A DNA stretch of 62,613 bases from Bacteroidota bacterium. Lineage in GTDB: Bacteria; Bacteroidota; Bacteroidia; Chitinophagales; BACL12. Below the pieces are notes generated by a model. It saw only the letters and a list, made by a program, of their open reading frames with translations, searched no databases and was not told the DNA's origin. Below, one piece after another: positions 1 to 62,613 of the stretch. The translations under genes and the position numbers were made by a program. Location: positions 1 to 62,613 of the forward strand of contig JANMLV010000284.1 in the NCBI GenBank assembly GCA_031372705.1, written 5' to 3'. Each line of letters starts with the position of its first letter. Positions within the stretch are counted from its first letter, which is position 1.

Positions 1-124
1 ATCTTTATACAAATAAACCATTTTTTTTAACACCAAAAACAAAACATAAACCTAAAAACTTCGCCAGCAAAATTGGTGGTCAATTTGCTTCGGCCTGATG
101 TGGTCAATTTGACCGGCGTGTGCA
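1..124. mobile_element. Terminal end of an IS21-family insertion sequence (element continues beyond the left edge of the window)
   Basis: GTGGTCAATTTG occurs twice with 24-bp spacing (76-87, 100-111), each copy followed by ..CGGC, and the segment ends in ...GACCGGCGTGTGCA (CA-3' terminus). This layout of subterminal repeats is typical of IS21 ends. No transposase is inside the window. Confidence 0.7.
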
Positions 125-396
125 CTCTCAGGATATAATAAGAGCAGCATGGAATAAGGGTATTTATACAAATAGCAACATCATCCTCCTGATCAGTTTC
201 GCCACGATATATGTGGTGAATTAATAGAATAAAGATTCTACGGAAATAGAGACTCAACAAACATTTGGGAAGTAGATCATATTAACCCAGTTGCAAATGG
301 TGGAACAGACGACTTAAGTAATTTACAGCCGTTATATTGGTTAAATAATGCTCGTAAGGTGATAAACTAAACTGGGTGTGTGATGAGGGTATTTAA
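125..396 (+). pseudogene. Small HNH endonuclease pseudogene, 5'-truncated by the IS end
   Basis: Manual translation over three frames gives SQDIIRAAWNKGIYTNSN / HPPDQFRHDICGELIE*RFYGNRDSTNIWEVDHINPVANGGTDDLSNLQPLYWLNNARK / GDKLNWVCDEGI*. HNH motif WEVDHI..GG.D.LSNLQPL..NN is present. Lesions: frameshift near 180, TAA at 230-232, frameshift near 358. Confidence 0.8.
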
Positions 397-466
397 AATC
401 TTCCCAATTCTCGAACACATATATAATTTTCTATAAGTGTGTCAGGTCTAATATAGTTTTGTTATT

Positions 467-703
467 TTAATCTTGACCTTTATCCTTTTCCTTCATTGTC
501 TTACTTTTCAAATGGCCAAGCTCGTTTAACCTGTCTTGTGATTGCTCTTGTTCAAATTCCTTTAGACCTAGCATTAATCCCTGAATGTATGAATTATCAG
601 ATTGTAAGCCCTTTATAACAGTTAACAGCATCACTGGTTCGTGTTTTGCCAAAATGTATCCACTGTTAAACCCCGTAATAAATTGTTTTTCCTCAAGTTT
701 CAT
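467..703 (-). CDS. Small hypothetical protein of the mobile-element edge
   Basis: 78-aa ORF whose start overlaps the stop of the HTH gene at 703 (translational coupling). Confidence 0.7.
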   Translation of the reverse strand: MKLEEKQFITGFNSGYILAKHEPVMLLTVIKGLQSDNSYIQGLMLGLKEFEQEQSQDRLNELGHLKSKTMKEKDKGQD

Positions 704-972
704 TAAAAAGTATTTTTTGCATGTTTATCTAAGTATTCATTTAGCGAGTCTTTGTCATAAAGAATAATCTTCTTTTCCGGCTGCGAATATCGAATTTGTC
801 CCTCATCCCGAAGTTTCTGAAGTGTGGTCTTACTTTTAATCCTCAGTTTTTCCATTACCTCTTCTCCGGAAATCCACTTATCCTCTTTAATGCCTTGTTC
901 CAATTTAATACGTTTAACCACCCTTTCAATAAGTGAATAAAATGCTTCATCTTCAATGCAAACGACATCCAT
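703..972 (-). CDS. Excisionase-like helix-turn-helix (HTH_17/MerR-type) protein
   Basis: 89 aa with WISGEEVMEKLRIKSKTTLQKLRDEGQIRYSQ..ILYDKDSLNEYL, typical of Bacteroidota mobile-element Xis-like proteins; lies next to the tRNA 3' end. Confidence 0.85.
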   Translation of the reverse strand: MDVVCIEDEAFYSLIERVVKRIKLEQGIKEDKWISGEEVMEKLRIKSKTTLQKLRDEGQIRYSQPEKKIILYDKDSLNEYLDKHAKNTF

Positions 973-1006
973 AAGTCAAATATAGATAATTTTTTAAACA
1001 TCGTAT

Positions 1007-1028
1007 TGTTGTACCTATGTTGTACCTA
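1007..1028. repeat. Perfect tandem 11-bp repeat TGTTGTACCTA x2, candidate integrase arm-type site
   Basis: Copies at 1007-1017 and 1018-1028, about 50 bp from the tRNA 3' end. The repeat is seen directly; the function is inferred. Confidence 0.5.
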
Positions 1029-1033
1029 AACCA

Positions 1034-1068
1034 TAAAGGCTTCGAAGAATATCTCTTCAAAGCCTTTA
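1034..1068 (-). terminator. Hairpin downstream of tRNA-Phe (probable terminator)
   Basis: Minus strand reads AAAGGCTTTGAAGA-gatat-TCTTCGAAGCCTTT, a 14-bp stem with one G-U pair. Confidence 0.6.
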
Positions 1069-1076
1069 CTTACTTG

Positions 1077-1149
1077 TGGTGTGGGGCGGGATCGAACCGC
1101 CGACACAAGGATTTTCAGTCCTTTGCTCTACCAACTGAGCTACCGCACC
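1077..1149 (-). tRNA. tRNA-Phe (GAA)
   Basis: Minus strand GGTGCGGTAGCTCAGTTGGTAGAGCAAAGGACTGAAAATCCTTGTGTCGGCGGTTCGATCCCGCCCCACACCA. D, anticodon (AAGGA/CTGAAAA/TCCTT) and T arms are intact; CCA is not encoded; C5-A68 mismatch in the acceptor stem. Confidence 0.95.
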
Positions 1150-1164
1150 ATTTTAATTCATTCA

Positions 1165-1270
1165 TTCGAACCGTCAACACAAGCCCGCCCGGTTGACCCG
1201 GTCGGACGGGGATTTTCAGTCCTTTGCTCTACCCCTGTCCGTCAACCGACGGAAACTGAGCTACCGCACC
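1165..1270 (-). pseudogene. Degenerate second tRNA-Phe copy with two palindromic insertions
   Basis: Matches the intact copy once inserts 1184-1210 (27 nt) and 1234-1253 (20 nt) are removed. The T stem is mutated and the 3' acceptor strand is missing. Confidence 0.85.
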
Positions 1271-1315
1271 ATTTTTTGGACGAATTTCACGCCCTTTCGG
1301 TTTTCTTTCGGAATG

Positions 1316-1323
1316 CAAAGGTA
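1316..1323 (-). promoter_or_regulatory. Bacteroidota -7 promoter element for the tRNA-Phe locus
   Basis: TACCTTTG (TAnnTTTG) on the minus strand, about 45 nt upstream of the degenerate tRNA copy. Confidence 0.65.
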
Positions 1324-1335
1324 ATATTTTGCTGT

Positions 1336-3639
1336 TTATTTTCCAATTCTAAAGTTATTTACCATGAAATTTTTGTCGGAAACCACGTCGTAGTAGGCAT
1401 GGAATGCCGTGTGACGGATTACCAATTCATCAAAATTAACCGGTGAATCGTCGCTGCAACGCACTTTTATGAGGCGAACGTCGGGGAGTAATTCCAGGTT
1501 TTCGGAAGCGCGAACCCAGCCGGACATTACATCGGTGCTCTGGGTTGGAGCTACGCTGCTTTCGCGGAGTAAGTTGCCGTTTGCGTCGTAATAGCCAAGG
1601 TTAATATAGGGATAAGCCATGCTGTTGATGTCGCTTTTTGCCCAGAATGATATTTCTATCCAAATGGTATCATGAGGCTCAATGGGTATTTCGGCCATAG
1701 GCAATACCTTTTTGTCGCTAAGGAAGGCACCGGAACCTAAAAATGCCTCTCCGCCGGGCGTATTTTCGAAACCATTGCGGTAAAATAGAGTTAAGGGCTG
1801 TTCTGCGCGATAAGGTGTTCCGGTTGGGGAAATGTAGTCGTGCAAGGTGTCTTTTACGGTTAGATAGTCGGCAATTGCTAAAACTTCGCCTTTTTGGGTA
1901 AGTGCGCTCGTTTCAAATGCGTATAATATGTATTCTTCGCGAGTGCTGAATTTTACGGAATGGTCTATAATAAATTGTTCGCCGGCAGTCATTGGCGAAG
2001 GCTTGGTCATAATTAATAATCGCTTCGCGTTAAATACGCCTCCTTCAGTTGGGTTGTTGATGTATGGATGTGAAACTAACTGCACATTATTTAACGTCTG
2101 ACTAAACGACGTGCGACTCGACATATAATTTACCAAGGGCAATCCGGTTTGGTAAGAAATTTCCATTGCTTGCGCAAAATTGCCGCGCGTGCGATCGATA
2201 TATATTTTTTCGGAGCCCTGAAAAAAGGAAGGTAAAAAAACAATTGCATCAAAATCGGCAGATGTATATGGCGTTCCTAAAAACATGTCGGAGAAATAGG
2301 TGTTTTTTCCATTGAACGGATTTTCTGCATTATTTGCTTGCATACGTTTTGCTGTTCCGGTAAACCAGATGAAACTTTCTATTGCCATTAACAGCACCAA
2401 TGAAATGGAAAATAAATAGGCGAGTTTATGATGACGCAATTTTATTTTTTTATGCAACATAAAAATTAAAACGGCAATTACCGACATGTATACATAATAA
2501 AATCCCCATGCAAATCGTCCGGGTGAACGAAATTGTTTTAAGGGTGTGATAATGTCCAACAAAAATTGTAATCCTAAATTAAAAGGAAAGGTCATCGAAA
2601 ATAATAATAGTAAAACTGCCGAGAATAAAAATTTCCCCATATCGCCCGGCAAAGGAATGCTTGCGCGTATTATCGATTTTTTGAACCGCAAACGCTTGAT
2701 GTAAATAAATAATAATATGAATAAAAAAATTAATCCCGTATATCCAACATAAGCATATCCCTCCGGATTAGATTGTCCAAAGTGGAATATTTTTCTTGCC
2801 TGATTAGTGAGTGTTCCGTTGTTAGGTAAAAATACCGATTGAAACGATGCCTTATATCTAAAAAAACCATATGGACTTTCGGGCCTGTCGCTCACACTAT
2901 CCGTAAAATGCATAAAGGCCATAATGCTGAATAATGGCAAGGCAGCAACAGCAAATAATTTGAATACGGAGATGTAATTTCTTTTATTGCTCACCCACAA
3001 AACAATGCCGTGAAATCCTATAAATAAAGCAGCAATTAAAACATAATACATGTGTATGAGTCCGAAAAAAATAATGGTAATCGTTGCGATAAGCATTGGC
3101 AGCCATGCATAATGTTTCTTTTTAATAACAATTAATTGCCACCAAATTAGCGGAACAAATAGGGCGTATCCCAACGCAAAATGTCCCCAAAATCTATCAA
3201 GTTGCGGACTCATCAACCCAATTACAATCGCCATGATGGCTGCATACCAAGCGGGTAATTGATAATGCCTTAATATTTTAAATAGTATTATTATCCCGCC
3301 CCATAACGATAACAGCAACAGCATATTTAATATGCCAATCGTATAATTGTGAATGGGGATGATATTATTATCAATAGCATTTAACATCCACGAAATCATT
3401 GGCTGATTATCGGTAAACACCACATGTTCGCCGTAGGGATAGTTCATGCCTGTAAAATGTGTGCCCGTGTCGTTGGCTACATACCAGGCGGGAGTGTAAT
3501 AGTTTTTAAATGCATCGCCGCCATTATTTAATAAATATTGATTGGGATGAAAAGCAATTTTGCTGAATACGCCCAAAATAATAACCAGACTTATTATTGC
3601 GAGCAGATAAATTGGTTTTATGCGCGTATTGTTTTTCAT
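1336..3639 (-). CDS. Multi-pass membrane protein, probable GT-C-fold (YfhO-like) glycosyltransferase with a C-terminal soluble domain
   Basis: 767 aa; about 10-12 hydrophobic segments in the N-terminal 430 aa, GGDAFKNYY / YPYGE / QFRSPGRF motifs; directly downstream of two GT2 genes. Confidence 0.6.
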   Translation of the reverse strand: MKNNTRIKPIYLLAIISLVIILGVFSKIAFHPNQYLLNNGGDAFKNYYTPAWYVANDTGTHFTGMNYPYGEHVVFTDNQPMISWMLNAIDNNIIPIHNYTIGILNMLLLLSLWGGIIILFKILRHYQLPAWYAAIMAIVIGLMSPQLDRFWGHFALGYALFVPLIWWQLIVIKKKHYAWLPMLIATITIIFFGLIHMYYVLIAALFIGFHGIVLWVSNKRNYISVFKLFAVAALPLFSIMAFMHFTDSVSDRPESPYGFFRYKASFQSVFLPNNGTLTNQARKIFHFGQSNPEGYAYVGYTGLIFLFILLFIYIKRLRFKKSIIRASIPLPGDMGKFLFSAVLLLLFSMTFPFNLGLQFLLDIITPLKQFRSPGRFAWGFYYVYMSVIAVLIFMLHKKIKLRHHKLAYLFSISLVLLMAIESFIWFTGTAKRMQANNAENPFNGKNTYFSDMFLGTPYTSADFDAIVFLPSFFQGSEKIYIDRTRGNFAQAMEISYQTGLPLVNYMSSRTSFSQTLNNVQLVSHPYINNPTEGGVFNAKRLLIMTKPSPMTAGEQFIIDHSVKFSTREEYILYAFETSALTQKGEVLAIADYLTVKDTLHDYISPTGTPYRAEQPLTLFYRNGFENTPGGEAFLGSGAFLSDKKVLPMAEIPIEPHDTIWIEISFWAKSDINSMAYPYINLGYYDANGNLLRESSVAPTQSTDVMSGWVRASENLELLPDVRLIKVRCSDDSPVNFDELVIRHTAFHAYYDVVSDKNFMVNNFRIGK

Positions 3640-4356
3640 TTATAGGCTTCTGAAAAATATCTTCAAAAAATTAATCGATTCTGCAAATAGTATTCCTGCG
3701 CGCATGCTGCTGAACTGTACGTTTTCTTTTAATTCAATAGGTATTGGCTGCACACGAATATTTTTATTGCGTGAAGCCAGAAATAAAAATTCTAAATCAA
3801 ATAAGTATCTTTCTATGGTAGTGCTCAGGAAAACAGATTTGCCTTTTTGGTTAAATCCTTTTAATCCGCATTGCGTATCCGTTACTTTTAATCGCAATAC
3901 AAATCCTGTGCAAGCTCTAAGCAGTCGTGAAATAAATTTCCTAAACGGTGGCACATGCTTGTAATAATTTTCATCTTTTATACCTGCTGCAATATCTGTT
4001 TCATTATTTGCTAGTTGATGCCATACTTTTAAAAAGCTTTTCGTAGTGTACGGAAAATCAACATCAGTATAAATGCAATAATTGCCGGTTGATGCTTCAA
4101 CACCTTTGCGCAATGCGTAACCTTTACCTCTGTTTTCCGGATAATTAATGTATAAAAAATTGGGAATATTATTTTTAATTTCAGCAACTAAATTGTCGGT
4201 AATTCCTTTTGCTGCGCCATCGTTAATTAAAATTAATTTGATGTTTACGTCAGGTAATTGCTGTTTGATTTCATTAAATGATTGTATAATATTATTATTC
4301 CAACCGGATATCGGGTTGTAACAAGGTAATATAATATCGAGCGATTGTTGTTCCAC
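3640..4356 (-). CDS. GT2 glycosyltransferase (polyprenyl-phosphate glycosyltransferase-like)
   Basis: IILPCYN, INDGA, NRGKGYALRKG, YTDVDF (DxD) and DTQCGLKGF motifs. Confidence 0.9.
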   Translation of the reverse strand: MEQQSLDIILPCYNPISGWNNNIIQSFNEIKQQLPDVNIKLILINDGAAKGITDNLVAEIKNNIPNFLYINYPENRGKGYALRKGVEASTGNYCIYTDVDFPYTTKSFLKVWHQLANNETDIAAGIKDENYYKHVPPFRKFISRLLRACTGFVLRLKVTDTQCGLKGFNQKGKSVFLSTTIERYLFDLEFLFLASRNKNIRVQPIPIELKENVQFSSMRAGILFAESINFLKIFFRSL

Positions 4357-4358
4357 TA

Positions 4359-5078
4359 TTATTTAAAAATGCCGTATCTAATAATACAATACATGGCTCT
4401 AATGCCATCTTTCCAATTTATTTTTTTTCCTTCTGCGTAAGTTCTCCCGTAGTAAGAAATGCCAACTTCGTAAATAGTAATATTTTTTATTTTGGCTAGT
4501 TTTTGCGTTAATTCAGGTTCAAAGCCAAATCTATTTTCTTTTAAATGAATAGATTGCAACATGCTTGTGCGCACTAACTTGTAACATGTTTCCATATCGG
4601 TTAAGTTGAGGTTGCTGAACATGTTTGAAAGATTAGTCAAAAACTTATTGCCTATTGAATGCCAGTAAAATAAAATGCGATGTGGATTGCCGCCCATAAA
4701 CCTGCTGCCATAAACAACATCTGCACCTCTTTCAATAACAGGTTTTAATAGGATATTAAATTCGTTAGGGTCGTATTCTAAATCGGCGTCTTGCACAATA
4801 GTATAATCGCCGGAGGCATTTTTTATTCCTGTATGTAATGCGGCGCCTTTGCCTTTGTTTTTTTCATGATGAAATGCACGAATATCTAAATTGGGATTTG
4901 CATCAATAAATACTTGTAATTTTTCGGAGGTTTTATCTTTGGAACAATCGTTAACTACAATAATTTCCATAGCAATGTTTTCCGCAAGTTTTACGGTGCT
5001 CAATGTGGTTAATATAGTTTGAATTGTGGCCTCTTCGTTGTAGGCAGGAACAATTACACTCAGTTTTTTTACGCCCAT
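4359..5078 (-). CDS. GT2 glycosyltransferase (DPM1/ArnC-like)
   Basis: VPAYNEE, VNDCSKD, NKGKGAAL, QDADLEYDP, DMETCYK and FGFEPE motifs. Confidence 0.92.
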   Translation of the reverse strand: MGVKKLSVIVPAYNEEATIQTILTTLSTVKLAENIAMEIIVVNDCSKDKTSEKLQVFIDANPNLDIRAFHHEKNKGKGAALHTGIKNASGDYTIVQDADLEYDPNEFNILLKPVIERGADVVYGSRFMGGNPHRILFYWHSIGNKFLTNLSNMFSNLNLTDMETCYKLVRTSMLQSIHLKENRFGFEPELTQKLAKIKNITIYEVGISYYGRTYAEGKKINWKDGIRAMYCIIRYGIFK

Positions 5079-5136
5079 GTTGATATGAGGGTAAAAATAA
5101 AGTATTTACTTGGTAAAGGGAAGGTGTTACGAGCAC

Positions 5137-6105
5137 TTATTGCTCACGTGTGCCACCCTTAACTACTGATGTTGTTGGTAATTTTAATTCGTAAGAAGCT
5201 CCGGCTTTAACCGTTAAAAGGTTACTGCGCAGCCAAGGGTTATAAAATTTAAGCATTTTGTAGTTCGTACCATGCTCATTTGCAAAAACGGCAAGATCGG
5301 GGATGCTGGTATTTACTTTCACTAATTTATATTCTAACGGATTGTAAAGGTCTTCCGGTGTTAGAAAGAAGCCGTATTTCTCGTTATTTTCAAAAATTAT
5401 TTTATAGGCAACGGCTCTAAAAATATAGCGAGATGTTTCATCTTTCAGATATAAATCGTAGTAGGCATCTTGTTTTTGATAATTAACTGCTCCTTCAATA
5501 GCGCCCATTCCTGCATTATAACTAGCAGCTGCTAAAGTCCAATTATTAAATTTTGCGTAAGCATCTTTTAAATATTTAGTAGCAGCTAATGTTGATTTTT
5601 CCATATCGTAACGCTCATCAATTTCGGCGTTAATGGTTAAACCGTATTGCAATCCTGTGGCTTTTAAAAATTGCCAATATCCATGTGCTTCTGAAGGGGA
5701 AATAACATTGCGTAAACCGCTTTCCGCTATCGCGAGATATTTAAAATCGTCGGGGATATTGTTTTCTTTTAAAATTGGTTCAATGATAGGAAACCAGCGA
5801 TTGGACAATTTCAAATTTTGAATCATGTTAGAATGCCAATATCCATTTACAGTTAATTCGCGGTCGAGGCGTTCGCGTACTTCAAAATCGTTGAGCGGCA
5901 GTGGTTCGCCGGCAAAGCTCACTGTAGCGGGCATTTTGGCAGCAAAATAACGAATGGTATTTACATCATCGGCAAATGTGCGCAGCGTGTCGGTCGCCAT
6001 AGGTTGTGCAACACTGTCGGGACTATTATTTCCTGAAACAGCGAAGCCTATAAATATACTAATACCAACAAATGCACCAATGAGGATGTAATGAATTTTT
6101 TTCAT
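5137..6105 (-). CDS. Lytic transglycosylase (SLT domain)
   Basis: YLAIAESGL (catalytic Glu), AHGYWQF and AAASYNAG motifs; start placed at MKKIHY. Confidence 0.9.
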   Translation of the reverse strand: MKKIHYILIGAFVGISIFIGFAVSGNNSPDSVAQPMATDTLRTFADDVNTIRYFAAKMPATVSFAGEPLPLNDFEVRERLDRELTVNGYWHSNMIQNLKLSNRWFPIIEPILKENNIPDDFKYLAIAESGLRNVISPSEAHGYWQFLKATGLQYGLTINAEIDERYDMEKSTLAATKYLKDAYAKFNNWTLAAASYNAGMGAIEGAVNYQKQDAYYDLYLKDETSRYIFRAVAYKIIFENNEKYGFFLTPEDLYNPLEYKLVKVNTSIPDLAVFANEHGTNYKMLKFYNPWLRSNLLTVKAGASYELKLPTTSVVKGGTREQ

Positions 6106-6110
6106 GCTGC

Positions 6111-6614
6111 TTATTTTTTCTTGTATACCGGAACCGTTGAACATGGTTCGCCATACATAATACTTTTAACTAACGGACGAAGTAATCGTGTTATTTCAAG
6201 ATACGCTTCAGGTGGAACGGGTTTATCGCTGCAACCTTTAATTATTACACGTTGATCGCGAAATTGTTCCTTTTCTACATTTGCCAATGCCTTATAAAAT
6301 AATTGCTTAATAGTTGTTTCTTTATCACCCATTGTAATTGTTTTTGCAAAGGGTTCTGCATTGGCAACAATAAGCATCCATGCCCAATTCGGAATAATGG
6401 CATCTGCAGAGCAAAACACAGCCAAATGTTTATCGCTATAATCGCTCCAATTTATTGCAGCTAATGCTTCTCTGAAATCTTTTTCGCGCAGTATTAATCC
6501 TCTGAACAAATAGTCTTTCAAGTCGAAAAGGACAATTTGATTTTCATCCGGGAAATACGTTTCCAGGTCGAATGAAATGATGCCGCTTTGTGCTACTTTA
6601 TTTACGAATTCCAC
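6111..6614 (-). CDS. DUF2480-family protein
   Basis: NKVAQSGIISFDLE, CSADAIIPNWA and KSIMYGEPCSTVPVYK are characteristic; GTG start. Confidence 0.85.
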   Translation of the reverse strand: MEFVNKVAQSGIISFDLETYFPDENQIVLFDLKDYLFRGLILREKDFREALAAINWSDYSDKHLAVFCSADAIIPNWAWMLIVANAEPFAKTITMGDKETTIKQLFYKALANVEKEQFRDQRVIIKGCSDKPVPPEAYLEITRLLRPLVKSIMYGEPCSTVPVYKKK

Positions 6615-6664
6615 TTTTTAGGATTTGTGTTATTTCAAAATTACGCAATTCTATATAAAAATTT

Positions 6665-6722
6665 TCCCGCAGATGGCGCCGGTTTTGCAGTTTTGAGGCT
6701 GCTTTCGACGAAATCTGCGGGA
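6665..6722. repeat. Intergenic inverted repeat (REP-like element or terminator)
   Basis: TCCCGCAGAT (6665-6674) pairs with ATCTGCGGGA (6713-6722). Confidence 0.5.
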
Positions 6723-6774
6723 GCAATGGTTAAGAACTGCTATAGTTCCTAACGGTAATTTATGCTAAAAAGTT

Positions 6775-8955
6775 TTATTCCCCGTATAAATAACGGTTGT
6801 CGGTAACTTTCGCTTTTTCTTTTAATTCAGTTAATAGTGTTTGTCCTTGGAACTTGTTCTGCATGGCATAAGTCAACTGATTCTTGTTGATGTTATAATC
6901 AGGTGTTTCAGGAACAGGCACAAATTCTATCGGTTGAGCAATGTAAACACCGCGAACACCTTCAATTACTGCTGTTGTTTTTCCTTGTTCAGTTCCGAAT
7001 ACTGCACCAATTACTTTTGGTTCGCGACCTAAAATAGGCGCATTAGCAGAACCGAAGCTTGCATTGCGCACTGTGTCAACTCTTGCACCAATTTTTGCTG
7101 CAATGGCATCCAATGAACTTCCACCGGCCATAGCATCGGTAATTTGTTTGCCTAATTGAGCTGCTTTTTTCTCTTTAATAACTTCTACTTCAATAATTTC
7201 TTTAATGTTTTCTAATTCAGCAATTCCGTTTACGCGCACATCTTTTACGTATGCAACAATAACGCGGTCAGACATATTGAAATATTTGAAATCATTTTTA
7301 TTGGCATCAAATGCCCAAGTAATCATTTCACGTGTATTTTCTAAACCCGGAACTTCATACATGCTTTTTGTTAACGGTTGTGTAACACGTTTAAATAATT
7401 TCATATCAATTGCACCTTGTTCAAAAGTTTCGGCAGTTTGATATTTATCGTAAAATGCACTTGCTTGTTTTTCAATTGAATCGATGGTTTCTTTACCTGC
7501 ACCAATTCCTTTACTTAAGTATGCAACGTTTACAAATTCTTTCTTGTTTTTTAATTCGTTAATTTCAACAATATGATAACCATACTGTGTTTTAACGATT
7601 TCATTTTTACCGGTTGTTCCTGTTTTAAATAAATAGGCTTTTAATTCAGGTAAAATATTTATTGCAGGAGTTGACCATCCCAAATCACCACCTTGTTGAG
7701 CAGTGGTTTGATCTTCAGAATATTGAATGGCAAGTGCTGTAAAATCACCACCGTTATCAATAGCACCTTTAATACTGTCGATTAAATTTTTAGCTGTAAC
7801 ACTATCGCGCTCAGCAGTAATACCAACAAAAATGTGACGAGCTTTTACTGAATCCGGCATTATATCACGGCTTTTAATTTTAGCCATGCGATACATCCCG
7901 CCGTTTTCAAACGGACCAACAAATGTGCCTACAGCAGTTGTAAAATATTGATTTACAACATTTGAGTCGATGCCTTGAGCATATAAGTCGGTACGACTAT
8001 AATTTGAATTACCAAATTTATCAGGATCTTCTGAACGCGATACAATATAAACTGAATCGCTTTTTGAAGCCATCATTTTTGTAACACTTTCGTTAAGTGC
8101 TTTTAATGTTGCGGCGCTGTCGGCAGCAGTTGGCAAAAAGTCCCATGATACATATTCTAAAACGCGACCTTCTGTTTGCTTATATTTATTTTTATTCTCG
8201 TTGTAGTAGGTTTTTAATTCGGCATCGGTAACAGTAATAGTAGAGTCAACTATTGATGCATAAGGCAATGTAACAAATACAAATGTGCCTCTTGTATTAC
8301 TTGTTGTATAATTGCGTTTAGCCATCCACTCAGGAACATAATTTGCTTTGGTAAACAAGTTCATGTATTTGCCTTGCTTGTAATCGCGTTTAGCAACTTG
8401 TTCACGAGAAATAAATTGGTAGTATTCCTGGCGTGCCTGCGGATTATTTTGCTGTGTTTCTTGGTTAGAAATATTATCTACAAAACCCGGTAATATTGAA
8501 GGGTCGTATTGGCCTGTTTGTGAAAGACCGATGTAATAATTTTTAATGGCAGGATGAGGATCCGGACCATAAATCAAGTTGCTAAATTCTTCAGGTGTAA
8601 CGGTAAGACCTAAATCTTCAAGATTCTTGTCGATTAATTTTTCGTTTACAAACTCAGTCCAAGATTGTTCGCTGATGCTGAATTCAGTTTTAGGGTCTAA
8701 TTGATATTGACCTTGCTCGTATGCAATTACCTGATTGTTAAAAGTCAGGTATTCTAAAATAGATTTACCACGGCGCTCGGCATATTCATCGCGATTTACC
8801 TCTTCACCGGCAATTTCGGCAAATTTGGGAGCCTTGTTTTTGTTGAAAATACCTGTATTAGAATTGGTAGCATCTTGCACCAAAAACAATACTAAACTCA
8901 GGGTTATCAAGCCTACGACTACCCATGAATACTTGCGAATCTTAGAAATTAGCAT
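6775..8955 (-). CDS. SurA-N-domain peptidyl-prolyl isomerase (PpiD-like chaperone)
   Basis: N-terminal membrane anchor MLISKIRKYSWVVVG, SurA_N region and a parvulin domain (VKARHI..DFTALAIQYSEDQTTAQQGGDLGW..TQYGYHI). Confidence 0.88.
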   Translation of the reverse strand: MLISKIRKYSWVVVGLITLSLVLFLVQDATNSNTGIFNKNKAPKFAEIAGEEVNRDEYAERRGKSILEYLTFNNQVIAYEQGQYQLDPKTEFSISEQSWTEFVNEKLIDKNLEDLGLTVTPEEFSNLIYGPDPHPAIKNYYIGLSQTGQYDPSILPGFVDNISNQETQQNNPQARQEYYQFISREQVAKRDYKQGKYMNLFTKANYVPEWMAKRNYTTSNTRGTFVFVTLPYASIVDSTITVTDAELKTYYNENKNKYKQTEGRVLEYVSWDFLPTAADSAATLKALNESVTKMMASKSDSVYIVSRSEDPDKFGNSNYSRTDLYAQGIDSNVVNQYFTTAVGTFVGPFENGGMYRMAKIKSRDIMPDSVKARHIFVGITAERDSVTAKNLIDSIKGAIDNGGDFTALAIQYSEDQTTAQQGGDLGWSTPAINILPELKAYLFKTGTTGKNEIVKTQYGYHIVEINELKNKKEFVNVAYLSKGIGAGKETIDSIEKQASAFYDKYQTAETFEQGAIDMKLFKRVTQPLTKSMYEVPGLENTREMITWAFDANKNDFKYFNMSDRVIVAYVKDVRVNGIAELENIKEIIEVEVIKEKKAAQLGKQITDAMAGGSSLDAIAAKIGARVDTVRNASFGSANAPILGREPKVIGAVFGTEQGKTTAVIEGVRGVYIAQPIEFVPVPETPDYNINKNQLTYAMQNKFQGQTLLTELKEKAKVTDNRYLYGE

Positions 8956-8991
8956 ACTATAATGTCAGATTTTAATTTTATATTGGGGTTG

Positions 8992-8999
8992 CAAAGGTA
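8992..8999 (-). promoter_or_regulatory. -7 promoter element of the PpiD-like gene
   Basis: TACCTTTG on the minus strand, 36 nt upstream of the ATG. Confidence 0.6.
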
Positions 9000-9053
9000 G
9001 TGGATGGGATGTGGAAAACCAAAACCCAAGCCCTTTACAGGTGTTTTTTTGCA

Positions 9054-9308
9054 CTATTTTGGTGTTTGCGATTGGTCAGCATGTGCTGCATCCTCTTTTT
9101 TGCGGTAGTAATTTTCGAGATATTTCCGGTTCTTTTTCTTAAAACGATACATGAAATACGCGATTCCGGCAGTAAAAATGGTTATGTAAACATACGAGCC
9201 GTAAGCCTCGCCGTTAATAGCTTTGGTAATTGCCAAGGTAAGTGCTATAACGGCTACAACGAGCCACATTACCTCAAAAATTTTCATCAATCTTAAATAT
9301 CCGTGCAT
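9054..9308 (-). CDS. Small membrane protein with two TM segments
   Basis: Two hydrophobic helices followed by a basic tail; downstream of gldC. Confidence 0.7.
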   Translation of the reverse strand: MHGYLRLMKIFEVMWLVVAVIALTLAITKAINGEAYGSYVYITIFTAGIAYFMYRFKKKNRKYLENYYRKKEDAAHADQSQTPK

Positions 9309-9399
9309 TGCAAGTTGGTTTTTATGAATACGAACATATTTTAATTAAACATCAATTTATCGATTTTGTTGCCTTCCACATGTTATCGCTTAAAAATCC

Positions 9400-9738
9400 T
9401 TACTTCCGTTTAATCAAGCCTGCTTTTTCTCCAAAACTAAAGGCGAAATCTCTAATTAAGTGCACAATTTCTTCGTTTTGGTTGGCGCGTTTATAGGTGT
9501 CGGACATGGTCATAAAGGTTTCAAAGAAAAATTTATCCATCTCATCCTGACGCATTTCTTTCGTCCATAAGTCGATTCTTAGCGATTCTTCCGTTTTTTC
9601 ATCATACAAGCTCAGCATAAACGCCTTGCAATTAGCAGGAGCCGTCATGTTACTGTCGCTAGCCATCCAGCTTATATTTTCCGGCACATTACTTTCGTCT
9701 AGCGTAATCTTTAACTCTATTTGCGATGTTTTGCCCAT
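9400..9738 (-). CDS. gldC: Gliding motility protein GldC
   Basis: ITLDESNVPENISWMASD and RIDLWTKEMRQDEMDKFFFET motifs. Confidence 0.9.
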   Translation of the reverse strand: MGKTSQIELKITLDESNVPENISWMASDSNMTAPANCKAFMLSLYDEKTEESLRIDLWTKEMRQDEMDKFFFETFMTMSDTYKRANQNEEIVHLIRDFAFSFGEKAGLIKRK

Positions 9739-9890
9739 GTTATTGTTTCTATTTTGGCACGAAATTAGTCATTATAGGTTACCAAAACCATGCTGAAGGA
9801 TATCAATTGCTTCAAAAAAGAATTTAACAACAAGCAATTTGCACCTTAAGCTAAACTGACCTAACTTTAAACCAAATCAGCACATACCAA

Positions 9891-10208
9891 ATGAAACGTT
9901 TACCATTATTTATTGCCGCTATTTTCTTTTTCGCCGCTTTTGCTTCAAAAGGCCAGGTAGTATATGTTACCGAATGGAAAAGCGAAGCCAACAAAAAGGT
10001 TTATGTAACCGACATGCCCTCAGAAGCTGACGTAATTGTTTTCAAAAGCGAATGGAAAAGCGACGCAACCGACGATTCAGGCATTTGGTTCTTTACTGAA
10101 TGGAAAACGGAAGCCGACGTGTTGATTTATTTTACCGAATGGCGCAGTGAAGCCGACTTGGTAATCTGCTATACTACTTACAAAGGCGAAGCGGGCAAAC
10201 GCAAATAA
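9891..10208 (+). CDS. Secreted DUF6150-like protein
   Basis: Signal peptide followed by repeated [VF]TEW[KR]SEAD units. Confidence 0.7.
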   Translation: MKRLPLFIAAIFFFAAFASKGQVVYVTEWKSEANKKVYVTDMPSEADVIVFKSEWKSDATDDSGIWFFTEWKTEADVLIYFTEWRSEADLVICYTTYKGEAGKRK

Positions 10209-10265
10209 AGCTCCTGCATTAGAATTAACTCTCGCTGATATCTATTTTTTAGCGAATTTCGCACT

Positions 10266-11006
10266 GTGAATCTCGTTTTAGATATAGGTAATACCAAGCA
10301 TAAAATGGCCATTTTTGATGGCAATACCTTGGTTTCACTCGAAATTACCGAGCAATTATTGCCTGAACATCTTGAACAAACACTCCAAAATTTTCAGGTA
10401 TCGCATGGTATTTTGTGCTCAGTTGACCATTATGACGAAAATTTGGCGGCTGCTTTGAGCGAAAATATCCCTGTTATTCAATTGTCACACTCCACCTTAT
10501 TGCCCATTACAAACGCTTATGCCACACCAACCACGCTGGGAAAAGACCGCTTATCGGCCGCAGTTGGAGCAAATGCCTTGTTTCCGGGGAAAAATGTATT
10601 GAGTATTGATGCAGGCACTTGTATAAAATATGATTTTATAGATAGCCATGCCGTTTATCACGGTGGTGCCATTTCTCCGGGTTTAAACATGCGATTAAAG
10701 GCCATGCACAATTTTACCGCAAGATTGCCGTTAATAGTGGCGTCAAACTTAGCTGAAACGCCCTTAACAAAGCTGATTGGCAACGATACCAACGCTTCAA
10801 TGCTATCCGGCGCTTTAAATGGTGCCCTTTTTGAAGTGGAGGGAACAATTTCGGCTTATATGGAAAAATATAGCGATTTAGTGGTGGTTATAACCGGTGG
10901 AGATGCTGCTTTCTTTGAATTGCATGCGAAAAGCCGGATATTTGCACGCCCAAATCTAGTTTTGGAAGGATTAAATACTATTCTTAATTATAATATCGAT
11001 AACTAA
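10266..11006 (+). CDS. coaX: Type III pantothenate kinase
   Basis: LDIGNT, TLGKDR, IDAGTC and GGAISPG motifs. Confidence 0.95.
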   Translation: MNLVLDIGNTKHKMAIFDGNTLVSLEITEQLLPEHLEQTLQNFQVSHGILCSVDHYDENLAAALSENIPVIQLSHSTLLPITNAYATPTTLGKDRLSAAVGANALFPGKNVLSIDAGTCIKYDFIDSHAVYHGGAISPGLNMRLKAMHNFTARLPLIVASNLAETPLTKLIGNDTNASMLSGALNGALFEVEGTISAYMEKYSDLVVVITGGDAAFFELHAKSRIFARPNLVLEGLNTILNYNIDN

Positions 11007-12433
11007 TGCAATTGCGACGTATTCCCCTGTTTATTTTATTTTTTACAATAACGGCACTATCGGCTCAGGTAAATTCACCTTATTCAAGATATGGGTTGGG
11101 AAATATTTTTCCGACCACTTTTGGTGCTTCCAGCGGAATGGCGGGATTTTCGGCAACGTATTTTACGCCTACCAATATCAATTATCAAAATCCGGCATCT
11201 TACGGTGAATTAGGTTTTGCAACTTTTGATGTGGGCGCTTATGGCAATGTGCTTACCATTGAAGATGATATAGAAAAGTTTACTTCCGGAGATGGCAATT
11301 TATCCTATATGGCATTCGGTTTTCCAATTCTTAAAAAATCGCGCAACCATAAATTGGGGATGAGCTTTGGATTAATACCTTACAGTGCATTTCAATATGA
11401 TATTATCGAAGAACAACCAACCGATGATCCACTTTTGGGAACTATAGAATATAATTATGTAGGTAACGGAAAACTTTATCAATTTTATGGTGGGTTAGGA
11501 TATAAATTTACTACCGATACCGTTCAACGCACTAAAGAAATAGACGGTGTTTTAGATACGATTATTTCTACGAATTTATTCAGCATCGGCGGAAATGCAG
11601 CGCAAGTTTTTGGTTCGCTGTTTAATATTACTTATGCATCATTTCCCGATCAATCGAGTTCACAAACAACTAAATTAACGCGCGACAATAGAATTAGCGG
11701 TGGCATTTATAATTATGGTGTTGCTTATCAAAAACAATATATCAGAAAACAAGCTACAAATCGCGATTATTTTGTTTGGCGTTTTGGTGGTGCTATGAGT
11801 CCCGAAATTGGTGTGAGTGGAAGGCAATCTGTTACCTGGACAAACATTATTAAAATCGGGAATTTCGAAGCTGTAAACGATACCATTTATGCAGAACCTG
11901 ATACATCAGGAAATATTATAATTCCTGCATCTTTTCAGGGTGGATTATCATTTAGTTTTTTCACCACAGAAATGGAAAATAAAAATCAATTTACCATAGG
12001 CGCACAATATGCAAGAACCATGTGGAGCCAATACGAAGGCTTTCAAGATGCCGGAACATTGGGCGATAGTTGGAGGGCATCAATTTGTGCAGAAATATTA
12101 ACCAAGGTGAAAAAAAATGCAACAACCGGCGATAAATCACAACGCGTTTATAATAAAGCTCCTTATGCCATTCGATTTGGTGCTTATACCGGCCAAAGCA
12201 ATTTAATTATTGATGGTGTTCAATTAAACGACAGAGGCGTAACTGCAGGTCTTGCTATTCCAATTGGAATCGGTAAAGAAACGCAACCAACTTTTAGAAA
12301 TTCCAGATTAAATTTATTTTTAAATGCAGGTCAGCGTGGAAGTAATACACCAATAACAGAAACGTATTATAATTTTGGAATTGGTATTACGTTTGTCGAC
12401 TTAGGTTGGTTCCAAGAATATAAATTAAATTAA
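11006..12433 (+). CDS. Outer-membrane beta-barrel protein (FadL/PorV-like), conserved between coaX and lptC
   Basis: Signal peptide, NSPYSRYGLG, NPASY motif and alternating beta-strand pattern at the C-terminus. Confidence 0.7.
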   Translation: MQLRRIPLFILFFTITALSAQVNSPYSRYGLGNIFPTTFGASSGMAGFSATYFTPTNINYQNPASYGELGFATFDVGAYGNVLTIEDDIEKFTSGDGNLSYMAFGFPILKKSRNHKLGMSFGLIPYSAFQYDIIEEQPTDDPLLGTIEYNYVGNGKLYQFYGGLGYKFTTDTVQRTKEIDGVLDTIISTNLFSIGGNAAQVFGSLFNITYASFPDQSSSQTTKLTRDNRISGGIYNYGVAYQKQYIRKQATNRDYFVWRFGGAMSPEIGVSGRQSVTWTNIIKIGNFEAVNDTIYAEPDTSGNIIIPASFQGGLSFSFFTTEMENKNQFTIGAQYARTMWSQYEGFQDAGTLGDSWRASICAEILTKVKKNATTGDKSQRVYNKAPYAIRFGAYTGQSNLIIDGVQLNDRGVTAGLAIPIGIGKETQPTFRNSRLNLFLNAGQRGSNTPITETYYNFGIGITFVDLGWFQEYKLN

Positions 12434-12499
12434 CACTGCTTACATTTTTGGTAATTAAATAAACTGACTTATTGTGATGGTTTCTATAACATTAAAACA

Positions 12500-13078
12500 A
12501 TGAGCAAACTTTTTACATACCAATTGCAAAAACGATTAATTATTAATCCGTTATTTATTTGCCTCAGCTGCAGTGTTTTTTTGTCGGCATGCGTTAATGA
12601 TATTGATGAAGTAAATAAAACTACTAAACTTGCCGAACCCGGTATTGAACGGGGAAAAGATATCGAATTATATTATAGCGAAAACGGAGGTGTAAAAGTA
12701 AAAGTTACTGCTCCAACGGTAATTCGTTTTTTAACACCACCACCATACACCGAATTTGATAATGGCTTGCGTGTCGATTTTTATAACGACAGCATGCGCG
12801 TTACCAGTTGGCTCACGGCAAACTATGGCATCAGATACGAAAGTGAAGCCAAAACAATTTTGCGCAACGACGTTCAAGTAGTAAACGAAAATAACGAGCA
12901 CCTCAGTACCGAAGAATTAATTTGGGATGAAAAAAGACATATTATCTACTCCGAAAAATTTGTAAAAATTACAACTCCCGACCAAGTAATTTACGGCGAA
13001 GGCATGGAAGCCGATGAGCAACTCACCAAATACATTATCAAAAAACCTCAGGGAACCATTAGAACGGATATGGAATAG
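12500..13078 (+). CDS. lptC: LPS export periplasmic protein LptC
   Basis: EF..GL.VDFY, LSTEELIWDE and YSEKFVKIT..IYGEGMEAD patterns of the LptC beta-jellyroll. Confidence 0.85.
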   Translation: MSKLFTYQLQKRLIINPLFICLSCSVFLSACVNDIDEVNKTTKLAEPGIERGKDIELYYSENGGVKVKVTAPTVIRFLTPPPYTEFDNGLRVDFYNDSMRVTSWLTANYGIRYESEAKTILRNDVQVVNENNEHLSTEELIWDEKRHIIYSEKFVKITTPDQVIYGEGMEADEQLTKYIIKKPQGTIRTDME

Positions 13079-13081
13079 CCG

Positions 13082-13201
13082 TTTCACGCGGAGGAAGGGA
13101 GAGGCGGAGAAAGCGGAGTGATTCTTGAATGTTGAACCGAAGCCATTGGTATGGTTTATTTCACGCGGAGAGAGGGAGTAGCGGAGAACGCGGAGGTGAT
13201 T
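13082..13201. repeat. Two imperfect ~42-bp purine-rich direct repeats
   Basis: TTTCACGCGGAGgaAGGGAGagGCGGAGAAaGCGGAG-TGATT (from 13082) and TTTCACGCGGAGagAGGGAGtaGCGGAGAAcGCGGAGgTGATT (from 13159). Confidence 0.8.
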
Positions 13202-13285
13202 ATTATTACAATAAGCTATTCTAGTTTATTATAAGTGGTAAATTTGCATAAACAGCAAAATCCCAATTGCTGTAAAATATTTTAC

Positions 13286-14056
13286 ATGGTACACAAAAAA
13301 TACAAAATAGGCATTACGTTATCCGGTGGAGGTGCAAAGGGCGTTGCACATATTGGTGTGTTGCAAGCGTTAGAGAGCGCCGGAATTTTTCCCGAAATTA
13401 TTTCAGGATGCAGTGCAGGAGCGATGGTGGGAGCATTATACGCTGCCGGATTTTCGCCACGCGATATTTATAAATTAATTGAACATCGCAGCTTGTATAG
13501 TATAATTAAAATGGGCTTGCCTAATAAAGGCATGATGGAACTTGGATATTTCAAAAAAATTCTAGCTGAAAATATTGAACACGATAGTTTCGAAAAATTG
13601 AATATGCCATTTTATTGCGTGGTAACCAATTTGAATACCGGCGAATACGAAATTGCAAGTGAAGGCAAATTGAGCGATTATGTTATTGCATCGCAAAGTA
13701 TACCATTGGTTTTTAAACCACAAAAAATTGGCGACAGTTTGTATGTTGACGGCGGTGTATTAAATAATTTACCGGTAGAATGTATTCGCGAACAATGCGA
13801 TATATTAATAGGCGTTAATGTGAATCCGGTTTCATATACCGACAAGCTTAGCGGCATGCGTGATGTTGGGTTTCGTGTATTAAATTTATCGCTAAAAATA
13901 AATATGGAAAAACGCATACAGCTATGCGATTATATTATTGAACCACATACCGAAGATTTTTCAATTTTCGACATCAACAAATCGAAAATTATTTATGATG
14001 CAGGTTATGAAGCCGCATTGCCGGTTGCCGAAAAATTAGCAAGCCATATCAATTAG
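13286..14056 (+). CDS. Patatin-like phospholipase
   Basis: LSGGGAKG, GCSAG (nucleophile Ser) and DGG motifs; start placed at MVHKK. Confidence 0.92.
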   Translation: MVHKKYKIGITLSGGGAKGVAHIGVLQALESAGIFPEIISGCSAGAMVGALYAAGFSPRDIYKLIEHRSLYSIIKMGLPNKGMMELGYFKKILAENIEHDSFEKLNMPFYCVVTNLNTGEYEIASEGKLSDYVIASQSIPLVFKPQKIGDSLYVDGGVLNNLPVECIREQCDILIGVNVNPVSYTDKLSGMRDVGFRVLNLSLKINMEKRIQLCDYIIEPHTEDFSIFDINKSKIIYDAGYEAALPVAEKLASHIN

Positions 14057-14103
14057 CGAGCAATTTTATGTTAATGATTATCTTTACAAATAAATAAAAT
14101 AGT

Positions 14104-14622
14104 ATGCCATTAATTCTTCCTGTAAACAATAAAGCACCTCAATTTGGTGAAAACTGCTATCTCGCCGAAAACGCAACTGTTGTTGGCGAAGTTACCATGG
14201 GAAATAATTGCAGTGTATGGTTTAATGCGGTGGTGCGCGGTGATGTAAATGCAATTGTTATTGGCAATAAAGTGAATATTCAAGACAATGCCGTAATTCA
14301 TTGCACCTATCAACAAGCAGCTACTACAATTGGCGATAATGTTTCTATAGGACATAATGCAATTGTACACGGATGCACGATTCACGATAATGTATTAGTT
14401 GGAATGGGTGCAATTGTGATGGACCACGCTGTTGTAAATTCTAATGTTTTAATTGCTGCAGGAAGTGTAGTGCTGGAAAATTCAGTTTTAGAAAGTGGAT
14501 TTATTTATGGCGGTGTTCCGTCTAAAAAATTGAAACCATTGAGCGAAGAAACATTTAAGCATAATATTGATAGAATTGCTAATAATTATATCATGTACAG
14601 TTCATGGTATAAACCGAGTTAA
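14104..14622 (+). CDS. Gamma carbonic anhydrase family protein
   Basis: Hexapeptide repeats with the His ligands in NIQDNAVIH..IGHNAIVHGC. Confidence 0.92.
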   Translation: MPLILPVNNKAPQFGENCYLAENATVVGEVTMGNNCSVWFNAVVRGDVNAIVIGNKVNIQDNAVIHCTYQQAATTIGDNVSIGHNAIVHGCTIHDNVLVGMGAIVMDHAVVNSNVLIAAGSVVLENSVLESGFIYGGVPSKKLKPLSEETFKHNIDRIANNYIMYSSWYKPS

Positions 14623-14648
14623 TTAGAGGTGATACGTCCTCGTCTGTC

Positions 14649-14798
14649 CGCGTCGTGGTCTGCGACCCGACGCAATATTAATGTCAAAACGGAGCCTATT
14701 CTATAAATGTGCTTATACCATACTGTCGCCCCTACAGGGCTAAAACGTTCGCGTCGTGGTCTATGACCCGACGCAATAAAAATGTCAAAACGGAGCCT
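14649..14798. repeat. Two 49-bp REP-like hairpin direct repeats
   Basis: 14649-14697 and 14750-14798 are 45/49 identical; each folds as GCGTCG(T)GGTC-nnn-GACC-CGACGC. The 52-nt spacer contains GCCCCTACAGGGC. Confidence 0.85.
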
Positions 14799-14821
14799 TC
14801 CTAATCAAACGTTACTTAGAA

Positions 14822-15706
14822 TTAATTTCTTTGATCAACACCAAGTCCAAGTTTATTGCGAAGTGTATCTAAAAAATTTTGTTCGTTGGGGCGAATTAAT
14901 GCGATGGTGAAATTTTCTTTGCGCACTGCTAATTGGACAGATGCATCTACTGTTTCGAAGCGACTATCAAGCGTAACCAAAAAATGTTCGCTGCGACCTT
15001 CAATTTCGAAACTGATAACCGATTCATCGGAAACAACAATTGGACGAATATTTAAATTATGCGGTGCAACGGGTGTGATAACAAAATTTTCGGATGAAGG
15101 GAAAATAATTGGTCCGCCGCAACTTAATGAATAACCCGTTGAGCCGGTTGGTGTTGATAAAATTAAACCATCGGCCCAATAGCTCATTAAAAATTCACCA
15201 TTAATATAAGTGTGAATGGTAATCATTGCCGACGAATCTTTTTTGTGGATAGTAAATTCGTTTAATGCAAAATTATCGCCGCCAAATAAATTAGGTAGAT
15301 TAGAATCGAGGTGAATAAGTGTGCGTTCATCTAACGAAAAAGTGCCTTGCACTAATGCTTCAATCATATTGGCAATCCCATCTTTACCAATGCTTGCCAA
15401 AAATCCTAAGCGGCCGATATTAATACCAACAATTGGCACTTTAGTATCTTTTACAATAGTAATAGTATCTAACAAAGTGCCATCGCCACCAACGCTAAAT
15501 ATAAAGTCGATTGAGGCAATTATGCTTTTATCGTTTTCATAAAATATTTGCGGCTGCTCAACAAATTGAATATTATTAATTAAATGCGGATAATAATCTT
15601 CGTGAATTAAAAAGTGAATATTGTGTGCAGATAATAAATCGAAGAGTTGTTGCACATAAGGCAATGCATCTTTTTTTATTAATCTTCCGTAAATAGCAAC
15701 CTGCAT
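14822..15706 (-). CDS. nadK: NAD kinase
   Basis: GGDGT, GINIGRLGFL, NE and TPTGSTGYSLSCGG motifs. Confidence 0.96.
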   Translation of the reverse strand: MQVAIYGRLIKKDALPYVQQLFDLLSAHNIHFLIHEDYYPHLINNIQFVEQPQIFYENDKSIIASIDFIFSVGGDGTLLDTITIVKDTKVPIVGINIGRLGFLASIGKDGIANMIEALVQGTFSLDERTLIHLDSNLPNLFGGDNFALNEFTIHKKDSSAMITIHTYINGEFLMSYWADGLILSTPTGSTGYSLSCGGPIIFPSSENFVITPVAPHNLNIRPIVVSDESVISFEIEGRSEHFLVTLDSRFETVDASVQLAVRKENFTIALIRPNEQNFLDTLRNKLGLGVDQRN

Positions 15707-15708
15707 AA

Positions 15709-16374
15709 TTAAATATTGAGATAATTCATTAATGAATCGTATCTGTCTTTAATAATTTCAACCATATCCGATTCCTGGAAATAGGCTTTTACCTGATATT
15801 TATATCGCTCTAAGGTGGCAACAATATGTTTTATTTCGGTGCTGTCAACTTTAATAGTAATGGCATATTTTCCTGTTTCGGGATCAATATTAAAATAAGA
15901 GCTGAGAATATGTGCGTCGTTGCCTTCAACAATTCTGGCAATATCGCTTAATACATAATCTGTTTTATTATTTAACTCGATAATTATTACTCCACCGGGT
16001 TCGCTAATGGAGCTCATTTTTGCGAAATTGTACAACAAACTCTGCAGTGTAATTAATCCCAAATAATGTTGCTCCGCATCCACAACCGGAATTACCGTGG
16101 TTTTTAAATTTGCTGCAACACGCAGCACTTCGTAAATATGTTCTGTATCTTTTACGAAAGGCTTGTAAAGATTTTTAAGAAATTTACCGAGTTGTTCGTG
16201 GGTGTTATTAAAATCTAAAATATCTTCCTCGCTCACGAGGCCAATATAATTTTGATGGTCGACCAAAGGAAGGTGTGAGAGTTTAAACTCATACATCCAT
16301 TCGATGGCCTTGTCTCCGGTATCTTTTATTTTTAGAGGAGGTATATTTTCAGATATAATGTCTTTTGCCAGCAC
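15709..16374 (-). CDS. CBS-domain protein
   Basis: Tandem CBS domains plus an ACT-like C-terminus; the usual Bacteroidota neighbour of nadK. Confidence 0.85.
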   Translation of the reverse strand: MLAKDIISENIPPLKIKDTGDKAIEWMYEFKLSHLPLVDHQNYIGLVSEEDILDFNNTHEQLGKFLKNLYKPFVKDTEHIYEVLRVAANLKTTVIPVVDAEQHYLGLITLQSLLYNFAKMSSISEPGGVIIIELNNKTDYVLSDIARIVEGNDAHILSSYFNIDPETGKYAITIKVDSTEIKHIVATLERYKYQVKAYFQESDMVEIIKDRYDSLMNYLNI

Positions 16375-16375
16375 T

Positions 16376-17134
16376 TTATTTTATTTCGTTTAGGAACTTA
16401 CCTAAATAACGATTAAACTCTTCAGGTTGTTCCATCATTGGTGCATGTCCGCATTTATCAATAAACAAAAGTTGCGAATTTGGTATCAATTTATGAAACT
16501 CCTCACCAACAAATGGCGGCGTTATGGTATCGTTATTACCCCAAATGAGCAAAGTTGGTGCCGTAATTTTTGATACCTCTTCTGTCAGGTTTTGGCGAAT
16601 AGCACTTTTAGCTGTTGCTAAAACGCGAATTACTTTATTTCTATCGTTAACAATATCAAAAAGCTCGTCTACCAGCTCCTTAGAAGCAAATTTTGGGTCG
16701 TAAAAGGTGAGTTCTGCTTTTTTCTTGATGTATTCGTAGTCGCCTCGCTTTGGATAAGTATCGCCCATGGCGCTTTCAAACAACCCTGAACTACCGGTTA
16801 GCACAACACCATTTATTTTGTCGGGATTGGCTAAAGCGTAAATCAATGCAATATGTCCGCCGAGTGAATTTCCCAACACTGTAACTTTATCATAACCTTT
16901 ATATGCCACAAAGCGCTCCACATAGTCAACGTATCCGCCCACTGTGGTTTCTTCAATTGGCAAATCATAAAGAGGCAATATCGGAATTACTACCTTATGT
17001 GTCTGCTTAAAACTTTCAATTATGTCAAAAAAATTACTGAGGGCACCAAACAATCCGTGCAACAACATCAGCACATCGCCTTCGCCCTCTTCTACGTATT
17101 TAAATCCGTTTTCTTCAATTATCGTGTGACTCAT
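16376..17134 (-). CDS. Alpha/beta hydrolase
   Basis: LHGLFG, GNSLGG (nucleophile) and CGHAP motifs; start placed at MSHTI. Confidence 0.9.
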   Translation of the reverse strand: MSHTIIEENGFKYVEEGEGDVLMLLHGLFGALSNFFDIIESFKQTHKVVIPILPLYDLPIEETTVGGYVDYVERFVAYKGYDKVTVLGNSLGGHIALIYALANPDKINGVVLTGSSGLFESAMGDTYPKRGDYEYIKKKAELTFYDPKFASKELVDELFDIVNDRNKVIRVLATAKSAIRQNLTEEVSKITAPTLLIWGNNDTITPPFVGEEFHKLIPNSQLLFIDKCGHAPMMEQPEEFNRYLGKFLNEIK

Positions 17135-17195
17135 ACCTATCAGTGAATCACAAAAATATGAATTTTGACTTGTTATTCGAGATTTTATCTGCAAT

Positions 17196-17768
17196 TCAAC
17201 GGCTAAAAGTGTCTAACCAGTTGGCCAGTAGTTGTTTTCCGCAGGGTGTAAGAATAGATTCAGGGTGAAATTGCACTCCGGTTAAAGGCAGGCTAACATG
17301 CTGCAAAGCCATTGGTTCATGGGTGTTTTGGGTTGATGCGGTTATGTGGATTGCAGCGGGAATATCGGAAATATTGAGACTGTGGTAACGCATTACCTCA
17401 GTTGGTGAAGGGATGTTTGCAAATAAACCGACACCGTTGTGCTCAATAATAGAGGTTTTGCCATGAAATGGGATGGGTGAGCGCGCCACAGTAGCCCCGA
17501 AATAAGCCCCCAGTGCCTGGTAGCCGAGGCAAACGCCTAAAATTGGTAAAGTGGTATGATAATGATGAATGAGGTCCATAGTGATGCCTGCATCTTCAGG
17601 ACGCTTGGGGCCGGGAGAGATTACAATACCTGAAATACCTAAATTGGCAGTTTCGGAAATTGTTATGGCATCATTTCGTTTCACTATAACAGTGGCGCCG
17701 CATTGCGATAAATAATCGTATAGATTGTAAGTAAAAGAATCGTAGTTATCGAGCAATAATATTTTCAT
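17196..17768 (-). CDS. pabA: Aminodeoxychorismate/anthranilate synthase component II (glutamine amidotransferase)
   Basis: DNYDSFTYN, SPGP, GVCLG, RYHSL and QFHPES motifs; pabA versus trpG cannot be decided from sequence alone. Confidence 0.85.
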   Translation of the reverse strand: MKILLLDNYDSFTYNLYDYLSQCGATVIVKRNDAITISETANLGISGIVISPGPKRPEDAGITMDLIHHYHTTLPILGVCLGYQALGAYFGATVARSPIPFHGKTSIIEHNGVGLFANIPSPTEVMRYHSLNISDIPAAIHITASTQNTHEPMALQHVSLPLTGVQFHPESILTPCGKQLLANWLDTFSR

Positions 17769-18316
17769 TGTTCGTTGTCGGTCGTGTGATTCATTTTAAA
17801 TTCATCGAACCAAATTTCCAGCGTATTGAAAACATTTTTCACCGGAGGAATAATATTGCCAATCAGCTCAATTGTTTTTGGTGCAAATGGTTCTACTTTT
17901 TCGAAAACGATGGAATCTTTTTTATTTTCCGGTTTAATTAATTCCATGTTGTTGAGATAAAATAAAATAGTGGAATATAACATCGTCCAAATAATTCCCC
18001 ATACCAATGCACCGGCAAGTTGATTAATAAAATTTAATTTAATTAATTTGAAAAAACTTTCCAGTGCATGTTCCAATAATCGAAATAATAAATAAATACC
18101 TAAAAAAACAGCAATAAAAGAAATAAGTGGTAAATACCTGAATGATATGTCGAACCAGCGGTCCAAATACAACGAAGCAAGTTCGCTCAGCCTTACTGCT
18201 GCAATAATTCCAATAATTAAAGCTAATAGCGAAACTATTGAATGTATAATGCCTTTTCGATACCCGTGAATGAGCGCCAATATTAAAATAATGGCAAATA
18301 TGATGTCGATTGTCAT
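17765..18316 (-). CDS. CvpA-family membrane protein
   Basis: IDIIF..GYRKGII pattern and four TM helices. Confidence 0.85.
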   Translation of the reverse strand: MTIDIIFAIILILALIHGYRKGIIHSIVSLLALIIGIIAAVRLSELASLYLDRWFDISFRYLPLISFIAVFLGIYLLFRLLEHALESFFKLIKLNFINQLAGALVWGIIWTMLYSTILFYLNNMELIKPENKKDSIVFEKVEPFAPKTIELIGNIIPPVKNVFNTLEIWFDEFKMNHTTDNEQ

Positions 18317-18390
18317 AATCGGGAAATTGTGTATTGAGCAATTAAAAAAATAAATAATCGACAAGCATTAGCTATCGAATAAATATATTA

Positions 18391-18843
18391 TTATGCCGTT
18401 AATAATTCCTTTACTAAAGTAGAAATCATTTTACCATCGGCTTTGCCTGCAAGTTGTTTTGATGCAGCACCCATTACTTTACCCATGTCTTGCGGACCTG
18501 TTGCGCCAACGTTAGCGATAATGGATTGTAAAACAGCGCGCACTTCATTTTCATCCATTTGTTTTGGTAAAAACTTTTCAATAACCGCAATTTCTTCCGC
18601 TTCAACAATAGCTAATTCGGGGCGATTTTGAGCAGTATAAATTTCTAAACTTTCTTTGCGTTGCTTTGCTAATTTGGTGAGCACCTGAATTTCTTTTTCT
18701 TCCGATAATTCATCGGCTGCACCTTTTTCGGTTTTGGCTAATAGCAATGCCGATTTGATGCCGCGTAATCCGCGTAAAGTAGCTTCTTCTTTGTTTTTCA
18801 TGGCAACTTTAATGCCTTCGTTAACCTGATCAAAAATGGACAT
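18391..18843 (-). CDS. GatB/YqeY domain protein
   Basis: KVAMKNK, KQRKES, EIAVIEKFLPKQM and DMGKVMG..LAGKADGK motifs. Confidence 0.92.
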   Translation of the reverse strand: MSIFDQVNEGIKVAMKNKEEATLRGLRGIKSALLLAKTEKGAADELSEEKEIQVLTKLAKQRKESLEIYTAQNRPELAIVEAEEIAVIEKFLPKQMDENEVRAVLQSIIANVGATGPQDMGKVMGAASKQLAGKADGKMISTLVKELLTA

Positions 18844-19012
18844 AGTAATAATATTATAGGGCAAATTTCGCGATTTATTGTGAGTTATTGAAATGGATTT
18901 TGGGTCGATTTTCGGTTTTGGGTTAATGCAACTGCATTCAAATATTAAATATTTTCGTTTTACCGAACAAAAGTTTATTAATTTCTATTACATATGTCAC
19001 TAACTTCACAGC

Positions 19013-20140
19013 ATGAAAATTGGTATTGTTTGTTACCCAACTTACGGAGGCAGCGGCGTTGTTGCTACTGAATTAGGCAAGGCATTAGCTGACAAAGGGT
19101 ATAAAGTTCATTTTATTACCTATAAGCAACCGTTTAGACTCGATTCGTTCCACGAGAATATTTTTTTTCATGAAGTAAATTTCAGCAATTACCCGTTATT
19201 TGAATATCCACCTTACGAAACGGCGCTTGCGAGTAAAATTGTAGATGTTGCCTTATTCGAAAAATTAGATTTATTGCATGTGCACTATGCCATTCCGCAT
19301 GCCAGTGCTGCTTATATTGCAAAGCAAATACTCAAAGAGAAAAATTATCATCTCCCTTTTATAACAACCTTACACGGAACCGATATTACATTAGTAGGTA
19401 AGGATGAAACTTTTATTCCTGTTGTAACATTTTCAATAAATGAGAGTGACGGTATCACTTCTGTTTCGCAAAGTTTAAAAGATGAAACCTATCAAAATTT
19501 TGAGATTACAAAAGATATTAAGGTGATTCCAAATTTTATTGATTTCAGTCGATTCAAGAAATTGGATAAAGAACACTTTCGAAAAGTAATAGCCAAAAAT
19601 GGCGAAAAAATAATTGTACACACATCTAATTTCCGCAAAGTAAAACGCGTGGAAGATGTGGTAAAAGTATTCTGTAAAATTAAGGAAGCCCTACCTGCAA
19701 AATTATTATTGGTGGGTGATGGTCCGGAGCGACAAAACGTTGAGAAATTAACTCGCCAAGTATGTATGGAAGACGACGTTTATTTTTTGGGCAAGCAAGA
19801 AGCAGTTGAAGAACTACTCGCTATTGCCGACCTATTTGTTTTGCCTTCCGAAACCGAAAGTTTTGGGTTGGCTGCACTTGAAGCTATGGCTTGCGAAGTT
19901 CCGGTAATATCGACCAACACCGGCGGTATTCCCGAAATAAATATCCAAGGCGTAACAGGTTATCTCAGCAACGTTGGCGACATCGACGATATGGCAAAGA
20001 ACGCCATACATATTCTCAGCGACGAATCCACCCTAGCCGAATTCCGCAAAAATGCGATTAAACAAGCCAACCAGTTTTCGCTGGAAAATATTTTGCCGAT
20101 GTATGAGGCGTATTATAAAGAGGTGATTGAGAAAGGGTGA
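19013..20140 (+). CDS. bshA: N-acetyl-alpha-D-glucosaminyl L-malate synthase (GT4, bacillithiol synthesis)
   Basis: MKIGIVCYPTYGGSGVVATELG, HVHYAIPHA, TTLHGTDIT and ESFGLAALEAM motifs. Confidence 0.95.
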   Translation: MKIGIVCYPTYGGSGVVATELGKALADKGYKVHFITYKQPFRLDSFHENIFFHEVNFSNYPLFEYPPYETALASKIVDVALFEKLDLLHVHYAIPHASAAYIAKQILKEKNYHLPFITTLHGTDITLVGKDETFIPVVTFSINESDGITSVSQSLKDETYQNFEITKDIKVIPNFIDFSRFKKLDKEHFRKVIAKNGEKIIVHTSNFRKVKRVEDVVKVFCKIKEALPAKLLLVGDGPERQNVEKLTRQVCMEDDVYFLGKQEAVEELLAIADLFVLPSETESFGLAALEAMACEVPVISTNTGGIPEINIQGVTGYLSNVGDIDDMAKNAIHILSDESTLAEFRKNAIKQANQFSLENILPMYEAYYKEVIEKG

Positions 20141-20293
20141 GCGAGTTGCTCGCAACGGCATAAATGGGTTGTGAGGGTGTCTTATACAAATATTAATCGC
20201 GTATCTATCCGAATTAATTGCATTTCGCAAAACGCGAATTTTTTTCACAATTTAATAATTTTTTTCAAAAATTGCTCAGGCCAAACGGGTAAC

Positions 20294-20320
20294 TGTAACA
20301 TTTAACCTACCTCATTCGTC
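20294..20320 (+). promoter_or_regulatory. Putative ECF sigma factor promoter
   Basis: TGTAAC-N17-CGTC, ending 8 nt before the ATG at 20329. Confidence 0.5.
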
Positions 20321-20328
20321 AAACCTAT

Positions 20329-20760
20329 ATGCATTCAACCCAAACACCTAAGTCCGTGCTGACCAATCCACCAATTAGCATCAAAATAAAGCTTTCGGCA
20401 CTTTGGGCTTCAGTTACGTTGTGTTATTTGTATGGCGATTATTTTGAATTGTATGTGCCCGGAAAAGCAGAAGGGCTTGTAAACGGGGTGAATATGTTGG
20501 ACACTCCACTCAATTTATTTATTGCTGCAGTTTTATTGGCAATTCCTGCGTTGATGGTTTTTTTATCAGTTTTGTTGAGGCCCAACATCAATAGAATATT
20601 AAATATTGTTTTTGCAGGATTTTTTACGGCGGTGATGTTATTAATCGCAATCAGTTCGCTGGAGCCGTGGCGCGCATTTTATGTGTTTTATGCAATAGTA
20701 GAATGCATTTTAACTACCATGATAATTATTTATGCATTGAAATGGCCAAGGGAGAATTAA
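20329..20760 (+). CDS. DUF6326-like membrane protein
   Basis: IKLSALWASVTLCYLYGD pattern and four TM helices. Confidence 0.7.
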   Translation: MHSTQTPKSVLTNPPISIKIKLSALWASVTLCYLYGDYFELYVPGKAEGLVNGVNMLDTPLNLFIAAVLLAIPALMVFLSVLLRPNINRILNIVFAGFFTAVMLLIAISSLEPWRAFYVFYAIVECILTTMIIIYALKWPREN

Positions 20761-20769
20761 TATTAAAGT

Positions 20770-21468
20770 ATGACAGATATTTCTTCAAATAAACGCACAG
20801 CAAGATTCGCCGGATTATTATACTTAGGTGTGGTAATTGCGGGAATTTTTAGTTTAATGTTTGTGCCATCACAACTAATTGATTGGGATAATGCAGCAAC
20901 AACTTTTAATAATTTGGTAAATGGTGCAATGCTCTATAGAATGGGAATTGTAAGTGGTTTGGTTTGTTATGCTTTTTTCTTGTTTTTACCTATAGTATTA
21001 TACAAATTATTAAAACCTATAAACGATTATTATGCTAAATTAATGGTGCTCTTAGCGGTAATTAGTGTGCCAATGTATTTTATTAATGTTCAACATCAAT
21101 TTACAGTGCTTTCGTTGCTTGGCGATGCTAATTATCTACACTTATATTCTCAAGAACAATTACATGCCCTGGTTATGTTACATCTGGAGCAATATGAAAA
21201 TGGTATGCGTGTAATTCATATTTTTTCGGGACTATGGTTGCTGCCATTTGGGTATTTGGTTTATAAATCGAGGTTTTTACCGAAATTTTTTGGGGTGTTA
21301 TTAATGATAGGTTGCTTTGGATATTTGATAAATTTTTTGGGGAGTGCATTGATTGCAAACTATGCAGCAACCGGTATAGGGCGGTTCGTGAGTTTGCCTG
21401 CCAGTATTGGGGAGATTGGGATTTGTTTGTGGTTATTGGTTGCAGGGGTTAAGGGAAAAACAGATTGA
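20770..21468 (+). CDS. DUF4386-like membrane protein
   Basis: ARFAGLLYL, IFSGLWLLPFGYLVYKSRFLPK and GEIGICLWLL patterns. Confidence 0.8.
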   Translation: MTDISSNKRTARFAGLLYLGVVIAGIFSLMFVPSQLIDWDNAATTFNNLVNGAMLYRMGIVSGLVCYAFFLFLPIVLYKLLKPINDYYAKLMVLLAVISVPMYFINVQHQFTVLSLLGDANYLHLYSQEQLHALVMLHLEQYENGMRVIHIFSGLWLLPFGYLVYKSRFLPKFFGVLLMIGCFGYLINFLGSALIANYAATGIGRFVSLPASIGEIGICLWLLVAGVKGKTD

Positions 21469-21563
21469 AAAGGTTGAATGGATTTACACAGATTAATTTG
21501 TTTAAGGCGGTAGCATGTGTTCTTGGATAAAACAAATTTTAATATTATCTGTTAAGTTTTTAC

Positions 21564-22205
21564 ATGCAATCATTATATTTCTCTGATAACGATATCTTGC
21601 AAATGGAGACCCGAGCAAGGGCTGTCTTCGTTAATTGTTTAAGTGGCTTTAAAAGTGCTTCTATGATTGGCAGTATCGATAATAATGGTAATACCAATCT
21701 TGCAATTTTTAGTTCGGTGGTGCATATTGGTTCGAACCCGCCTTTGATTGGGTTTATTAATAGGCCGGATACAGTTGGCAGGCATACATTGGAAAATATT
21801 TTAGCTACCAATTGTTTTACCATTAATCATATTCATACCGGTATCTATAAGCAAGCACATCAAACTTCAGCACGATACGAAAAACATATTTCTGAATTTG
21901 ATGCGGTGGGGTTAACACCTGAATTTACGGAGACAATTAAAGCTCCTTATGTTAAAGAAAGTATAATTAAATACGGATTAGCGTTTGCAGAAAAACATGA
22001 ATTGAAAATAAACGGAACAATTTTAATTATTGGAAAAGTGGTGGAAGTAATTATTCCCGAAAATTGTTTGTTGTTGGATGGTGCAATTGATATTGAAATG
22101 GCAGAGACTGTTGCAATATCCGGGTTAGACAGCTATCATACTACATCAAAGTTAGCAAGATTATCTTATGCAAAACCGGGAAAATTGCCCGTAGAAATAA
22201 TTTAG
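21564..22205 (+). CDS. Flavin reductase family protein
   Basis: NCLSGFKSA, NLAIFSSVVHIGSNPPL and HTLENI patterns. Confidence 0.88.
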   Translation: MQSLYFSDNDILQMETRARAVFVNCLSGFKSASMIGSIDNNGNTNLAIFSSVVHIGSNPPLIGFINRPDTVGRHTLENILATNCFTINHIHTGIYKQAHQTSARYEKHISEFDAVGLTPEFTETIKAPYVKESIIKYGLAFAEKHELKINGTILIIGKVVEVIIPENCLLLDGAIDIEMAETVAISGLDSYHTTSKLARLSYAKPGKLPVEII

Positions 22206-22255
22206 CAATATTATTTCAAACAAGATTATGTTTACGATTTGAAACAAAATTATTT

Positions 22256-22630
22256 ATGGATGAACAGGAGTTAATTTGTGCTTACAGCGGACTGCCATCG
22301 TTGGCAAGTTACATGTTGGAACAAGATGCAGAAGCGTTAAACCAACGGCAACCCCAAAAGTTTGTATTTAGCGACATTGATAAAGATAGAATTATTCAAA
22401 TGGCATGGGAAGATCGCACACCATTTGAAGCTATTGCTTTCCAGTTTGGATTAAAGGAAAAGGAAGTAATCGCATTCATGCGCAAAAACTCATTGCCTTC
22501 CAGTTTTCGCATGTGGCGCAAAAGAATGCAATCCCGCAAATCAAAACACAGCAATTTGCGCAACAACAATATCACACGATTTAAATGCTCCCGACAAAAA
22601 AGCACCGGCAATGCAATTTCGAAGCGCTAA
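22256..22630 (+). CDS. TIGR03643/DUF2805-family protein with an N-terminal extension
   Basis: DRIIQMAWEDRTPFEAI..QFGL.EKEVI..MRK..SSFRMWRKR pattern. Confidence 0.85.
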   Translation: MDEQELICAYSGLPSLASYMLEQDAEALNQRQPQKFVFSDIDKDRIIQMAWEDRTPFEAIAFQFGLKEKEVIAFMRKNSLPSSFRMWRKRMQSRKSKHSNLRNNNITRFKCSRQKSTGNAISKR

Positions 22631-22652
22631 TAAACAAGAGCGAAATAATTTT

Positions 22653-23330
22653 AACAGCTATTGAACAAGATTGAGCAAACCCGTAATTATTTAAACAGCC
22701 ATTGAACAAGATTGAGCAAAATTGAGCAAAATTTGAGATCTCAATATGATTGGCATTCGCAGTAAAATTAATTCACTAATTGATTCCAAGATTGACAATA
22801 GTAGCTTCGTAGTAATGTTCGGTGAGAAACACCAACCACGGCGTTGTGGTTTAATTGCATTAATACTTCGTAGTCGTGAATTATTAATTTTTCACTCAAC
22901 ACATTAAACTATTGCAACATATTTATAATTAGTGCAATAAATATGAATCCATAAGCGGATGCAATCCGCAAGTTTCCGCTTCCGAATCGAAGATTCGGCA
23001 GAGCACAGAATTTAATTATAACCTGGAAGTAATGTTAATGCATTGCAGCAATGTCAAACCTGGTCAACGGCCTCATTGCATTGCGCTAGTGCAGCTTACG
23101 ACACTTAAGCTACGATAGCAAAACAGCAACGATGCTTCGACTCACCAAGCGGGCGCAGCGCTACCAATTAATATTCGCGATTAAATAAAACTTGCTTCGT
23201 TTTCAAAACACCACTATCACTAAAAACCCTGCTGGCGCCTCGTCCGCGCCCCGCGCGTGTCGTTAGCTGCACTTGCGCAAAGCAATGCAGCCTTGATTTT
23301 TTGGTTCTTTTGTATCAAGACAAAAGAACA
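22653..23330. repeat. Intergenic mosaic of direct repeats and REP/MITE-like palindromes
   Basis: 27-bp direct repeat at 22653-22679 and 22694-22720; hairpins GCGGAT-gca-ATCCGC, CCGAATC-gaa-GATTCGG and TTCTTTTGT-atcaag-ACAAAAGAA; no credible ORF. Confidence 0.6.
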
Positions 23331-23353
23331 GAAAAGCCGAATAATAGTACGAA

Positions 23354-26314
23354 TTAATCCGAAGCTGCTCCGCCATGCACATCCGCAGCAAAAATACTCT
23401 CGTAAATAACATCCATAATTTTATTTCGGATGCCTTCGGTGCTTAAGCGATTGGGATCGGCTTTTGGTTGCACGCGATTGCTGAGGAAAATATAAACCAA
23501 ATCGTATTTGGGATCCACCCAAACGCAAATACCGGTAAAACCTTGGTGACCAAATGTTTCGGGAGATGCATAACCACTGCATGGCGAAGTATTTACCATA
23601 TCGGGTTTATCGAAGCCAATTCCGCGGCGCGAAATACTACTTTGTTTTTTGGTCCAGAGATTTACAGTTTCTTCTTTAAAATATTGTTGTCCTCCGTAAG
23701 AACCTCCATTTAAAAGCATCTGATATAACTTCACTAAATCTTCAGCATTTGAAAATAATCCGGCATGGCCTTCAACACCTCCCATCATGCCAGCGCCCAT
23801 GTCGTGCACATAGCCTTGAACTGTTTGGTAGCGAAAATAGTTATCGTTTTCGGTTGGTACAATTCTGTTTTTTGGGAAATGATTTAATGGATTAAAACAA
23901 GTTGTTTCCATACCTAAGCTGTAATAAAAATTATTGTCGACATACGCATCTAATCGCGTTCCTGTTAGTTGCTCTGCAATGCGTCGAGAGATGTATAACC
24001 CTAAATCGCTGTAAACGTATTTATTTTTTTCTTTTAGGTTAATGTCTTTTATAATTTGCCAAACGGTATCTTTATAATCATCGCGCATCCAAACATTATC
24101 TGCAACTAATGTAGTGTAGCCTGCTATTTTTGTTTGACTGTAATAACCCGGGTCTAAAGTGCCATCTGCCTTTAATGTTTTTTTATAGAATGGAACCCAA
24201 GCAGGCAATCCTGATTGATGCGTTAAAATATCTTGCAATTTTAATCCCGCAATATTTGTTCCTTTTGTATCAGGTAAATAATCAGCAACAGTTTTTGTTA
24301 GATCTAAATAACCTTCTTCGTGTAATTTCATTAACATCATAGTTGTTGCAGATGTTTTTGTTACACTGGCGAGGTCATAAATACTGCTTGTTTCTACTTT
24401 TTCTTTTTTATCGTATTTGTAATATCCGTATGCCTTATCCCAAATAATTTTTCCGTCTTTAGCAACTAAGATTTGACAGCCGGGAGCTGCTTCTACTTGT
24501 ATGCAAGCTTTAGCGAGACTATCAATTCTGCTCATCCTCAATGAATTAATACCAAGTTCTTCGGGAATTGTATATTTTAATCGGTTTAACGAACCGGTTT
24601 CTTCACCCGCATTTACTTTAAATGTGCCAATGCCAACCGGTAATTTTCCATCGAAAGGAATTGCACCGAATAGAGCCATTGCTGCTGCTTGTTGCGTATA
24701 ACTGTCATCATCATAAGCAACAATGTGATATTGTGCCGATTCAAATTTTTCTAATGCATAAGGAATACCAAAAACTACTACTGCCGTTTGCGTTACTTGC
24801 GATAGTTTCCAAACTATATTTTCTGTGCCGGAAGTAATGCCATAATTACTTGAGCGTGCGCGTTTCATGTCGTGAATGCCAACTACAACTACTTCGTATT
24901 TTTTTAATTTTTCATAAATTTGAATATATGTTGCGGCATCTGCATCTTTATTAATTTGATAATTATCTATTTTACCATACTTGCCCAGATAATCTTGGAA
25001 ATTAGTTCGCACGCCATTGCCAATTGAAAGTGATGCGATACTTAATGTATCTAATTTTTTAAATGGAATTAAACTATCGCCAATATTTGCTAGTGTAATA
25101 CTATTTTCCGTTATTTTTCTTTTTACTAAAGTTGCTTCGGTAGTATTGATATCGAAAGTTACATTTTGAACATTAACAGGTTTGTAATTATTTAATCCTG
25201 CAAATGCTTTTGCTTTTAAAATGCGGCGTACGCTTTCGTCTAAACGTTGTTCAGAAATTTCGCCGGATGTTACGGCTTGTTTAACGGCTGCAAATGCAAC
25301 GGGTACGTTTTCGCTGAATAATAAAAAGTCGTTACCGGCTAAAAATGCTTTTACTTCTAATTCGCCGGTTTTATAATAAGCACTAACACCTTTCATATTT
25401 AACGCATCGCTAAACACTAAACCTCTGTAACCAAGTGAGTCGCGCAACAAGGCTCTTCCTACTTTTGGCGAAAGCGAAGCAGCTGTGTTGTTTTCATTAT
25501 CGAGCGAAGGAATAAATAAATGTGCTAACATGATAGAGCCGATGCCTTCGTTCATTAATATTTTAAACGGCACTAATTCTAAGGTATCTAAATGTTTGTA
25601 AGGATGATTAATTACAGGCATGGTAACATGACTATCTGCATCAACATCTCCATGTCCGGGAAAATGTTTGGCACATGCAATAATATTATTGTCTTGCAAT
25701 GCATTCATGTACATCAACCCCTTTAAAGCAACATTGTATTTATCTTCACCAAAAGCACGGTCGCCAATTACAGGATTTTTCGGATTATTATTTACATCAA
25801 CAACAGGTGCAAAATTTACGTGCACGCCTAATCGTTTTAATTGTTGTGCAATAATAGTTCCTACTTCGTAAACGGTAGAGTCGTTTGTCATGGCGCCCCA
25901 AGTGAGTTGTCGCTGAAACGAAATAACAGAATCTAATCGCATAGCAGGTCCCCATTCGGCATCCATTGCAATAAGCAACGGTGTTTTCGACATACTCTGA
26001 TAATTATTCGTCAGTTTTACTTGTCGCGCGGGCCCTCCCTGCATGAAAATGAGCCCACCGATTTGATATTTTTTTATGAGTGTTTCAATTTCTTTAACAT
26101 GTGTTGCATCTTTATTAGAATATGCGGCAACCATAAACAATTGCCCAATTTTTTCATCGACAGTCATCACTTGCATAAGTGAATCTACCCATGGATAATT
26201 TTGATCGTAGAATGCGATTTTTTTATTGGTATCGTTTTCGGGTGATTGCGGCTTGAAAGAAGCAGATGCAAATCCGAAACAAAGCAGTAGTATGAGGAGT
26301 GATTTTATATACAT
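23354..26314 (-). CDS. GH3 beta-N-acetylglucosaminidase fused to a serine hydrolase (AmpC/beta-lactamase-like) domain
   Basis: GH3 KHFPGHGD motif; C-terminal SxxK (ASVTK), YSD and GHQGFTG motifs; signal peptide. Confidence 0.9.
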   Translation of the reverse strand: MYIKSLLILLLCFGFASASFKPQSPENDTNKKIAFYDQNYPWVDSLMQVMTVDEKIGQLFMVAAYSNKDATHVKEIETLIKKYQIGGLIFMQGGPARQVKLTNNYQSMSKTPLLIAMDAEWGPAMRLDSVISFQRQLTWGAMTNDSTVYEVGTIIAQQLKRLGVHVNFAPVVDVNNNPKNPVIGDRAFGEDKYNVALKGLMYMNALQDNNIIACAKHFPGHGDVDADSHVTMPVINHPYKHLDTLELVPFKILMNEGIGSIMLAHLFIPSLDNENNTAASLSPKVGRALLRDSLGYRGLVFSDALNMKGVSAYYKTGELEVKAFLAGNDFLLFSENVPVAFAAVKQAVTSGEISEQRLDESVRRILKAKAFAGLNNYKPVNVQNVTFDINTTEATLVKRKITENSITLANIGDSLIPFKKLDTLSIASLSIGNGVRTNFQDYLGKYGKIDNYQINKDADAATYIQIYEKLKKYEVVVVGIHDMKRARSSNYGITSGTENIVWKLSQVTQTAVVVFGIPYALEKFESAQYHIVAYDDDSYTQQAAAMALFGAIPFDGKLPVGIGTFKVNAGEETGSLNRLKYTIPEELGINSLRMSRIDSLAKACIQVEAAPGCQILVAKDGKIIWDKAYGYYKYDKKEKVETSSIYDLASVTKTSATTMMLMKLHEEGYLDLTKTVADYLPDTKGTNIAGLKLQDILTHQSGLPAWVPFYKKTLKADGTLDPGYYSQTKIAGYTTLVADNVWMRDDYKDTVWQIIKDINLKEKNKYVYSDLGLYISRRIAEQLTGTRLDAYVDNNFYYSLGMETTCFNPLNHFPKNRIVPTENDNYFRYQTVQGYVHDMGAGMMGGVEGHAGLFSNAEDLVKLYQMLLNGGSYGGQQYFKEETVNLWTKKQSSISRRGIGFDKPDMVNTSPCSGYASPETFGHQGFTGICVWVDPKYDLVYIFLSNRVQPKADPNRLSTEGIRNKIMDVIYESIFAADVHGGAASD

Positions 26315-26450
26315 ATTTTTCTATAAAATTTAAATTTTGACCATGTTTGGTACAAAAATAAGCTTATACCCAACTGATATAGCACAATTTACGCCAACTT
26401 TCAATGTTATAAGGATACAAATTAAGACAATTGACCAAGCGTAATATCCT

Positions 26451-26458
26451 TACCTTTG
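26451..26458 (+). promoter_or_regulatory. -7 promoter element of the mutL operon
   Basis: TACCTTTG, 75 nt upstream of the ATG. Confidence 0.6.
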
Positions 26459-26533
26459 CATATAAACGTAAAACTCGTTTTTTTGATACAACTTTAGGCA
26501 AATTATTTTAGTCAACCGAAGGAGAGAGGAGAA

Positions 26534-28351
26534 ATGGCAGATATCATTCATTTATTACCGGATTCAATAGCCAATCAGATTGCAGCGGGAGAGGTGGTTC
26601 AAAGGCCGGCTTCGGCAATAAAAGAGCTGATTGAAAACGCTGTAGATGCCGGAGCTACTGAGATTCGGGTTATTATTAAGGATGCCGGAAAAACGCTGAT
26701 TCAGGTTATTGATAACGGTTGTGGCATGAGTCCAACTGATGCCAGAATGTGCTTTGAGCGACATGCAACGAGCAAAATTCGCACTGTTGACGACATTTTT
26801 ACCATTCGCACCAAGGGATTTAGAGGGGAAGCCATGGCTAGTATAGCCGCTATTGCTCAGGTTGAGCTCAAAACGAGGCTGCATGATGAGGAATTAGGGA
26901 CAAAAATTGTAATCGAGGGGTTTGAAATCAAGTTACAGGAGCAAGTGCAATGTTCGGCGGGCACGAACATCTCTGTAAAAAACCTATTTTACAATGTTCC
27001 TGCGCGACGTAACTTCTTGAAATCCAACACAGTAGAGTTAAAGCATATTATCGATGAGTTTGAACGCGTTGCTTTAGCGCATCCAAATGTATTTTTTGGC
27101 TTTCAGAATAATGGGATTGAAGTTTTTCATTTAAAAGCAGGCAACCATCGCCAACGCATTACCAATTTATTTGGCAATAATTACAATGAAAAGTTGGTTC
27201 CGGTGGAGGAAAATACTTCTGTAGCAAATATTCGCGGATTTATTGGCAAGCCCGATTCGGCGAAGAAAACAAAGGGAGAGCAATTCTTTTTTGTGAATAA
27301 CCGTTTTATTAGGAGTCCATATTTGCACCATGCGGTGATGAGTGTTTATGATGATTTAATTCCGGAAAACAGCTATCCGCTTTATACAATATTTATTGAC
27401 ATTGACCCGTCACGTATAGATGTGAATGTACATCCAACCAAGCAAGAAATAAAGTTTGAGGATGAACGCATTATTTATACGTTTATTCAGGCCGGTGTGC
27501 GCCATGCATTGGCGCAGTATAGCGTAACGCCAACGTTGGATTTCGACCAGGATATTATGTTTGCCAACTTGCCGAGTTTTTACAAAAAGCCTGAGGATAC
27601 TGTAGCCAAGCCGCTTTCGTTCAAAACGGTGGAGAGCAAAATGAATGATTTTCCGAGAACGGAAAAAAATGTGCAGCAAGATTTTAGGTTACATGCAAAT
27701 CTTGAAAAAATTAAACCGCATTTGGGCAGCCATATCCAGCAATCTGATTTGGATGCGGCTCCTTATGATGGAATTACCGAAAGTTCACCATCGTTTCAAA
27801 TTCACAATCAATATATAGTTGCGCAAATAAAATCGGGATTTATTGTAATTGACCAGCAAGCTGCGCATGAAAGAGTTTTATTTGAAAAATATTTGCAGCA
27901 GTTGCAAAACAAGAAACCTCATACGCAGCAGCAGCTTTTCCCGCAAACGTTAAACCTTTCGTCGTCGGATGCGGCTTTGTTAAGTGAACTTTTAAGCGAT
28001 ATAAACAATTTAGGTTTTGATATACAACCATTCGGTAAAGATGCGTTTGTAATTCATGGTGTTCCGGTAGAGTTTGAATCGGGCAATGAACAAAAAGTGG
28101 TGGAAGATTTGTTAGAACAGTTTAAAGAAGATAAATCGGCATTAAAATTAAATAAGCATAATGGTATTGCGCGTTCAATGGCAAGAACAAACAGCATTAA
28201 GCGGGGACAAAAATTGGATGAAAAAGGTATGCGCCATTTAACAGACCAATTATTTGCTTGCAGTACGCCTTATGTTTCGCCATTTGGCACATTAACATTT
28301 ACAACATTTTCATTAGAAGAACTCGCAAAACAATTTCAGAAAAATAACTAA
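26534..28351 (+). CDS. mutL: DNA mismatch repair protein MutL
   Basis: IANQIAAGEVVQRP, ELIENAVDA, DNGCGM, RHATSKI, GFRGEA and DVNVHPTKQE motifs. Confidence 0.97.
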   Translation: MADIIHLLPDSIANQIAAGEVVQRPASAIKELIENAVDAGATEIRVIIKDAGKTLIQVIDNGCGMSPTDARMCFERHATSKIRTVDDIFTIRTKGFRGEAMASIAAIAQVELKTRLHDEELGTKIVIEGFEIKLQEQVQCSAGTNISVKNLFYNVPARRNFLKSNTVELKHIIDEFERVALAHPNVFFGFQNNGIEVFHLKAGNHRQRITNLFGNNYNEKLVPVEENTSVANIRGFIGKPDSAKKTKGEQFFFVNNRFIRSPYLHHAVMSVYDDLIPENSYPLYTIFIDIDPSRIDVNVHPTKQEIKFEDERIIYTFIQAGVRHALAQYSVTPTLDFDQDIMFANLPSFYKKPEDTVAKPLSFKTVESKMNDFPRTEKNVQQDFRLHANLEKIKPHLGSHIQQSDLDAAPYDGITESSPSFQIHNQYIVAQIKSGFIVIDQQAAHERVLFEKYLQQLQNKKPHTQQQLFPQTLNLSSSDAALLSELLSDINNLGFDIQPFGKDAFVIHGVPVEFESGNEQKVVEDLLEQFKEDKSALKLNKHNGIARSMARTNSIKRGQKLDEKGMRHLTDQLFACSTPYVSPFGTLTFTTFSLEELAKQFQKNN

Positions 28352-28359
28352 ACAGGCAG

Positions 28360-29073
28360 ATGACACAATTTCAACCGACTAGATTTAATTACTTACCACC
28401 TGTTATAAAGAATTTATTAATTATTAATGGATTGGTTTTTTTGGCAACGATCAGCTTCCCCGACTTGATTAATAAGTTTGCCTTGTATTTTCCTTCATCA
28501 CCTGATTTCCAACCTTTTCAGATTGTAACGCATATGTTTACGCATTCTCGAACTGATTTTGGTCATATATTTTTTAACATGTTTACGTTATGGATGTTTG
28601 GAGCTATGCTTGAAAATGTTTGGGGGCCAAAACGGTTTTTAACTTTTTATTTGATTACAGGGCTGGGTGCAGCGTTTTTACACATGGGCTTTAATGCTTA
28701 TCAGTTATATAATGCCGTTGGCACTTTATCACCCGAGGTAACACTAAATGGAGTTTTTATTTCAGGAAATTATTCAGAAGCACAATTATCTAAAATAGCA
28801 TCTTGCTGGGAGCCAGTGGTTGGGGCATCAGGTGCCATATATGGTATATTAATTGCATTCGGAATGTTATTTCCCAATACTTTAATTTATTTATATTTCT
28901 TAATTCCGATAAAGGCTAAATATTTAGTTATTATTTTAATTGCCATTGAAGTGTATATGGGATTTGTAAACAGTCCTGATGATAATATTGCACACTTTGC
29001 ACATCTCGGCGGCGCATTATTCGGATTTTTATTGATAAAATTTTGGGGCCGCAACAAAAGCCGTTTCTATTAA
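28360..29073 (+). CDS. Rhomboid intramembrane serine protease
   Basis: HIFFN, GASG and AHFAHLGG motifs. Confidence 0.93.
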   Translation: MTQFQPTRFNYLPPVIKNLLIINGLVFLATISFPDLINKFALYFPSSPDFQPFQIVTHMFTHSRTDFGHIFFNMFTLWMFGAMLENVWGPKRFLTFYLITGLGAAFLHMGFNAYQLYNAVGTLSPEVTLNGVFISGNYSEAQLSKIASCWEPVVGASGAIYGILIAFGMLFPNTLIYLYFLIPIKAKYLVIILIAIEVYMGFVNSPDDNIAHFAHLGGALFGFLLIKFWGRNKSRFY

Positions 29074-29076
29074 TTC

Positions 29077-29973
29077 ATGAATTTTTCCAACGATATTAAA
29101 TATCAGTTACAACACGGTAACACACTCATGAAGTTGTTACTGGTGAATGTATTACTTTTTTTAGTGCAGTCACTCGTATTGTTAATTGCTTTTTTCGGTG
29201 GATTTAAATCTGAATATATATCATTCCTGGCTAATTGGTTGTGGGCAAGTTCTGACATTAACACATTAGTTACCAGGCCGTGGACTATAGTAACTTACAT
29301 GTTTTTGCATAGTCCTGAAAGCATTTTTCACATTCTTTCGAATATGCTTTACCTGTATTTTTTCGGTCGCATTTTTGTTGATTTTTTTAATCACAAGAAA
29401 GCATATCCATTATATTTAACAGGAGGACTGGTTGGATTTTTAGCATCGTTATTAGCGTATAATTTAATTCCATCGTTAAACAATGAAATTGGTGTTACAC
29501 TGGTTGGTGCCTCGGCAGCGGTGATGGCCATAGTGTTGGCTACAGCTACGTTAGCGCCTGATTTTACCGTTTATTTGCTCATTGTTGGCCCCGTTAAATT
29601 GAAGTATATTGCTTTGTTCGTGGTAATTATTGATTTAATCAGTATTCCATCAACCCAAAATTTGGGCGGACATATTGCGCATCTTGGTGGTGCTTTAATA
29701 GGATATTTATATATTCGCAGTTATAAAAACGGTAAAGATTGGTTTTATTGGTGGCCGCGTTTTGAGGAAAAGGTGTACGGGTTATTTGAAAAAAGGAAGC
29801 CGAAAGTGGTTTACAGAAATCAGCATAATCCGGAACCGGCGAGTAAACGTGAAAACGACATCAATAAGCAACAAAAGTTAGATGCCATTTTAGATAAAAT
29901 AAAAATTGGCGGATACGAAAGTTTAAGTAAAGGAGAAAAAGAATTTTTATTTAAGATAAGCAATGAGAAATAA
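29077..29973 (+). CDS. Rhomboid protease with a C-terminal soluble domain (DUF6576-like)
   Basis: HILSN, GASA, AHLGG and C-terminal LDAILDKIKIGGYESLS motifs. Confidence 0.9.
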   Translation: MNFSNDIKYQLQHGNTLMKLLLVNVLLFLVQSLVLLIAFFGGFKSEYISFLANWLWASSDINTLVTRPWTIVTYMFLHSPESIFHILSNMLYLYFFGRIFVDFFNHKKAYPLYLTGGLVGFLASLLAYNLIPSLNNEIGVTLVGASAAVMAIVLATATLAPDFTVYLLIVGPVKLKYIALFVVIIDLISIPSTQNLGGHIAHLGGALIGYLYIRSYKNGKDWFYWWPRFEEKVYGLFEKRKPKVVYRNQHNPEPASKRENDINKQQKLDAILDKIKIGGYESLSKGEKEFLFKISNEK

Positions 29974-31068
29974 ATGAAGTGGTGGCATAAAATTATATTG
30001 TTTTTTACAATACTCACGTCTATCTTTTTGGCAGGTGCATATTTAGCTATGTATATTAGTCCGGAAAGTTTTTGGCCGGTTGCGTTTATTGGATTAGGTT
30101 ATTTCCCTATTCTTGTTGTTTATTTATGTTTCATGTTACTTTGGTTTTTCATGAGACGTAAAGTATTTTATTTCCTGCTTGTTTTTTTAATGATCGGATT
30201 CAAAGCGCATTTCAGTTATTTCTCATTCGGCACATTTGGAAAAGCGGATGTTGAGGGCAAAGAGGTTTATACCATAATGCAATACAACGTGCAAGGTTTT
30301 GATGCTTACAACAAAGAAGGAAAGTATAAAAATAGAGATGAAATAATTGCAAATATTGCAAAGGCAGAACCGGATATACTCTGCCTCGAAGAGTTTAACA
30401 CCTATCATAATCATCCAAAAGAAAAAAGCAATTTGGAGATGGTATTAAATGCCACGGGATTAAAGAATTACTACTATTTTAAAGCATACGAAAATACGCG
30501 CAGCACCAGAAGTTTTGGATTGGTTATTTTTTCGCGTTTTCCAATTATTGACACCGGAAGGTTAGATTATTTATCGCTGAGTAAATTGAATTCTACCATT
30601 TATGCTGATATTTTAATTAATAATGATACGGTAAGAGTTTATTGTTCACATTTGCAAAGCACACAGCTGAGTCATTATGACCTCGAATTTATTGAAGCCA
30701 GCAATGAAGCGGAAACTGATTTTGATGCCGATAGAGTTACCAATAAATTAAAAGGCAGTTATGCATTGCGCGCGCAAGAAGCCGATACCGTAGCTTTCCA
30801 TTTAAGTGAGGCTCCACATCCTGTAATTTCTTGCGGCGATTTTAATGATACACCTGTTTCTTATACCTACCGAAAAATGAGCGGCAATTTACAAGATGCA
30901 TTTCTTGAGCGCGGATTTGGCATCGGTGCTACCTACGCGCCGTTTCCGTTTATAAGAATTGACTACCAATTATTTGATGAGGACAAATTTACCATTGTTG
31001 ATTTTGATAGAATTAAGGAAGGCTCCAGCGATCACTATGGTTGCGTAACCGATTTTGTGGTTAATTAG
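29974..31068 (+). CDS. Endonuclease/exonuclease/phosphatase family protein
   Basis: YNV, LCLEE, CGDFNDTP, RIDY and SDH motifs; N-terminal TM helices. Confidence 0.9.
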   Translation: MKWWHKIILFFTILTSIFLAGAYLAMYISPESFWPVAFIGLGYFPILVVYLCFMLLWFFMRRKVFYFLLVFLMIGFKAHFSYFSFGTFGKADVEGKEVYTIMQYNVQGFDAYNKEGKYKNRDEIIANIAKAEPDILCLEEFNTYHNHPKEKSNLEMVLNATGLKNYYYFKAYENTRSTRSFGLVIFSRFPIIDTGRLDYLSLSKLNSTIYADILINNDTVRVYCSHLQSTQLSHYDLEFIEASNEAETDFDADRVTNKLKGSYALRAQEADTVAFHLSEAPHPVISCGDFNDTPVSYTYRKMSGNLQDAFLERGFGIGATYAPFPFIRIDYQLFDEDKFTIVDFDRIKEGSSDHYGCVTDFVVN

Positions 31069-31142
31069 TAAACTTCCGTGCTCGATTTGCAAAAAATGCC
31101 AATCTGCTATATCATTTTCCTTTTACCTGCTAACTTTACACC

Positions 31143-32645
31143 ATGGAACAGGAGTTATTTCATCAGAATACATTACAAGTTTACAACACCTTAAGTCGCC
31201 AAAAGGAAAAATTTGAACCTTTACATGCCCCTTTTGTGGGGATGTACGCTTGCGGCCCAACTGTTTATAATGAACCACACCTTGGTAATTGCCGCAGTTT
31301 TGTAATGTACGATCTTATGTTCCGATACATGTTGCATTTGGGATATAAAGTGCGCTATGTGCGCAATATTACTGATGCCGGTCACGTAGAAAGCACCAGT
31401 GGCGAAACAGGCGACAGAATTAGCAAGCAAGCTAAAATTGAAATGGTAGAACCGATGGAGATTGTGCAGAAATATTCTGTGAAATTTCATCGGATTATGG
31501 AAACATTAAATTGCTTGCCACCAAGTATAGAACCTACTGCAACGGGACATATTATTGAACAAATTGAAATGACCAAAAAAATAATGGCAAACGGTTTCGC
31601 TTATGAAGCTGATGAAGCCATTTATTTTGATGTAGATAAATTTGCTCAAACGTATCCTTATACAAAATTGAGCGGTAGAAATTTAGACGATCAATTAAAT
31701 AATACTCGCGATTTAGGCGGACAAGAAAGTAAACGAGGCAGATTGGATTTTGCATTAATGATTAAAGCAAAGCCTGATCATATTATGCGTTGGCCTTCTC
31801 CGTGGGGAGATGTTTACCCGGGTTGGCATATTGAATGTTCTGCAATGAGTGAAAAATATCTTGGAAAAACATTTGATATACATTGCGGTGGAATGGATTT
31901 AATTCCGACACATCACACCAATGAAATTGCTCAATGTGTAGCATGTAATCATGTTGACCCTGTTAAATATTGGTTACATCCGAATATGCTTACAGTCAAC
32001 GGACAAAAAATGAGTAAAAGTCTTGGCAATTCGTTTTTACCCGCCGAATTATTTGATGGCTCACACCCATTATTAGACCAGGGCTATTCGCCTATGACGG
32101 TGCGCTTTTCGATGTTGCAAGCGCATTACCGCAGTACACTCGATTTTAGCAATGATGCACTTAAAGCTGCCGAAAAAGGATATAGGCGTTTGATGAATGC
32201 AAAAGCATTGTTAAATACAATTACAGTTTCCGGAACAATTAATCATGATGATGAAGCTGCAGTAAATAAAGTATTGCTTGCCACTTATGAAGCAATGAAT
32301 AACGATTTTAATTCTGCCCAAGCAATTGCTGAATTAAATGAAGCGGCAACAATAATTAATACTTGGAACAGTCTGCAAAATAAACAAGCTAATATCCAAC
32401 AACATACATTCGACCGCTTAAAAAATTTATTACAACATTTCTTAATTGATATTTTCGGATTAATGGAAGAATCTGAAAACAACAATGAGAAATTAAATGG
32501 TGTTATGGATTTGGTAATCGACATTAGAAAAGATGCGCGCACTAAAAAAGATTTCGCTATTAGCGATAAAATTCGCGATGCACTTCAAGGTGTCGGCATA
32601 CAATTAAAAGACAGTAAAGACGGCACAACCTGGCAATCTGAATAA
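31143..32645 (+). CDS. cysS: Cysteine-tRNA ligase
   Basis: YACGPTVY, HLGN, PGWHIECSAM and KMSKS motifs. Confidence 0.97.
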   Translation: MEQELFHQNTLQVYNTLSRQKEKFEPLHAPFVGMYACGPTVYNEPHLGNCRSFVMYDLMFRYMLHLGYKVRYVRNITDAGHVESTSGETGDRISKQAKIEMVEPMEIVQKYSVKFHRIMETLNCLPPSIEPTATGHIIEQIEMTKKIMANGFAYEADEAIYFDVDKFAQTYPYTKLSGRNLDDQLNNTRDLGGQESKRGRLDFALMIKAKPDHIMRWPSPWGDVYPGWHIECSAMSEKYLGKTFDIHCGGMDLIPTHHTNEIAQCVACNHVDPVKYWLHPNMLTVNGQKMSKSLGNSFLPAELFDGSHPLLDQGYSPMTVRFSMLQAHYRSTLDFSNDALKAAEKGYRRLMNAKALLNTITVSGTINHDDEAAVNKVLLATYEAMNNDFNSAQAIAELNEAATIINTWNSLQNKQANIQQHTFDRLKNLLQHFLIDIFGLMEESENNNEKLNGVMDLVIDIRKDARTKKDFAISDKIRDALQGVGIQLKDSKDGTTWQSE

Positions 32646-32656
32646 ATACATTTATT

Positions 32657-32684
32657 CGCTGCCGAATCTTCAGATTCGGCAGCG
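32657..32684. terminator. Perfect 12-bp hairpin between convergent genes (bidirectional terminator or REP)
   Basis: CGCTGCCGAATC-ttca-GATTCGGCAGCG; a related sequence lies at about 22982-23005. Confidence 0.7.
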
Positions 32685-32689
32685 TTATT

Positions 32690-34882
32690 TTATCTAATTA
32701 ATGTTACGTTTCCTTTAAGCTGAACAATTCTGCCGGTAATTAATTGCACTTGTGCTGTGTAGGCATATACACCTTGGTTTACAGGTTCGTTTTTATAAGT
32801 TCCATTCCATGTTGAATTAATGTCGGTAGGTGCTGTGTCATTTACAATAAAAATGCGTTCACCCCATCTGTCAAAAATCATTAATGATTTAATTAATGCT
32901 ATTCCCGGACCTAATATTGTAAAGCCATCATTTATGCCATCGCCATTTGGCGTAAAAGTATTTGGAACAAAAATATTTTCATTAGAAATCATTACTGTTA
33001 AAGTAACGCTATCCGCAGCAAAACCATTAGCATCTATTGAAAATAATGTATAGGTTATAGTTGTATCAGTATCTGAAAATGTTGTAGAGCAATCAATACA
33101 AGTTAATCCGAATGGCGGCGACCATGTATAACTGCCACCAGTGCTGCCATTAAGCTCAGCAACGCCGGAATCGAAAATTGTTGTATCGCTGCCTGCGTTT
33201 GCAAAGTTTTGTGAAACGGTTATTGAAGAGGACTCCGTTATAACACAACCATTTACATCAATTATGCTATAATTAATAATATACGGTCCACCAACTCCAA
33301 CAGCTATAGGATCGAATGTTGTTCCGGTTACACCACTTCCTGAAAACACACCTCCTATAGGCGACGCAGATAATACTATTGGCGCAGATTCAAAGCAAAT
33401 ATTTGTTGGTATATCAAATGTAATATCCGTTATAGGGAAATTATTTAGTATGAAACTAATTACACTATCACAACCTGCAATTGTTGTTAAATTGTAATTA
33501 TAAATGCCGGGTGTCGATGATGTACTTCCATCGGGTAACAAAACAATTTCGTTTGTGCAAACGGTAGTATCAATTATGGTTAAATAGGTTGGATTCAATA
33601 ATAAATTAGTGGTTATAATACTATCGCAACCTGCAACTGTAGTGAACGTAGATATGTATACGCCTGCAGTTGTTACAATACTGCCATCCGGTAAAGTGTA
33701 ATTATCGCCATCGCAAATTGCAGCATTTATTGTTGTTGAATAAGTGGTTGCAATACCAAGGTTCACAGTAATAATGCTATCGCATCCTGCTATTGTAATT
33801 AAATTAAAAACATAAGTACCTGCAATTGTTGTTGAACTGCCATCCGGTAAAATATATGTTAACCCATCGCAAATAGCATCATTAATTATTATATTGTAAA
33901 TGGGTAACAAGGTTAAATTGGTAATTACAACACTATCATCTCCGCCAACCCCAATTAAGGTTACTTCATATTCTCCCGCAGCGGTTACAATTGTTCCATC
34001 GGGCAGTGTGTAGGAGTCGCCGGTGCAAATAGCAGTGTCTATTGTTGCAGCGCATGGTTCAATAACAATTGTGTCGGTTAATAAATAGGAGCCCGGGTCG
34101 TAATGACAATAATCGGCAACCGTAAATGAATAAATTCCCGGTGCATCAATTGTAACAGTATATCCAACATCGCCGGTACTCCATTCAGGATCGCCCCAAA
34201 CTACTCCATAAAAGGAAATATCTAAGATTATTTCAGCATCACATAATAATGTTGTGTCCGGTAAAAAATTGTATTCAGCACCGCCAACATAAATCGGATT
34301 TGGGTCAGTAACAGGGTCTTCAAAGCAGCAGTTCCCTCCATCACTAACCTGAAAAGTGCCACCGGGGAAACCACTATAATCTGTCCAATGCGCATAAAAA
34401 TTTGAACCGGGGCCAAACTCAGCAATAAAAAATTGAACAATTTGAGGCGATGAATTGCCGCCTCCCAATGCTGTTTCGCCGCAACCCTCGGCTCCTGCCA
34501 TGCAATTTACAATTGGAGGTAAACCCGGAAAAAGTTCATCGCCTAAGTAATTAGTTATGGCAATATTATCGGTAGTAGTTGAGTAAACCGTAACTATGGC
34601 AGGGTCCACGCCACTGATGTCTGACGGGGCTTCAAAGCCTGCAAATATCACTTCAGTAATGTTTCCCGCGAAAATACCCGTAATATTTACATCTACAATT
34701 TCGTAAGTGCAAATGCCAATTTTAAGGTTCGGAATATCAACATCTACATCAATATTTAAAGTGCCACCTTCATAATTGGAGTAAATCATCACATTGCCTG
34801 TCGCATCGCAAATGGTTTGTGTTCGCACCTGTAAGGGGTTCATTATTAAAAGCGTCAGAATTGCGACTGTTAAAGCTCTCAT
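32690..34882 (-). CDS. T9SS type B (gliding-motility C-terminal domain) secreted protein with four LPDG..GCDS repeats
   Basis: Signal peptide; C-terminal VPNTFTPNGDGIND..IFDRWG..GVYAY..GNVTLIR. Confidence 0.88.
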   Translation of the reverse strand: MRALTVAILTLLIMNPLQVRTQTICDATGNVMIYSNYEGGTLNIDVDVDIPNLKIGICTYEIVDVNITGIFAGNITEVIFAGFEAPSDISGVDPAIVTVYSTTTDNIAITNYLGDELFPGLPPIVNCMAGAEGCGETALGGGNSSPQIVQFFIAEFGPGSNFYAHWTDYSGFPGGTFQVSDGGNCCFEDPVTDPNPIYVGGAEYNFLPDTTLLCDAEIILDISFYGVVWGDPEWSTGDVGYTVTIDAPGIYSFTVADYCHYDPGSYLLTDTIVIEPCAATIDTAICTGDSYTLPDGTIVTAAGEYEVTLIGVGGDDSVVITNLTLLPIYNIIINDAICDGLTYILPDGSSTTIAGTYVFNLITIAGCDSIITVNLGIATTYSTTINAAICDGDNYTLPDGSIVTTAGVYISTFTTVAGCDSIITTNLLLNPTYLTIIDTTVCTNEIVLLPDGSTSSTPGIYNYNLTTIAGCDSVISFILNNFPITDITFDIPTNICFESAPIVLSASPIGGVFSGSGVTGTTFDPIAVGVGGPYIINYSIIDVNGCVITESSSITVSQNFANAGSDTTIFDSGVAELNGSTGGSYTWSPPFGLTCIDCSTTFSDTDTTITYTLFSIDANGFAADSVTLTVMISNENIFVPNTFTPNGDGINDGFTILGPGIALIKSLMIFDRWGERIFIVNDTAPTDINSTWNGTYKNEPVNQGVYAYTAQVQLITGRIVQLKGNVTLIR

Positions 34883-35006
34883 TTTAACTAAACCATAAAA
34901 ATAGTGTGATTGTTTTAAACTAACGTTAATAAATTAAAAATATACCTTATTCCAACTATCAACTCTTCCGCATCGGGAAAGCCGTGTAGGTGAGACAAAA
35001 AATAGT

Positions 35007-35822
35007 ATGTTTGTTGTAAATTATGGTAATAACGTTATGGTGAACCGCTTTGGTGATATTGCAAATACGTATGATTTGGAATTTACCGAATCGCCAATTG
35101 GTAAGGCGCAACGCGATGTTGTGTGGCGAACGTTGCATAAGCAGTTGGGGGAAAAATCACTCAATATTCTGGAAACAAATTGCGGAACAGGCGAAGATGC
35201 TTTGTTTTTATTGCAAAGAGGTCATCATGTTACGCTAAGCGATAGTGCAAAGCCAATGTTGCAAATTGCCGAGCAAAAATTAAATGCAACTGAGCAAAAA
35301 CAATTTTCGGTGCTGCAATGGGATTTACGTGAAACATTTCCGATTACCGGAAAATCATACGACTTAATTTTTTCAAATTTTGGTGGATGGAATTGTTTAG
35401 ATGCATTGGAAATACTTAAACTTTCTGTAAAATGTAATGCTATTTTAAATCCGGGAGGTCGCGTTATTGCTGTTATTATGGGTCGCAAGTGTATTTGGGA
35501 GAGATGGTATTTTAAGCGAAAGGGCAATATTGAGGCAAGCAAACGCAGGCAATCGGAAGGCCCTGTAATTGCTGCACTTGGTAATAATTCGTTTGTGGAA
35601 ACTTGGTATTATAGTCCGAGTGAAATTGAAGCATTATTTCCCGATTTTAAGGTTACTATGAAAAAGCCGGTTGGTTTATTTATTCCGCCATCTTACCTCA
35701 ACCCATTTTTTAGGAATAAAAAATGGTTGCTGACCACTTTAGTTATTTTAGAAATAATTTTTGGCCTCGCAAATTTTAGCAACTATGCCGATCATTACAT
35801 GATTGCATTGGAGAAGCGGTAA
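35007..35822 (+). CDS. Class I SAM-dependent methyltransferase
   Basis: LETNCGTGED motif I, DS.KPML and DLIFSNFGG; alternative start at 35037. Confidence 0.88.
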   Translation: MFVVNYGNNVMVNRFGDIANTYDLEFTESPIGKAQRDVVWRTLHKQLGEKSLNILETNCGTGEDALFLLQRGHHVTLSDSAKPMLQIAEQKLNATEQKQFSVLQWDLRETFPITGKSYDLIFSNFGGWNCLDALEILKLSVKCNAILNPGGRVIAVIMGRKCIWERWYFKRKGNIEASKRRQSEGPVIAALGNNSFVETWYYSPSEIEALFPDFKVTMKKPVGLFIPPSYLNPFFRNKKWLLTTLVILEIIFGLANFSNYADHYMIALEKR

Positions 35823-35854
35823 TTGAATGGTATTTTTGTAATCAATCAGGCATA

Positions 35855-37225
35855 TTGAAGGTATTACTTACACACGGTTATTTTATTGCTGATGATCCAA
35901 AGGAGCAGCTCATCATGAAGCCGTATGTGCCATTGGGTATTTTGTATATATCAACTTTTCTGGAGCAAAATGATGTAATACACGAAGTTTTCGATAGCAC
36001 ATTTAGTAATAAACAGGCTCAAATTAATTTTATTGAAAAATATCAACCTGATTATATTGGGATATATGTCAACTTAATGACTAAGGTTAATGTGTTGCAA
36101 ATTATTACAGCAATAAAATTAAATCATCATCTTAAGCATATTCCAATAATTTTGGGCGGACCTGAAGTGCGGAATCACGTTGAAAATTTATTGCAACATG
36201 GTGCTGATTACATTGTTTTGGGTGAAGGAGAAATTAGCTTTTATGAAGTAGTTAATGCATTGCATTACCATGCTGATATGTTTATGGTAAAAGGAATTTG
36301 CTATAAGAATGAGCACGGTGAAATTATTCAAACAGGCGAGCGAGAAAAAATAAAAGATTTAGATACACTCGGATTTCCAAATAGAAAGAAAGTTAATTTA
36401 CAATTATATTTGGATGCATGGAAAAAGCATCATGGAAAAAATGCGATTTCCATTTCAACTATGCGCGGATGCCCTTACACTTGCAAATGGTGCAGTCGCG
36501 CTGTGTATGGCCTAAGCTACCGGCGAAGAAGTCCGGAAAAAGTGTTGGAAGAAATGATACATATTAAACAAACCGATAATCCTGATACACTTTGGTTTGT
36601 AGATGATGTTTTTACAGTGAGTCATAAGTGGATGGAAACATTTGCGGAATTAGTGCAAGCCAGTGGTTTAATTATGCCATTTGAATGTATTACGAGAGCC
36701 GATAGATTAAATGAAGAGGTTTTAGGGTTTCTCCAAAAAAGCGGATGCTTCAGGGTTTGGATTGGCGCAGAAAGCGGTTCCCAAAAAATAATTGATGCAA
36801 TGGATCGTCGCGTTGATGTGGAACAAGTGAGAAGCATGATTCAATTAGCAAAACAATTTAACATCGAAACAGGCACATTTATTATGCTCGGTTATCCCGG
36901 TGAAGATGAAAGTGATATTGAAGAAACTATACATCATTTAAAAACATCTAACCCCGATTATTTTACAATTACAGTGGCATATCCGATAAAAGGTACGGCA
37001 TTGTATGAAGAAGTTGAGTCAAATTTTACTACTCATTTAAATTGGTCTGATAGCAGCGACAGAGAAATTAAGTTTAAGCGCACATACCCTGAAAGGTATT
37101 ACCGTTTTGCCGTCAGCAGAGTAGTGAATGAAGTTAATTATTACAAGCATGCACAAATAAAATACAAAGTAAAGTCACTACTTGCTAAATCTGCAATGTG
37201 GGTAAGCCGAACATTATTATCATGA
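35855..37225 (+). CDS. Cobalamin-binding radical SAM protein (1 of 3)
   Basis: N-terminal B12-binding-type domain (PYVPLGILY, ILGGPE, DYIVLGEGE) followed by RGCPYTCKWC (CxxxCxxC); TTG start. Confidence 0.92.
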   Translation: MKVLLTHGYFIADDPKEQLIMKPYVPLGILYISTFLEQNDVIHEVFDSTFSNKQAQINFIEKYQPDYIGIYVNLMTKVNVLQIITAIKLNHHLKHIPIILGGPEVRNHVENLLQHGADYIVLGEGEISFYEVVNALHYHADMFMVKGICYKNEHGEIIQTGEREKIKDLDTLGFPNRKKVNLQLYLDAWKKHHGKNAISISTMRGCPYTCKWCSRAVYGLSYRRRSPEKVLEEMIHIKQTDNPDTLWFVDDVFTVSHKWMETFAELVQASGLIMPFECITRADRLNEEVLGFLQKSGCFRVWIGAESGSQKIIDAMDRRVDVEQVRSMIQLAKQFNIETGTFIMLGYPGEDESDIEETIHHLKTSNPDYFTITVAYPIKGTALYEEVESNFTTHLNWSDSSDREIKFKRTYPERYYRFAVSRVVNEVNYYKHAQIKYKVKSLLAKSAMWVSRTLLS

Positions 37226-38265
37226 CAAATAAGGTATTGATATTAACACCCGGGTTTCCTGAAAATGAACAGGACACAGCTTGTGTGCCTTATTTGCAAG
37301 ATTATGTTTTTGCATTGGCTGATGAAATCGGCAAAGAAAATATTAAAATAATTGCAATACAATATCCATTTACACGAAAAGCATATACGTGGAATGGCAT
37401 TTCCGTTTTTCCTAGTGGCGGAAATAATAAAAAATCATTTGCTTACTATTTCACATTAAGAAGAACAAATAAAAAAATAGCACAATTATTTAAGCAAGAT
37501 AAATTTGTGATACATGCCTTTTGGATGGGTGAAGCTGCATTTATTGGTCGCTATGCAGCCAAAAAACATGCAACTCGTTTTATCGTTACTTTTATGGGGC
37601 AAGATGTAAAGCTCGGCAATCGCGCAATGCGTTATGTTGATCACAGTGCTACCCATTTTGTGGTATTAAGTAAATATCAGGATACAATACTACAATCTAA
37701 CTATGGATTTAATGCAGATGCCATTATTCCATTTCCCATTCCGGAAATTTATGTTGAGTCTGATTTATTCAGAGATATTGATTTGTTGTTTGTAGGCTCG
37801 CTAATTAAAGTAAAACAACCTGAACAATTTGTAGATATTGTAGCTGCTATTGCTAAAATATATCCAAACATTAAAGCTGTAATTGCAGGTGATGGTGTAG
37901 ATAGACCAAAGGTGTTGAAACACATTGAGGACCTTAATTTAACATCAAATATTAAATTTGTGGGTCAAAAATCGCGTCTTGAAATATTTGATTTAATGGC
38001 ACATTCAAAAATTTTGGTGCACACATCAGCTTTTGAAGGTCAGTGCCTGGTTTACGCCGAAGCGTTAGCAAATGGCATGCACGTAGTAAGTTATGAAGTT
38101 GGACGCATAGAAAATACGGAGCGTCACCAAGTTGGAATTAATGAGGTGCAATTAACACAACATGTAATAAATTTGCTGCAAACAAATTTAAGTTTTACTA
38201 AATTTCAATCTATTTCAACTAGTGAAATTGTTGAAGCATATCAAAAAATATATAACGGCGAATGA
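37222..38265 (+). CDS. GT4-family (GT-B fold) glycosyltransferase
   Basis: LFVGSLIKVKQP, IAGDG, FEGQCLVYAEALANG; start overlaps the upstream stop (ATGA). Confidence 0.85.
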   Translation: MTNKVLILTPGFPENEQDTACVPYLQDYVFALADEIGKENIKIIAIQYPFTRKAYTWNGISVFPSGGNNKKSFAYYFTLRRTNKKIAQLFKQDKFVIHAFWMGEAAFIGRYAAKKHATRFIVTFMGQDVKLGNRAMRYVDHSATHFVVLSKYQDTILQSNYGFNADAIIPFPIPEIYVESDLFRDIDLLFVGSLIKVKQPEQFVDIVAAIAKIYPNIKAVIAGDGVDRPKVLKHIEDLNLTSNIKFVGQKSRLEIFDLMAHSKILVHTSAFEGQCLVYAEALANGMHVVSYEVGRIENTERHQVGINEVQLTQHVINLLQTNLSFTKFQSISTSEIVEAYQKIYNGE

Positions 38266-39767
38266 GTAATGGTGTAATAATATTTAACCCAAGGGCTGCG
38301 AATTATAAGCCAAGAATTCCGAATTCAATTTTGTCGGTAGCGGCTTCAATTGATGGGTTATATGCTTATTCATTTGTTGATGGTAATTTGGAATCAGATC
38401 CAACGATGCAAATTTGTTCGCTGCTAGACTCGGGTAATTATAAATATTTTGCACTTTCGGTAATGCCCGGACCGCAATTAAAGCAGGCAATTCCGATTTC
38501 TAAATTGATTAAATCGCGTTATCCTGATGTAATTATTATTTGGGGAGGGTATTTTGCGAGTAACCAGAGTGGTGTAGTAATGGATTCCGGATATGTAGAT
38601 TATATAGTTTATGGACCGGGCGACAAAGCGTTTCCCGGTTTGTTAAATATGCTGGAACAGCAAGGTCCTTTGCACATGGTTCCTAATTTAATTTGGAAGG
38701 AGAATGGTAAAGTAATTAAAAATCATAAAGATGAATTATACGAACAAGACACATTGCCCGATTTGCCCTATACTGAATTAAACAGGCAATACCCTATAAA
38801 TAAATACTTGGGGAAAACATATCTCGGCACAAAAACAATCGCTTACCATAGTAGTATCGGTTGTCCGTTTACTTGCGCATTTTGCGGAATAGTACCTATT
38901 TATAATGCACGATGGAAAGGTAAATCGGCTGAATTAATTTATAAAGATATTCGCCATTTAAAAGATACCTACGGCGGAAATGCCATTGAATTTCATGATA
39001 ACAATTTCTTTGTTTCTGAAAAAAGAACTGTAGCTTTTGCGAATTTAATTATGAACGACAACATGAGTTGGTGGGGCGAGGGTAGGATTGATACGCTTGA
39101 TAAATATAGCGATGAAAGTTTGCAATTGATACATAAAGCAGGTTGTAAAATGATATTTTTTGGTGCCGAAACGGGTAATGATAAAATCCTAAAAATGATG
39201 GATAAGGGTGGCACCCAAACCGGCGAACAAATAAAAAAATTTGCTGCCAGGATGCATCGCATTGGCATTGTGCCTGAATATTCGTTTGTACTAGGCACAC
39301 CGGGTTCAGGCGAAGAGGAAACCAATAGACAAATTGATGAGGATATCAATTTTATTCGCGAAATAAAGACTATTAATCCCGAAACCGAGATTATTATTTA
39401 TGTATATTCTCCGGTTCCCACTGAAGGAAGTGAATTGTTTAATGCAGTTAAAAATTCGGGATTCCATTTTCCGGAAAAATTAGAAGATTGGATTTCACCA
39501 CAATGGGAATATTTTGATTTGAGGAAAAATCCATTAACACCTTGGCTTAAACCATATATGATTGATAAAATTAAAAACTTTGAAACAGTATTAAACGGAT
39601 ATTACCCAACAGTGAGCGATATAAAACTAACTCCTTCCCGCAAAAAAATAATTTCCGGAATAGCAGCGTTGCGTTATCATACCAAAGTTTATAGCTTCCC
39701 TTATGAAATAAAAGCGCTACAAAAGTATTGGCTCCATTATCGTCAACCTGAAATTGAAGGCTTTTAA
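38262..39767 (+). CDS. Cobalamin-binding radical SAM protein (2 of 3)
   Basis: IWGGYFA, DYIVYGPGD, SSIGCPFTCAFC, FHDNNF and FGAETG; ATGA overlap. Confidence 0.92.
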   Translation: MSNGVIIFNPRAANYKPRIPNSILSVAASIDGLYAYSFVDGNLESDPTMQICSLLDSGNYKYFALSVMPGPQLKQAIPISKLIKSRYPDVIIIWGGYFASNQSGVVMDSGYVDYIVYGPGDKAFPGLLNMLEQQGPLHMVPNLIWKENGKVIKNHKDELYEQDTLPDLPYTELNRQYPINKYLGKTYLGTKTIAYHSSIGCPFTCAFCGIVPIYNARWKGKSAELIYKDIRHLKDTYGGNAIEFHDNNFFVSEKRTVAFANLIMNDNMSWWGEGRIDTLDKYSDESLQLIHKAGCKMIFFGAETGNDKILKMMDKGGTQTGEQIKKFAARMHRIGIVPEYSFVLGTPGSGEEETNRQIDEDINFIREIKTINPETEIIIYVYSPVPTEGSELFNAVKNSGFHFPEKLEDWISPQWEYFDLRKNPLTPWLKPYMIDKIKNFETVLNGYYPTVSDIKLTPSRKKIISGIAALRYHTKVYSFPYEIKALQKYWLHYRQPEIEGF

Positions 39768-39769
39768 TT

Positions 39770-40429
39770 ATGCAAATTGTAAAGCAATTAGCCCAATGGT
39801 TTATTCAACCTTTAATTAATAAGCGAATTCATCGCTCAGATGTTTATGAATATAATGGTGTTAGCTTGCACATACCATCAGGTGTTTTTCATCCAAAATA
39901 TTTTTTTAGTACTAAGTATCTGCTTCAAACAATTTTGTCATTGCCAATACAAAACAAGCGTTTACTTGAGCTAGGTGCCGGTAGTGGTTTAATTAGTTTA
40001 AGTGCAGCAAAAGCTGGTGCTATGGTTACAGCATCTGATATCAGTGCGACTGCAATTGCGGCGTTACATATTAATGCAGTTGCTAACGGTGTATCTATTG
40101 AAATAATTAAAAGCGATTTATTTGAAGCTATTCCTTTACACAATTTTGATTTTATTGTAATTAATCCGCCTTATTACCCCAAAAATCCCCGAAATGAGTT
40201 TGAGCTAGCCTGGTATTGTGGAGAAGGATTTGAATATTATCATCGATTGTTTCCACAGTTAAAAATTAGAAATTCTGTAAATTCGCTTGTATTAATGATT
40301 TTGGCTGATGGCTGTGATATTGAAATGATAAAATCTATTGGAAAGCAAAATGGAATGTTAATGGAGTTGTATGCGCAAAAGAAAGTTTGGTGGGAACAAC
40401 AATATATTTTTAGCATTATTAAAACGTAA
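39770..40429 (+). CDS. HemK-like/small methyltransferase with an NPPY motif
   Basis: LELGAGSG, SDIS, SDLF and INPPYY motifs. Confidence 0.88.
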   Translation: MQIVKQLAQWFIQPLINKRIHRSDVYEYNGVSLHIPSGVFHPKYFFSTKYLLQTILSLPIQNKRLLELGAGSGLISLSAAKAGAMVTASDISATAIAALHINAVANGVSIEIIKSDLFEAIPLHNFDFIVINPPYYPKNPRNEFELAWYCGEGFEYYHRLFPQLKIRNSVNSLVLMILADGCDIEMIKSIGKQNGMLMELYAQKKVWWEQQYIFSIIKT

Positions 40430-40486
40430 TTTTAACACTTAATTATTTGCATAAAGTTTAAATGTTTATCTTCGTTAGAATTATCT

Positions 40487-41437
40487 ATGGAAGTTTCGCA
40501 TCGCAAATATAATGTCTATGCATCAATTAGTCCTGCTGCTTCTGCAGTTGTAAAGGCATTGGTGTATTTTGATATCTTTAAATATCCGCTCACGCTTCCT
40601 GAAATTCAAAAATATGCTGCCTTTACTTTCCATCACTTAAGTGAGCTTGAGGAAGCCCTCCGAGAATTGCAAGAGCGATTAGTTGTTTACCGTTTTGCTG
40701 AATTTTATTCCTTGCAAAATGATTATAGTTTAATAACACGGCGACAAGCAGGCAATATGCAAGCTTTGCAAGTAATGGAGATTGCGTTTAATAAATCAAA
40801 GTTTATTCATAAATTTCCATTTGTAAGAAGTGTAAATATTTCAGGTTCATTATCGAAGAATTATTTTGATGCTTCAACCGACATTGATTTTTTTATTATA
40901 GCCAAGGCCGGCAGAATTTGGTTATGCAGATTGTTGCTAACCATTTATAAGAAAGTATTTTTATTGAATTCGCGCAAATATTTCTGCATTAATTATTATG
41001 TTGATGTAAATAATATGGAAATACCCGACAAAAATTTATTTTCCGCTACTGAAATTGTAACGTTAAATAATCAAACCGGTGCTTTTTATTACGAGCAATT
41101 TATTGCAGATAACAGCTGGGTGCAAACCTATTTTCCAAATTTCAGACCGACAAATTCCAATTCCAATAGTGAAACAGTGGCAGGTAAAAAGCAGTTATTG
41201 GAAAAGATTTTATCGGGAAAACCGGGTGATTGGCTTGAGTCTTTGGCTTTCAGGCTTACCCGTTATTTTATTGCGCGCAAGTACAAACAAATTGAAAAAG
41301 ATAAGTTTGAAGTAAACCTGCGAACCAATAGAACAGCATCGAAACATCATCCCCAGGGGTTTCAATTTAAAGTTTTGAATGCTTTTGATAACACCTGTGC
41401 TGAAATTGAAAGCAAACATAATATAACTTTGCAGTAA
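40487..41437 (+). CDS. Nucleotidyltransferase-like protein with an N-terminal helical/HTH-like domain
   Basis: ISGSLSK..DASTDIDFFII (GS..DxD of the pol-beta superfamily); N-terminal YFDIFKYPLT.PEI. Confidence 0.7.
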   Translation: MEVSHRKYNVYASISPAASAVVKALVYFDIFKYPLTLPEIQKYAAFTFHHLSELEEALRELQERLVVYRFAEFYSLQNDYSLITRRQAGNMQALQVMEIAFNKSKFIHKFPFVRSVNISGSLSKNYFDASTDIDFFIIAKAGRIWLCRLLLTIYKKVFLLNSRKYFCINYYVDVNNMEIPDKNLFSATEIVTLNNQTGAFYYEQFIADNSWVQTYFPNFRPTNSNSNSETVAGKKQLLEKILSGKPGDWLESLAFRLTRYFIARKYKQIEKDKFEVNLRTNRTASKHHPQGFQFKVLNAFDNTCAEIESKHNITLQ

Positions 41438-42894
41438 TGTCTGAAGTGCTCATCTGTAATACTTATTTTCTTGCTTTTGATCCCAAGCAGGAGGCGTTAA
41501 TGCAGCCATATCCACCGCTGGCTACATTGTATGCAGCGGCAGTATTAGAACGAGCACAATATAAAATTTCTTTTTTTGATACTGTTTTTGCAAGTGGTTG
41601 CGAATTAATTTTTCCGCTTATAGACCAACATGCGGGAAAAATATTTGTTATTTATGACGACGGATTTAACTATTTAACTAAAATGTGTTTGGTGAATATG
41701 CGGAATGCATGTTTTGAGATGGTTAAGTATGCTAAATCGAAAAATTGCACTGTTATTGTTTCCAGCAGTGATGCAACTGATCATAAAGAAGATTATTTAA
41801 ATGTTGGTGCCGATTACATTTTAATTGGTGAGGCAGAAAATACGTTATGCGAGGTTGTTGATGCAGTAACGCAGCATAAACTTGATTTAATTCCTTCTAT
41901 AAAAGGAATTGCTTTTAAGGCAGACGGCGCAATTTCTAAAACCTTGCCGCGTGAAGTAATGCATGATTTGGACAGCTTACCGTTTCCCGCTTGGCAGCAC
42001 ATAAATATTGAAGATTATAAAAAACGTTGGATTGCAAGAAACGGATATTTTTCGTTGAACATGACAACTACCAGAGGTTGCCCGTTTAAATGTAATTGGT
42101 GCGCTAAGCCAATTTATGGCAATCGATATAATTCACGTTCACCGGAAAATGTGATTGAAGAAATACGCATGTTAACGCAGACTTTCGGCGTGCAGCATTT
42201 TTGGTTTTGTGACGATATTTTTGGATTAAAGCCGGGATGGATAAAACAGTTCAGTGAATTAGTACAACAAGCACAATTGCAATTCAAATTTAAAATTCAA
42301 TGTCGTGCCGATTTAGTACTTGATGCTAATAATATTGACTACCTGGCTAAAGCAGGTTGCGACGAAATATGGATTGGTGCAGAGAGTGGTTCACAAAAAG
42401 TACTTGATGCAATGGACAAAGGAACTAGCATTGAGCAAATATATCAATCAACAAAACTCATGAAACAGTATGGTATTAAACCATGCTTTTTTCTCCAATT
42501 CGGTTATTTAGGTGAAACAAAATCAGATATTGACCTCACTATAAAAATGCTGTTAGATTTAATGCCATTTGATATTGGAATTTCTGTTTCTTATCCATTG
42601 CCGGGAACAAAATTTTATGAAATGGTAAAAAATGATTTACACGAAAAGCAAAATTGGAACGATAGTGATGAATTATTAATGATGTATAAAAGCACTTTCT
42701 CTGCAGCGTATTACAAACAATTACACCGCTATGTACATCGCAAATATAGATTAGCACAAGGCAAACAGAATTTGAAAAAAATTGTAAACGGAAATTTGCA
42801 TCTCTCCAAAAAAGAAATAAGACGCATTATAACAATGCCCTATTTTACCTTAAGCGGCTGGTGGAGTAAAAAACAGTTAGCGAAATTACAATGA
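41437..42894 (+). CDS. Cobalamin-binding radical SAM protein (3 of 3)
   Basis: PYPPLATLY, DYILIGEAE, RGCPFKCNWC and WIGAESGSQ; TAATG overlap. Confidence 0.92.
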   Translation: MSEVLICNTYFLAFDPKQEALMQPYPPLATLYAAAVLERAQYKISFFDTVFASGCELIFPLIDQHAGKIFVIYDDGFNYLTKMCLVNMRNACFEMVKYAKSKNCTVIVSSSDATDHKEDYLNVGADYILIGEAENTLCEVVDAVTQHKLDLIPSIKGIAFKADGAISKTLPREVMHDLDSLPFPAWQHINIEDYKKRWIARNGYFSLNMTTTRGCPFKCNWCAKPIYGNRYNSRSPENVIEEIRMLTQTFGVQHFWFCDDIFGLKPGWIKQFSELVQQAQLQFKFKIQCRADLVLDANNIDYLAKAGCDEIWIGAESGSQKVLDAMDKGTSIEQIYQSTKLMKQYGIKPCFFLQFGYLGETKSDIDLTIKMLLDLMPFDIGISVSYPLPGTKFYEMVKNDLHEKQNWNDSDELLMMYKSTFSAAYYKQLHRYVHRKYRLAQGKQNLKKIVNGNLHLSKKEIRRIITMPYFTLSGWWSKKQLAKLQ

Positions 42895-42911
42895 GTGGTA
42901 ACTTAACGTAA

Positions 42912-45743
42912 TTAGCGAATTAATGTTACGTTACCTGATTTAGACATTTTTTGTCCTGTATCATACTGCACTTCAATCATGTATGCATAAACACCATTGT
43001 TTGCTTTTTCGCCATTCACTGTGCCATCCCAACCTTTACTTAAATCGGTAGGGTCAACATTTTCTGCGATATAGAGGAGTTCACCCCAACGATCGTAAAC
43101 GCGCATTGAAACAATATTGGATATGTTCCAACCGAATGCATAAAATATATCATTAATATTATCTCCGTTAGGTGTAAATGTATTTGGAATAAATACATCG
43201 TTTGGCGGATCAGGCAATACAGTTACTAAAACGTTATCGGATGCTACACAACCATTTATATCGACAGAAGTCATGATATAATCAATAGTATAAGGTGGAA
43301 TTACATTTGTTTCAGGACAAGTAATACATTCAATTCCATCTTCAGGACTCCAGGTGTAATCGCCACCGGCATCACTGAATATTAATGCATCCTCACCATA
43401 ATAAACACTTGTATCGCCCCATGCGGTTGCATAATTATCATCGACAGATGTAACAACACTTATTGTATTAAAGCAACCGTAAATATCGGTATAATCATAA
43501 GTAAGTGTGTAAGGTCCGCCAACACCGGCAGTAGTTGTAACAAAGTCATCACCAAAAATTCCGGTGCCGCTATAAGTTCCTCCCGGAGGTGTTGCTTCCA
43601 TTGTAACAGCTCCTTGTTCCATGCAGAAAATATCATCAATTACCCAATCTAAAACAGGCAATGGATGCACAGTTAAATTCACTGTAATATTTGAATCACA
43701 ACCTAAACCTGTTGTATAAAAATAGTTGTTTGTTCCACTAACTGTAGTTAAAGCACCATCGGGCAATGTATAAGATTCACCAATACAAATTTCAGGATTA
43801 TATATAAAATTGTAAGTAGGATTAACTACTAAATTAGTGGTGATAATTGAATCGCAACCCTTAGATGTTACAAAGTTATTTACATAAACGCCGGGTGTAT
43901 TTGTAACAGTACCATCAGGTAAAGTGTAAGTTGCATCATCACAAATAATTGGATTAAACACAATATCATAAACAGGATGGAAAAACAACGTTGAATTAAT
44001 TGTTGAGTCACAACCTGCTGCTGTTACTAAAGTAACAGGATAAAAACCGGTAATTGTTACTACGGCACCATCGGGAAGTGTATATGATTCGCCATCGCAT
44101 AAATGTTCTGTAATGTTTAAAGTAATTACGGGATTAACTGTCAAGTTAACAGTATAATTTGAATCACATCCTGCTGCTGTGGTGAAATTATTTATATAAG
44201 TGCCTGTTGCAGTTACGCCTGTTCCATCAGGCAAAATATAAGTAGCGCCTAAGCAAATACTTGGATTAAGTGTATAATTATAAACCGGATTTACTACTAG
44301 GTTAGTAGTAATTATCGAATCGCATCCGGCATCTGTTAATAAATTAGAAACATAAGTGCCGGCAGTAAATACGTTACTCCCGTCGGGCAATACATACGTG
44401 TCGCCTAAGCAAATTGCAGCATTAACGGTAGGCGCATAGGTTGGATAAATTGTAATTGATGCAGAACTGGAAGCGCCGGGACAAACTAATCCTGCCGCAA
44501 CTGTATTTGTAACTGAGTATGTTCCGGGAGTAGATGCACTTAAGTCAACAACACCGGTTACGGGGTCAATAACTAATCCCGCAGGGGTTGAACTAAATGC
44601 TCCAAATGTTGCACCTAAAGTTGGAATAGGAGTTGGGTCTGCATCGTTTGCGCAATATGGTGAACCCGGATAAATGAAACTTGCAACACCCGGATCTTCA
44701 ATAATTACGGTCATTGTGTAAATGAAAGTATCTAAATCGCAAAACCCTGTAATTAAAGTATTTGTTAGCAGATAAGTTCCGGCATCGCAATTACTCAAGT
44801 CTAATTCACCGGTTCCCGGATCTAAATCAAGGCCGGTGGGTGTTGCTGTAAAAGTTCCGGCATCGGCACCTGTCGCTAAAATCGGATCAGGGTCAGGTTC
44901 TGAAGAACAAAAAACAGCATCGTCGCCAAATGCAAAACCCGGATAAGTAAAATCGGCAAGATAAGTTGTTACCAAGCTTTTTGCTTTTAGGAAAACGCCT
45001 GAGTCAAAAACAAAATCAGATTCATCGCCGATGGCTAATTTTAAATGGTACCAAGTGCAAGGTGAAACTGCTGCTGCGGCAGTTAAAACTGTGGTGAAAC
45101 CATCATATTCAATATAATATGGGTCAACGCCATAAATAGGACCACCACCGGCGCCATTAACGATATAGAACATCGGATAATCGACGTTATTTACGTTATC
45201 GATAGTTACAGGCAGTGCAGTCCCAGGAATTAATGCAATATTTGTAGGAGTTGCAAAACCGGGTCCGCTAATCCAAAACACAAAGGCATCGTTTATACCG
45301 CCTACATATTCAAGATATTCTTCTGACCCGAAAACATACTGAAATTGAAGACTATCGCCCGGTGAATAAACATCAAATTCTAACACACAGGCGTCATGCG
45401 TAACGCCGATTCCGGGATATGCATCTAAGTCGGGGTCACCCGGCCAGCCATTACTTGTTCCTGTTCCGCCGGCGTTATTTGGTCCGGCAATATTTGAAAC
45501 GCGACCGGTAGTTAATACAACACCTGAATCAATTCCAACATTACAATCAACACAATCAAAAAGGCCAAAAGCTAAGTTGTGGCAATCAACAACTGCATTG
45601 TCAATATCTACGCCATCTCCGGCAAGGTAAGCTGCAACATCATCAGCAGTATATCCGGTGGTCCATGTAATTTGAGCCTTAGCCGAAAAACTTGTACATA
45701 GCCACAAAATAGTGGTTAAAAAAGCAATACTAAACTGTCGCAT
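42912..45743 (-). CDS. T9SS type B secreted protein with a choice-of-anchor L-like head and five LPDG..GCDS repeats
   Basis: Head contains VLEFD..FQYVFGSEEY..NDAFVFWISGPG..NIALIP..YDGFT..HLKLAIGD; C-terminal IPNTFTPNGDNIND..DRWG..GNVTLIR; start placed at MRQF. Confidence 0.88.
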   Translation of the reverse strand: MRQFSIAFLTTILWLCTSFSAKAQITWTTGYTADDVAAYLAGDGVDIDNAVVDCHNLAFGLFDCVDCNVGIDSGVVLTTGRVSNIAGPNNAGGTGTSNGWPGDPDLDAYPGIGVTHDACVLEFDVYSPGDSLQFQYVFGSEEYLEYVGGINDAFVFWISGPGFATPTNIALIPGTALPVTIDNVNNVDYPMFYIVNGAGGGPIYGVDPYYIEYDGFTTVLTAAAAVSPCTWYHLKLAIGDESDFVFDSGVFLKAKSLVTTYLADFTYPGFAFGDDAVFCSSEPDPDPILATGADAGTFTATPTGLDLDPGTGELDLSNCDAGTYLLTNTLITGFCDLDTFIYTMTVIIEDPGVASFIYPGSPYCANDADPTPIPTLGATFGAFSSTPAGLVIDPVTGVVDLSASTPGTYSVTNTVAAGLVCPGASSSASITIYPTYAPTVNAAICLGDTYVLPDGSNVFTAGTYVSNLLTDAGCDSIITTNLVVNPVYNYTLNPSICLGATYILPDGTGVTATGTYINNFTTAAGCDSNYTVNLTVNPVITLNITEHLCDGESYTLPDGAVVTITGFYPVTLVTAAGCDSTINSTLFFHPVYDIVFNPIICDDATYTLPDGTVTNTPGVYVNNFVTSKGCDSIITTNLVVNPTYNFIYNPEICIGESYTLPDGALTTVSGTNNYFYTTGLGCDSNITVNLTVHPLPVLDWVIDDIFCMEQGAVTMEATPPGGTYSGTGIFGDDFVTTTAGVGGPYTLTYDYTDIYGCFNTISVVTSVDDNYATAWGDTSVYYGEDALIFSDAGGDYTWSPEDGIECITCPETNVIPPYTIDYIMTSVDINGCVASDNVLVTVLPDPPNDVFIPNTFTPNGDNINDIFYAFGWNISNIVSMRVYDRWGELLYIAENVDPTDLSKGWDGTVNGEKANNGVYAYMIEVQYDTGQKMSKSGNVTLIR

Positions 45744-45918
45744 ACCAAGGTGGTGCATTTTTGGTGTTTGTTGATGTCGCAAAATGAGGTATAAATTTAC
45801 GGCTTATTCATAAATTTTCAAATTTTGTGACATGCCTCAAAACATACCTATCAGCTATGGAACAGCATTTTGTATTTCAGTAGCTATTTTTACATCCTGT
45901 TCAACAAAAAATATAGCT

Positions 45919-46302
45919 ATGAAAAGTGTTATTTATACCCCTTCGGCACCGGCTCCAATAGGCCCTTATTCCCAAGCAATTGAGGCTGGCGGCTTTGTGT
46001 TTGTTTCCGGTCAAATTGCCATTGATCCTGTAACAGGAAACCTGTTTTCGGGAGATGATATTCAGGCTGAAACCCGCATGGTTATGGACAATTTGAAGGC
46101 AATAGTTACCCAAGCAGGCTGTAGTATGAACGATGTAGTTAAGTGCACTATTTTTTTAAAGGATATGGCTGCGTTCGCAGATGTTAATGCTGTTTACGGC
46201 GAATATTTTGCGGAATACCCTCCTGCGCGCGAAACGGTTGCAGTGGTCGGATTACCCAAAAATGTAAACGTTGAAATTAGTGCTGTATTAATTAAACGTT
46301 AA
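45919..46302 (+). CDS. ridA: RidA/YjgF-family reactive intermediate deaminase
   Basis: APAPIGPYSQA, VSGQI, PARETV and VEIS motifs. Confidence 0.92.
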   Translation: MKSVIYTPSAPAPIGPYSQAIEAGGFVFVSGQIAIDPVTGNLFSGDDIQAETRMVMDNLKAIVTQAGCSMNDVVKCTIFLKDMAAFADVNAVYGEYFAEYPPARETVAVVGLPKNVNVEISAVLIKR

Positions 46303-46320
46303 AATCAGTTTCCTTACTTT

Positions 46321-47220
46321 TTAGGTTTTTGTAACTTGGTTGGGTGCTTTTGGCTTGTAATTGATGATGTTTATACCGACCAAAATAAATAACATACCTG
46401 CAAAATGGTATATCAATAAATTTTCACCATCAAAAAAGCCAATGGCAATGGCAATTATTGGAATTAAATAGGTTACCAAACTTCCAAAAATAGGGTCGGT
46501 TCGTTGAATTAAAGTATAATAGCCGATTGATGCAACAACAGTTCCAAAAAAACTTAATGCAATAATACTGAACAAGCTGATTGAAAAATACTCATCAGCC
46601 GAGTGAGTTAAAAAATCGGTGGTAAATAAATATATTATAGATGGAATGCCAATAAATGAAAATCCAACTGCACCCATTGCAAGCGGATGCGCATTTTGTA
46701 AATATTTTTTTACCAAATTTGCTGATGTGGCATAGCTCATAGTTGCAGCAAATAATGGCAAAGCATAAAGTAAATTACTTTCGCCTCCGGGAGCTTTATC
46801 GAACGCCACTAAAATAATAGCACCTGTTAAAGCAACTATTAATCCGATTAATTTATTCTTCTCGAATTTCATTCCGAAAAGTAATACGCCCAGTACAAAT
46901 GTAAACACAGGTGTGAGCGAGTTTAAAACCCCTGTAATGCCTGATTCTATGTGTGTTTGAGCGAAAGTAAAGCAAAATGCAGGCAAGCCGCTACCGAAAA
47001 ATCCAACCATTAAATAATAGCGTATTTCCGATTTTTTTATTTGCCTGAAATAAAATATTATTAGCGGCAATGTTGCAATAAAAGAAAATGAAATGCGAAT
47101 TGCAGCAACTTGATCCCAGCTGAAAGTTTTTAATCCGTATTTCATAAAAATAAATGAAAATCCCCAGATTACACTAAGCCCAATTAACAGTAACCAATTG
47201 GCAGTGGAATATTTTTGCAT
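46321..47220 (-). CDS. DMT/EamA-family transporter
   Basis: IWGFSF, GVLNSLTP, ten TM helices and VTYLIP. Confidence 0.9.
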   Translation of the reverse strand: MQKYSTANWLLLIGLSVIWGFSFIFMKYGLKTFSWDQVAAIRISFSFIATLPLIIFYFRQIKKSEIRYYLMVGFFGSGLPAFCFTFAQTHIESGITGVLNSLTPVFTFVLGVLLFGMKFEKNKLIGLIVALTGAIILVAFDKAPGGESNLLYALPLFAATMSYATSANLVKKYLQNAHPLAMGAVGFSFIGIPSIIYLFTTDFLTHSADEYFSISLFSIIALSFFGTVVASIGYYTLIQRTDPIFGSLVTYLIPIIAIAIGFFDGENLLIYHFAGMLFILVGINIINYKPKAPNQVTKT

Positions 47221-47248
47221 AAAGAAATCTTATTGCCTGAATTTAATA

Positions 47249-48247
47249 CTAAGCCGGTTTATTTAATTCGGTCCAAATCATATCTTTTAATTTATCAAGA
47301 TTGTATTGGGTGTGCGAAGAAATAAATATAGTGGGAATTGTTTTTGGCAAATCTTTTTTTAGCATTTTTATCAACTCATCATCAATTAAATCAGTTTTGG
47401 TGATGGCCAATATGCGTTGCTTTGTCAACAAATCTTTATTGAATGTTTTGAGTTCATTCAGCAAGATTTTATAAGTTGTTTTTATATCCTTATCCTCGCA
47501 ACTAATCATAAATAGTAAAAGCGAGTTTCGTTCTATATGTTTGAGGAAGCGAATACCTAATCCTTTGCCATCGCTTGCGCCTTCAATTATTCCGGGAATA
47601 TCGGCCATAATAAATGACCTGTGGTTGCGGTAAGGCACAATGCCAAGGTTTGGAACCAGAGTAGTAAATGGATAATCGGCAATTTCGGGCTTTGCTGCTG
47701 AAATAACAGATAATAATGTTGATTTTCCTGCATTTGGAAATCCAACCAAGCCTACGTCTGCCAATACTTTTAACTCAAGTAGTTTCCATGCCTCAATTCC
47801 CGGTTCGCCGGGTTGAGCGTGTCGTGGTGTTTGGTTGGTAGGCGATTTGAAATGGTTATTTCCTAATCCTCCTCGGCCACCGGGCACCCAAATTATTTCT
47901 TGTCCGTCGTCAACAATTTCAAATTCAATTTCACCTGTTTCAAAATCTTTTGCAACAGTTCCAAGAGGCACATCTAAAATTACATCATCCCCTTGAGAAC
48001 CACTTCTTAAGCGCTCGGTACCATAGTTTCCATCATCTGCAATAATATGTTTCCTGTATTTTAGATGTAATAACGTCCATAATTGGGCATTCCCTCTCAA
48101 AATCACATGACCTCCACGTCCGCCATCACCACCATCGGGCCCGCCCTTCATGGTGTTTTTATCCCTGTGAAAGTGCACACTTCCTGCGCCACCCTTACCG
48201 CTTTTACAGTGGATTTTAACGTAGTCGACAAAATTCTGTTTTTCCAT
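47249..48247 (-). CDS. obgE: GTPase ObgE
   Basis: Gly-rich Obg domain, [18 protein letters not shown] and TKTD motifs. Confidence 0.97.
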
Positions 48248-48289
48248 AACCTAATACCCCGTTGAATTTCAGCGAAAATTGCTGAAAAA

Positions 48290-48889
48290 TTAGCCGTCGC
48301 TGTGTTTCGACGACATGGCGTTAACCGCTTCCATTAATCCACTAAATATGGTATCAATGGAGCCAACACCTGCTATTGAAATCAATAAATCCTGATTATT
48401 ATAGTAGTCGGCAACAGGTTCGGTTTTTGTCCGATATTCCTGCACCCTTTTTCTAATTGTTTCTACATCATTATCATCTGAGCGACCGCTAGTTAAGCCG
48501 CGTTTCAAAATGCGCTGTGTAAGTTCTTCTTCATCAACAACTAAGCTTAACACACAACTAACTGCAGTTCCTTTTGCTGATAGCATACTGTCCAAAGCTT
48601 TAGCCTGCGCCGTTGTTCGTGGAAAACCATCGAAAATAATTCCTTGCTTCCCTTTATTGCGCGCTTCTTCTACCGCTCCGCCTAACATGCCAATAACCAC
48701 CTCGTCAGGAACAAGGTTTCCGGCATCCATAAATTTTTTCGCCTCCAAGCCTAGTGCACTGCCGTTCGCAATTTCTGCCCTTAACAAGTCTCCTGTAGAG
48801 ATATGTAATAAGTTAAAATGTTCCTTTAATCGCTCTGCTTGTGTGCCTTTGCCGCTGCCCGGCGGGCCAAATAGTATTAAATTAATCAT
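48290..48889 (-). CDS. adk: Adenylate kinase (short LID)
   Basis: GPPGSGKGT, HISTGDLLR, LVPD, DGFPR and GRSDD motifs. Confidence 0.96.
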   Translation of the reverse strand: MINLILFGPPGSGKGTQAERLKEHFNLLHISTGDLLRAEIANGSALGLEAKKFMDAGNLVPDEVVIGMLGGAVEEARNKGKQGIIFDGFPRTTAQAKALDSMLSAKGTAVSCVLSLVVDEEELTQRILKRGLTSGRSDDNDVETIRKRVQEYRTKTEPVADYYNNQDLLISIAGVGSIDTIFSGLMEAVNAMSSKHSDG

Positions 48890-48910
48890 GAAAAAGCTTA
48901 ATTGAAGCTG

Positions 48911-48918
48911 CAAAGATA
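48911..48918 (-). promoter_or_regulatory. -7 promoter element of adk-obgE
   Basis: TATCTTTG on the minus strand, 21 nt upstream of the ATG. Confidence 0.6.
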
Positions 48919-49003
48919 GCGGTTTACGCGTTGAAATGTACCACGAAAACCTCGGAATATGCAGATTACGTAAGTAACAACAAATAAGGGTTACCTTTGA
49001 ACT

Positions 49004-49294
49004 ATGAATTTACTTGAGGAAATTAAAGAAACACTCACAAAGAACAAATCTTACTTATCCTCTAAATACAGTTTGAGCAGTATTGGCTTGTTTGGGGCTA
49101 TCGTTAAAGAAGACTTTATTACAGGAAGTGAAATTGATATAATAGTTGATTTTAAGAAACCTATCGGTATTGAAATCATTGACCTAAACGATGAGTTGGA
49201 AAAGCTCCTGAATCACAAAGTTGATTTGGTTGCCAAGAATGGTGTAGAAAAAGGATATTATAAAGTATTCAGAAAAGAGATTCTATACATCTGA
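49004..49294 (+). CDS. Minimal nucleotidyltransferase (MNT antitoxin-like), degenerate and without a toxin partner
   Basis: 96 aa with IGLFGA..SEIDIIVDF..LEKLLNHKVDLV; the canonical GS..SDxD reads GA..SExD here. Confidence 0.8.
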   Translation: MNLLEEIKETLTKNKSYLSSKYSLSSIGLFGAIVKEDFITGSEIDIIVDFKKPIGIEIIDLNDELEKLLNHKVDLVAKNGVEKGYYKVFRKEILYI

Positions 49295-49358
49295 TAATTT
49301 TAACCGGCTTGAGCATTGCATTTGAATTTTAATTTATTTGCACTAATTTTATATTATT

Positions 49359-49775
49359 ATGAAACTCTTTAATCTTTTTGCCGGGGCTGTGCTTGTGTTT
49401 TTTACAGTGATGTTTATGCGTTGCGAAAAAGTAACCGAAGTTTCGGAATTGGTAAAGAATACAGTAAAGATTCAAGTTGTTTTTTACAATGATGATGACC
49501 CCGACACTTTTGTTGATATTGAAGATGCTAAGGAAATTAAAAAATTCAGCAATTACATTACAAATGAAGATACGCCATTATTAAAATGTGGTTACGACGG
49601 ACAAATCATTTTTTTTATGGATAATGATTTAACTGATGGTCCGAAGAATTCTGTTGCAATGGAATTTAATTTAGACGATTCCTGTAAGCATGTTGCCTAT
49701 AGTTACGGCGGCTCATTGCACACAAAGCGATTAACAAAAAGCGGCGCCGAATATTTAACAGAATTAAATAAATAA
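49359..49775 (+). CDS. Hypothetical exported protein, possibly a lipoprotein
   Basis: Hydrophobic N-terminus ending FMRC; coupled spacing with the downstream gene. Confidence 0.7.
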   Translation: MKLFNLFAGAVLVFFTVMFMRCEKVTEVSELVKNTVKIQVVFYNDDDPDTFVDIEDAKEIKKFSNYITNEDTPLLKCGYDGQIIFFMDNDLTDGPKNSVAMEFNLDDSCKHVAYSYGGSLHTKRLTKSGAEYLTELNK

Positions 49776-49788
49776 AGTAATTCCGCCA

Positions 49789-50523
49789 ATGCCCATTTTC
49801 GACCCAAGAGAAAGGAGTTTTCCTGTTTTTCCAAGTTTAATACTTGCAAACATCTTGCCTTTAATTGGTGTAATATATTATGATGTCTCTTTTTTCGCAC
49901 TTATTTATTTGTATTGGTGGGAGACTGTGATAATTTCCATTTTTCAATTTATTAAAATGGGAAAGGCGCAGAAAAAATCTGAGCCGGACCCAAATTTTAC
50001 TATAAATGGTAAACCACTATCGTATGATCAAGTTAACAGTAAAAGTTATATGCGCTTTTCCTACGCGTTGATTAGGATTTTAATGCTTGCATTTTATTTG
50101 TTGTTTATTGTAATTTTTGTTGGTTTACTTGCGTCATCAAAAGAAGATGATTTATTAGGTTTTGCCCGAGCATTAACATTTGTTGAACCTTGGGTATTTG
50201 CCGGCTTTCTTGCATTTGTTTTTACGCATTTAGTTGAATACATTGTTTGGATGCGAGATGAGGAATATAAGAATACTAGTTTACGAGAATTGGGTTCTGT
50301 ATTTGATGCACGTATTATTGTTATTCATGTAGTAATAGTTTTGGGAACCTTCGCAGCTATGTTTGCCGGTGAAAAATTATTTCCTGCTACACCAAATGCA
50401 GGAAGTATTGCTTATGTATGTTTGTTTGTTTTACTTAAGGTAATTGTTGACATTTTTGCTTACGTAAGAAATACCCGCAGAACAACAGTATTAAGCAGCT
50501 TTAATGCGCTCAGAAAAAAATGA
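49789..50523 (+). CDS. DUF6498-like membrane protein
   Basis: LILANILPLIGV..LYWWETVII and RIIVIHVVIVLG patterns. Confidence 0.7.
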   Translation: MPIFDPRERSFPVFPSLILANILPLIGVIYYDVSFFALIYLYWWETVIISIFQFIKMGKAQKKSEPDPNFTINGKPLSYDQVNSKSYMRFSYALIRILMLAFYLLFIVIFVGLLASSKEDDLLGFARALTFVEPWVFAGFLAFVFTHLVEYIVWMRDEEYKNTSLRELGSVFDARIIVIHVVIVLGTFAAMFAGEKLFPATPNAGSIAYVCLFVLLKVIVDIFAYVRNTRRTTVLSSFNALRKK

Positions 50524-51287
50524 AATTCTACAATAGGAAATCATTAATTCCGGTTGACACACTCATTCTTGTCGGACATTTATTGCCATTAATAAGTGTT
50601 TTTAATGGCGACCTGGATTATATGCATTTAATTGCACTATTCTATTTTGACTTTGTTTTATTAATTATTTTTGGGTTCATTAAATTATTTGGTGCACCAT
50701 ATAAATTCTCGAATTACAGCGAAACGCCGGTTGATATTTATACACCGGAAGGCGAACGATTATTCAAACGGAACTTGCGCATAGGATATGTTGGGGTACA
50801 TTTTTTTGTTTTAATTTTTTACTCGTTAATTATTTGTTTGCCAATTGGTATGCACCTAAATTTGGACGCATCACCGGGCCACAATTTTTTTAATCAACTT
50901 GTAATTGCATTAAACTTTAAAACGTTTTGGATTTTATTGGCCGCGTTAACTTTTGCGCAGTTGGGCGAGTTAATTGCCTTTTTTATTAAGCCTAAAATGG
51001 AGCGAAATTATGCTGAAGATATCGCATACATTAACTATAAAGAATATTTGATAATTTACCTTGTTGTAATTATTGGGGCCTTTCTTACCGCTGCTGATGC
51101 ATCGGATACAATTGTTTATACCGTTTCTGACGAGTTAAAAGTGGTTGAACAAGTTCAAATCGGTGATTCCAATAATTGGTGGCTGGGTGTTGTTTTTGGC
51201 ACAGGATTTACTATTATTAAACTTTATTTTGAAAGAAATAGGAAACGCAAAATGTTGCGGAAAGATGATGCCGGGGCCGACCAATAA
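50520..51287 (+). CDS. Divergent DUF6498-like membrane protein
   Basis: Similar TM layout (LILVGHLLPLISV..LFYFDFV); ATGA overlap with the upstream gene. Confidence 0.55.
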   Translation: MKFYNRKSLIPVDTLILVGHLLPLISVFNGDLDYMHLIALFYFDFVLLIIFGFIKLFGAPYKFSNYSETPVDIYTPEGERLFKRNLRIGYVGVHFFVLIFYSLIICLPIGMHLNLDASPGHNFFNQLVIALNFKTFWILLAALTFAQLGELIAFFIKPKMERNYAEDIAYINYKEYLIIYLVVIIGAFLTAADASDTIVYTVSDELKVVEQVQIGDSNNWWLGVVFGTGFTIIKLYFERNRKRKMLRKDDAGADQ

Positions 51288-51297
51288 TGTTTTAGTA

Positions 51298-51822
51298 TTA
51301 TGTTTGAAGCGCAAATATGCCATTCCAATTTCTTCCTTCCTCATTGTAATCTAATCCATATCCAACAACAAAAACATCCGGAATTTCGAATCCGATGTAA
51401 TCGCCTTTAATTAAATTTGGTCGGAGAATTTGCTTTTGGAGTAATGTGGCAATTGATACACTTGCGGGATTTAATTTTTCGGCTTCTTGCATTAAATGGA
51501 ATACTGTTTTACCGGTATCAACAATATCTTCAAGAAATATTACATGCCTATTAGCGAGGTTAATGTCAAATCCTGAAAAGGATGATATATCGCCTGAGTT
51601 CATTCCTGTATAAGATTTTATACTTGTAAAGCGGACAACACATTTACCTTGAAAATGACGAATTAATTCGGCACTAAATGCAAATGCACCGGTAAGTACA
51701 ATAATGAATACCGGATCTTTATCGTGAAAATCGGCTGTAATTTCTTTGCCCATTTCGGCAATGCGCTTTTGAATAGCATGCGCATCTAAATAGGGAACGA
51801 AGATTTTATCTTTTATCTGCAC
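51298..51822 (-). CDS. hpt: Hypoxanthine phosphoribosyltransferase
   Basis: VLTGAF, LEDIVDTGKT and FVVGYGLDY motifs; GTG start. Confidence 0.93.
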   Translation of the reverse strand: MQIKDKIFVPYLDAHAIQKRIAEMGKEITADFHDKDPVFIIVLTGAFAFSAELIRHFQGKCVVRFTSIKSYTGMNSGDISSFSGFDINLANRHVIFLEDIVDTGKTVFHLMQEAEKLNPASVSIATLLQKQILRPNLIKGDYIGFEIPDVFVVGYGLDYNEEGRNWNGIFALQT

Positions 51823-51827
51823 ATTAA

Positions 51828-53204
51828 TTATTTATAGCCAACAATTAACTGCTGACCTATTTTAATATTGGTGTCCGATAACTTATTCCATTCTTGTATT
51901 TGGGCAACTGTAACTGCATATTTTTTAGATATTGCATAAAGTGTTTCCTGCGCGGCAACGGTGTGGTATAAAGCAGCTATAGTTGAAGGTTGTTTTTCTG
52001 ATGATGGAGGGGTGTCTACATTTTTTTCGATGTTCGGTTTTGTTTCCGGAGCAACTATTTCATCATCAAAATCTATAAATTCATCTTTGTTATCATCAAT
52101 AAACACCGGTTCGGGTTCGTTTACCGGTGCAATTTTAACAGGTTCAATTTCTTTTTTCGTAGTTGTTTCAACAACCTTTGTTTTCTGTTGCGACGTTAAT
52201 TTTAAATCTGTTTTTCGCTTAGAGCGTAAATTAACTTGTTCACCAACTGCAGGCTCTTGGCCGGAATTAATATTGTTAAATTTATACAATGATGATAAAC
52301 GCACACCTTCATCTCGTGAAATGGTCCACATTGTTTCTCCGGCTTTTACCGTATGGTATTTTGTTTCACCTTTTTTGCGTTTGGGTTGAAGATAAAATTT
52401 ACTTCCGGGTTCTATATTACCCCCATTTTCAATGTCATTATAATCTTTCAGTAATTTGATTTTAATGTGATGTTCTTTTGAGAGTGTTTCCGGCGAATCT
52501 CCGGCTTCAACTATTACTGTTGGAATGCGATTGTGATAAAATACATCTTCATTATATCCACCCCAACTTACTTTTTTAGGTTTTGTTTCAGGAGCTTTAT
52601 CATCATTTTTTATTACAACATTATCGTTTTTCTTGTCATCTTTTTTGTCTTGCTTTTTAATATCGGCAAGTGTCATTTTATCTAACGTTTGTAAATTATA
52701 TTCTTCAATTAAATTAATCAGCAAGTCGGCATATTTAGGATTTGTTGCATAGCCCGCGGCTTTTAATCCTTTTGCCCATCCTTTATAATCTGTTAACTCT
52801 AATTCAAATAAAGCAGCATATCTTGTTTTGTTCACTAAAAAAGTGCTGTGGTCGCGATACGATTCATCCACGCGGTCGTATTTTCTAAAACACTCATCTT
52901 TAGCATCATCGTCGTAATATACCTTATCCCCTTTCCAGTCGGTATGGCATTTAATGCCAAAATGATTATTTGATTTTACTGCTAACTCACTTTGCCCGGC
53001 TCCGCTTTCTAAAATGCCTTGAGCCATCGTTATACTAGCAGGAATTTTATAGTCAATCATTTCTCTTATAGCAATGGCTTTATATTGCTCAATGTAGTCC
53101 AAAACCTTCTGGTTTGGCTGAGCTGCCAAAACATTTGCAGAAAATAAAAATAATAAAAAGGTTACTGCAACACCTTTTTTTACAAATTTGAATAAGCCCT
53201 CCAT
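51828..53204 (-). CDS. Glucosaminidase (GH73) with LysM domains
   Basis: IPASITMAQGILESG, NNHFGIKC and AGYATNPKY motifs; LysM HTVKAGETMW and HTVAAQETLY. Confidence 0.92.
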   Translation of the reverse strand: MEGLFKFVKKGVAVTFLLFLFSANVLAAQPNQKVLDYIEQYKAIAIREMIDYKIPASITMAQGILESGAGQSELAVKSNNHFGIKCHTDWKGDKVYYDDDAKDECFRKYDRVDESYRDHSTFLVNKTRYAALFELELTDYKGWAKGLKAAGYATNPKYADLLINLIEEYNLQTLDKMTLADIKKQDKKDDKKNDNVVIKNDDKAPETKPKKVSWGGYNEDVFYHNRIPTVIVEAGDSPETLSKEHHIKIKLLKDYNDIENGGNIEPGSKFYLQPKRKKGETKYHTVKAGETMWTISRDEGVRLSSLYKFNNINSGQEPAVGEQVNLRSKRKTDLKLTSQQKTKVVETTTKKEIEPVKIAPVNEPEPVFIDDNKDEFIDFDDEIVAPETKPNIEKNVDTPPSSEKQPSTIAALYHTVAAQETLYAISKKYAVTVAQIQEWNKLSDTNIKIGQQLIVGYK

Positions 53205-53270
53205 CTCAATTTCAAAATTACCTTACCTAACGTGCTGACTATCAGGTATATTATCCACAAAATATGTTAT

Positions 53271-53912
53271 CTATCCATTTTTTCGGGCAATAGTTATGCC
53301 ATCTCTTATGGAAACAATAACCTGTTCTACACGCGAATCGAGGTGTACCTTTTCATTGAAGGCCATTATTGCAGCAGTATCTTTATCGGGCTTAGCATCG
53401 GTGACTCTTCCACTCCATAGCACATTATCAGCTAAAATCCAGCCTCCCGGAACAACTTTGTTAATCACTAAATCGAAATAATTAGCATAATTGGCCTTGT
53501 CGGCATCAATAAAAACCAAATCGAATTGTTGGGTTAAGGTTGGAATAATTTCAATGGCATTTCCGGTAATTACATCGATTTTATCTTCCATGTTTTCGGC
53601 AGCAATATATTTTTTCACCATTGGTGTTAGCTCTTCGTTTATGTCGATGGTAATTAATTTGCCATTTGCTTGCAGGCCTTTAGCTAAACAAATGGCGCTA
53701 TAACCTGTAAATGTGCCTATTTCTAAAATGTTTTTTGGTTTAATCATGGCAGCAATAAATTCTAGAAATTTACCTTGCACATGTCCGCTCAACATTCTCG
53801 GCATCATTGCTTTAACGTTCGTTTCACGGTTAAGGGCTGCAAGGTGCAAGTCTTCAGGGGTTGTATATTTTTCGATGTATGCCGAAAGCGCATCGTTAAT
53901 TAAATCATCCAT
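53271..53912 (-). CDS. O-methyltransferase (caffeoyl-CoA OMT-like)
   Basis: LEIGTFTGYSA, FIDADK and ADNVLWSG motifs. Confidence 0.92.
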   Translation of the reverse strand: MDDLINDALSAYIEKYTTPEDLHLAALNRETNVKAMMPRMLSGHVQGKFLEFIAAMIKPKNILEIGTFTGYSAICLAKGLQANGKLITIDINEELTPMVKKYIAAENMEDKIDVITGNAIEIIPTLTQQFDLVFIDADKANYANYFDLVINKVVPGGWILADNVLWSGRVTDAKPDKDTAAIMAFNEKVHLDSRVEQVIVSIRDGITIARKNG

Positions 53913-53988
53913 AATTGACTTTTTACTTTGTAATTACAAAAAATACAAATTTGCTAAATATTTTTACAAATTGAATAAATCAAGGTTC

Positions 53989-55560
53989 ATGAAAACACTT
54001 TATATACTTATTTTTATTTTCTTCGCCGGATTTTCAGTTTCTTTCGGTCAGTACAACCTTAGTTTTGCCGGGCAAATATCCTATTCTGATACTAGCCTTT
54101 TGAGTGGATGTTGGGGTTACACATCCGATGATGGCGCGGAATATGCATTAATAGCAACAATTCATGGTACATCAATAGTAGAGATCACAACGCCAACATC
54201 ACCGGAGGAGCTATTTTTTGTTCCCGGTGCGGCTAGCACATGGCGTGAAATAAAAACATGGAATAATCATGCTTATGTGTGCACCGAAGGCGGTGGTGGT
54301 TTGATGATTATTGATTTATCCAATTTGCCTGCTGCTATTGACACTATTTCTTTCAAAGGAGATGTTGATCATCCTTTTAATACTGCCCACACTTTATTTA
54401 TTGATGAAAATGGATTTTGCTATTTGTTTGGATACAATTTATTAACGGGAGCGTCAGAAGGTGCTTATATTCTTGATTTGAATGTGGACCCGAAACATCC
54501 GGAGTATGTTGCCGAATTAAATTCTATTTACATTCACGATGGCTTTGTTAGGAATGATACCCTTTGGGCTTCGTGTATTTATGAGGGCAATTTTGAAGTG
54601 TTTGATGTCAGTAATAAAAGCGATATAATTTTACTTGGACAACAGGCTACATCGGCAAGTGCCACACATAATTGCTGGTTAAGCGACGACGGAAAGTATT
54701 TATTTACTACCGATGAAATTAGGGCAGGTTTTATTTCATCATTTGATGTAACCGATGTAACAGATATGAAACAATTGGACCAAGCTAAACATGGTGCACC
54801 TGATTCAACTATTGCACATAATACTTATTACTTAAATGGTTATTTGGTAACTGCACACTATTCGGAAGGCGTTACAATTCATGATGTTCACAAGCCTGAA
54901 AATATAATTGAAGTTGGGCATTACGACAGCTCACCTTTTGGTCCGGATGGCTTGCTGGAAGGAGCTTGGGGTGTGTATCCATATTTTCCGTCAGGAACTG
55001 TGATTATTAGTGATATAACAGAAGGATTAATTGTATTAACTCCAAATTATCAGCGCGCATGTTATTTGGAGGGGAATGTCAAAGATCTAGCTTCATTTGA
55101 AAATATCGTAAATGCGAAGGTTGAGATAGTTTCAACCGGGATAATAGATAGTAGTAATATTATCGGTGAATTTAAAACAGGTTTTTATCAACCGGGTTTA
55201 TATGATGTTATTGTGTCTAAAGAGGGTTGTTATACGCAAACAATATCAAATGTTGAACTTGAATCAGCTGCTGTTACCAACTTAGCAATTTTGCTAGAAT
55301 GTAATACAATTTTTATTAATGATACTTTTAATAACACAAATGTAATATGTAGTTATAACAGCTTAATTACTGCTATTCAAATTGAAAATGAATTATCCGA
55401 AACATTTATTGCAACAGTATATAATGTTCAAGGAAAAAAAGCACTCGGCTTTGTTGTTGAAGGAAATAGAAATATATTAATTGATGTTGCTAACCTTCCT
55501 AAAGGAGCTTATGTAATTCAGTTTGACAATCACTTTTCGCAAAAGTTATTAATTTATTAA
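53989..55560 (+). CDS. Choice-of-anchor B-like beta-propeller protein with a T9SS type A CTD
   Basis: CWGY..EYA, WREIK..AYV, HDGFV, HNCW..DE and HNTY; a carboxypeptidase-regulatory-like domain; CTD ..VYNVQGK..LPKGAYVI..KLLIY; start placed at MKTLY. Confidence 0.85.
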   Translation: MKTLYILIFIFFAGFSVSFGQYNLSFAGQISYSDTSLLSGCWGYTSDDGAEYALIATIHGTSIVEITTPTSPEELFFVPGAASTWREIKTWNNHAYVCTEGGGGLMIIDLSNLPAAIDTISFKGDVDHPFNTAHTLFIDENGFCYLFGYNLLTGASEGAYILDLNVDPKHPEYVAELNSIYIHDGFVRNDTLWASCIYEGNFEVFDVSNKSDIILLGQQATSASATHNCWLSDDGKYLFTTDEIRAGFISSFDVTDVTDMKQLDQAKHGAPDSTIAHNTYYLNGYLVTAHYSEGVTIHDVHKPENIIEVGHYDSSPFGPDGLLEGAWGVYPYFPSGTVIISDITEGLIVLTPNYQRACYLEGNVKDLASFENIVNAKVEIVSTGIIDSSNIIGEFKTGFYQPGLYDVIVSKEGCYTQTISNVELESAAVTNLAILLECNTIFINDTFNNTNVICSYNSLITAIQIENELSETFIATVYNVQGKKALGFVVEGNRNILIDVANLPKGAYVIQFDNHFSQKLLIY

Positions 55561-55723
55561 TACTGATTTAATGATAATTGTTTGACTTTAAATCCCTGCA
55601 AAATATTACTTACACAAGTTAACTAATATTGAAATTGTAAATAAAGTTCGGCAATGGTATAAAATAGAAACAGATAGTTGAATTAATATTTTTAAACTAT
55701 CAAATTCTCAATATCTTTGTTCG

Positions 55724-56746
55724 ATGCAAAGATTTGTCGTTTGCTTGCTATTTATTATCACTTTAAAAGCTGATGCTCAAATTTTGCCGGCATACGGCGA
55801 TTCGCGTACGGCTACCACCGGCTGGCAATTCCTCAAAATTGCACCTGATGGGCGTTCTGCGGCTATGAGTGAGAGTTTTTTGGCAGTTGTAGATGACGTT
55901 TCATCACTTTATTGGAATCCGGCAGGACTGACCAAATTGGATACTAATAAGTTCAATTTTGCTGTCGACTACACCGATTTTGCGGCAGGAACAAGCCTTA
56001 ATTTTGGCGGAATTACCTATAGAATGAACGACAACACCGTTTTTGGGGTTAGTCTTCAGTATTTCGATGCCGGTGAAATGGAGGTTACTACCGAATTCTT
56101 GCCCTTTGGCACCGGTCAAACATTTCGTGCTACCGATTTAGGAATAGGCATTTCTATTGCGCGTGAACTTACCGACCAATTCAGTTTTGGCGTTACAGCG
56201 AAATATATAAGAGAAGATTTAGCATCTGTGCACAATCAAAATATGGTTTTCGACTTCGGTTTTCAATACGATATTGGTATACAAAATACAAGGTTTGCTG
56301 TCGCGATTACCAATTTCGGTTTTAATACACAACCCGGCGGAGAAATTGCCGTTCTAAATTTGAACGATTCAACAACGATTAATGAGTTTACAGAAATTGC
56401 AGTGCCTACTGTTTTCCGATTAGGATTTGCTTGGGATGCAATTAAAAATGATAAGCATATTTTGACCGCAGCGTTGCAATTAAATCACCCCACAGATAAT
56501 AATGAAACATATAGCATTGGATTGGAATATGGTTGGAAACAATTGTTTTTTGCACGAACAGGATATACATTCGCGTTAGACAACACCGCATATCCGGCAT
56601 TTGGATTTGGTACATATTTAAATCGTAGATTTGGACAAATAAAATTAGATTACGGTTTTAATTATTTGGATAATTTTGGGATGATAAATAAAATTGGCAT
56701 TGCCTATACGTTGCCTAATAAATCAAAACAAAATACAGCACGATAA
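55724..56746 (+). CDS. PorV/PorQ-family outer-membrane protein
   Basis: FLKIAPDGRSAAMSE and SLYWNPAGL patterns. Confidence 0.85.
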   Translation: MQRFVVCLLFIITLKADAQILPAYGDSRTATTGWQFLKIAPDGRSAAMSESFLAVVDDVSSLYWNPAGLTKLDTNKFNFAVDYTDFAAGTSLNFGGITYRMNDNTVFGVSLQYFDAGEMEVTTEFLPFGTGQTFRATDLGIGISIARELTDQFSFGVTAKYIREDLASVHNQNMVFDFGFQYDIGIQNTRFAVAITNFGFNTQPGGEIAVLNLNDSTTINEFTEIAVPTVFRLGFAWDAIKNDKHILTAALQLNHPTDNNETYSIGLEYGWKQLFFARTGYTFALDNTAYPAFGFGTYLNRRFGQIKLDYGFNYLDNFGMINKIGIAYTLPNKSKQNTAR

Positions 56747-56749
56747 TCA

Positions 56750-57973
56750 ATGAAAATTAAAATTTTAACTGCCTTGCTAATAATTACATCGCTGATTTTT
56801 TCGGGATGTGATTTTTTATTTGGCACGCGCGACGACAGCACTGTTGATGAAATTTTTGAAGAAGGTGCCATCGACCCTGAAATTGTGCAAAATGAAGCAG
56901 GGTATGTTCCAATTTTACCTTTTTGGAGCGATTTTGTCAATCCAATTGATATTTATTGCGGTTACGATGAAATGATTTACGTTGTTGATGCGGAGGGATT
57001 AAAAGTTTTTGACCAAACCGGTACTGTGTATAATACAATTGCAATTCTTGGTGCTACAGATGTTACACAGGATCGTCGCTTGCACACCTATGTTACAGGA
57101 AGAGTTAATATTGATGTTGATGATGACGGCATATTAGAAAATTTGGCAGCAGTTTATCATTTAACCGGAACAGCATCGGGCGCTGCTCAAATTATTGATA
57201 CATTAATTCATCCGTTTTGTGATGAAAGCAGAAATGTGACTTCTTTTCGCGGCGCTGAAGATGAAGCAGTTGAGTTTACCGGAATAAGTACATTGGCAGA
57301 CAATACAGTTTATTTAAGTCGCAAAGGTCCTAATAACGATCTTGCCGGCATTGCCCGAACAGATAATAGTATTTTATTTTTTGATGAAAATGGCAGCAAT
57401 ATTGGCTACGCAAATGGACTTTCTCCAACTACAAGTAATTTGCGTTCTGTTTGGGATGTGAGTTCCATTGCAACTTTTGCGGCGCCACCACAAAGCTTGT
57501 CGGGGATTTCTGCTTCGCCTGAATTTTTAGTTACCTTAAATAATCCGGCTGCTCAATATAAATGTTTGTGGATTCAACAATTTAACGACCCGGAAAGTGG
57601 CATAACCTATGGCGAAAATGCTTTATTAACGGTGTTTGATTTTACTAAGGCCGATAAATTTTTATATCAGCCCGATAGATTTATTAATCCGACAGATGTT
57701 TACATTGCGCCTGATTTTACCGGCTATATTTTTGTGACCGACGCAGGAACTGACTCGTTATATATTTTCACCCGAAAAGGATATGAGGGTGTTAATCCGC
57801 CACCGGGTTCATCTACAACTAAACAAATTATTGCTTCATTTGGCGGCGAAGGAAGTGGGCCTTTTAATTTTATTAACCCTTCGGGAGTTGCCTATTTGCG
57901 AGAAACAGTTTATGTTATAGACCAAGGCAATAATCGCGTGGCAAGGTATAAGTTGAATACCGATTTGGAGTAA
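56750..57973 (+). CDS. NHL-repeat/beta-propeller lipoprotein
   Basis: Lipobox FSGC; FINPTDVY, FINPSGVA and YVIDQGNNRV repeats. Confidence 0.75.
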   Translation: MKIKILTALLIITSLIFSGCDFLFGTRDDSTVDEIFEEGAIDPEIVQNEAGYVPILPFWSDFVNPIDIYCGYDEMIYVVDAEGLKVFDQTGTVYNTIAILGATDVTQDRRLHTYVTGRVNIDVDDDGILENLAAVYHLTGTASGAAQIIDTLIHPFCDESRNVTSFRGAEDEAVEFTGISTLADNTVYLSRKGPNNDLAGIARTDNSILFFDENGSNIGYANGLSPTTSNLRSVWDVSSIATFAAPPQSLSGISASPEFLVTLNNPAAQYKCLWIQQFNDPESGITYGENALLTVFDFTKADKFLYQPDRFINPTDVYIAPDFTGYIFVTDAGTDSLYIFTRKGYEGVNPPPGSSTTKQIIASFGGEGSGPFNFINPSGVAYLRETVYVIDQGNNRVARYKLNTDLE

Positions 57974-58119
57974 GTGCTTAAGCTTATTTACTTTACTCGA
58001 TTCATACAGAATTTTATTATTTTTGAATAAATTTGACTGATACAGTCAATAGTCGGTATGTTTTAATTAACATCATCTTCAAAATTAAACCAGAATTCAC
58101 GCTCAATTTTGTAATAATT

Positions 58120-58797
58120 ATGAAAGTATTAATTATAGAAGACGAAGCTGATATAAGGAATGCTATACTAAGTTATCTCGTTAAAGACCATTTTATATGT
58201 GAATGGGCAGATACCTATTTGTTGGCTTCAGATAAATTATTGATGTTTACATACGACATAATTGTATTGGATATTACCTTGCCAGGAGGGTCGGGATTGT
58301 CGTTGCTTAAGCAATTAAAAGATAAAAAATCAGAAGCGGGGCTCATTATTATAAGTGCAAAAAATGCTTTGGAAGACAAGCTTGCCGGGCTAGATTTAGG
58401 TGCAGATGACTATCTGACAAAACCTTTTCACCTCGCTGAGCTCAGGTCGCGTATACATGCCCTTATTCGACGCAAAACAACTAATAATACTGAAGTAGTA
58501 ACTTTTCACGAGTTGTCAATAAACTTAAACCATGCTGAAGCTTTTGTTAACGATGAACAAATTGTGTTGACAAAAAAGGAGTATGAGTTGTTGTTTTATT
58601 TAGTGCAAAATCAACACAGGGTATTAAGTAAGGAGGCAATAGCCGAGCATTTGTGGGGCGATTTTATGGAGAACATGCCTAGTTTTGATTTTGTTTATAC
58701 GCATATTAAAAATTTACGTAAAAAAATGATACAACTGGGCTGTAACGATTACATAAAAACGATTTACGGTTTTGGATATAAATTTACCGACCATTGA
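58120..58797 (+). CDS. OmpR-family response regulator
   Basis: LIIEDE, VLDITLPGGSG, LGADDYLTKPF and winged-helix LTKKEYELL..IKTIYGFGY. Confidence 0.95.
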   Translation: MKVLIIEDEADIRNAILSYLVKDHFICEWADTYLLASDKLLMFTYDIIVLDITLPGGSGLSLLKQLKDKKSEAGLIIISAKNALEDKLAGLDLGADDYLTKPFHLAELRSRIHALIRRKTTNNTEVVTFHELSINLNHAEAFVNDEQIVLTKKEYELLFYLVQNQHRVLSKEAIAEHLWGDFMENMPSFDFVYTHIKNLRKKMIQLGCNDYIKTIYGFGYKFTDH

Positions 58798-60038
58798 AAC
58801 TACTTAAGCAAACTAACAGGGATTTTATTGTTGCCGCGTCTATAGTATCAGTTATAGCAGGAGTGAGTTTGTATTTTTTAATTACAGGAATCATACGCGA
58901 AGAAACTGTTGATACTTTGGCAGTTAATTGTTTAAGAATTGAAAAAAAAATTGAAAATAATGATGCAGTGCATACACAACTTCCAATTTTGGAGGTAGCA
59001 TACTTGCCGCAATTGCCAAACGTTGCGTATGTTATTACAGACACTGTTATTTTTGATGAAATTGAAGGCGAGCCAACTCAATTTACTTCATTTACTTTGT
59101 ATAAGTTAATTAACGGAAACAATATTGCTATTACTTGCAGAAGTAAAACTATTGAAAATGTAGATGTGTTTTGGGCGGTTTTGAAATCATTTGGCGTATT
59201 CTTGATTTTAATATTTGGCATATTGTTTTTTATGAATAAACGCTCGCATAAAAAAATATGGACATCCTTTTATAAAAATCTAGAAACCGTAAAATCATAT
59301 AGTTTAAAAACAGGTAGTGAATTAAATTTAATGCATACATCTATTGACGAATTTAATGAGTTGAATAATGTGCTTAATAACCTTACTAATCAAATTAGCA
59401 GAGATTATGCTACATTGAAAAATTTTACAGAAAATGCATCACACGAACTGCAAACGCCTTTGAGTATAATTCGAAATAATACTGAACTTTTAATGCAAGC
59501 GAATATTGATGAAAATGTTGTTAAGTATGTTGAAAAAATATATGTTACTACAAATAGAATTTCACATGTTGTTGAGGCGTTGTTATTATTATCTAAAATA
59601 GAAAATAATCAATTTAAAACAGTAAGCTTAATTAACTTCAACGAAGTAATAACGGCCCAAGTAAAAATGTATGCTGAAATATTTGGCGATGCGTTTGCAA
59701 TCGAATTGAAATTGAATGATGTATTTAAACATGAAATGAATTTACAACTTGCAGGTGTATTAGTCAAAAACTTAATAGAAAATGGCCTTAAGCATAAACC
59801 AATCAATGGTAAATTGAACATTTGGATAGATGCTACTAAAATTGTATTTGCCAACCCGGGTGTTAAACCGGTAGGTGAAATAAGTAACTATTTTAACCGC
59901 TTTACTAAAGAAGATGAAGCTTCAAAATCTTCTGGATTAGGTCTTGCCATTGTAAGCGATATTTGCAAAGTTTCCGGGCTACAAGTAAGTGGAGTTTATG
60001 AAGATGGAAACTATCAATTTACAATTTCACAGGCATAA
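58794..60038 (+). CDS. Sensor histidine kinase
   Basis: Two TM helices, ASHELQTPL H-box, NLIENG N-box and GLGLAIV; TTG start overlaps the regulator stop. Confidence 0.92.
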   Translation: MKLLKQTNRDFIVAASIVSVIAGVSLYFLITGIIREETVDTLAVNCLRIEKKIENNDAVHTQLPILEVAYLPQLPNVAYVITDTVIFDEIEGEPTQFTSFTLYKLINGNNIAITCRSKTIENVDVFWAVLKSFGVFLILIFGILFFMNKRSHKKIWTSFYKNLETVKSYSLKTGSELNLMHTSIDEFNELNNVLNNLTNQISRDYATLKNFTENASHELQTPLSIIRNNTELLMQANIDENVVKYVEKIYVTTNRISHVVEALLLLSKIENNQFKTVSLINFNEVITAQVKMYAEIFGDAFAIELKLNDVFKHEMNLQLAGVLVKNLIENGLKHKPINGKLNIWIDATKIVFANPGVKPVGEISNYFNRFTKEDEASKSSGLGLAIVSDICKVSGLQVSGVYEDGNYQFTISQA

Positions 60039-60170
60039 TCTCGTTGGTTATTTGTTTATAGTTGTTTATCAGGTTGCACTCCCGTAACAACTTCAATTTT
60101 TCTACAGATTTTAAATAGAATTTGAACAACTTCTTGATTTTACTTTGCCTTAACTAAAAATTTACAACTT

Positions 60171-61208
60171 ATGAAAGTAGTAATTATTTGTATGCTTATT
60201 GGTAGTTTTTTTAATGCAATAGCTCAACCGGCAACTGATTCGGTAAAAACGAAAAAGTATTTACCCAAACTGGAAGGAGTTATTCAAGTGCACTACCTAA
60301 ATGAATTTAATACTAATGGAGATACTGTTAGAGACCCTGATGGATTCAGAATACTGCGAGCAAGACTTATTGCCTCAGGAAAAATTAGTGAAAAAATTGG
60401 CTATCAGTTAATGATAGATCCACGAGCACCTGAAATTGGTGGCATGTTGAGAGATGCTTACCTTGAATTTAATTTTATTAAAAATCAACAAATTAGAGTT
60501 GGTCAACAAAAAACACAATTCGGGTGGGAAAATTCTACTTCAATAACTAAATTATATACTGTTAATAGAGCCGAAATGTCGGATGCCGTTTGCAGAGGTG
60601 AAAACCTGCGCGATGTTGGCATAGGCCTGCTTGGACATATACCAATAAATGATAATTGGCGGTTTGAAAATGCTATTACATTTACCAATGGTACGCGCAT
60701 GAATGTAGCCGGGCCATTCGATTTTAACTCCAAAAAGGTTTGTTGGGCCCGACTTGGGCTTCAATATAAACAGCATACAAATAAATTAAATATTGGTGGC
60801 TCGTTTGCATTTGGTGGATTGCGATATTTAAATGATTCAATTTATACTCCAACAGATGACATCTATGCTGATATTTGGCGATTTGGAACTGATATTCAAT
60901 TTGATTCGAAATTTTGTTTTTTCGCAGCTGAATTTGCTCAAGGGATAGATAAAGTTCAAGACACTATTTTTGCTGAACCTATTGGATATCAAGCGCAATT
61001 AGCGCTAAAAACTAAATGGAATGCCGGCCCTTTGGTAAGATACGACAGTGCCGAAGATGAATGGAAGGTACTTACAATTGGTGCATATTATGGTATGCCA
61101 AAAGATAAAATCAGGTTTTTAGCAAATTACTTATTTCGTGGCAATGTAACTGATGTTCCAGGCGGGCATGATGACAGATTTTATATTCAAACACAAATTA
61201 CTTTCTAA
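60171..61208 (+). CDS. Outer-membrane porin (phosphate-selective porin O/P-like)
   Basis: Signal peptide, FRILRARL, RDAY, RVGQQK and RDVG patterns; C-terminal Phe (QTQITF). Confidence 0.75.
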   Translation: MKVVIICMLIGSFFNAIAQPATDSVKTKKYLPKLEGVIQVHYLNEFNTNGDTVRDPDGFRILRARLIASGKISEKIGYQLMIDPRAPEIGGMLRDAYLEFNFIKNQQIRVGQQKTQFGWENSTSITKLYTVNRAEMSDAVCRGENLRDVGIGLLGHIPINDNWRFENAITFTNGTRMNVAGPFDFNSKKVCWARLGLQYKQHTNKLNIGGSFAFGGLRYLNDSIYTPTDDIYADIWRFGTDIQFDSKFCFFAAEFAQGIDKVQDTIFAEPIGYQAQLALKTKWNAGPLVRYDSAEDEWKVLTIGAYYGMPKDKIRFLANYLFRGNVTDVPGGHDDRFYIQTQITF

Positions 61209-61517
61209 AGCTTAAAATCCGCTAGTGCATTTAAAGCTATAAAATTTGCTGCATAATAATAAAATTTAGTAATTCAGGTCAATGCCAATCGCTTTTTATT
61301 TTTCTAATTTAATTGAATTTTTAGCTCAGATGCTTTAGTCCATTCTACTGATTATTTGGAGAAAACAGCATTTATTAACTCATTTTAATTTTGCTTCACT
61401 AAATAATTGTGGAAGTTCATCATGAATTTAAGCGGTTTCATCAAATACTTTCCAATATCTTGCATTTTACATCATACATTTAATGATTGTTAATTTGCGA
61501 TTTTTAAATCCTATCCA

Positions 61518-62613
61518 ATGAAACTGATTTTGTCATTTATAGCATTAATTTCCACTGGCATAATTTATGGTCAAGATGGGGAACTAGATTTTACATTTAG
61601 TGAAGATGGCGTGTATTCGATAGATTATTCGGGCACACGTGAAAGTGGTAAAGCGGTTGCAATAAGACCGGACGGAAAAATTTTAATTGCGGGTGTGCAG
61701 AATGACTCCGCTATTTTTTTATTGCAATTAAATGCTGATGGTTCGAATGATGCTACTTTTGGAACAGATGGCTTGCTTTTTTTGGATGATTATGTATTTG
61801 TTTACAATGGCACAGGTCCAAAGTTTCTAAGTATGAAACTGCAAACTGATAATAAAATTCTAATAGCCGGAAGTATTAGTCATCCGGATAATTGGGGCGT
61901 AATGGGCTTGTTTCGACTGCTCCCAAATGGAAGCCCCGATTTTACATTTGGCGAATTCGGTAATCCCGTTGGCATTGATTTGGGATTGGATCAAGGATAT
62001 GAAATGCAGCCTCGCGATTTTGCCGTGCAATCGGATGGTAAAATTGTGGTGGCTGCAAACTATTCGGCCTATTCGGCAACCGCTGCTTGGGATAGGCCTT
62101 TTGTTAAGCGTTACAATACTGACGGAACATTGGATCTTACATTAAATGGCACCGGTTATATTCTTGGTAATGAAGGAGAAAAAGCAGCTGGAATTGCTGT
62201 CCAGAGTGATGGAAAAATTTTGGTAAGTAACGGGCAAACAAGATTATTTAGATATAATGCTGATGGCAGTATTGATCTAACATTTAGTAGTGATGGCATG
62301 GTAAATATTTCCTATAGTTCTTACGACCAGGCAATTTTTGTGCAGCTCGATGGTAAGATATTAATTGGATTTGAGTACGGGGGATATTATATTTATAAAT
62401 ATACTGCTGATGGCGATTTAGATACTGAATTCAGTGAGACCGGCAAGATTAGTGTTGGTATCGAAACAAATTTAAGGAGTCACCCTATGGCCATTGCACC
62501 GGATGGCAAAATTATAGTTGCAGGTTACGAATCCGGGTTTGAAGATGACTCAACACCAAAATTAGCACGTGTGAATAAGTATGGCGAATTAGATTTTACC
62601 TTTAATGATGATG
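61518..62613 (+). CDS. Secreted delta-60 repeat beta-propeller protein (partial, runs off the right edge)
   Basis: Not in the ORF track because it has no stop. Translation begins MKLILSFIALISTGIIYGQDGELDFTFSEDG..AIRPDGKILIAG..LNADGSNDATFG, with further QSDGKIVV and YNTDGTLD repeats. Confidence 0.85.
   Translation, partial: MKLILSFIALISTGIIYGQDGELDFTFSEDGVYSIDYSGTRESGKAVAIRPDGKILIAGVQNDSAIFLLQLNADGSNDATFGTDGLLFLDDYVFVYNGTGPKFLSMKLQTDNKILIAGSISHPDNWGVMGLFRLLPNGSPDFTFGEFGNPVGIDLGLDQGYEMQPRDFAVQSDGKIVVAANYSAYSATAAWDRPFVKRYNTDGTLDLTLNGTGYILGNEGEKAAGIAVQSDGKILVSNGQTRLFRYNADGSIDLTFSSDGMVNISYSSYDQAIFVQLDGKILIGFEYGGYYIYKYTADGDLDTEFSETGKISVGIETNLRSHPMAIAPDGKIIVAGYESGFEDDSTPKLARVNKYGELDFTFNDD

Follow-up and report, generated by a model that had tools for sequence, protein, structure and literature searches.

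Hairpin-interrupted partial tRNA-Phe copies in a genus of Chitinophagales and their possible relation to minimal GIY-YIG nuclease genes

Results

The tRNA-Phe locus

The window, by which we mean the whole 62,613-nt stretch of DNA that was analysed, is contig C122 of a 4.09-Mb, 318-contig Chitinophagales MAG. It contains a single tRNA gene according to ARAGORN, an intact tRNA-Phe(GAA) at 1076..1149 on the minus strand (Rfam RF00005, 68.7 bits). This is the sole tRNA-Phe gene of the assembly, and together with its broken copy it lies 1.1 kb from the contig end. A second call, a 'tRNA-Phe(aaa)' on contig C281, is a false ARAGORN positive. The acceptor stem of the intact tRNA has a conserved C5:A68 mismatch. 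An ORF encoding an excisionase-type HTH protein is found just 3' of the gene.

A truncated copy of the tRNA is present upstream of the intact gene, at 1165..1270 on the minus strand. It is recognised by comparison with the intact tRNA and is called by neither Rfam nor ARAGORN; an Rfam scan of positions 1-3000 matched the intact tRNA alone, even at E<=1, and no other RNA family. Read from 1270 to 1165 in the sense of the tRNA, with two inserts in square brackets, the sequence of the copy is GGTGCGGTAGCTCAGTT[TCCGTCGGTTGACGGACAGG]GGTAGAGCAAAGGACTGAAAATCC[CCGTCCGACCGGGTCAACCGGGCGGG]CTTGTGTTGACGGTTCGAA. Without the inserts the copy is 59 nt long and covers tRNA positions 1-59, of which the first 47 are identical and 56 match in total, the mismatches being at positions 48, 50 and 59. 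An earlier note on this DNA had claimed that removal of the inserts restores the 5' part and the anticodon arm of tRNA-Phe, and the 47 consecutive identical bases bear this out.

The same note described the T stem and the 3' acceptor strand as decayed. The loss of the 3' part is real, since the copy has no 3' acceptor strand and lacks the 3' side of the T stem, but the 5' strand of the T stem and the TTCGA that follows it are retained. What is seen is truncation after TTCGA and not decay: the tail is homologous to copy tails in three relatives (G002, G009 and G014). The AT-rich spacer between the copy and the 5' end of the tRNA (1150..1164, minus strand) is likewise homologous to the tails of type-C copies, described below, in these three genomes. 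A tRNA intron, whether of group I or of the archaeal bulge-helix-bulge kind, and a split tRNA were ruled out, as the copy ends at position 59 and has no 3' part.

The two inserts are both short hairpins. Insert 2 (1234..1253) lies in the D-loop, between tRNA positions 17 and 18 (17|18), and is 20 nt long; in tRNA sense it consists of the hairpin TCCGTC-GGTT-GACGGA followed by CAGG. Insert 1 (1184..1210) lies at 41|42, in the 3' strand of the anticodon stem, and is a 27-nt hairpin of the family F1, CCCGTCCG-ACCGGGTCAAC-CGGGCGGG in tRNA sense, with a boundary that is ambiguous by one C (1183-1209 or 1184-1210). In the predicted minimum-free-energy structure of the leader, each insert folds as a separate hairpin, in agreement with the earlier description. 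The GC contents of inserts 1 and 2 are 81% and 65%, respectively, against 36.5% for the genome. The alignment of insert 2 to the reverse complement of insert 1 beats 2000 of 2000 shuffles, so the inserts are related and have opposite orientations, as had been proposed. Both insertions are clean, without duplication of the target.

Probable promoter and leader

A -7 box of the Bacteroidota type, TAnnTTTG (TACCTTTG), is present at 1316..1323 on the minus strand. Counted alone, the motif is not above chance in number; relatives have a TAnnTTTG box in the corresponding place ahead of tRNA-Phe or its pseudo-copies, and the box is probably a promoter. The stretch from the box to the pseudo-copy (1271..1315, minus strand) is taken as the 5' leader. 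No terminator-like site was found between the box and the tRNA, so that co-transcription of the copy as part of a leader of ~160 nt would be the natural expectation. The earlier claim that the copy lies between promoter and tRNA and should be co-transcribed thus stands as to position, and is probable as to transcription. A sigma-70-like promoter inside the copy (1177..1150) was judged irrelevant, as its -10 element ends 1 nt before the start of the tRNA.

The locus in related species

Of the 13 species of the genus, eight have fragments of tRNA-Phe in the leader, with one to three copies and no fewer than three forms. The upstream gene, of 767 aa, and the promoter are syntenic across the genus. 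The most extended arrangement is that of G002, a 3-contig assembly in which three broken copies stand ahead of the intact tRNA. Copies A and B have a hairpin in the D-loop and end after the anticodon loop, and copy C has F1 alone at 41|42 together with a stub of the T arm.

Single copies of type B, in which tRNA positions 1-17, a hairpin and positions 18-38 precede the intact tRNA, are present in G003, G007 and G013. The insert-2 hairpin occupies the same site in G002, G003, G007 and G013, in diverged form in the last of these. In G009 and G014 the copy is of type C; its hairpin at the 41|42 site has diverged, and an additional hairpin takes the place of the anticodon-stem 5' strand. G016 contains a pair of fragments with a different structure, GGTGCGG[hairpin], in which the hairpin is located at 7|8. 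The fragment is absent from G004, G010, G011, G012 and G015. A D-loop-interrupted copy of tRNA-Phe occurs in none of the 384 genomes outside the genus among the 401 genomes of the order that were searched, and among GTDB species genomes it occurs in two records only, which are those of G007 and G013.

The copy in the window combines features of types B and C. One possibility is that it arose by merger of two ancestral copies, which are still separate in G002; another is that a second hairpin was precisely inserted into a type-C copy. The sequence shared at the crossover of such a merger would be only 5 nt, because type-B copies have GCGC where the window has GAGC. The earlier note held that one spare copy had been hit twice; two hairpins are indeed present in one copy, but G002 has them in separate tandem copies, and the number of events is uncertain.

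Conservation of the fragment

Positions 1-17 of the tRNA are invariant in nine of ten copies, and positions 24-38 hardly vary. G000, G002 copy B and G007 have identical 16-nt D-loop hairpins, and the non-tRNA tails are about half diverged. For comparison, the last 243 nt of the upstream gene are 63-77% identical among G000, G003, G007, G009 and G014. Two of the six stem pairs of the hairpin have changed on both sides (in G002 copy A and in G013) and 97% of cells are paired; this compensatory signal is modest, since 13 of 500 shuffles do as well.

The change GAGC>GCGC is a derived change shared among copies, which shows that the middle of the copy has not been overwritten from the tRNA. Nor could the intact tRNA have served as donor of the hairpin, and with the GAGC>GCGC change this means that the conservation reflects either constraint or recent spread between species. 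Judged from these comparisons, the fragment owes its preservation to spread or constraint and not to neutral decay. Its patchy presence, variable copy number and three forms favour selfish or hitch-hiking spread over a conserved host function.

Patched tRNA fragments elsewhere in the genome

The Phe copy is one of many such fragments. When all 32 tRNAs were compared with the genome by BLAST, partial copies were found within 1.5 kb of eight of the 32 tRNA genes, namely those for Val, Glu, Arg(CCG), Arg(CCU), Phe, Pro, Arg(ACG) and Leu(CAG). Nearly all of these partial copies carry hairpins that belong to a few families, either in the D- or T-loop or in place of the anticodon arm. Two hairpins in one fragment are common (Phe, Pro and Arg(CCU)), and uninterrupted identity to the parent tRNA never exceeds ~34 nt. 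Some patched fragments sit downstream of other tRNAs, behind terminators.

The family F1 (27 nt, CCCGYCCG-N11-CGGRCGGG) has four copies only in this genome, all of them in pseudo-tRNAs. Besides insert 1 of the Phe copy at 41|42, these are found at C64:357-383, 807-833 and 1139-1165, each at 17|18 in the D-loop of a broken copy of tRNA-Arg. The supposition that the inserts are small recurring palindromes is therefore correct. By inspection, three F1 target sites in this genome have G^GAT in common.

The family F2 is an identical 27-nt palindrome, CCTGCCCGACTTGCGTCAGCAGGCGGG, which lies in the T-loop at C56/G57 of the Pro copy and of a 73-nt tandem array of tRNA-Arg(CCG) 3' halves (C64:1-195 and C123:1-165). 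The family F3 (TCCCGC-N5-7-GCGGGA) replaces the whole anticodon arm in two Val copies, the Pro copy and one Arg(ACG) copy; F3-type hairpins also form the apical stem-loop of two Flavo-1 RNA genes. The family F4 (CCTGCCTACC...GGTAGG), of 24 or ~95 nt, lies after G53 in copies of tRNA-Arg(ACG) and tRNA-Leu(CAG). About 18 of 21 hairpins of the families F1-F4 are inside tRNA fragments, which by our estimate make up ~0.04% of the genome. A hairpin on contig C117 (TCCGTCCTTGTTGACGGA) is the terminator of tRNA-His and not a family member.

In-frame insertions of such elements in coding sequences, which had also been suggested, were not found: the single near-match, at C188:927-946 with 2 mismatches, is taken as chance. 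The ORF around it encodes what we take, from its translation read by eye, to be a GyrA-type motif.

Small GIY-YIG nuclease genes

Three small, free-standing GIY-YIG genes are present in the genome, on contigs C16, C27 and C64, and encode proteins of 78-85 aa. The proteins match the Pfam family PF01541 only, which spans residues 1-70 of the 80-aa protein, and no DNA-binding or other extra domain was found in them. The closest solved structures are those of the UPF0213 proteins 1YWL and 1ZG2.

All three genes are embedded among broken tRNA copies and are within ~500 nt of a tRNA or tmRNA. The gene on C16 lies behind the Val copies, the gene on C27 is followed immediately by positions 29-55 of tRNA-Glu, and the gene on C64 lies between two hairpin-patched 5' copies of tRNA-Arg(CCG). 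The families F1, F2 and F3 are common to loci of this genome that lack a nuclease gene (Phe, Pro and Arg(ACG)) and to loci that have one.

A similar association is seen in relatives. Of 17 homologous GIY-YIG genes in eight relatives, ten have a tRNA or tmRNA gene no more than ~500 nt away (chance ~1%), and eight of these ten are accompanied by partial copies of the same tRNA. Palindromes of the form CCTGCC..GGCAGG occur at five of the tRNA-linked GIY-YIG loci of relatives. At one locus, L059, TCCGCCGAAAAGGCGGA stands in place of the whole D arm in three copies of tRNA-Met.

The full layout is seen most clearly at the locus L051, in a genome of another genus (G023). It contains, in this order, a promoter, positions 1-35 of tRNA-Arg(ACG) interrupted in the D-loop by a perfect palindrome of 20 nt, the ORF of the nuclease, and the intact tRNA, which begins right after the stop codon of the nuclease. 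At the 3' end there are three tandem units, each a near-full tRNA copy with a D-loop hairpin and its own terminator. The layout of the type-B Phe copies is that of L051 minus the ORF. No GIY-YIG ORF is present at the Phe locus in the window or in 12 relatives (13 genomes inspected), and the link of the Phe copy to a nuclease is thus one of analogy and of common hairpins.

Discussion

A proposed tRNA-linked cassette family

The occurrence of patched fragments around tiny GIY-YIG genes suggests a selfish DNA system. We propose, with a probability of about one half, that the Phe copy is a member of a family of tRNA-linked cassettes made of a GIY-YIG gene and palindromes, that it lacks the nuclease gene, and that it is co-transcribed as a leader of the tRNA. 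The proposal draws on what is observed at these loci, which is the anatomy of the fragments, their hairpin families, the link to nuclease genes and a patchy but conserved distribution; cleavage, mobility and transcription of the cassettes are what we infer.

The cassettes would reside at tRNA genes and be built from partial copies of the adjacent tRNA into which short GC-rich palindromes have been patched. Autonomous cassettes would add a minimal gene (~80 aa) for a GIY-YIG protein of the UPF0213/Slx1-like kind. The nuclease may break tRNA genes at loops or helix junctions, after which repair that copies from a cassette-bearing or ectopic template would produce a tandem partial duplicate beside a regenerated intact tRNA. 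The palindrome would mark the junction and interrupt the repeat, which would account for the short length of the tRNA-identical stretches. The Phe element may have lost its nuclease gene, or may have been moved in trans, or carried between species by recombination for which the invariant tRNA and promoter served as anchors; it would then have spread or been kept within the genus. Transcription from the TAnnTTTG promoter would yield the ~160-nt leader, from which the tRNA would be cut by RNase P. The intact tRNA, the presumed target, persists beside the cassettes, and its escape from cutting is not explained by simple homing. The lack of a nuclease gene at the Phe locus and of a DNA-binding domain in the ~80-aa proteins also speaks against the proposal.

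Autonomous palindromes as a possible alternative

The hairpins may instead be autonomous palindromes of a REP- or MITE-like kind, moved by a RAYT-type or other enzyme, which prefer single-stranded loops or short motifs of tRNA genes and survive only in dispensable duplicates; the tRNA duplications and the GIY-YIG genes would then be unrelated neighbours with a like preference for tRNA loci. In essence this is the view of the earlier note, and we regard it as possible, though as a less probable account. The dispersal of F1 in relatives argues for it. More than 20 near-identical copies are present in G002 and about ten in G007, in non-tRNA contexts, where F1 forms part of modular intergenic repeats of the form '...CTCATTACT[F1]CATAACTCATTACT...'. 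In G002 these repeats are far from any GIY-YIG gene, and the hairpins can therefore spread without tRNA fragments. The insert-2 hairpin is found in two settings in G002: as a substitute for the anticodon arm in a pseudo-tRNA next to tRNA-Cys, and as a module of intergenic (CAGAACT)n repeats. The clean insertions are consistent with autonomous palindromes, as is the G^GAT shared by three F1 target sites; IS200/IS605 and REP elements also leave no target duplication.

The enzyme required by such a reading could be sought among Y1 (RAYT/IS200-like) genes, which are present in six of the six genomes of the genus that were tested. These genes are flanked by their own, different REPs (for example GTCGCCCCTACAGGGCT, CCCCCGGCTTCAGCCGGGGG and GGAGGGACTGAAGTCCCTCC). 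A regex scan found no F1 in the Y1 loci, the families F1-F4 flank no Y1 gene, and in G002 no F1 lies within 20 kb of a Y1 gene. The RAYT or IS200 link that had been suggested for the inserts is thus not supported: Y1 genes are there, but the REPs that flank them are of other families and F1 is not nearby. In the genome of the window, moreover, the hairpins are almost confined to tRNA fragments and are not dispersed. Simple insertion also fails to explain the replacement of whole anticodon and D arms by hairpins of equal size, and autonomous palindromes would leave unexplained the many partial tandem tRNA copies and the GIY-YIG genes among them.

The systems formed by REPs or REPINs with RAYT, and other IS200/IS605-derived elements, share several features with the hairpins described here. 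Both involve short, imperfect, GC-rich palindromes with a conserved mismatch, which are present in multiple copies in relatives, lack target duplication and have a strand-specific orientation. They differ in that the present hairpins have no cognate RAYT arrangement, are found almost only in tRNA fragments and not throughout extragenic space, and replace whole tRNA arms. Whichever enzyme is involved, the hairpins act like small portable modules, which occur in modular repeats and, in structured genes, at loop tips and helix junctions. By association only, the leading candidate for their mover is the minimal GIY-YIG nuclease.

A possible host-selected leader

It is unlikely, in our view, that the pseudo-half is a structured leader RNA selected by the host, whether for control of processing or stability or as a decoy or sponge for a factor that binds the tRNA-Phe 5' half or anticodon loop. 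The position of the copy, between the only plausible promoter and the tRNA, would suit such a role. So would the near invariance of segments 1-17 and 24-38, set against a flanking gene of 63-77% identity and a tail with ~50% divergence, the compensatory changes in the hairpin stem, and the GAGC>GCGC change, which argues against constant gene conversion from the tRNA. However, five of the 13 species in the genus lack the fragment, as does each of the 384 genomes from outside it, and where the fragment is present it takes at least three structurally different forms in one to three copies. The whole leader is predicted to fold no more stably than shuffled sequence (z = -0.74). The like fragments behind terminators, downstream of other tRNAs, cannot have a leader role.

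The distal repeats of the tyrT operon of E. coli (rtT RNA/tpr) are partial copies of the 3' end of tRNA-Tyr within a tRNA operon. They resemble the Phe locus as tandem partial tRNA copies in a tRNA transcription unit, which are co-transcribed and released by processing. The tyrT repeats differ in that they are downstream of the tRNA, have neither hairpin patches nor an association with a nuclease, and are not a multi-locus family.

An artefact of MAG assembly, which the 318 contigs and the nearness of the contig end might suggest, or a neutrally decaying duplicate with chance hairpins, is highly improbable, because equivalent loci with the same architecture occur in independent assemblies of at least five species, including the 3-contig genome, and because hairpin families are common to several loci and conservation is far above neutral expectation.

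Extensions and significance

The proposed cassette family can be taken further. The palindromes and the minimal GIY-YIG nucleases might together form a two-part mobile system of an undescribed kind, a suggestion that we make tentatively and consider rather doubtful. In such a system a structure-specific, Slx1-like nuclease without a DNA-binding domain would act on extruded hairpins or cloverleaf DNA, would install or swap modules at loop tips and helix junctions (the D, anticodon and T arms of tRNA and the apical loop of Flavo-1), and would move cassettes without a nuclease gene in trans. In a bolder variant, the transcribed leader would be a targeting RNA for the nuclease, through its tRNA-identical segments of 17 nt and 24 nt, each with a hairpin after it.

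If the cassette reading is true, a small selfish system is lodged at essential single-copy tRNA genes of many bacteria; it remodels the surroundings of tRNAs, makes tandem partial copies and long structured leaders, and shuffles palindromic modules. The biology of homing endonucleases, known from phages and introns, would then reach bacterial chromosomes as well, and the nuclease involved would have only ~80 residues. The system would also account for many of the 'tRNA pseudogene' or fragment calls in genome annotation, and would offer a testable origin of the modular GC-rich hairpin repeats seen in Bacteroidota. Within the genus, the tRNA-Phe leaders range from no fragment to one to three copies in three forms, a series that offers a convenient natural experiment by which such events could be dated and tested.

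Comparison with known systems

Our literature searches yielded no account, for bacteria, of either hairpin-patched pseudo-tRNAs or minimal GIY-YIG cassettes linked to tRNAs. Among known systems the nearest is SegB of phages T4 and T6, a free-standing GIY-YIG homing endonuclease encoded in a tRNA gene cluster (PMC2330249; PMC13096335). SegB cleaves within the DNA of tRNA genes, and it drives both the co-conversion of tRNA regions and their segmental (tandem) amplification (PMC2330249; PMC13096335).

The genes for SegB and for the proteins described here are both GIY-YIG genes statistically tied to tRNA genes, and an event such as amplification of the SegB type would leave behind tandem, incomplete tRNA copies. 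There are three differences. SegB is a phage protein with a DNA-binding part, whereas the present proteins are chromosomal, have 78-85 aa and consist of the catalytic domain only. Neither GC-rich palindromes nor arm replacements are described at SegB loci. Finally, the Phe locus itself is without a nuclease gene, and three other tRNA loci of the genome have one.

Duplication of att sites by integrases also produces a partial direct tRNA repeat beside an intact gene, and the HTH ORF 3' of tRNA-Phe would be in keeping with such an event. Integrases, however, duplicate the 3' end of the tRNA, and the repeat is found on the far side of a large element. At the Phe locus it is the 5' 59 nt that are duplicated, directly upstream and with nothing inserted between, and the upstream gene is syntenic.

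The tRNA-Phe locus

The intact tRNA-Phe(GAA) gene is found at positions 1076-1149 of the window on the minus strand, and its acceptor stem (GGTGCGG / CCACACC) contains a C5:A68 mismatch. Because both acceptor-stem strands are unchanged, and the tRNA-Phe sequence differs by no or at most one substitution, in 13/13 genomes of the genus inspected, this sequence comparison indicates that the mismatch is real and excludes a sequencing error.

The tail of the pseudo-copy, the truncated tRNA-Phe copy directly upstream of the intact gene, contains a sigma-70-like match (TTGACG-16 nt-TAAAAT, 1150-1177, minus strand). The match stops 1 nt short of the tRNA-Phe start, and it is therefore unlikely to function as a promoter in Bacteroidota cells. 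The tRNA-Phe leader of the related genome G016 (locus L010) holds two Phe pseudo-fragments of a third form. In this form GGTGCGG is followed by the hairpin TCCTGACGCTAACGGTCAGGA at tRNA position 7|8. One of the two fragments additionally carries another hairpin and the remnant of a D arm.

Just 3' of tRNA-Phe there is an ORF of 89 aa (703-972, minus strand) that encodes an excisionase-type HTH_17 domain, and direct repeats GGTACAACATAGGTACAACA lie between the two genes (around 1010-1030). Similar repeats, GGTACAAC, occur downstream of tRNA-Phe in the relatives G012, G015 and G024. The ORF and repeats of the window probably mark one border of an integrative element situated at the tRNA-Phe 3' end, which would continue past the contig start.

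Related hairpins and other palindromes

Two contigs of the genome to which the window belongs, C64 (1-195) and C123 (1-165), share a 73-nt tandem array at their ends. It is built of tRNA-Arg(CCG) 3' halves (positions 28-73), and every half carries a 27-nt T-loop palindrome. These ends are probably an assembly break within one longer array.

The TCCCGC..GCGGGA hairpin that replaces the anticodon arm in pseudo-tRNAs (partial, hairpin-patched tRNA copies) is also the apical stem-loop of two Flavo-1 RNA (RF01705) copies, at C109:8060-8138 (plus strand) and C72:about 32690-32790 (minus strand). Locus L088 of G003, which resembles Flavo-1 by eye, has TCCGTCAGCTGACGGA in its place.

The genome contains RAYT-like Y1 transposase genes at C174:4944-5285 (minus strand) and C241:5180-5524 (plus strand), each flanked by its own REP arrays (for example CCCTGTAGGGGCGACAG and GTGCCTACAGCAC), which are unrelated to the tRNA-fragment hairpins. 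A modular intergenic repeat family is comprised of AAAGGAAC, a CCTGCC..GGCAGG hairpin and GCAC, then (AACGGATT)n-like runs. It is found at C222:16830-16870, C30:3740-3770, C48:790-820, C297:4480-4505, C71:4730-4755 and C72:27430-27450, and its hairpin is identical to the T-loop insert of the pseudo-tRNAs at about 20/27 positions.
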